Below are positions 1-21,152 of a DNA stretch of 21,152 nt, one piece after another. The notes under the pieces were generated by a model. The model did not search any database and had not been told where the DNA came from. It saw nothing but the letters and a program-made list of their open reading frames with translations. Made by a program: the position numbers and the translations under genes. Numbering within the stretch: position 1 is the first letter of the stretch; every line of letters starts with the position of its first letter. The stretch comes from Candidatus Baldrarchaeum yapensis (GTDB lineage Archaea > Asgardarchaeota > Baldrarchaeia > Baldrarchaeales > Baldrarchaeaceae): the NCBI GenBank assembly GCA_016840465.1, contig JAEOSH010000041.1, positions 1 to 21,152 of the forward strand, written 5' to 3'.

Positions 1-465
1 CTCTCGTGCGTTGGATGGAGTATAGGTCAGTGATGCAAGCCCCCGTTCCTCAAGAGCGAGCAGAAGATATCCCACCGCGAGCCATGTACTCTCCTTGGCG
101 TATGGTTGCTTTTTATCCGAAATCACTACTATGAGAAATGGAGCCTCCGTGAGGAACTCCTTCCGCCACGTGATTCCTCTCTCCCGCGCCCATTTTAGAA
201 ACCACTCCGGGAGAGATGTACTTTCATAGAATTCCCTCTCTGCTCTTTCGCAAACTTCTCTTATCCTTTGCTTTAGTTCCTTATCGCTTACAATTATGAA
301 TCTCCATGGTTGCCTATTGGCGCCGGAGGGTGCTTGTAGTGCGGCGGATATTGCGTATAACACATCTCTCAGGTCGACATCTCCGTCGCTGTACTTTCTT
401 ATGCTACGTCTACGTGTCGCCAGATCCAGAACCGTGGTTCCTCGTTCCATACCAGTACATTTCAC
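1..465 (-). CDS. Nitroreductase-superfamily flavoprotein, iodotyrosine deiodinase (IYD)-like; 3' end runs off the window
   Basis: Not in the ORF track. Manual translation from ATG 450 (alternative GTG 465, overlapping the upstream TGA as GTGA) is open to base 1: MERGTTVLDLATRRRSIRKY...APSGANRQPWRFIIV...EREFY...GITWRKEFLTEAP...GLASLTYTPSN. It has the FMN-binding RRSIR and PSGxNxQPW motifs plus IYD-type E-x3-Y, K and T positions. Confidence 0.85.
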   Translation of the reverse strand, partial: MKCTGMERGTTVLDLATRRRSIRKYSDGDVDLRDVLYAISAALQAPSGANRQPWRFIIVSDKELKQRIREVCERAEREFYESTSLPEWFLKWARERGITWRKEFLTEAPFLIVVISDKKQPYAKESTWLAVGYLLLALEERGLASLTYTPSNARE

Positions 466-1016
466 GCATCATCTTTAAACATTATGGGAGGGGTTTTCTT
501 CTCGTGGGAGCGAAGAATTTCAACGTATTTTTGCAACTCGCTTGCAATTTCCCCGATGAGGGCAACTATTGTGTCGCTATTACGCATAAACCTACATAAC
601 TCGGTATACAGTTTTCGAAGCACCGAGTCTACGTCTTCGCACATCTCGATGGAGTCTATTGACCTGAAAATGAGGCTTTTAACCTTTTTCTCAAGTTTGA
701 GAATAAGGGGTATGAACTCCCTGCTGAAGAGGGAAGCTATTGCGAAGATGCCCCATCGCTTCGACTCATTGAAGAATACATAACCGGCTATATCGTGCTC
801 CTGCATATCGAGGAAGGATATGTAGGGGAGTTTAGATAAAAGGGTTGAGCCATAGGACAGCCAGACCTTGACGCGAAGAATCTCGCACACGTTCGGAGGG
901 AGTGCACCCGAGGGATAGGTTGCGAGAAGTTCGGTTCCAGTCACCTGGTTCAGGCGCACAAACGCGACTCCCTTCACTATTCCACTCTTTTTGATACTTT
1001 TAGTCAAATTTTTCAC
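462..1016 (-). CDS. Longin/uDENN-like domain protein with a C-terminal amphipathic or coiled-coil helix
   Basis: 184 aa, GTG start with a GGTGA RBS (1021-1025). The N-terminal pattern VAFVRLNQVTGTELLATYP resembles uDENN/longin beta1-beta2 (F-x-x-x-x-GP-x-l-x-x-x-YP), followed by a helix, a three-strand hairpin and a helix. The CDS is likely real; the fold is an inference. Confidence 0.6.
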   Translation of the reverse strand: MKNLTKSIKKSGIVKGVAFVRLNQVTGTELLATYPSGALPPNVCEILRVKVWLSYGSTLLSKLPYISFLDMQEHDIAGYVFFNESKRWGIFAIASLFSREFIPLILKLEKKVKSLIFRSIDSIEMCEDVDSVLRKLYTELCRFMRNSDTIVALIGEIASELQKYVEILRSHEKKTPPIMFKDDA

Positions 1017-1053
1017 GATATCACCATTTTATTGCACTTTTTCGAACGCTCGA

Positions 1054-1061
1054 TTTTTATA
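1054..1061 (-). promoter_or_regulatory. Putative TATA box (TATAAAAA) for the longin-like/IYD-like pair
   Basis: Minus-strand TATAAAAA about 40 nt upstream of GTG 1016 in an AT-rich intergenic region. Confidence 0.4.
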
Positions 1062-1289
1062 CTAATGTTCTCATCCTCCCGTTTATCACTTTCTATGATA
1101 TGAAACACGACGAAGAATACGAAGTTTCTGCCGATTCTGCCGGACTCAGATTACACAGAAAGTTATAAAAATTGCATCAGGCAATTCATCGCAAATGCCA
1201 AAATACATGTCTCAAGGTTATAATATCCGATCATGAAACATATCGTGACTTTCAAAGGTTAGGCTTTTCCGCGGTAGGTCATCCGGCAT

Positions 1290-2408
1290 TTAACTCTTCG
1301 AGATCGTAATCCCCAGCTGGTACTGTTTCCTTGTAACACACATCTTGATAAAATTGCTACTGCTAGCAACAACGGATCCACCAACCCACGCGAGAATGTT
1401 CCTTTCCGGAACTGCAAGTACCTCCACGCCGACGTCCTTCATCCCTCTCGCTTTCAGGTCCCTCTCCACCTCTCTCTCGATCCTCTCCTTGAAGCCGGGG
1501 AACATTGTGTTTCCGCCGCTCAGTATGATTCTGGATATGAGTTCCCCACGTATCGTGATGTCGCAGGACAGAATGCTCTCTATGAGGGCTTCGTGCACTC
1601 CGGGGAGATCCTTTCCGATAAGTGAGGGATCGAACATCACTTCCGGCGCCATAAACCTCTCTTGGGACAGAGCGATCTCCGCGCCATCGGAAGTGCTATG
1701 CACCACCTCCACGGATTTGTGGCACAACCTTATAAGCTTCAACTCCATGTCTGGCCTCACTGCCACATAGCAGTATTTTTCCTTGATCTCCTGAACCATC
1801 AGTCTTCCTTTGGTCCCGGAGATGTTATAACCCTGCCTTATGAGCAACCTCATAAGGTGCTCCGAGACATCGGTACCTCCCAGCTCGATTTTCATAACCG
1901 CGGGGTCAATGCAGTACCCCTTGTAAATCGGAGTTATTTGTGTCAGTCCCTCACCGGACTCCACCACAATGCCCGTATCGGCTCCAACGGCGCGCAACGA
2001 GAGGCTCACTTGAGGCATCATGCAGAGTGATGGGACGTTAAATACCTCGAACATTATCTCAAATATCCTTTCGCGGTTCTTCTCCGGGTTCTTAACTGGC
2101 TCTGTCAGCAACACGGGATGCTTTGAGGGATCTATCTTCAGCCCCCTCCTGAATACGAAGTCCCACAGCCTTATCATAGCATCCCAGTCGACGACAACCC
2201 CGCGCCTTATTGGATGCACCATACGTGCTCCTTTTGAGAGAAACGCCTCCCTCCCAACGAGGAAGTCCTGACCACCCTCCTCGGAATGCACCAATCCGAT
2301 CACTGTTGGTATAATGAGACGTGGGCGTGTATCGCCCGCAAACCCAGCTTTTAAAAGCCCCGTGCCATTGTCGATAACGACGGGTGTGGCGTGGGAAAAT
2401 TTCGTCAT
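1290..2408 (-). CDS. Eukaryote-like actin / actin-related protein (divergent Asgard-type actin paralog)
   Basis: 372 aa, collinear with actin: VVIDNGTGLLKAGFAGD, HPVLLTEP, IMFEVFNVP, TGIVVESGEG, IKEKYCYVA, ERFMAPEVMFDPSLIG, IILSGGNTMFPG, AWVGGS. Confidence 0.95.
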   Translation of the reverse strand: MTKFSHATPVVIDNGTGLLKAGFAGDTRPRLIIPTVIGLVHSEEGGQDFLVGREAFLSKGARMVHPIRRGVVVDWDAMIRLWDFVFRRGLKIDPSKHPVLLTEPVKNPEKNRERIFEIMFEVFNVPSLCMMPQVSLSLRAVGADTGIVVESGEGLTQITPIYKGYCIDPAVMKIELGGTDVSEHLMRLLIRQGYNISGTKGRLMVQEIKEKYCYVAVRPDMELKLIRLCHKSVEVVHSTSDGAEIALSQERFMAPEVMFDPSLIGKDLPGVHEALIESILSCDITIRGELISRIILSGGNTMFPGFKERIEREVERDLKARGMKDVGVEVLAVPERNILAWVGGSVVASSSNFIKMCVTRKQYQLGITISKS

Positions 2409-2610
2409 CAGTGTTACCTCTCATTTCTATAGTTGGAAGTGGAGCCAGGTCTACTCTATATTGCGGGGGAATAAAGTTTTGCGGTGCTGAGAATAGAGAG
2501 TATTACGTGAGTTGTGATGTTATTCTTAAAATTCGTAATAGAAGGGCATAAAAATTCCGTCACTTTGAAAAATTCGCATACTCCATGGCCCCTGCGCATT
2601 CGATCAGGTC

Positions 2611-3540
2611 TTATATTAACTCATACAGGCTTGGAAGATTCTCCCGAGGGATTCTCCTGACTCTGCCCAACTTCTCCAGCGCTATCAGGTACGCCTTGAC
2701 CACGCTTCCCATCCAGATCTTTTGTCTCCAAATTTTGGATTTGTATAGTTCGTTTACAAGTTGTTTGACGGTCTTGGGGCCCTCCTTGAGGTGCTCCAAT
2801 ATGTCCTTCATGCGCGAAAGCTTCTTTTGCCGGTTTTCCTCTATTATCTCCTTAGGTTCCATTATGATTGGGCCGTGCGCGGGATATATTACCGAGATAT
2901 CCAATTTCTTCAGCCTTTCGAGGGAGTCCAAGTATAATAGTACATCCCCATCCGGAACCCCGATCCATGTGCTCATGCCCTTCAGCACGGTGTCCCCGGA
3001 GAATAGTATTCCCTCATCCGGCTGGTAAAGGCAGACATGGCATGGACTGTGCCCCGGCGTGTGTATCACGCGGAACTCATATCCGCTAACCTCAATTACA
3101 TCCCCGTCTTTGACGGGAACGTCGATATTTGTCTCCCTCGCCCCACACATTCCAGTAAGGTACTCTTTTACGAAGATATCCGCATCTTTTCCCCGCAATA
3201 TCGTGTACTTCTCAACATATTTCTTAAAGTCGCCAAGAAGAGGTGCGGCATATTCGTGTATTGCGATGGGGACCCCGTATTTTTCCTTGAGAACCGTACT
3301 CCCAGGAAAGTGATCTGGGTGCGCGTGGGTGTTGAGGACAAGCTTCAGGTTGCGCACTCCTCCGGCGTACCTATTAATCTCTCCCAATATCTTTGATATC
3401 GACTGGTTGAGGCCGTAGGCGGAGTCTACGAGGATCCAGTCCCTCCGCCCGATTAGGTATACGTTGACATCGACCCTAAAGTCCCCGGGGCTTTCAACAG
3501 CAATCATCCTTATATTGAGGTCTCCGGCCATGGCGACCAC
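2611..3540 (-). CDS. Metallo-beta-lactamase-fold hydrolase with C-terminal winged helix (LACTB2-like architecture)
   Basis: THAHPDH (HxHxDH), HTPGHS, FSGD and PAHG motifs, followed by a wHTH-like tail (PKTVKQLVNELY...YLIALEKLGRV). Confidence 0.9.
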   Translation of the reverse strand: MVAMAGDLNIRMIAVESPGDFRVDVNVYLIGRRDWILVDSAYGLNQSISKILGEINRYAGGVRNLKLVLNTHAHPDHFPGSTVLKEKYGVPIAIHEYAAPLLGDFKKYVEKYTILRGKDADIFVKEYLTGMCGARETNIDVPVKDGDVIEVSGYEFRVIHTPGHSPCHVCLYQPDEGILFSGDTVLKGMSTWIGVPDGDVLLYLDSLERLKKLDISVIYPAHGPIIMEPKEIIEENRQKKLSRMKDILEHLKEGPKTVKQLVNELYKSKIWRQKIWMGSVVKAYLIALEKLGRVRRIPRENLPSLYELI

Positions 3541-3589
3541 TGTTGCTCCACATTATAGTCCTAAGTACTTATTCAATCGAAGTTCGCAG

Positions 3590-4579
3590 TTATTTATCAT
3601 TCGATCTTGCCGCGACATATCTTGTGCCGTAAAGATACCTCGCCATTTCAGAAATCCCGTCGGCGAGGGAGTACTTCGGCTTAAATCCCAAAACCTCGCT
3701 AGCCCTTCGGATGTCGGCACAACTTCTCCGGATGTCCCCCGTTCTTGGAGGCCTGTGCAATATCGGCACGTTCTCCGACTTCGAAATCATCCTTCTCATG
3801 AGCCTTGCCAGTTCCAGAATGGGAGTTTCCCTCCCGGATCCCACATTGAACGTCATCCCGGCAGATGTGCTGGCGTTCCTGAGTGCTAGTAGCGTGGCCT
3901 TCACCACATCCTTCACATATACGAAGTCTCTGGTCTGCATCCCGTCACCAAATATCTCTAAGGGCTTGCGGGATATGAGCCTGCGTAGGAATATGGAAAT
4001 GACGCCGCTGTATTGCCCCCCGTCCTGTCTCGGCCCATAAACGTTAAAGTATCTAAGGGTGACGGTCTTCATCCCGTAGACCCTGTAGTAGGCATAGCAG
4101 TACTGCTCGGCGGCCGCCTTGGATGCACCATACGGTGATATCGGCCTTAGCGGGTGACTTTCGGGTATTGGTATTGTCTCGGGCTCTCCGTAAACCGCGC
4201 ACGACGAAATGAATATAAATCTTTCAACGTCACATTTTCTTGAAAGCTCTAGGATGTTGAGCGTCCCCCCGACGTTAATGTCATTGGTGAGGTGGGGGTT
4301 TTCAACCGAAAGGGGCACGCTCACGACCGCCGCTAGGTGTATCACCGCTTCTACGTCCCTCATTACGTGTACATTCGAGAACCTTCTGATATCATCCCTC
4401 AGGAACACTATTGCGCCGTTCTCGATATGATGCCTTATGTTCTCTATTTTCCCAGAGAAGAGATTGTCCAAAACGATGACGTGCACCCCGCACTCTACAA
4501 GTGTATCCACTAGGTGACTTCCAATAAAGCCCGCGCCACCAGTAACCAAAACGGATGTGGGGAGCCCCCTAACGCTCAT
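3590..4579 (-). CDS. NAD-dependent epimerase/dehydratase (extended SDR, UDP-glucose 4-epimerase-like)
   Basis: TGGAGFIGSH, HLAA, SSCAVYG, YGASK (YxxxK), LRYFNVYGPRQ and GDGMQTRDFVYV motifs. Confidence 0.92.
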   Translation of the reverse strand: MSVRGLPTSVLVTGGAGFIGSHLVDTLVECGVHVIVLDNLFSGKIENIRHHIENGAIVFLRDDIRRFSNVHVMRDVEAVIHLAAVVSVPLSVENPHLTNDINVGGTLNILELSRKCDVERFIFISSCAVYGEPETIPIPESHPLRPISPYGASKAAAEQYCYAYYRVYGMKTVTLRYFNVYGPRQDGGQYSGVISIFLRRLISRKPLEIFGDGMQTRDFVYVKDVVKATLLALRNASTSAGMTFNVGSGRETPILELARLMRRMISKSENVPILHRPPRTGDIRRSCADIRRASEVLGFKPKYSLADGISEMARYLYGTRYVAARSNDK

Positions 4580-4686
4580 AGGACCACCTTACACCCGTAT
4601 ACGATCAGCACTTGTTTTAAAGCAGAGCGTTAAGCGATCACACCACACCGATTTTGGAGCATTTGGCGAAAAACTCCTCATAACTC

Positions 4687-5685
4687 TTATTGGTGCGCCC
4701 TACTTACATCTTTCGCAGCGTTTCCGCGCATCTCGGACAACACAACATCCCTTATTTTGCAGAATGCACAAATGTCCAATGGCGTGGCCATATTACAGAT
4801 GGAGCACCTTCGTAACGGAACCTCACGCTTTATCTGCTCTCCGTATTTGCTCTCGAGTGCCGGCTTCAACTTCTTGAGGAAGTTTCTAACTACGACTATA
4901 GATACTCCCGGCCTCAGGTTTTCGAGTTCATCTAGGATCTTTTTCATCTCCGAGAGCGTGGATCCGGCCCTGTAGGGGCAGGCGCCCGAGACTATCTTTA
5001 AGTCCCTGAACTTCGCGTAGAGTTCCAACTCGAACTCATATATCTGAAAGAGTGGCTTTATTTTTGAAATGAGCCCGACATCCGGCACACTTGGGAGAAC
5101 GGGGTCATAGCGCAGGAGTGCGTCTAGGTTCATGTCTATCAGGTTCTGGAGTAGAAATATTGCCTCGTCCGTCAGGTTGTGCCCAGTTGCAACCCTATCC
5201 GCATTTAGCTCCACGCCCGCTTTGTTGAACAGGTAACGTTTTATAGTTCCACATACGGAACATGGCGGTCTTCTCAGCCTTCTCCTGACGCTTCTACTTG
5301 CAACGTTGTCTATCGTGAATCCGTACTCGTCCTTAAGGCTTATGACGATTCCGTCAATATCAAGTTCCTTGCAGTTCTCACGGAAGGCTTCTAGCGCCCT
5401 CTTCGAGAAGTCATCCACCGATATCCCGAGGTCTATGTGGAGTGGCACGAGATCGAACCTCAGTTTCTCTCTGAGTTTCGCTAAAATATGTAGGAGCGAA
5501 ACGCTGTCCTTCCCCCCGCTCACCGCCGCTACTACTCTCTCGTTCGGTCGTATCATCTTATATTGCTCTATAGTTTTCAGCACCCTCTTCTCTATGTACT
5601 CTATGAAGTGATCCCGGCAGAGACGCATGTTTGCATACCTGAGCGAAACCTCTGCGGTCTTTCCACAGAACCTGCATCTTTTCAA
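4687..5685 (-). CDS. ttuA: tRNA 2-thiolation enzyme, TtuA/Ctu1(Ncs6) family
   Basis: N-terminal Zn finger CRFC...CRDH, PP-loop SGGKDS, CSVC, GHNLTD, CPY and C-terminal CSIC...CAFC. The start is moved to TTG 5685 (LKRCRFC), which follows a GGGGA RBS; the ORF track starts at 5736. Confidence 0.88.
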   Translation of the reverse strand: MKRCRFCGKTAEVSLRYANMRLCRDHFIEYIEKRVLKTIEQYKMIRPNERVVAAVSGGKDSVSLLHILAKLREKLRFDLVPLHIDLGISVDDFSKRALEAFRENCKELDIDGIVISLKDEYGFTIDNVASRSVRRRLRRPPCSVCGTIKRYLFNKAGVELNADRVATGHNLTDEAIFLLQNLIDMNLDALLRYDPVLPSVPDVGLISKIKPLFQIYEFELELYAKFRDLKIVSGACPYRAGSTLSEMKKILDELENLRPGVSIVVVRNFLKKLKPALESKYGEQIKREVPLRRCSICNMATPLDICAFCKIRDVVLSEMRGNAAKDVSRAHQ

Positions 5686-5738
5686 ATAGCTTTCCCCGCG
5701 CCTCTTGTTTATCAGTCGTGATTGTGGACGTAGCATAT

Positions 5739-6779
5739 TTACGGGTGAATCAGAACCTTTATGTGTTTTCCTTCCAGCGCCTCCCGGAAGGCATCGTTTA
5801 TCCTTTCAAGGGGAAACTTTGCGGTGATCAGAGGTTTCAAGTTCACCATTCTGCGCTTCAGAAGTGTAAGTGCTATTTTGAACTCGTCGTCTGGTGCACT
5901 CGGAGGGTTATAGGCAAGTGTCCCCCTCAACTCGACATTCTTCAGTACCACCCAATTGGGGTAGATCACAGCGGGTTTGGGGTATATTCCGACAACCATG
6001 ACCCTCCCTCTACTGCGGTACTCGGGCACACCGACTCTTACCGCCTCTATTGCCTGTCGAAGCACCTCACCAACCCCCGAGCACTCAAATGCAACATTCA
6101 CTCCCTCTCCTCCGGTAAGATCTTTAATTCTCTCTACGGGATCCTCCTCCCTCGGATTTATAACCTCATCTGCACCAAGTTTTTTGGCCACTTCTCTTCT
6201 AACCTTCAGGGGCTCAGATATGAAGACCTCCCCCGCACCCGCGGCTCTGATGCATTGCAGTATTAGCAATCCTATTGGTCCCGCGCCGAAGATCGCAACC
6301 CTATCTCCAAGCTTCATCTCGGATCTTCTCACTGCTGCAACTGCGACGGATAGAGGCTCCACCAGTGCGGCTTCCTCCATTGAAACCCCATCGGGGATTC
6401 TGTAGAGTCCACTAAACAGGCCCGCGGGCTTCACGTCGGCAATGACGTAGTCCGCATATCCTCCATAGGCCCTAGGGACAACTCTATCACCAACGCTCCA
6501 GCCCTCGACTCCCTCGCCCACCTTGGCAATCTCGCCTGATATTTCATGGCCCAGCAGCTGGTACATCGTTATTCCGGTCATCTGCGCCCACAGGTTCATG
6601 GATCCTGATATGTATCTTGTGTCGATATTTTTTTCCTTTAGAACCCTGAAGGGCTCGAGGTCGGTTCCGCAGACCGCGCAGTAGTTGACCCTTATCACGA
6701 CTTGGCCCTTGCCTGGTTCCGGATCCGGTACTTCCTTTATGACGAACTTCTCAAACCCCACAAGTTCGGCCTTGCGCAT
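5739..6779 (-). CDS. Medium-chain (Zn-dependent) alcohol dehydrogenase, threonine/sorbitol dehydrogenase-like
   Basis: CAVCGTD, GHE, EPL and GAGPIG motifs; an acidic residue at the end of the second Rossmann strand (ISE) suggests NAD use. The four-Cys structural Zn lobe is absent. Confidence 0.88.
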   Translation of the reverse strand: MRKAELVGFEKFVIKEVPDPEPGKGQVVIRVNYCAVCGTDLEPFRVLKEKNIDTRYISGSMNLWAQMTGITMYQLLGHEISGEIAKVGEGVEGWSVGDRVVPRAYGGYADYVIADVKPAGLFSGLYRIPDGVSMEEAALVEPLSVAVAAVRRSEMKLGDRVAIFGAGPIGLLILQCIRAAGAGEVFISEPLKVRREVAKKLGADEVINPREEDPVERIKDLTGGEGVNVAFECSGVGEVLRQAIEAVRVGVPEYRSRGRVMVVGIYPKPAVIYPNWVVLKNVELRGTLAYNPPSAPDDEFKIALTLLKRRMVNLKPLITAKFPLERINDAFREALEGKHIKVLIHP

Positions 6780-6880
6780 ACCGCTCCCAACTTTGTGCGT
6801 TCACAAGAACTATACTGTGTCATACCTTTATTACAATTTGCTCGGAGCCAAAGCCATACCTAAGCGTGTCGCTGAGGAGG

Positions 6881-6958
6881 ATGCGGATCAGCATAGGCTG
6901 AATCTATCATTGCCGCCGCCCAGCGGCTCTACGCCGTCACCAATCTTCATCTCCGCAT
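6881..6958 (-). ncRNA. Candidate box C/D small RNA (78 nt)
   Basis: Terminal stem AUGCGGA/UCCGCAU. Box C GAGAUGA (6953-6947), D' UAGA (6931-6928), 6-bp stem GCCGCU/GGCGGC with a 3-nt AAU bulge, C' AUGAUAG (6910-6904), 12-nt spacer, box D CUGA (6891-6888). BRE-TATA lies at the expected distance upstream. Confidence 0.7.
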
Positions 6959-6977
6959 ACTATTTGTAGAGGGGCGT

Positions 6978-6991
6978 ATTTTAACCTTTAG
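6978..6991 (-). promoter_or_regulatory. BRE-TATA promoter of the candidate C/D sRNA
   Basis: Minus-strand CTAAAGG-TTAAAAT; the first TATA base (6984) is 26 nt before the first base of the terminal stem (6958). Confidence 0.55.
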
Positions 6992-7025
6992 GAATGTCAG
7001 GGCGTTGGGCTGACCGATGATGCAT

Positions 7026-7643
7026 CTATTCCTTGAGCGTCAGGAACCCCCTTCTCCTGAGGTCCTCCAGGATTCCTTGAACCTCATCGAATGATATCGA
7101 GATACCGGCTTTTTGCAACATCTTTGTGAGTTTCCACACGGGCATTCTCTCTTGGAGGTTCATGAGCACCGTGATTGCTCTCCCTCCGAGGAAACGGGCA
7201 TGGCGTATCACTTCGTTTACATCCTTGTATTGAGGGGCGACCTCATATACTGCACGGTACTTCTCCTTCGTTTTGTCATCGACCTCGTACTCCAGCTTTT
7301 CCATGAAGGATCTGTTGAGGTCGTCCAATCCCCGTTTTATTACCTTGATGGCATTTCTTCCGAACCTGAGGGTGAGTGGCGGGTCTAGGGTTGTGAAGAA
7401 GGATATCAGGAGGGTGGGAGAGAGTCCCATTATCAGAAGCGTGTATTCGTCGAGGCGTTCGATGACGTACTCGCCCTCGGGGAGGTCGAGGTGCCTCTTG
7501 GCAATGTCGACGACCTTGGGGAGATATCTTTCATCTATTCCGGAATAAACGAGATCACCATCCCTATTGATGACAACGAACCTCAGGGCACTCGGAATAT
7601 CCTTTGATATCCCCTTGAAAAAACTTTTAATTGATTCTTCCAT
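7026..7643 (-). CDS. Roadblock/longin-like N-terminal domain fused to a C-terminal winged-helix domain
   Basis: N-terminal helix, then ALRFVVINRDGDLVYSG hairpin, helix and three strands. C-terminal VWKLTKML...VQGILEDLRRRGFLTL is typical wHTH. Fold calls are inference. Confidence 0.55.
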   Translation of the reverse strand: MEESIKSFFKGISKDIPSALRFVVINRDGDLVYSGIDERYLPKVVDIAKRHLDLPEGEYVIERLDEYTLLIMGLSPTLLISFFTTLDPPLTLRFGRNAIKVIKRGLDDLNRSFMEKLEYEVDDKTKEKYRAVYEVAPQYKDVNEVIRHARFLGGRAITVLMNLQERMPVWKLTKMLQKAGISISFDEVQGILEDLRRRGFLTLKE

Positions 7644-7797
7644 CGCTCACACCTAGTGGCACCACTTGAACCTCCCCATAATATTATCAGGAAGGCTTAT
7701 CTTATCTCTCTATCGGGTCTCAACATTTGCTGATATTCTGAAGAATAAATGTTATTAGAAGGTTCATCAGAAACATATCGCACCGGGGGTATTTCAC

Positions 7798-8124
7798 TTG
7801 TATGTCGAAAGGCACTTCAATTACATCCACATAACCTTCGAGGCGAGTGAGGGCGTCGAGTACACGATTATAATAAGGTGTACGCAAGAGGATGGGCGGA
7901 TAAAGGTGTTCGTGGAGCAGGAGAGGATGCACCTCGGAAACAAACTATACATTTTTGAGCCGGGTTCTGGGAGATCCGAAATCCTCCCGCTCAAGGGTCC
8001 GGAACCCTTCGAAATACACTTCGTTTCCGAGAGCGAGATGGAGAAACTGGTGAGGGAGCGCGGCATCGACCGCAAAAAGTGTCTGAACGAGGCGCTTGAG
8101 AAAGCAAATGAAATGGTTTCTTGA
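7798..8124 (+). CDS. Hypothetical protein (beta-rich N-terminus, helical C-terminus)
   Basis: 108 aa, TTG start preceded by a GGGGGT RBS (7785-7790), divergent from 7643, with E/K/I/V-rich composition like neighbouring genes. Confidence 0.65.
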   Translation: MYVERHFNYIHITFEASEGVEYTIIIRCTQEDGRIKVFVEQERMHLGNKLYIFEPGSGRSEILPLKGPEPFEIHFVSESEMEKLVRERGIDRKKCLNEALEKANEMVS

Positions 8125-8247
8125 GCTTTTCACACCTACACCTTCCGACACCTTCCGTTAAGAGCGGTATTACCAGCTGAGAGAGGTTTATATTCAGACC
8201 GTACGATATGTAGACGATACCATCGACGCGGGCAGTAGGGGAAGCGG

Positions 8248-8538
8248 ATGGAGGAAAACCATATACTCAAAATTGTGACGTGGGACGAGGAGCAGTTTAT
8301 CAGAACCGTGAGGAACATCGATGTTCGGGACAGAATAATTTTCCTTAAGAAGAACGAGGATGGCACGAACGCGTATTTCTTCGTGTACAGGCTGGGGGAG
8401 GGCGTCAGCATAATACTACAGCTTTTGACGCGGAAGCGTCTCAGCTTGGGAGACGACGTGAAAATCCTCGCAATAGAGGATCTGGAGCTCGTCACCGATT
8501 TCCGGGAGTACGTAACGCTGATCAAAAACTTTTATTAG
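8248..8538 (+). CDS. Hypothetical protein
   Basis: 96 aa with a GGGGA RBS, upstream TTTATAT (about 8184-8190) and coding-like composition. No family recognised. Confidence 0.65.
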   Translation: MEENHILKIVTWDEEQFIRTVRNIDVRDRIIFLKKNEDGTNAYFFVYRLGEGVSIILQLLTRKRLSLGDDVKILAIEDLELVTDFREYVTLIKNFY

Positions 8539-8785
8539 TCCTCCCTCTTTGATGCGCGTGAGATTCCACCTCACTCCTAGTTCTCAAATACATGAATATG
8601 TTGTGGTTTTGTGGAAATGCAATTTTCGTTCTGAACGGGAATTGTCACCGCGCACGAGATCTGTAATGAGCACAACACTGATGTTTCCCCTGAGTAATAG
8701 CATGATGTTTCATCTATTACCGAGGATAATTCTTATAAGTCCATGCGCTAGCTTATCCTCCAAGGCACCACGGGAGACGGTGTGG

Positions 8786-10033
8786 ATGCGCGCGCTCATG
8801 ATAATAGTTGATGGCATGGCGGATCGTCCAATCAGGAAATTAGGTTGGAAGACGCCACTGGAAGTTGCTGACACGCCCAATATGGATCACATAGCGGAGA
8901 TGGGGTCGTGCGGAGTATTTGACCCCTTAGGGCCCGGGAAGAGGGCAGGGACGGACACAGCAACACTTGCAATTCTTGGCTATGATCCGTACAAATACTA
9001 TACGGGCAGAGGCGCACTGGAAGCAGCGGGTGCTGGCATAAAGCTACAGCCGGGGGATATTGCATTCAGATGTAATTTTGCCACGGTGGACGAGAACTGG
9101 CGCCTAATCAACAGAACCGCCGGTTACATAAATGACGGAACCGATGAACTCGAGAGAGCGATAAACGAGTGTATAAAGCTGCCGGACCCCGATGTGGACT
9201 TCATATTTAAAGTGTCAGCGGGGTACAGGGCGGCGCTTGTCTTCAGGCGGAATGCGGGAAACGGCGCCCTATCGCCTGCGGTATCTGATGTATACTGTGA
9301 AAAGTGTGGTGTTCCCGTTCCTCCTGCTCGCCCCTTAGAGGATAGCGAGGGCGCGAGGAAGTGCGCGGAGTTCGTAAACCACTTCATAAGGATGGCAAGA
9401 GAGGTTCTTAGGGAGCATCCTGTGAACAGGGAGAGGGCATCACGCGGGTTGCCACCTGCAAACTTCATATTGGTTAGAGGAGGAAGTTCCTGTCCGTCCT
9501 TGGAGTCATTTGAGAACAAATGGGGGCTGAGAGGTGCATGCATCGCCGGTATTGGGTTGATTAAGGGAATTGCAGCGCTCACTGGCATGAATGTGATCAA
9601 CGTGAAGGGGGCGACCGGGTACATCGATTCGGATTTTATGGCAAAGGGAAAGGCGGCACTTGACGCGTTGCGGCATTACCAATTCGTGATAATCCACATA
9701 GAAGCCACCGACGAGGTCTCACACGATGGCGACTTTGAGAAGAAGATAGAGGTCCTAGAGCGCGTAGACAAGATGATCGGTATGCTTCTAGATAGAGTTC
9801 CCGAGGACACTCTTTTCGTTCTGCTGTCAGATCACACAACATCTTCCGAGTTGGGCGACCACACAGCAGATCCGGCGCCGATAGCCATCGCGGGGCCCAC
9901 GGTTTTATCGGATCACGTGAGAAGATTCACCGAGAGGGAGGTATACCTCGGAAGGCTCGGAAGGATAAACGCCTTAGACATAATGCCAATAATACTTGAC
10001 TATCTGAACCTCTCCTCCAAGTTTGGTGCGTAA
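8786..10033 (+). CDS. apgM: 2,3-bisphosphoglycerate-independent phosphoglycerate mutase, archaeal type
   Basis: MRALMIIVDGMADRP, KTPLEVADTPNMD, GTDTATLAILGY, GRGALEAAGAG, AFRCNFAT, HIEATDEVSHDG and SDHTT...HTADP motifs. Start reassigned to ATG 8786 (GGAG RBS). Confidence 0.93.
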   Translation: MRALMIIVDGMADRPIRKLGWKTPLEVADTPNMDHIAEMGSCGVFDPLGPGKRAGTDTATLAILGYDPYKYYTGRGALEAAGAGIKLQPGDIAFRCNFATVDENWRLINRTAGYINDGTDELERAINECIKLPDPDVDFIFKVSAGYRAALVFRRNAGNGALSPAVSDVYCEKCGVPVPPARPLEDSEGARKCAEFVNHFIRMAREVLREHPVNRERASRGLPPANFILVRGGSSCPSLESFENKWGLRGACIAGIGLIKGIAALTGMNVINVKGATGYIDSDFMAKGKAALDALRHYQFVIIHIEATDEVSHDGDFEKKIEVLERVDKMIGMLLDRVPEDTLFVLLSDHTTSSELGDHTADPAPIAIAGPTVLSDHVRRFTEREVYLGRLGRINALDIMPIILDYLNLSSKFGA

Positions 10034-10199
10034 TCTTCACGTTTCAAAATGCCAATCCCCGTCCGCTTCTACCTTACCGGATGTCTCCTCACCCTCTTCA
10101 TCGCTTCCATCTTAACAAAATCTAAATATGCATCGTGCCGCGGTTTGATGAGGCATACCTAAAAGCATGAAGTTTCTTACATGAGTGTGGTGGGGGAAC

Positions 10200-10544
10200 A
10201 TGCCGAGAACGAAGATTTCTTCGAGCAGGAAAACCACGCGGGTGGTCATGGGAGACACCGTAATAAAGAAGTCATACGATGAACGGTCGCTGTTTCTGGA
10301 CCTAGACAGGGCGATAGAACTGCTTGAGGACAAGTTTTCGAGCATAGGCGTGAACGCAAAGATATCGCTCGAGGGGAACATGCTGGACATAAGGGTCGGT
10401 AGCGTGTGCATTGCCCTCTACGAAAACGGAGCAATAGAGGCGTACTCCAACCTATCGGATGAGAAGTTGCTGGACAAGTGTCTCAAGGCGGTCGAAGAAA
10501 TTATAGAGGATGTTGCGACGGAGTTCGGAGAGTTCGGGGAGTAA
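10200..10544 (+). CDS. Hypothetical protein
   Basis: ATG 10200 after GGTGGGGG, 114 aa, acidic C-terminus and coding-like composition. No family recognised. Confidence 0.65.
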   Translation: MPRTKISSSRKTTRVVMGDTVIKKSYDERSLFLDLDRAIELLEDKFSSIGVNAKISLEGNMLDIRVGSVCIALYENGAIEAYSNLSDEKLLDKCLKAVEEIIEDVATEFGEFGE

Positions 10545-10595
10545 TCATCCCTTCACTTTATCTTAGATGCGGATGGAACACTCGCGTCCGTGGCG

Positions 10596-10802
10596 CTACT
10601 CGTATACCTTTTCCTCCTCCAAATGGAATCCGACCATGTCCCTCTCAACGTCCCTTCTTTTCTCCCAGTAGGCCGGGGTCTAGCATCTCCCTGTACAGTT
10701 CGTGCTGTATTATTGCCCTCATGATCTCGTTGGTTCCGGTCCATATGAGCCCGAGCCTGCAGTCCCTCAGATACCTCTCTACTGGGTAGACGGTCGTGTA
10801 CC
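10596..10802 (-). pseudogene. Acyl-CoA dehydrogenase C-terminal remnant (frameshifted)
   Basis: An unlisted frame reads [40 protein letters not shown], the typical ACAD C-terminal helices. A one-base shift near 10655-10665 separates it from a plausible tail [19 protein letters not shown] (stop 10596-10598). Confidence 0.85.
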
Positions 10803-10842
10803 GTTCTTCCACTTGGTAGCATTCAGCAATTTATAGTAATTT

Positions 10843-10997
10843 TCAGCCACCAAGTGGGCCATCACGGCTCCCGGTCGCTCCGCCCCGCCTTACCCAGCCC
10901 ATCCCGTGCGGTCGCCCGCACGCTCACCGGACTGGTTCGGCGAAGCGGAACCCACCAGTACTCATCAACCTCGTCCTCTTCATCGGCCTCGACCTGA
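10843..10997 (-). ncRNA. Candidate extended box C/D-like structured RNA (about 155 nt, possibly extending to 10809)
   Basis: GC/G-rich island flanked by AT-rich DNA. C-like boxes CCGAUGA and UUGAUGA, hairpin 10959-10931, perfect hairpin GUGCGG-GCGA-CCGCAC (GNRA loop), D' CGGA / C' GUGAUGG K-loop, 12-nt spacer, D CUGA (10846-10843). BRE-TATA upstream. Confidence 0.55.
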
Positions 10998-11017
10998 CCG
11001 AATAATGGAGCGATACC

Positions 11018-11031
11018 ATTTAAACTTTTAC
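11018..11031 (-). promoter_or_regulatory. BRE-TATA promoter (GTAAAAG-TTTAAAT) upstream of the GC-rich RNA candidate
   Basis: TTTAAAT at 11024-11018 preceded by a purine-rich BRE-like segment. The spacing seen at other promoters in this window predicts a TSS near 10997. Confidence 0.55.
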
Positions 11032-11077
11032 GAAAATGTCTGAAAATTACTTAAACCGAAAACTGTTTCAGACCCCC

Positions 11078-11303
11078 CTATTTCTTCGATCGCGGCAACC
11101 TCGGCGACCCAGGTCGCTCCCCTTCCCCCGTACTCTGGTGGGAATCTCAAGCCCAGCAGTCTTCTTTCCGCGGCCATCTGTATAAATTCCTTTGGGAATT
11201 TTACTTCCTCGCGTTCCATTTTCCTTATAAGTTCGGGGTCGATCGACCTCGCAAACTCCTGCGCCTCTTCCTTTATCTTTCTCTCCTCAGGCGTTAGCAA
11301 CAC
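11078..11303 (-). pseudogene. Acyl-CoA dehydrogenase N-terminal remnant (truncated)
   Basis: LLTPEERKIKEEAQEFA...FPKEFIQMAAERRLLGLRFPPEYGGRG...AAIEEIG is the ACAD N-terminal domain. Similarity stops after EIG; the frame runs into AT-rich non-coding sequence and ends at 11028. Confidence 0.88.
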
Positions 11304-11549
11304 GCCGTACGTATGGATCCTCCTCGGAGTTTTCGTACAATAAAGAGTTCCAATTTCTCGGATTTAATAGTTCCGTAAGGCGGGTGAGCGGTCGCGTTAC
11401 CTCGAAACCGACCAACAAGTTGGGATGGGGGTTAGTGCAACTGTGTGGAGACGTTGTGGTGCTTCCTGATCGTCGATGATCATGGTAAAATTTTTACAAG
11501 CAATTTTGCTCCCCCCATCTGTAAAATCAGTTAAAATTAACGAGTTAAA

Positions 11550-11873
11550 CTATTCGGGTTCCGCGACCTTTATAGATAGAACCTTTATTGCGATCGTGTC
11601 GTGTAGCTTTTTCACCACTCCGACGATGCTGACCCTTCTGTTGCTGTAGTCGTCGAAGCACAGGTTTTCGAGGCCGTAGCACAGTATTCTCTTTCCTCCG
11701 GACATCAGCATTCCGACACAATAGTCCTCCTCGGGTAGGTTGACCGTGTAGAGGGGGCCTCGCGGGGTCTTCCCCGTGTATACGAGGACTCCCTCTACCT
11801 CCACTTCCTTGCCTAGGAACTCCTCGGGGCGCTCTAGGATATCCTCAAGTTTTGCCTTTATCACCTTTACCAT
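11550..11873 (-). CDS. Small OB-fold-like protein
   Basis: LEDILERPEEFLGKEVEVEGVL and RRVSIVGVV match OB-fold beta1/beta4 patterns. The start overlaps the antiporter 3' end by 29 nt. Confidence 0.65.
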   Translation of the reverse strand: MVKVIKAKLEDILERPEEFLGKEVEVEGVLVYTGKTPRGPLYTVNLPEEDYCVGMLMSGGKRILCYGLENLCFDDYSNRRVSIVGVVKKLHDTIAIKVLSIKVAEPE

Positions 11874-13068
11874 GAGGCGCCTTACCTCCCATGATTAGAT
11901 ACTTTAGCACGATGGGGGTTAAAAATGTCGTTATCAAAACGACTATTACGAGAACAGCATACCACATCCCATTTATAACCCCCGCGACCAGCCCTATCTC
12001 GGCAAAAATAAGCGGCATCTCCCCCCGCGGAACCATACCGACCCCCATGATGTACGACGACCTGTTATCATTCTTATGAAACTTGCCGGCGAGTATTCCC
12101 CCCAAAATCTTCCCTAAAATGGCCACGACCGAAATTGCCAGTCCCATCAGAAGGGCCTCTCCCGCCACTCCCACGTTTATCTTCATCCCTATGTTTATCA
12201 TGAAGATGGGGACAGTGACGAAAGCAACGGGAGAGATTTCGGTAAGGACGTCATCCTTCAGGTCGGTCTCAGCGAGGATGAGACCCGCAAAGTAGGCGCC
12301 AACTATGGGGGAAAGACCGGCGCACGCGGCGAGAAACCCGACCAGGAGCGCAAAACTGAAGCTAAAGACAAACATACCACCGCGCGTCTTTATAAGCCAG
12401 AACTTAGGAGCAATATACGTTATGAAGAGAACGCCGATGATGAACATGCACAGGAAGAAGATCCCCGCCGGCACCAGCACCTCTACGAACTTCTCGACGG
12501 AGATTGTGCCGGCGCCGAGAGCCTTAACTATAGGCATGAGCAGAAGGATGACGATGAGGTCGTCTAAAACCGCGGCCACCACTATTGTCTGTGCCTCCCA
12601 ACTCCTCAGCATATCGAAGTCCGCAAAAACTCTAATAGTTATTCCGATGCTGGTTGCGGCGAGCGCGAGGCTTACGAAGATTGCGAGGATCATGCTCCCG
12701 GAAAACAGCAATACCAACGGCATGGATAGGATGACGGTGAAGATAAAGCCCCCCACCGCAAGGATGGTCGCAGCGGCCCCACTTCTCATTATTGTCCGGA
12801 CATCAGTCTCGAGACCGGCGATGAAGAGGAGAGTCAGCGCCCCTATAAGGGATATGAAGTCGAAAACCTGACTGGGCCTGAGGATTCCCAGCACGCACGG
12901 TCCCAGGATTATGCCTACCAGTACTTGGCCTATCAATTCCGACTGACGGATCCTCTTGCACGCTTCTGCGGCGAGGACTCCCATGAAGAGCGCCACTCCG
13001 TACATGAAGAGGTCCCATAGTATCTCCTGTGCCGCGACTATTTCCGGCACCCCCTTCATACTAGTCAC
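11845..13068 (-). CDS. Cation:proton antiporter, CPA2 (NapA/Kef-like) family
   Basis: About 12-13 hydrophobic segments; LLFIAGLETD, ATSIGIT, AAVLDD, GAYFAGL, KILGG and GMVPRGE motifs. Confidence 0.93.
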   Translation of the reverse strand: MTSMKGVPEIVAAQEILWDLFMYGVALFMGVLAAEACKRIRQSELIGQVLVGIILGPCVLGILRPSQVFDFISLIGALTLLFIAGLETDVRTIMRSGAAATILAVGGFIFTVILSMPLVLLFSGSMILAIFVSLALAATSIGITIRVFADFDMLRSWEAQTIVVAAVLDDLIVILLLMPIVKALGAGTISVEKFVEVLVPAGIFFLCMFIIGVLFITYIAPKFWLIKTRGGMFVFSFSFALLVGFLAACAGLSPIVGAYFAGLILAETDLKDDVLTEISPVAFVTVPIFMINIGMKINVGVAGEALLMGLAISVVAILGKILGGILAGKFHKNDNRSSYIMGVGMVPRGEMPLIFAEIGLVAGVINGMWYAVLVIVVLITTFLTPIVLKYLIMGGKAPHGKGDKGKT

Positions 13069-13358
13069 TAGGGGTGGGCGTGGAGAAGGAGGGATAGGGA
13101 TGTAGAGAAGACGAAATGTCGGAAAAGTCCCAGTAAAATTTACGATTGCATCGAACCTTAAAATTTTACGGATACGTACAGTCGAGGGGGTCGCCGTTAC
13201 CGAAATTATGTCTATGCGCTCAGGCTTATAGAAAGATTCATGAATGCCGAAACAATGGATTGAGCCCCTTGCGACTTCCGTTTCCCGTGGGGGACTTTCA
13301 CCACATGGCTTCCATTTCGCGCTTTTTATTAGGAGGAAGGGTCATTTTTCTAAATACT

Positions 13359-14111
13359 TCACAGCCGAAGGATTTTCTTTACGACATCTATATCTACCTT
13401 CAGGAAGCAGTGGAATTCTTCCCTGTACTCTAGAATGAGGGAAGCGTTTCTATTCAGAACCTCAAAATTCAGTATCTTTTTGAAATCCAATACGCCTCTT
13501 TTGTCGAATATCGGTATGTGGTTTAATCCGCCGCTCTTCCCGGCATGCCCCCATTCCCTATTAGATACGTGATAGACGAGAATTACGTCCCGGTACTCCC
13601 TCACCTGTGCAAGCGTTTCTTCACTGCTCAGGGGGATGTGTGAGAAGTCGTAGCACATCCGGAACCTGTCGCTATTTCGGCAAAACTCGAAGATCTCATG
13701 CGGGTTACGGAAAAGCCTATCCTTGCTCATGAACGTCTCCCAGCAGAGGTAAACGCCATGTTCGTCCAGCATCGGCTCTACGACACTCTTCAGCAAGTAA
13801 AATACTCTGTCTCTCCTAATCTTTCTCTTTATAAAGCAGGGGTGGAGAACTATCGACTCGCAGTCGAACGCGTTCGCGAGGACGCAACATCTTTTGATGA
13901 CGTCCATGAACTCCCGGAACCTGTGAACCTTCGCGTTCGGCGCGTGGATCGTTATCACGTCCCGGTTTCTCTTCTCCGAAACCTCCCTTATTATCTCATT
14001 GATATCGAGTTTTAGGAAGTCGGCAACTTTGAAGAACGCCAGTTCTATTTCCCTGACGTCTTCTAGGAACTTGGGGTATTCGCACCTGGCACCGACCCTC
14101 AATTTGACCAC
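13359..14111 (-). CDS. Xylose isomerase-like TIM-barrel metalloprotein (sugar-phosphate isomerase/epimerase or endonuclease IV-like)
   Basis: TIHAP, IVLHP, CWET, YDFSH, YHVSN, NHIP and ILEY motifs provide the usual E/D/H/E metal ligands. Confidence 0.8.
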   Translation of the reverse strand: MVKLRVGARCEYPKFLEDVREIELAFFKVADFLKLDINEIIREVSEKRNRDVITIHAPNAKVHRFREFMDVIKRCCVLANAFDCESIVLHPCFIKRKIRRDRVFYLLKSVVEPMLDEHGVYLCWETFMSKDRLFRNPHEIFEFCRNSDRFRMCYDFSHIPLSSEETLAQVREYRDVILVYHVSNREWGHAGKSGGLNHIPIFDKRGVLDFKKILNFEVLNRNASLILEYREEFHCFLKVDIDVVKKILRL

Positions 14112-14242
14112 TACCCGCTCTTATCCGAGAACTCAAACCACATGAGGTGCCCGATTCTGCAGAAATTCTCACAGTTCTTACGAGCGGTATTGTTATTTCT
14201 TGATGTCGGAGTACCGATGGAAAGTCATAATAAAAGTCAGTC

Positions 14243-14258
14243 AGAAAGAAAATTTATC
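14243..14258 (+). promoter_or_regulatory. BRE-TATA promoter; probable leaderless start of sdaAB
   Basis: AGAAAGAAAA-TTTATC; TATA begins at 14253, 27 nt before ATG 14280. Confidence 0.5.
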
Positions 14259-14279
14259 AAGCATGTCCGGGGAAGATGC

Positions 14280-14960
14280 ATGCCCAGGCGGCGTGTTGAG
14301 AGCGTATTTGAGATAATAGGGCCGGTAATGGTGGGTCCTAGTTCGAGTCACACCGCGGGTGCCGTTAGGATAGGGAGGCTTGCGAGGGAGCTATTGGGAG
14401 ATCGGCCCGTATATGCAAAAATAGTGCTGCATGGGAGTTTTGCCGAGACATACAGGGGTCATGGAACGGACAGGGCCATAGTGGCGGGCTTGTTGGGATT
14501 TGCTCCCGACGACGAGAGGATAAGGGATGCCTTTTCCCACGCCAAGAGGGAGGGACTCAAGTTCGAAATCGTAACTGCGGATCTCGGTGAGGAGTACCAC
14601 CCCAACACTGCAAAAATAACGTTAAGGGGGGAGAAGGGGGAGACCATCGAGGTGGTTGGCAGTAGCATAGGGGGAGGGCATGTTGAGATCGTGGAGATTA
14701 ATGGTTTTCTGGTGTCCATTTCCGGAACTTACCACACGCTGGTGACGATACACAGGGATGTGCCGGGGGTTGCGGCGAAAATAACGTCTCTGCTGGCATC
14801 ACGTGGGATAAACATTGCGAGGATGAACATCACCAGAAAGGTGCGCGGAGAAGATGCCTGCGCGTCCATAGAGGTTGATCAGGAGATACCCGAGGATGTG
14901 GTCCGGGCTCTGGAGAGGTACCCGGAGATAAGGATCGTGAGGCACGTGAGGCCGATTTGA
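14280..14960 (+). CDS. sdaAB: L-serine dehydratase, Fe-S dependent, beta subunit with C-terminal ACT domain
   Basis: SVFEIIGPVMVGPSSSHTAGA, LHGSFAETYRGHGTDRA, HPNTA, SIGGG and ACT HRDVPGV motifs. Start reassigned to ATG 14280. Confidence 0.93.
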   Translation: MPRRRVESVFEIIGPVMVGPSSSHTAGAVRIGRLARELLGDRPVYAKIVLHGSFAETYRGHGTDRAIVAGLLGFAPDDERIRDAFSHAKREGLKFEIVTADLGEEYHPNTAKITLRGEKGETIEVVGSSIGGGHVEIVEINGFLVSISGTYHTLVTIHRDVPGVAAKITSLLASRGINIARMNITRKVRGEDACASIEVDQEIPEDVVRALERYPEIRIVRHVRPI

Positions 14961-14969
14961 GGTGATGGC

Positions 14970-15848
14970 ATGAGGTCGGGTATTGTGGAGAGCATGGAGG
15001 CGCTCGTATCGGAGGCGGAACGTACCGGTAAGAAAATAGGAGAGCTGGTGCTGGAGTACGAGGCGAAACTGAAGGATGTGCCGAGGGATGAGGTTTGGAG
15101 GGAAATGGAGAGGCGCTGGAGGGTGATGAAAGACTCTGTGATAAAGGCGACTGCAAAGCCGCCCCAACTTCCGTTTAAAGAGTTAACGGGCATGAGCCGG
15201 AAAGTCCTGACCCGGAAGCCCCTCTTTCTGGGAAGCCCCCTAATGAAAGCTGTTGCGAGATCCATGGCGGTTGCGGAGTACAACGCATCGATGGGTAGAA
15301 TATGCGCGGCTCCAACCGCCGGGTCTGCGGGGATACTTCCGGCGGTACTTTACACCGTGATGGAAGAGTATGAGATCTCCGAGGACAGTATAGTGCTTGC
15401 GCTGTTCACGGCGGGAGGAATAGGACTGATCATTGCAAATAGGGCGTCGATAAGCGGTGCGGAGGCGGGGTGTCAAGCGGAATGTGGTGTTGCCTCCGCA
15501 ATGGCGGCGGGCGCCCTTGTGGAGCTATTTGAGGGATCGCCAAGGATGGTCGCCGACGCGGTCGCGATTGCTCTTAAGAACTTAATGGGACTGATATGTG
15601 ACCCTGTAGCCGGTCTCGTGGTCTCCCCATGTATAAAGCGCAATGCAATTGGAGTGATGAATGCATTTCTGTCGGCGGAGATGGCATTGGCTGGTGTTAA
15701 AAGCCTGATACCATGCGACGAGGTCATAGACGCCATGGGAGAGGTCGGAAGGAAACTCCCACTCGAGTTTAAGGAAACGGGATTGGGAGGTATTGCTGCG
15801 ACCCCGACGGCGGAGAAATTGAAGAAATCGCTGACGGGTCAAATTTAG
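14970..15848 (+). CDS. sdaAA: L-serine dehydratase, Fe-S dependent, alpha subunit
   Basis: EYNASMGRICAAPTAGSAG, SGAEAGCQAECG, LMGLICDPVAGLV, PCIKRN and ETGLGGIA motifs; the three cluster Cys are retained; GAGGTGA RBS. Confidence 0.94.
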   Translation: MRSGIVESMEALVSEAERTGKKIGELVLEYEAKLKDVPRDEVWREMERRWRVMKDSVIKATAKPPQLPFKELTGMSRKVLTRKPLFLGSPLMKAVARSMAVAEYNASMGRICAAPTAGSAGILPAVLYTVMEEYEISEDSIVLALFTAGGIGLIIANRASISGAEAGCQAECGVASAMAAGALVELFEGSPRMVADAVAIALKNLMGLICDPVAGLVVSPCIKRNAIGVMNAFLSAEMALAGVKSLIPCDEVIDAMGEVGRKLPLEFKETGLGGIAATPTAEKLKKSLTGQI

Positions 15849-15928
15849 AAATACCGATCGAAAATCGCAGACGAATTAGGAAGTATAGTGGTAATGCTGG
15901 TGGCATCGATATTGGCCGCACCACGGAC

Positions 15929-15936
15929 TTTAAATA
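15929..15936 (+). promoter_or_regulatory. TATA box (TTTAAATA); probable leaderless start at 15957
   Basis: 28 nt before ATG 15957. Confidence 0.5.
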
Positions 15937-15956
15937 CCATCTGCCGAAACTCCTAA

Positions 15957-16817
15957 ATGGTGGAACCGATGGTGAGCACCGAGGAATTGAAGAGTGCATT
16001 TCTGGATCTGCTGGAGAAGGACAAGGAGTTCCGGTACGCGGTTGCGGCGCGGATAGGGCTACTGGAGATACTGCAACGTCTCGATGGGATAGAGAATGGT
16101 CAGAGGAAGATCTGGGAGGAGATAAAGAAGATCTGGGAAGAAATTCGGAAGCTTCGGGAGGAGCAGACGAAGATATGGCAGGAGAATCGGAAAATATGGC
16201 AGGAGATAGAGAAGCTAAGAAAGGAGCAGACGAGAACCTGGGAGGAGATTCGGAAGATATGGCAGGAAATCCAAAAGTTGCGGGAGGAGCAGACGAAGAT
16301 ATGGCAGGAGATCGAAAAGCTACGTGAGGGTCAGAACAGGATTTGGGAGGAGATTCGGAAGATATGGCAGGAAATAAGGAACATGCGTGAGTCGTTCGAG
16401 AAGAGGTTTGAACAGATAGATGCGAGGCTCAACAGGGTTGAGAGGACGCTGGAGAAGCTCACGCTGGAGATGGAGGAAGAGGCACGGGAGGTTGTCAGCT
16501 ACCGGCTCAGGAAAATGGGAATTCACGTGGATCTGGACGTTCTTAAGCTTCCCGATATGGAGATAAACCTCTACGGCGCGACGGAGAAGGTGTGTGTTAT
16601 CGGAGAGGCGAAGGTGAGGGCGGGCATAAGCGCGGTCCAAGAACTTGCGGATAAATTTGAGAGGCTGAAGAAGCTATACTCGAGCCTCCTCCGGGAGAAA
16701 ATAATACTGATTCTATACGTAACGACGGCGACTCCCGGTGCCATCGAGGAGGCCAAGAAGAGAGGTATCTGGATTTTGAAGATGACCAAAGATCTGACCC
16801 CACCTCCCAAGATTTGA
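15957..16817 (+). CDS. Archaeal heptad-repeat coiled-coil protein with C-terminal PD-(D/E)xK-like domain (DUF3782/DUF1626-like architecture)
   Basis: N-terminal LDLLEKDKEFRYAVA, 14 heptads, C-terminal MEINLYG...VIGEAKVR...ILILY. Confidence 0.75.
   Translation: MVEPMVSTEELKSAFLDLLEKDKEFRYAVAARIGLLEILQRLDGIENGQRKIWEEIKKIWEEIRKLREEQTKIWQENRKIWQEIEKLRKEQTRTWEEIRKIWQEIQKLREEQTKIWQEIEKLREGQNRIWEEIRKIWQEIRNMRESFEKRFEQIDARLNRVERTLEKLTLEMEEEAREVVSYRLRKMGIHVDLDVLKLPDMEINLYGATEKVCVIGEAKVRAGISAVQELADKFERLKKLYSSLLREKIILILYVTTATPGAIEEAKKRGIWILKMTKDLTPPPKI
16101..16394 (+). repeat. In-frame tandem 21-nt (heptad) repeat array, 14 units
   Basis: Units such as QTKIWQE, IRKIWQE and IEKLREE; GAAGATATGGCAGGA occurs four times. 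Confidence 0.9.
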
Positions 16818-16970
16818 TGTGCTCGCCTCAAATTTTGTCAAAATTCCGGGCTTAGCAATTTTCGCGTGAATTATTGGAAGAGTGTGTCCCTCGTTTTACT
16901 ATCTTGGGTTCCTCCATCTTGCGCTCATCGGCTCAAATCATCTTTTTATCCGATGTTGGAAGTTATTAAG

Positions 16971-18521
16971 ATGTGTGGGATGTTTATGGAGGAAATAATA
17001 TTCTGCGGCGATGATGTCCTAGTGTACAATTTCGACGATAGGGTGAAGATATTCTATCCACCGGATCCTATCCCACCGCTGGAAGATCCCGATAGGGCGG
17101 TGCTAGATGCTATTAGAAGCCCAATAGGATCGAAGCCGATAAGCGAACTCGTTGATGCGGCCTCTAATGTGGTAATAGCGTTTGATGACATGTGTGTCCC
17201 TCTCCCACATAGCAGGAAAAAGGATCCTAGGGCGATCGCCGCCAGGGCGGTGGTGGCTGAACTGGAGAATGCGGGTGTTAAGAAGGAAAACATAACATTT
17301 ATCTGTGCACGGGGGCTCCATAGGAGATGCAAGCCTCAAGAGCTCAGAATGATCCTCGGCTCTGATATTGTTAAGGAGTTTAAAGACCGGATCTTGCATC
17401 ATAACCCCACCGACCCCGGGAACCTTGTAAAGATCGGAGAGACACCTTCCGGACACGTTGTGGAGATAAATAAGGTCGCCGCAGAGGCCGACCTTCTAAT
17501 TTATCTCAACATCACCTTTACACCCATGAACGGGGGCTGGAAGTCGTTCATCATAGGCCTCGGATCTTATAGCACGATAAGGGCGAGCCATATACCCGAG
17601 GTCACCGGGAAGGGGCATTTAATGGATCCCGAGCGATCGATGTTGCACAAGATAATATGGGAGATGGGGCAGGTTCTAAAGGAAAGGGTGAATGTTTTCA
17701 CCGTGGAAAGCGTGGTGAATAACGATTTTTACAGTGGCCTGCTTGGTCGCCTGTGGAGGCCGCTTAAGGGGCAGTCTTCGAGAATTAGAAAGATCCTGTT
17801 GAAACTGATGGGTAAGTCTCCCAAATTCTTAAAGAGGATCGTTAGGAGGAAGTATCGTGCAAACTACGCGCCGATAGGATTCTTCGCCGGAGATCCGGAG
17901 GAGGCCCATAAGGAAACACTGAAACTTGTGGAGAAGCAGATGCTCGTGAGAGTTGATCAACAGTTCGATGTTGTAATCTTCGGACTGCCCAACTTATGTC
18001 CTTACAGCGTGGGAACGGAGTTAAACCCCGTACTTCTTCACACCACGATCTTCGGGTATCTTGTAAACATGTACAAGGGCAAACCTCCCCTTAAGAGGGG
18101 AGGGGTATTGGTGGTTGCAAATCCAGCGGAGAAGGTTTTTGACCTCGAGCAACATCCCTCCTACGCGGAGCTTTACTACAAGATTCTTCCAAACATTACG
18201 AAGATGGAGGATTTAGAGAATTACGAGAAGGAGTTTCTCGAGCGAGAGGATTTAATGCAGAAATTCGTGCAGAGATACGCCTACCATCCTATCCACGCGA
18301 TAATAGCGTACTACTGGGGTGCGATGGGCAGGAAGCACGCGGGAAGAACAATAATAGCGGGCGCAAAAAGTGAGGACGTTCTCAAAAGGTTAGGACTGGA
18401 AGATGCAAAAGACCTCGACGACGCTATTCGCAAAGCAAAGGAATACGCCGGCGAGGACGCATCCATCGCTTACCTCTTCATGCCACCGTTGTTCATCGCA
18501 GACCTCTCTGCCAGCATCTAG
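16971..18521 (+). CDS. LarA (lactate racemase/DUF2088)-like protein, long variant
   Basis: VLDAIRSPIGSKPI, IAFDD, ICARGLHRR, NGGWKS..GL.SY.TIRASH and GGVLVV motifs. Start set at ATG 16971, 28 nt after TTTTTAT (16943); ATG 16980 or 16986 are also possible. Confidence 0.8.
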   Translation: MCGMFMEEIIFCGDDVLVYNFDDRVKIFYPPDPIPPLEDPDRAVLDAIRSPIGSKPISELVDAASNVVIAFDDMCVPLPHSRKKDPRAIAARAVVAELENAGVKKENITFICARGLHRRCKPQELRMILGSDIVKEFKDRILHHNPTDPGNLVKIGETPSGHVVEINKVAAEADLLIYLNITFTPMNGGWKSFIIGLGSYSTIRASHIPEVTGKGHLMDPERSMLHKIIWEMGQVLKERVNVFTVESVVNNDFYSGLLGRLWRPLKGQSSRIRKILLKLMGKSPKFLKRIVRRKYRANYAPIGFFAGDPEEAHKETLKLVEKQMLVRVDQQFDVVIFGLPNLCPYSVGTELNPVLLHTTIFGYLVNMYKGKPPLKRGGVLVVANPAEKVFDLEQHPSYAELYYKILPNITKMEDLENYEKEFLEREDLMQKFVQRYAYHPIHAIIAYYWGAMGRKHAGRTIIAGAKSEDVLKRLGLEDAKDLDDAIRKAKEYAGEDASIAYLFMPPLFIADLSASI

Positions 18522-18545
18522 AACATCCTCAGTACTTCCCCCCAT

Positions 18546-19472
18546 CTATAACATCGCTTCACTTTTAATTTCTTGATCTAAATTCCTTTGACGAGTTTTA
18601 GGAACTCTCTCCTCCACCACATATGGTAGTTTCTTAGTTCTGAATATGACAATTTTGTCCCCAAATTCTCTCAAATACGTCAGCACAACCTCCTTGCCCC
18701 TCTCCGTTAACGCGAACACTGGTATTGCGACACCTATCTGGAGTAGTGCAATGCTTCCTATCCTCTCCCTGACAATCTTGGAGGCGCTCGCCCACACAAG
18801 ATCCGCCTTTTTCAGATTATCAACATCAGTATCCCGAATACAGGTATTGCACACCGAAAACACGGTGACGCTTATATCCTCACTCTCTTTCATGCTCCTA
18901 ATGACGGGTATCTTATCCGCGTCAAAACCGCTGACGGTAACGGCAATTTTCTTATGACCGAGTTCTATTGCCCTCCGGATGCCCTCAACCTGATCTATGA
19001 GTGCTCTTTCCCTGTCAAGTAAAATTCCTCCCCTATCCTCGATATGGCCTATTATCTCCGGCACCGGACTTGTTTTCACGATTCCCGTGAGAAATGCTCC
19101 TATCTCCTGAACAAGATCAGGATTGGTGGAAATTACCGTACCCGCACCCTCGCACACAGTCACGGCGCAATCAAAGAGCCCTGCGCGCATGCACACCCTT
19201 ATCATCTCTGATGCTCCGAAAGGCACCACGTTCGATGATGTGAACATCCTATGCGGGCATCCAAACCCCGTTTTCTCTATCTTGAGGATAACACTCCTGA
19301 TGACGGCGTCCTTATCGATAGTACCGGTTTTGTAAAGCATCTCGTGAAGCGGACAGAACTCAACAGTGGGCTCGTCCAGCACCTCGACGCCATCGCCGGA
19401 AACCCTGACCCTCGCCCCGCAACAGTAGAATATGTGCTCTCCACGTACTGGTAGCTTTTTCTTTAACTTCAT
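18546..19472 (-). CDS. DUF2099 / methanogenesis marker 8-like protein
   Basis: EH...RVRV...EP.VEFCPL, FG.SE, DCAVTVCEGAGTVIS..P.LVQ.IG, TSP, IDQVEG...A...G.K.IAVT, ASK and Q.G..IPVF..T..GK match the family as I recall it. Confidence 0.75.
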   Translation of the reverse strand: MKLKKKLPVRGEHIFYCCGARVRVSGDGVEVLDEPTVEFCPLHEMLYKTGTIDKDAVIRSVILKIEKTGFGCPHRMFTSSNVVPFGASEMIRVCMRAGLFDCAVTVCEGAGTVISTNPDLVQEIGAFLTGIVKTSPVPEIIGHIEDRGGILLDRERALIDQVEGIRRAIELGHKKIAVTVSGFDADKIPVIRSMKESEDISVTVFSVCNTCIRDTDVDNLKKADLVWASASKIVRERIGSIALLQIGVAIPVFALTERGKEVVLTYLREFGDKIVIFRTKKLPYVVEERVPKTRQRNLDQEIKSEAML

Positions 19473-19945
19473 TGCTCTCCCCGAAGCCTCCTTCTGAGCC
19501 TATAAAGCGCCAGCGCAGCGGTTGCAATGGGACCAACGTCCCCCTCGACATCGAGCCTCACTGGCGTTCCTAAGGACAACTCCGCCCTTGTAAAACTGGG
19601 CTCCATCCCGCCGAAGATCAGCATCACCTTCTTGCCCTCACTCAGTTTCTTAATAACCTCCTCCTCATCGAACTCCTTCTCCGCATACCGTGGTGGGACG
19701 AACAGGTAGATCGTGGACGGCTCGAATAACTCTATTGCGTCCTTAAGATCAGGAAGGCACACAAGCCTCTTCTTCTCCTTATAGATTATTTTAAACGCCT
19801 CCGGAACGCCGGTGACCGCGGCAGAACCCTCAACCTTTGTCACCACAAATCCGCTGAAGCCCAACCCCGCGATGAGCCTCGCCATGTCCTTGACCCTCTG
19901 CACACTACTCACACCGTGGAACACCACCACCAACCTTTCCTCCAT
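19469..19945 (-). CDS. Archaeal SPOUT-fold putative RNA methyltransferase (DUF2122/COG4080-like)
   Basis: VVFHGVSSVQRVKDMAR, VTK..GSAA.TGVPEA.K, LPDLKDAIEL and LIFGG.EPSF..AEL..G motifs. Start at ATG 19945 (GGTGA RBS); its TGA overlaps the next ATG (ATGA). Confidence 0.75.
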   Translation of the reverse strand: MEERLVVVFHGVSSVQRVKDMARLIAGLGFSGFVVTKVEGSAAVTGVPEAFKIIYKEKKRLVCLPDLKDAIELFEPSTIYLFVPPRYAEKEFDEEEVIKKLSEGKKVMLIFGGMEPSFTRAELSLGTPVRLDVEGDVGPIATAALALYRLRRRLRGEQ

Positions 19946-20198
19946 ATGATCACCGCCGAACACGACTTCGGATCCGATACCTTGATAAAGTGACTCTCTT
20001 CTCCTTTTCTACTTTAACACTTTCTGCAAAAAACTCGGTGCATCACAACACGGAGGCTGGATAAAATCAGCCTGCAGGACACTCCGCTCGAAGAATTTCT
20101 CCTGTAATCTCCGATTCCAGAGATCCGCCGTAATCTGTTTAACGGAGCTGGATGTTACTCCTTCTCACGAATCTCCGAGATTTTTTGAGAATCTAACA

Positions 20199-20867
20199 TT
20201 ATTCAGATAGCTTTATAGGCTCGTAGTATTGATCGATGATCCCCTTCCACTTCTTGTCCCTATATTCGGGTAACGAAATGTTGGGGTAACGGGGCTTCGC
20301 CAGAACCTCTAAAACTTCAAACGCTTCGAAAAACCTGCCACTATATGTTGTTTTTACCAGAGCTGCCGTATCGAGACCCTTGTAGGTGCCGGCCAGAGAG
20401 ATTACCTCTTCACCGTCCTCAAGCACACCCGCATCCGTCGCCATAACCGCCACCTCTATCGCTATCTTAACACCCTGACCGAATATTCCGAGAGTCCTAT
20501 CTATGTAGGTGAGAGGAGTCGGGATGTTTCAGCCCAAGGATCTTTCAAGGCATGCAAGCGGTCTCGTGCCTTGAATCACAACGACGCCATGTCTCTCAAG
20601 GTACCTTCTAACCTCCCCCGTAATCCCTATATAGGGATGTCGCCCTTGGGGCCCCAGGTCTTTGCCGGATAGTGAGTCACCACGATCAACCGTATCTCGG
20701 TACCCCGAAGGATATTCAGAGCCTTAAGGGCGCTCCTGCCGGTCTCGGATACAACCACGACCTTCTTAATGACCAATTCTAGGGCCCTTTTCCTCGCAAT
20801 CCTGATTACCTCTCCCATTCACTTCACCACAGTACCGAAATAGTAACATTTCCGCCTTCTCGTACAT
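20199..20867 (-). pseudogene. Pyruvate-kinase alpha/beta (PK_C-like, COG1751) protein, disrupted
   Basis: Reconstructed as MYEKAEMLLFRYCGEVN / GEVIRIARKRALEL..VVVVSETGRSALKA..VVTH..GDIPI / GITGEVRRYLE..QGTRP..SLG*NIP..FGQGVKIAIEVAVMATDAG..SLAGTYKGLDTA..LAKP. There is a frameshift near 20817, a frameshift near 20630 and an in-frame TGA at 20531-20529. Confidence 0.85.
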
Positions 20868-20917
20868 CGGCAACTCCTCCTAGCACCAATAATCGCTAGG
20901 TAATAGATTTAGCACTT

Positions 20918-21152
20918 CTACTTGATATGGTACACCTTTATTCCTAATTTATCCGCGATGGCCGCTTGTCCTTCGTCACTGGTCAAAAGTTCTCCATATG
21001 TCGACGCCTGTGCCAAATATAAGGAATCGTACACCGTAATCCCATATTTGAACGATATCTCAACCGCCTTGTCGAGATACAACCTCTCATCCTCTATCAC
21101 AATGATTCCCTCCTCCACAAGCCTCTTCAGTTGCCCATAAAGAACCTGTGCC
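20918..21152 (-). CDS. PIN-domain (VapC-like) ribonuclease, 5' part outside the window
   Basis: The frame is open to the window edge (AQVLYGQLKRLVEEG...). C-terminal PIN motifs AVEIS.KYGITVYDSLYLA and LLTSD are present. Confidence 0.85.
   Translation of the reverse strand, partial: AQVLYGQLKRLVEEGIIVIEDERLYLDKAVEISFKYGITVYDSLYLAQASTYGELLTSDEGQAAIADKLGIKVYHIK

Follow-up and report, generated by a model that had tools for sequence, protein, structure and literature searches.

The actin-related proteins (Arps) of eukaryotes are duplicates of actin that have kept its fold and its nucleotide pocket while their filament contacts and ATPase residues were remodeled. The conserved actin of the Asgard archaea is lokiactin (Rodrigues-Oliveira et al., 2022; PMC9834061). 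Few Asgard proteins are better conserved, and lokiactin is believed to stand near the ancestor of eukaryotic actin. The distribution of the extra actin-family genes found in Asgard genomes has been shaped by gains, losses, and duplications (PMC9834061), and these genes are usually taken as old Arp lineages. A strongly diverged second actin has also been described in Chlamydomonas, i.e., NAP1, a latrunculin-resistant substitute for conventional actin (PMC12050087). Here we describe an actin gene that seems to have followed another route than the old Arp lineages. It lies in the window, i.e., the whole stretch of 21,152 nt of Candidatus Baldrarchaeum yapensis DNA that was analyzed, and encodes a protein here named P0001.

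The P0001 gene is intact, with a frame open over its whole length (Table 1). Its product scores 316.5 bits against the Pfam family Actin (PF00022; cut-off 27), covering residues 6-364, which places it in the actin family by the curated threshold, and solved actins match it at an E value of about 1e-93. Its putative expression signals are a GAGGT motif at 2416-2420, 7 nt ahead of the ATG, and, at 2455-2480, TATA-like boxes rich in A and T. The flanking genes are mostly metabolic or housekeeping genes, and the codon GC3 of P0001 is similar; in codon usage it resembles an ordinary gene and not the canonical actin.

The host genome belongs to the order of the 'Baldrarchaeota' MAGs, and the samples are hydrothermal. 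The identical gene, in a conserved gene order, was found on contigs from at least six samples. The window was compared with seven contigs, each from a different sample, to which it is 99.9% identical, and among them the gene shows zero differences, or one in a single contig (R28C in P0002); it is carried by one species-level population only. The sequencing runs listed as containing the gene are all of DNA and correspond to hydrothermal vent, sediment, and seawater metagenomes. An assembly artifact was ruled out by the presence of the same gene and gene order in independent assemblies, and a mobile-element or viral origin by the housekeeping neighbors, the similar GC3, and the fact that the sister sequence is the host's own actin.

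Table 1. Location of the P0001 gene and of its main features in the window.
Feature	Position	Strand	Basis
Complete CDS of the divergent actin paralog P0001, 372 aa, stop included	1290..2408	-	ORF and translation, Pfam, AlphaFold2, Foldseek
Divergent, shortened C-terminus, residues 365-372, LGITISKS	1293..1316	-	Alignment and model
Residues 319-325, KARGMKD, with RG insertion	1434..1454	-	Alignment, shared characters
Residues 173-179, KIELGGT: R177K, D179E, R183T	1872..1892	-	97-actin alignment
Phosphate-2/catalytic loop ESGEGLTQ replacing DSGDGVTH: D154E, D157E, V159L, H161Q	1938..1961	-	Alignments
Barbed-end cleft lining, residues 139-144, RAVGAD: Y143R, S145V, R147A, T148D	1977..1994	-	97-actin alignment
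Sensor (H) loop PIRRG replacing PIEHG: E72R, H73R; G74 kept	2199..2213	-	Alignments
Shortened D-loop, residues 39-51, LVHSEEGGQDFLV	2256..2294	-	Alignments and AlphaFold2 model
Putative expression signals of the P0001 gene	2416..2480	-	Inferred, read directly from the sequence

The host genome encodes two actins. The canonical one, which reaches 440 Pfam bits as against 312 for P0001 in the same comparison, is located on another contig, in agreement with an earlier, sequence-only reading of this DNA that had held P0001 not to be the conserved lokiactin. In a tree calculated under LG+C20, P0001 appears as the sister of its own genome's lokiactin, within the Baldrarchaeia lokiactin group and with 99/99 support, and it falls into no Asgard Arp-like clade that the tree contains. 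A position of P0001 outside the canonical actin clade was rejected by the AU test (p = 0.009). The two copies have 21 rare states in common, S303N among them, and many of the states that they share are absent from 97 other actins (H173P, T247E, D288T, P322K, I341V). In addition, the RG insertion is restricted to P0001 and the Baldrarchaeia actins, and K322 and D324 of P0001 occur otherwise only in its own canonical copy, so that these characters serve as markers of descent from the local lokiactin. When the own canonical copy was left out of the tree, the position of P0001, close to the base of the group that unites canonical and eukaryotic actins, was no longer resolved, and thus, its sister placement depends on that single sequence and on the rare states that both share. 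The tree was built without the named eukaryotic Arps (Arp1-11) and crenactin, and a eukaryotic Arp affiliation is excluded by inference from the nested placement of P0001. Compared with canonical actins, P0001 shows only deletions (in the D-loop, of one residue near position 65, and at the C-terminus) plus the RG insertion, and no Arp-type family-specific insertion was observed in this alignment.

Taken as a whole, P0001 is very probably a duplicate of its own lokiactin. The sequence-only reading had proposed an Arp-like paralog, which in the phylogenetic sense is contradicted by the 99/99 sister position, the AU test, and the shared rare states. It had also regarded a place inside the conserved lokiactin clade, combined with normal polymerization and ATPase kinetics, as an argument against its proposal; the first half of this applies, since by descent P0001 does lie there, but its branch is about 20 times longer, the end branches being 1.77 for P0001 and 0.085 for the canonical sister, i.e., P0001 has evolved at about 20 times the rate.

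Among 5.8 billion proteins, a word-indexed search yielded nothing with more than 51% identity to P0001 apart from itself, and an exhaustive phmmer search of 1.84 billion cluster representatives nothing above 44% besides P0001 itself. Within the 40 related genomes that were searched, nothing was closer to P0001 than its own canonical actin, and none of the four genomes of the same order provided a second actin (three have one actin, and in the other one, which is incomplete, none was found). When 300 genomes of the phylum were surveyed with the canonical copy, many Loki and Heimdall genomes had 2-4 hits among the matches listed. The duplication occurred inside the host's own family-level lineage, after its split from the described 'Baldrarchaeota' MAGs. 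The host genome also encodes a gelsolin-domain protein; Pfam Profilin was not found in it, a model for which Asgard profilins are often too divergent.

The residues of P0001 have changed far beyond chance, since 64 of the 164 near-invariant columns, i.e., those with a conservation of 95% or more among 98 canonical actins, are altered. Positions that are invariant in 97 canonical actins carry the changes Y143R, R147A, T148D, V159L, E167K, R177K, A204K, E205G, and P243S, and the five lokiactin-invariant residues Y143, D154, H161, R177, and R183 have all been replaced. The identity of P0001 to lokiactins is 41-51%, which leaves it outside a group whose members reach at least about 61%. Identity to the sister is lowest in subdomains 2 and 4 (38 and 46%) and highest in subdomains 1 and 3 (53 and 58%), and P0001 is basic (pI 8.15) whereas the canonical copy is acidic (pI 5.89). 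Its AlphaFold2 model (pLDDT 93.8, pTM 0.91) superimposes on solved actins with TM values of 0.91-0.95 and an rmsd of 1.4-2.3 Å (Foldseek), and in this model P0001 keeps the four-subdomain actin fold, which belongs to the actin/Hsp70/sugar-kinase superfamily. The prediction of a two-copy complex (score 0.00, mark 0.42) provides no evidence either way.

Most of the residues that bind the nucleotide are retained in P0001 (D11-N12-G13-T14-G15, K18, Q137, G156, G158, G182, K213, E214, G301-G302, M305, and F306), as well as all the structural glycines and prolines of the site; N111 is also kept. The phosphate-1 (DNGxG..K) and adenosine GG motifs are intact, and phosphate-2 (DxGxG) reads ESGEG. Among the residues replaced in this last loop, D154, V159, and H161 do not vary in canonical actins (n = 97), and D157 has a conservation of 95%; the attacking water is activated by a bridging water that D154 and H161 keep in place (PMC9646518). 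R177 and R183, both altered, are invariant among the 97 canonical actins, and they act as the phosphate-release gate and as a contact of D157, S14, and I71, respectively (PMC10643162). H73, which is 99% conserved across the same actins and is an arginine in P0001, is, like G74, a member of the phosphate 'backdoor' network R177-N111 (PMC10643162). The D-to-E and R-to-K swaps are conservative, and catalysis may be largely intact.

The D-loop of P0001 has 13 residues between its flanking glycines, vs. 18 in eukaryotic actin and 20 in the own canonical actin, and has lost P38, K/R39, and Y/H40. AlphaFold2 models it as a tight hairpin formed by strands 37-41 and 47-51, whereas in the canonical copy, modeled as a control, the D-loop (41-56) is long and of low confidence. 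In the cleft of the barbed end, Y143, R147, and T148, invariant among the 97 canonical actins, are all altered; L142, Y143, T148, and I165 make up the pocket for M44 of the neighboring subunit's D-loop (10.1101/309534). Position 167, otherwise an invariant E in the 97 canonical actins, is K in P0001; in eukaryotic F-actin this position is the partner of residue 61 (contact K61-E167). The polymerization-cation site, with G at position 202 and E205G, has lost two of its three ligands. The C-terminus has neither the terminal helix nor the terminal aromatic residue. Past residue 364 the model shows no helix and its pLDDT drops to about 55, whereas the model of the canonical copy contains C-terminal helices 367-373 and 375-381, and the pocket of the C-terminal helix and Phe is altered as well (P109V, L110K, I136P, V139S). 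Several filament-linked features are retained, i.e., the hydrophobic plug, D244, R290, D286, Y169, and F352, so that P0001 may still polymerize, and E113 and R195 might form a lateral pair. Bacterial actins polymerize without a D-loop.

All the residue claims of the sequence-only reading hold, but it had overlooked changes that are no less striking (Y143R, R147A, T148D, V159L, E167K, R177K, A204K, E205G, and P243S). The D-loop of 13 instead of 18 residues holds in the alignments of eukaryotic and Asgard actins; H73R in PIRRG, the change from DSGDG to ESGEG, H161Q, and R183T are present in the alignments, which also confirm the retention of D11, K18, Q137, and the hydrophobic plug; and the C-terminus ends in LGITISKS with nothing of the H-R-(K)-C-F type. 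K336N is also present but weighs little, because position 336 is variable among Asgard actins (M/R/Q/K, and Q in the own canonical copy). The description of P0001 as a divergent paralog with altered ATPase and filament-contact residues was borne out by the comparison with 97-98 canonical actins. That reading had further suggested an altered profilin-type binding and a possible role as a nucleator, a capper, or a non-polymerizing subunit.

The explanation that we prefer, which as a whole seems to us just as apt to prove right as wrong, is that a duplicate of lokiactin has turned into a functionally Arp-like protein. After the duplication, one copy stayed canonical while the P0001 copy changed about 20 times faster. 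Residues of the longitudinal filament contact have been lost or changed at the D-loop, the M44 pocket, position 167, the cation site, and the C-terminal helix with its pocket. The water-activating pair D154/H161 has passed to E and Q, and the phosphate-release network has been modified by R177K, H73R, and R183T together with D157E. Judging from these residues, P0001 would still bind ATP or ADP, it would hydrolyze ATP and release phosphate with different kinetics, probably slower or uncoupled, and it would no longer take part as an ordinary protomer in the two-stranded, F-actin-like filament of lokiactin. Given altered kinetics and no regular protomer role, P0001 would work as a functional actin-related protein, presumably an actin-fold nucleotide switch that does not polymerize or that assembles via a different interface. 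On these residues, P0001 has close to an even chance, if not slightly less, of being an actin that has become Arp-like in function by an evolution of its own. We propose only tentatively that a prokaryote, in one Baldrarchaeia lineage, has independently repeated the actin-to-Arp transition, giving up the canonical D-loop/cleft contact and the polymerization-coupled ATPase, and has thereby obtained a novel actin-fold nucleotide switch or regulator of filaments that neither eukaryotes nor the other Asgard archaea possess.

The changes are found on both sides of one contact (one side being the D-loop, and the opposite one the cleft together with position 167 and the C-terminus), which also fits a second reading, unlikely but worth weighing, i.e., that both longitudinal faces changed together and that P0001 self-polymerizes into a filament of its own that does not mix with canonical actin. 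An insulated filament would avoid interference between the paralogs. Two glutamates (E43 and E44) are new in the short loop, as are R143 and K167 on the side of the cleft, and the lateral pair 113/195 is E/R, possibly a swapped salt bridge; however, the opposite charges of R143 and D148 in the M44 pocket could pair and fill the pocket. The retention of the hydrophobic plug, D244-R290, D286, Y169, and F352 favors such a filament, and divergent actin paralogs of eukaryotes with a similar identity still polymerize (PMC12050087). In contrast, the absence of two of the three cation ligands, the deletion of P38 and residues 39-40, and the alteration of the catalytic pair that couples polymerization to hydrolysis argue against it.

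We consider it rather improbable that P0001, along the lines of the sequence-only reading, is a regulator of lokiactin that binds protomers or filament ends as a capper, a nucleation seed, or a severing or terminating subunit. In eukaryotes, Arp2/3 and Arp11 provide examples of subunits that derive from actin and bind ends. P0001 derives from lokiactin and largely keeps subdomains 1 and 3 (53-58% identity), the plug, and several contact residues, and the gelsolin-domain protein kept in the genome suggests that the host has a regulated actin system. Nevertheless, neither the pointed-end face (D-loop, 202-207, 241-243) nor the barbed-end face (143, 148, 167, 349, C-terminus) corresponds to the needs of a canonical neighbor, and there are no linked partner genes, the flanking genes being mostly metabolic.

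The occurrence of P0001 in one species only, the alteration of 39% of the near-invariant actin columns, and its ordinary codon usage, unlike that of the canonical actin, might be taken as signs of a redundant copy under relaxed selection that has no function of its own and drifts towards loss. This is improbable, since P0001 is intact and selectively maintained, and not decaying. Its frame of 372 codons is open despite 49% amino-acid divergence from the sister and saturated dS, while a stop codon arose in 2000 of 2000 unconstrained simulations. Conserved columns have been preferentially retained, with 64% identity to the sister at columns at least 95% conserved vs. 36-45% at variable columns, and the glycines and prolines of the nucleotide site have all been kept. 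The GC3, similar to that of the neighbors, and the GAGGT ahead of the ATG also count in favor of maintenance. The features of a pseudogene, i.e., frameshifts, internal stops, and lost constraint at conserved sites, were not observed. The ratio dN/dS against the sister (dN 0.42) is uninformative because dS is saturated (pS 0.88), and the confident predicted fold counts as weak evidence of maintenance because it leans on the family alignment.

An ancient Arp-type paralog, older than the Asgard radiation and lost everywhere else, would fit the low identity to all lokiactins and the basal, poorly resolved position obtained once the own canonical copy is removed, but it is highly improbable given the well-supported sister position, the AU test against exclusion from the canonical clade, the rare states and RG insertion held in common with its own and the Baldrarchaeia actins, and the lack of grouping with Asgard Arp-like clades, and because long-branch attraction would draw P0001 to long branches and not to a short-branched sister.

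P0001 is very probably a recent, lineage-specific lokiactin duplicate that escaped the strong constraint on actin, and it has changed at residues by which filament assembly, ATP hydrolysis, and phosphate release are defined. If P0001 is functional, it offers a natural experiment on how an actin becomes an Arp and on which residues can be changed while the fold is kept, as well as a matched canonical/derived pair from one cell for biochemical comparison. If it is a weakly constrained spare copy, the finding would be an ordinary one.

With lokiactin, P0001 shares direct descent, the same fold and length class, and the conserved phosphate-1 loop, Q137, adenine-site glycines, and hydrophobic plug. 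Across the phylum, however, the identity among lokiactins is 61-73%, vs. 41-51% between them and P0001, which scores 406 bits where lokiactins score 585-665; its D-loop is 7 residues shorter than that of lokiactin (5 shorter than that of eukaryotic actin), the C-terminal helix is absent, and the protein is basic. By analogy, the pattern of remodeling resembles that of the eukaryotic Arp1-Arp11, but P0001 has an independent origin within one archaeal lineage, it is without Arp-type insertions, and no orthologue was found in the protein and cluster searches described above. The Arp-like paralogs of Lokiarchaeia and Heimdallarchaeia are also extra actin-family genes that accompany lokiactin; they form separate, well-supported clades with 23-37% identity to P0001, whereas P0001 is a Baldrarchaeia protein, and none of the related genomes that were searched in that group has a second actin. 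Chlamydomonas NAP1 is likewise a lineage-specific second actin, strongly diverged from the conserved first copy (PMC12050087); in P0001, the M44 pocket, the cation site, and D154, H161, R177, and R183 have all changed.

The gene of the divergent actin paralogue, P0001, is an uninterrupted open reading frame of 372 codons in the ORF listing and its translation. Its product matches the Pfam Actin family with 316.5 bits over residues 6-364 (curated cut-off, 27) and solved actins with E values of about 1e-93, led by the 'HC1 actin' (9wc4), which presumably comes from the cultured strain HC1 of Hodarchaeales and is its lokiactin; eukaryotic actins rank next. With an alignment of 61 family members as input, AlphaFold2 gave a confident model (mean pLDDT 93.8, pTM 0.91) that superposed on actin structures with TM 0.91-0.95 and rmsd 1.4-2.3 A. 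An assembly artefact was ruled out, because contigs of at least six independent samples or assemblies carry the gene, with identical nucleotides or one change, and agree in the order of genes around it. The public runs that contain it are labelled as hydrothermal vent, sediment and seawater metagenomes.

At 96% completeness (2.27 Mb in 100 contigs), the genome, which represents the sole species of its own family, has two actin genes and also encodes a gelsolin-domain protein. The second actin, P0014 (386 aa), is a canonical lokiactin with 440 Pfam bits and 61-73% identity to lokiactins across the phylum. P0014 has a pI of 5.9 and a net charge of -6, versus 8.15 and +2 for P0001. It is unusual in carrying H173P and D288T, at sites where 97 other actins do not vary; residue 288 is the partner of R62 in F-actin (10.1101/309534). 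The GC3 of P0001 is 0.64, like that of its neighbouring genes, and the outlier is the canonical gene, whose 0.48 is well under the 0.54-0.69 of the other genes inspected.

Features of the window around and beyond the P0001 gene, with the canonical copy of the same genome
Feature	Location	Strand	Remark
Divergent actin paralogue P0001	window:1290-2408	-	
GAGGT	7 nt 5' of the P0001 ATG	-	putative expression signal, read from sequence
A/T-rich boxes	45-70 nt upstream of P0001		read from sequence
Metallo-beta-lactamase-fold protein, NAD-dependent epimerase, TtuA-like ATP pyrophosphatase, alcohol dehydrogenase	upstream of P0001		
184-aa protein	window:462-1016	-	directly downstream of P0001; the 273 bp between them hold an A/T-rich box and GGTGA of its own
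Nitroreductase	downstream of P0001		
Two short successive genes (91 aa, 55 aa)	window:10645-11303	-	acyl-CoA dehydrogenase N-terminal and C-terminal domains
286-aa ORF	window:15957-16817	+	Pfam Syntaxin (PF00804)
Canonical lokiactin P0014	L001:1480-2718 (contig 7)		

To place P0001, a maximum-likelihood tree (LG+C20+F+G4, 51 rows) was built with P0001, canonical actins from Asgard archaea, four actins from eukaryotes and the Arp-like paralogues that related genomes carry. P0001 and the lokiactin of its own genome came out as sisters (support 99/99), and the pair groups with other Baldrarchaeia actins. The end branch of P0001 measures 1.77 substitutions per site versus 0.085 for P0014, and long-branch attraction would draw P0001 away from such a short-branched sister, not towards it. 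Among trees that keep the canonical actins as a clade and P0001 outside it, the best was rejected by the AU test (delta lnL 18.6, p 0.009). P0001 also has the RG insertion, among other states that characterise Baldrarchaeia actins, and has in common with P0014 21 states rarely seen in 97 other actins; many of these states (H173P, T247E, D288T, P322K and I341V) occur in none of the 97. When P0014 was left out of the tree, P0001 did not join the other Baldrarchaeia sequences and took an unresolved basal position in the canonical and eukaryotic group, in part through convergence on a few eukaryote-like states, KAGFAGD among them. At residues 20-27, Asgard actins read KNGFAGE and P0001 reads KAGFAGD like eukaryotic actins, and part of its shortened D-loop (GGQD) resembles the eukaryotic GQKD; both look like convergences, which probably pull P0001 towards eukaryotes in that tree.

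By these comparisons P0001 is a member of the actin family and descends from lokiactin. The sequence-only reading had proposed an Arp-like paralogue, which is not supported in the phylogenetic sense, since P0001 lies outside the Arp-like clades sampled. Its statement that P0001 is not of the conserved lokiactin type is supported as to the conservation that defines the lokiactin group, which P0001 lacks; by descent, P0001 falls within the lokiactin clade.

The duplication is younger than the split of the two Baldrarchaeia families, and old in absolute terms, since the two copies are saturated at synonymous sites. The order's four other genomes, MAGs under the name 'Candidatus Baldrarchaeota', showed no second actin copy: three have a single actin and in the fourth (84% complete) none was found. 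No protein closer to P0001 than P0014 (51%) turned up in a word-indexed search of 5.8 billion proteins, and nothing exceeded 44%, P0001 itself apart, when 1.84 billion cluster representatives were scanned exhaustively with phmmer. Elsewhere, a 'Heimdallarchaeota' genome (b1.sp2_bin.26) has two canonical-type lokiactin copies (L016/L057, L136/L099; 597-612 bits to P0014), and thus near-canonical duplicates exist without acceleration. In three small genomes of two other Asgard families (G013, G033, G023), the sole actin found (L132, L133 and L134, respectively) is divergent (39-40% to P0001, 385-455 bits to P0014) and joins the four actins of eukaryotes with 99/97 support; this grouping may be long-branch attraction, because all the branches involved are long.

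Several observations argue against P0001 being a decaying copy. Its frame is open although half of its residues differ from the sister copy, whereas in 2000 of 2000 simulations a stop codon arose when the canonical gene was substituted without constraint up to that divergence. Retention is not random, with 64% identity to P0014 at columns at least 95% conserved versus 36-45% at variable columns, and the nucleotide pocket keeps all its glycines and most side chains. The GAGGT and A/T-rich boxes 5' of the gene and its neighbour-like GC3 come on top of these. The population carrying the gene is clonal.

Of the 164 columns conserved to at least 95% in 98 canonical actins (94 Asgard, 4 eukaryotic), 64 are changed in P0001. 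The alignments bear out the residues of the sequence-only reading: 13 residues between the D-loop glycines (18 in eukaryotic actin, 20 in P0014), PIEHG changed to PIRRG and DSGDG to ESGEG, H161Q, R183T, the C-terminus LGITISKS, and retention of D11, K18, Q137 and the hydrophobic plug, to which N111 can be added. K336N was also read correctly, but carries no meaning because position 336 is variable among Asgard actins. With P0014 set aside, Y143R, R147A, T148D, D154E, V159L, H161Q, E167K, R177K, R183T, A204K, E205G and P243S all fall at positions invariant in 97 of 97 canonical actins, and those among them that the reading overlooked matter as much as those it listed.

Residue roles were borrowed from cryo-EM studies of eukaryotic F-actin. 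There, M44 of the D-loop enters the next subunit's pocket of L142, Y143, T148 and I165; P38 and I64 hold the W-loop; R39-D286, K61-E167, R62-D288 and D244-R290 form polar pairs; the ligands of the polymerisation cation are T202, E205 and D286; and the pocket that receives the C-terminal F375 comprises P109, L110, I136, V139, A170, P172 and I175, with V43 contributed by the neighbour (10.1101/309534). In the P0001 model the D-loop, with P38 and residues 39-40 deleted, is a tight hairpin, and the terminal helix and aromatic residue are absent; the control model of P0014 has the long D-loop and the C-terminal helix. The M44 pocket contains R143 and D148, position 167 is K in place of the E invariant elsewhere, the cation site has G at 202 (S or T in canonical actins) and at 205, and the terminal-residue pocket has V109, K110, P136 and S139. 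Only D244, R290, D286, Y169 and F352 are left of the longitudinal-contact residues, and subdomains 2 and 4 are the most diverged (38% and 46% identity).

In actin, Q137 positions the attacking water, which is activated via a bridging water on D154 and H161, and the Q137A/D154A/H161A mutant has no measurable ATPase (PMC9646518); P0001 keeps Q137 and has E154 and Q161. The phosphate 'backdoor' is formed by R177, N111, H73 and G74, and R183 touches D157, S14 and I71, shaping the charge of the nucleotide site (PMC10643162). P0001 keeps N111 and G74 and has K177, R73, T183 and E157.

We infer that P0001 is an actin-fold protein that would still bind nucleotide, with hydrolysis and phosphate release no longer tuned as in a polymerising actin. 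The canonical insertion of the D-loop into the cleft would be impossible, and P0001 would thus not be an ordinary protomer of lokiactin filaments. Most likely it is Arp-like in function, though outside the Arp-like clades sampled, and we favour the view that it may be monomeric or part of a complex. It may instead form its own insulated polymer, which the changes on both interface faces, an E113/R195 pair and the retained plug would fit, or it may bind lokiactin filaments.

The P0001 gene is flanked by ordinary genes. The 184-aa protein had no match in the Pfam search; in language-model and structure look-ups it resembles longin-type domains like those of NPR2, C9orf72 and folliculin, with Atlas clusters of NPR2, C9orf72, folliculin and Avl9 (structural TM 0.6-0.7) and archaeal clusters that join a domain of this type to Arf/Ras GTPases. 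We claim no functional link with actin, because the relatives that Baldr- and Jord-type genomes carry have only 19-24% identity to it and do not adjoin actin. Farther away, the 286-aa ORF (27.5 bits versus a cut-off of 26.7, E 3e-6, residues 97-177) may be an Asgard syntaxin/SNARE-like coiled-coil protein, an uncertain identity since it also has weak coiled-coil matches to other families, and the 91-aa and 55-aa genes look like the remains of a single broken acyl-CoA dehydrogenase gene.

We found no published account of a paralogue that derives from lokiactin, is confined to one species and carries such a combination of changes. Lokiactin is the most conserved Asgard actin, and further Asgard actin homologues cluster with Arps, with gains, losses and duplications in their history (PMC9834061). 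P0001 descends from lokiactin and lacks the conservation that defines that group, and it is not a member of the Asgard Arp-like clades sampled. P0001 and P0014 would make a natural pair, matched within one genome, in which to study the change from an actin to an Arp.

Follow-up and report, generated by a model that had tools for sequence, protein, structure and literature searches.

A protein-less miniature TnpB-type transposon of Candidatus Baldrarchaeum yapensis with a self-promoted kink-turn RNA, a probable guide scaffold

The window analyzed here is a stretch of 21,152 nucleotides from the genome of Candidatus Baldrarchaeum yapensis (contig JAEOSH010000041.1), and to judge by sequence, positions 10800 to about 11073 on its minus strand represent an archaeal TnpB-only transposon that has been reduced to a miniature without a protein gene. 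The element contains a structured RNA behind a promoter of its own, which most likely represents an omega-RNA-like scaffold of a zinc-finger-less TnpB nuclease. Taken as a whole, namely a mini-transposon whose RNA is a probable guide scaffold, this is the reading towards which we lean. An initial annotation had described an atypical box C/D-like RNA from 10843 to 11031. This extent was too short, as the scaffold reaches 10800 and the whole element spans 10800 to about 11073. The annotation had also named a match to an IS200/IS605 end RNA as an outcome that would contradict it, and such an RNA is essentially what was found, i.e., a TnpB-type transposon end module in a protein-less copy. The features of the region are as follows:

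10800 to 11073, minus strand: whole non-autonomous transposon copy, comprising End A, promoter, and RNA module, with End B last (from repeat status and contig depth)
11031 to 11073, minus strand: End A, the left end on the RNA strand, starting with GGTCTGAAACAG (aligns to L018:1501-1544 and L022:3528-3571)
11015 to 11030, minus strand: archaeal promoter, with BRE-like AAAAG at 11029-11025 and TATA box TTTAAAT at 11024-11018 (direct reading)
10800 to 10999, minus strand: structured RNA scaffold of about 200 nt (covariance model R1, 111 bits)
10780 to 10799, minus strand: putative guide segment, the flank directly 3' of the scaffold, if the RNA is omega-RNA-like
10835 to 10849, no strand assigned: arm of a subterminal inverted repeat, in the 3' hairpin loop (partner at 11037-11051 in End A)
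11085 to 11303, minus strand: N-terminal fragment of a disrupted acyl-CoA dehydrogenase gene of the host, outside the element (Pfam Acyl-CoA_dh_N)
10645 to 10797, minus strand: C-terminal fragment of the same acyl-CoA dehydrogenase gene (Pfam Acyl-CoA_dh_1)

The element is about 275 bp in size, lacks an ORF, and is multi-copy, with at least four full copies and two contig-end copies (83-99% identity) in the Candidatus Baldrarchaeum yapensis genome. In metagenome contigs from four runs, its depth is 3-13 times that of the flanks, and loose contig ends at 10798-10801 and 11071-11077 mark both borders, of which the left one is ambiguous by 1-3 G. A source-type element of 1.45 kb is present in the related genome G004 (Candidatus Baldrarchaeota), where 1.19 kb lie between End A and the RNA module and contain, on the opposite strand, an ORF of 345 aa. 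The full-length element consists of a short End A, the 345-aa gene, an outward-facing promoter on the opposite strand, and the RNA of about 200 nt, whose last base pair is the other end of the transposon. The 345-aa ORF on the other strand terminates inside End A, so that the tail of this tnpB-like gene and its stop codon are part of the transposon end. A full-length form including the ORF tail was also detected in metagenome run X1. The alignments indicate that the window copy arose by internal deletion of a full-length element, whereby the nuclease gene was lost and the ends, promoter, and RNA were kept. Another genomic copy, C63, is an independent deletion that retains the ORF tail and more of the spacer, and promoter and RNA are preserved in both derivatives. 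The ends of the element are asymmetric and without target-site duplication, and the left flanks terminate in GGG in 5/6 of the Baldrarchaeia copies (six sites only). The subterminal inverted repeat between 10835-10849 and 11037-11051 comprises 15 nt with 93% complementarity. Comparable repeats connect End A with End B in L038 (16 nt) and in L025 (13 nt), so that 3/8 elements examined have 13-16 nt in common to both ends. The copy in the window sits between the two acyl-CoA dehydrogenase fragments, which match profile positions 1-69 of 113 of Acyl-CoA_dh_N (E = 9e-13) and 117-148 of 150 of Acyl-CoA_dh_1 (E = 9e-7). About 250 codons are absent between them, and the gene is a pseudogene.

The BRE/TATA arrangement recognized by the initial annotation (AAAAG-TTTAAAT, 11029-11018) was recovered, and a TATA-like hexamer is located 20-50 nt ahead of the model start in 64/72 relatives of the RNA compared to 23/191 control windows. 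From the spacing to the TATA box, the RNA start was placed at about 10999. At its 3' end, the scaffold stops exactly at the transposon border, whereby its last five nucleotides form the closing stem of a kink-turn, and the flanks of different copies diverge immediately past ...AACGGU, the last paired base. A run of five T was found inside the RNA in none of the 72 relatives, and a conserved terminator after the scaffold was not found (7/68). The stretch folds better than shuffled sequences (z = -3.8). In the family alignment of the whole RNA, 92.2% of cells are paired, compared to 67% in shuffled alignments and 44-56% with slid partners, and doubly changed cells number 344 versus 106, with double changes in 19/23 pairs. 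Fold, covariation, and the conserved TATA box argue that a structured RNA is genuinely encoded here behind an archaeal promoter of its own, in agreement with the initial annotation. The RNA is composed of the following modules:

10962 to 10990, minus strand: 5' K-loop or back-to-back kink-turn module (family conservation, covariation of P1)
10877 to 10951, minus strand: central domain with P2, P3, and an apical GNRA hairpin (minimum-free-energy and centroid fold, covariation)
10800 to 10868, minus strand: 3' kink-turn module (C-stem covariation, GA conservation, hairpin)

The 5' module reads GA-GGCC-GAU-GA-AGAGGAC-GA-GGUU-GAUGA, where GGCC/GGUU forms the covarying helix P1, and its motifs are conserved in the family (GA 67/72, GAUGA 51/68, GA 62/68, GA 62/71). 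It includes both C-like boxes that had been pointed out before, CCGAUGA (10986-10980) and UUGAUGA (10968-10962). In the central domain, P2 pairs 10951-10939 with 10889-10877 and P3 pairs 10935-10928 with 10901-10894, and the apical hairpin (10922-10905) includes the perfect GNRA-capped GUGCGG-GCGA-CCGCAC (10921-10906), which had also been read correctly. Pairing in P2 and P3 reaches 93-96%, 12/14 pairs show compensatory changes, and near-invariant U.G pairs fix the RNA strand. A further hairpin that had been postulated at 10959-10931 is not conserved within this genome, as shown by copies C68a and C63, and its 3' half (CCAGUCC) pairs downstream with GGGCUGG in the conserved P3. The proposed K-loop of GGGGCGGA with UGAUGGCCC gained no support either; GGCGGGGCGGAGC pairs with the upstream GUUCCGCUUCGCC in helix P2. 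Additional pairing of the P1-P2 linker with the G-rich stretch that follows P2 was considered and dropped, only one further pair being supported, which extends P2.

The 3' module is closed by a C-stem of 5 bp (GCCGU 10868-10864 with ACGGU 10804-10800), followed by the bulge GAU and, on the side of the non-canonical stem, by a hairpin of 10858-10846 with 10820-10808. The C-stem covaries (CG 32, GC 32, and similar), the GA motifs of the kink-turn are found in 64/66 (5') and 53/69 (3') relatives, and the hairpin is present in 61/65 relatives with 59 different arms. All words that the initial annotation had listed here, GUGAUGG, CCCACUUGGUGG, and CUGA, do occur. The role assigned to CCCACUUGGUGG as a 12-nt spacer was lost, because it is the 5' arm of the hairpin; its 3' arm partner is ACCAAGUGG at 10816-10808, and CUGA (10847-10844) sits in the hairpin loop. 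The GUGAUG box finds its partner in GA at 10806-10805, opposite of which the window copy has GG (consensus GA). This G in place of A at the second sheared pair is common to the window copy and C68a, and the base of the 3' hairpin is mismatched (C.A) in the window copy; both peculiarities count against the best reading. Box motifs of the C/D (kink-turn) type, as claimed initially, are present in the RNA. There are two or three kink-turn-type motifs per RNA, and the pattern of a canonical stem, a 3-nt bulge, and tandem sheared G.A/A.G pairs is conserved in the 72 relatives. These kink-turns are probably bound by L7Ae.

The covariance model yielded 72 RNA matches in 83 loci. The RNA is present in 68/80 protein-anchored loci across archaeal phyla, almost always 180-450 nt upstream of the nuclease ORF and divergent on the opposite strand. 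It was found in 9 of the 151 Asgard genomes searched and is missing from most of them. Members of the family also occur in Staphylothermus hellenicus, Archaeoglobus profundus, Metallosphaera yellowstonensis, and Stygiolobus. The partner protein (P0001, 345 aa) has TnpB-related NCBIfam matches and falls into the precomputed Pfam family PF27229; its family is archaeal and rich in thermophiles. D195, E259, and H324, the latter being the RuvC-III histidine, are invariant, and the protein has no zinc finger and no Cys clusters. An AlphaFold2 model (pLDDT 86) gave its best structural matches to Cas12f and TnpB ternary complexes (8j12, 8h1j, 8exa; E = 1e-8 to 1e-10), and the model shows the complete fold of Cas12f/TnpB nucleases guided by RNA, down to the elements in which a guide-target duplex is held.

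Searches with protein P0001 and profile A1 revealed that a gene for the cognate TnpB-like protein is absent from the Candidatus Baldrarchaeum yapensis genome (96% complete). The RNA would thus be an orphan here, a state that counts against the best reading. A fragment of End A on contig C80 is not followed by a recognizable TnpB-like ORF. A Y1 (HUH) TnpA (PF01797) was found in none of the five Baldrarchaeia genomes G000-G004, which are incomplete assemblies. IS607-type recombinases occur in this genome. The end sequences of the resident IS607 copies have no similarity to the element ends, and these elements were therefore dropped as a source or mobilizer.

According to our preferred reading, the RNA would be transcribed from its own TATA box, and since it has no terminator of its own, the transcript would cross the element border into the flank. 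It would act as omega-RNA-like scaffold of a TnpB-like nuclease with the adjacent flank as guide, whereby the GGG 5' of End A would be the transposon-adjacent motif. Two points speak against guide use. The RNA lies upstream of and antisense to the nuclease gene and so lacks the feature that defines omega RNAs, the same-strand overlap with the 3' end of tnpB. In addition, trimming to the kink-turn stem, as in C/D sRNAs, could leave no guide.

The ends of mature archaeal C/D sRNAs are defined by a terminal C-stem with a kink-turn, and the RNA is trimmed to the kink-turn stem. It might be that the transposon RNA is likewise trimmed to its terminal stem and works as a guide-free, L7Ae-bound kink-turn RNP that regulates or assists the element, e.g., as a stability scaffold of the TnpB-like protein, a decoy, or a marker or synapsis factor for the transposon ends. 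Its terminal C-stem and kink-turn match the end architecture just described, it contains several kink-turn-type motifs, the subterminal inverted repeat connects the 3' hairpin loop with End A, and orphan copies survive where there is no nuclease gene. However, the partner protein has the full predicted Cas12f/TnpB fold with the parts for holding a guide-target duplex, no other conserved RNA was noticed in the element, and a scaffold that stops precisely at the border without a terminator has the geometry of an omega RNA. We consider this explanation unlikely, and a second one even more so, which is decidedly improbable in our view: that the structure works mainly as DNA, as a folded single-stranded or protein-bound transposon end for a transposase, with an incidental promoter-like box. 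Subterminal hairpins are carried by IS200/IS605-type ends, covariation of the 3' hairpin is also a property of DNA hairpins, inverted repeats of 13-16 nt between the ends exist in some elements, and the whole module is retained in both miniature derivatives. Yet a structure of about 200 nt with four covarying helices far exceeds known end hairpins, the near-invariant U.G and sheared G.A pairs are RNA features that would be A.C mismatches on the other strand, the BRE/TATA box keeps its fixed distance in 64/72 relatives, and the five element-carrying genomes yielded no Y1 transposase.

The function suggested by the initial annotation, an atypical cellular box C/D (U3-like processing) RNP that pairs with pre-rRNA via the 5' GGUCAGGUCGA and/or the CCCACUUGGUGG spacer, is by now scarcely credible. 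The C-like boxes and the D-like GA are real, and below the thresholds Rfam gives a weak likeness to sR45 (14.6 bits) and sR41 (11.3 bits). As the annotation had expected, no Rfam family reached its gathering threshold in the whole window, and with lax thresholds the best match, sR45, compares to a gathering score of 40, such matches being at chance level. More than 100 nt separate the boxes, and there are no single-stranded 12-nt guides beside them. The supposed spacer forms one arm of a helix, and with 59 arms in 65 sequences it changes from almost every relative to the next, so that a conserved site in rRNA is excluded as its target. The 5' leader also varies freely in the family (columns 1-8 of alignment A3), which makes conserved pairing of this leader with rRNA less likely. 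In the 16S rRNA gene, of which the assembly contains model positions 706-1467 but not the 5' end, there is no complement of the spacer; genome-wide, such complements occur at chance level or inside element copies only. A site with one mismatch on the rRNA contig is within chance, as there are 15 such sites genome-wide, nine of them in element copies. Moreover, a multi-copy mobile element linked to a TnpB-like gene in 68/80 loci across archaeal phyla, and missing from most Asgard genomes, is not a single-copy cellular gene.

A more far-reaching proposal is that the RNA family is the guide RNA of a zinc-finger-less, His-type TnpB clade, transcribed from its own opposite-strand promoter and acting in a three-part TnpB-RNA-L7Ae complex, and that orphan miniatures supply guides in trans or are open to domestication. 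We regard this as possible, though on the doubtful side. If it were true, there would be a second, independent way of organizing an OMEGA system, a natural bridge from the architecture of C/D-type RNPs to DNA nucleases guided by RNA, and a mobile RNA-guided system that exploits the kink-turn recognition by host L7Ae-type proteins. If guide use as such holds, a compact, thermophile-derived nuclease of 345 aa would gain a defined scaffold with separable expression, which would be of practical interest. The guide RNA of a large archaeal TnpB clade would then lie upstream, antisense, and self-promoted, and would have escaped surveys restricted to alignments of the sequence downstream of tnpB. As a caution, similar islands of a promoter and a GC-rich RNA in Asgard archaea and Thermoproteota should be taken for transposon modules and not for new cellular non-coding RNAs.

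Archaeal box C/D sRNAs are 50-70 nt long, combine a terminal C/D kink-turn with an internal C'/D' K-loop, and are bound by L7Ae, Nop5, and fibrillarin. The window RNA resembles them in its RUGAUGA-like box paired with a (C/G)UGA-like GA beside a terminal stem, both strands of this kink-turn lying in the last 70 nt of the RNA (with GG for GA here), and in its K-loop formed from GAUGA...GA. It differs in its length of about 200 nt, in motifs that are more than 100 nt apart, in being mobile and linked to TnpB, and in lacking single-stranded guides of about 12 nt, conserved target complementarity, and an Rfam C/D match. With the MITE-like derivatives of IS200/IS605 and IS607 elements (PATEs), the element shares ends of a larger element fused by internal deletion, several copies, the lack of an ORF, and the retained RNA module. 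In contrast to these, it has its own promoter and resides in a genome where neither a cognate nuclease gene nor a Y1 transposase was found.

Asymmetric ends, no target-site duplication, and a fixed short adjacent motif (at six sites only) correspond to IS200/IS605 or IS607 elements; the Y1 TnpA typical of the former was detected neither in the element nor in the incomplete assemblies G000 and G001-G004. Like the IS607 family, which encodes a serine-recombinase TnpA and TnpB (CboIStron, PMC10690162), the element has no terminal inverted repeats and is inserted next to GG/GGG. The GGG of its left flank resembles the GG/TGGG target of IS607, which doubles as TnpB adjacent motif (PMC10690162). Unlike in IS607, a serine-recombinase TnpA is not encoded in the element; a resolvase-like gene lies within 2.5 kb, outside the element, in only 2-3/80 loci. 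The ends are unlike those of the resident IS607 copies, subterminal inverted repeats are present, and there are subgroups ending in ...ACCCU or ...ACCAC without GG. By its motifs, the partner family with its invariant RuvC-III His and without a C4 zinc finger can be likened to the TnpB clade RIIIr-4, which has an Asp-to-His exchange in RuvC-III and no zinc finger and includes archaeal RHH/MazE-TnpB (Altae-Tran et al., PNAS 2023, PMC10691335), whereas no RHH/MazE gene is found beside the elements described here. The guide search of that study covered the sequence downstream of tnpB, described as a "long untranslated 3' region"; its main text mentions no upstream divergent RNA (PMC10691335). Our literature search gave no paper describing a divergent or kink-turn RNA for TnpB, and a paper on L7Ae RIP-seq does not mention transposases. 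Thus, the arrangement of a promoter-driven, opposite-strand kink-turn RNA with TnpB is undescribed in the papers covered by this search.

Canonical omega RNAs are encoded in sense orientation across the 3' end of tnpB, from whose mRNA they are cut. Such omega RNAs (reRNAs) of OMEGA systems are represented by ISDra2 and IS605/IS607 elements (PDB 8h1j, 8exa; Karvelis 2021; Altae-Tran 2021; Meers 2023). In contrast to these, the window RNA belongs upstream of the nuclease gene on the opposite strand, has its own BRE/TATA promoter in place of mRNA processing, and contains C/D-type kink-turn and K-loop motifs, and its guide use is putative. In common with them, it is structured, falls in the size range of 150-250 nt, and occupies one end of a TnpB transposon, sharing its mobile element with a TnpB-family nuclease (68/80 protein-anchored loci). 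Its scaffold ends exactly at the border, from where it would be read outward into the flank, its partner has a predicted TnpB/Cas12f fold, and protein-less miniatures retain the RNA.

The feature on the minus strand of the window is the miniature form of an archaeal TnpB-only transposon; it has no protein gene and carries a conserved, promoter-driven and kink-turn-rich RNA. A BLAST search of the genome to which the window belongs (100 contigs, 96% complete) yielded the following further copies:

C68:36606-36881, element copy (C68a), 96% identity
C68:25160-25400, element copy with an internal deletion, 85% identity
C63:5131-5455, element copy with 52 extra nt, 83% identity
C83 and C32, contig-end pieces of the element, 98-99% identity
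C80, lone left-end fragment

The copies share GGTCTGAAACAG... at the left and ...GAGAACGGT at the right, and their sequences diverge directly outside. In four metagenome runs the element showed a depth 3-13x that of its flanks. Metagenome contigs of other insertion sites stop at 10798-10801 and 11071-11077, and contigs that hold the tail of a tnpB-like ORF connect at 11033. Copy ends and break points thus define the unit as window 10800-~11073. Comparison of copies and borders revealed neither target-site duplication nor terminal inverted repeats. The left flank of C68a (C68:36580-36606) reads GGTGAACGGA and so comes close to GAGGUGAACGGU, the terminus of the family's right end; this may point to an insertion beside an older end remnant or to a target mimicking the element end.

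By translation, the flanks in the window encode two pieces of an acyl-CoA dehydrogenase, its N-terminal 73 residues and its final 50:

11085-11303, minus strand, N-terminal fragment (~73 codons), Pfam Acyl-CoA_dh_N positions 1-69
10645-10797, minus strand, C-terminal fragment (~50 codons), Pfam Acyl-CoA_dh_1 positions 117-148

Since only the first and last pieces of the gene occur in the flanks, ~250 middle codons have been replaced by the transposon copy, and since the copy exactly fills this gap, the deletion came with or after the insertion. The left junction lies inside a GGGGGG (Gly-Gly) run.

In a related genome, Candidatus Baldrarchaeota G004, the same 44-nt left end and the same promoter and RNA part lie 1.19 kb apart and enclose a 345-aa ORF on the opposite strand, whose stop codon is inside the left end. 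The window element has both parts without the ORF and is therefore an internal-deletion miniature; the C63 copy, which keeps the last ~14 ORF codons and more spacer, is a second, independent deletion. The 345-aa protein matches the NCBIfam TnpB-related models TIGR01766, TIGR01765 and guided_TnpB, and its confidently predicted structure (pLDDT 86) matches the Cas12f/TnpB ternary complexes 8j12, 8h1j and 8exa over the full length (probability 1.0, TM up to 0.64). Its 148 relatives (310-365 aa) stem from Thermoproteota, Archaeoglobi, Asgard and other archaea; D195, E259 and H324 are invariant, and the protein has no zinc finger. TnpB clade RIIIr-4 is characterized by an Asp to His change in RuvC-III and absence of the zinc finger (PMC10691335), and the protein agrees with this clade by description.

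For the analysis of the RNA, 80 loci anchored on this protein family were fetched. On the strand opposite the ORF, and ~200 nt upstream of it, there is a TATA box, and after it comes CGAnnCCGAUGA...GAGGnnGAUGAG...UUCGCCGAgGGGAG...CUCCCGyAGnnGGG.... Compensatory changes were found in 16 of the 22 consensus pairs of a 31-sequence alignment. When 83 loci were searched with the covariance model R1, 72 matches resulted. Almost all of them lie on the minus strand, 180-450 nt before the ORF start, and a few are solitary extra copies; the window copy scores 111 bits. In the 72-sequence alignment, which was fitted to R1 and with which the independent MAFFT/RNAalifold result of the 31-sequence alignment agrees in direction, 92.2% of cells hold standard pairs compared to 67.0% after shuffling, and 44-56% when the 3' partners are shifted by 1-3 columns. 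Both sides of the pair are changed in 344 cells versus 106 in the control. Double changes occur in 19 of 23 pairs, a count that is not significant, as 66 of 500 shuffles reach it. Near-invariant U.G pairs (one position has 68/69) would turn into A.C if the opposite strand were the RNA, so the RNA strand is the window minus strand.

The conserved parts of the RNA are located as follows:

10990-10962, minus strand, 5' module GA-GGCC-GAU-GA-loop-GA-GGUU-GAUGA: stem with a K-loop inside and kink-turn-type GA motifs outside
10951-10939 with 10889-10877, minus strand, helix P2 (13 bp), from fold and family alignment
10935-10928 with 10901-10894, minus strand, helix P3, enclosed by P2, from fold and family alignment
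10868-10864 with 10804-10800, minus strand, C-stem GCCGU/ACGGU of the 3' module
10858-10846 with 10820-10808, minus strand, 3' hairpin arms CCCACUUGGUGGC and GCUACCAAGUGGA

Motifs of the 5' module are conserved as GA (67/72), GAUGA (51/68), GA (62/68) and GA (62/71). The 3' module consists of the C-stem, which covaries among the groups GCCG/CGGU, GGGU/ACCC, GGAG/CUC and GGUGG/CCAC, a 3-nt bulge GAU, GA opposite GA (64/66 and 53/69) and the hairpin. This hairpin is predicted for 61 of 65 relatives, and 59 distinct sequences make up its 5' arms. The window copy has a C.A mismatch at the hairpin base; in the second sheared pair, both it and C68a hold G instead of A. Sulfolobales boxes have the canonical form GUGAUGA and CUGA; in L098, L090, L089 and L099 of this order the enclosed hairpin holds CGAUGA...GUGA as a second pair, which may form an additional kink-turn.

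The initial annotation had proposed a box C/D or U3-like RNP directed at rRNA. Its words are readable on the minus strand: the BRE/TATA AAAAG-TTTAAAT (11029-11018), the C-like boxes CCGAUGA (10986-10980) and UUGAUGA (10968-10962), the perfectly paired GNRA hairpin GUGCGG-GCGA-CCGCAC (10921-10906), whose tip P2 encloses, and the order GUGAUGG, CCCACUUGGUGG, CUGA. Fold, genomic copies and family alignment gave no conservation of its hairpin 10959-10931 or its K-loop pairing; the supposed 12-nt spacer is an arm of the widely predicted 3' hairpin, and the D box CUGA sits in the loop. Rfam returned zero matches at gathering threshold; lax thresholds gave chance-level C/D matches only (sR45, 14.6 bits where the gathering score is 40). 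Folding of the 163-nt stretch yields -79 kcal/mol (z = -3.8 versus shuffles). We regard such an rRNA-directed RNP as highly improbable. The 16S rRNA in the G000 assembly, the window's own genome, comprises the 3' half only (C59:75-838, model positions 706-1467, two matches split at 193/198); the 5' half is absent.

In 64 of 72 relatives (control windows, 23/191) the model start is preceded at 20-50 nt by a TATA-like hexamer, which usually has an A-rich BRE-like stretch in front of it. No T5 run occurs inside the RNA (0/72), only 7 of 68 relatives have one within 60 nt 3' of it, and likeness between related elements ends directly after the last paired base; judged from sequence, the transcript would thus leave the element into the flank. 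We consider it rather probable that the RNA serves the nuclease as its guide scaffold, with read-out into the flank, and presumably binds L7Ae. The kink-turn-type motifs would also belong to a guide-less RNP regulating or assisting the element, which seems unlikely. An end structure acting mainly at the DNA level is still less probable, given the strand-specific U.G pairs; on its side, a 15-nt subterminal inverted repeat has one arm in the loop of the 3' hairpin (10835-10849) and the other in End A, the left transposon end (11037-11051), and could be a common protein-binding site of both ends. Similar repeats of 13-16 nt occur at L038:2180-2195/3532-3547 and L025:2171-2183/3509-3521, and none was detected in five other elements examined.

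A Y1 TnpA was not found in the window's genome and four related genomes with the RNA. The former contains IS607-type serine recombinases with ordinary TnpBs, in units with the recombinase beside a zinc-ribbon TnpB:

C96:26410-27886
C96:32162-33626
C23:938-2628
C55:21253-21648

Comparison of the ends revealed no similarity between these units and the element, and an IS607-type recombinase adjoins only 2-3 of 80 loci. GGG ends the left flank in five of six Baldrarchaeia copies, and G runs occupy the same place in several Thermoproteota relatives. IS607 uses a GG/TGGG target and adjacent motif (PMC10690162), which the left-flank GGG recalls, whereas subgroups ending ...ACCCU do not fit. Among 151 genomes of the phylum, the RNA model found all five of the window's order and four in two other families, a patchy distribution that suits a mobile element. 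Extra solitary or tandem RNA modules lie near full elements of Desulfurococcales:

L059:3685-3853
L059:4263-4449
L069:1362-1568
L089:912-1071
L089:2872-3031

Orphan RNA modules are thus common outside Asgard too.

Full-text literature searches found no paper on a TnpB RNA that lies upstream, is antisense, has its own promoter or contains kink-turns; the PNAS survey of TnpB looked downstream of tnpB (PMC10691335). The RNA is best placed, as a variant, with the OMEGA/TnpB guide-RNA modules and their miniatures, and does not make up a novel class among cellular RNAs; it would share the geometry of the TnpB omega RNAs, in that its transcript would read from the element into the flank.
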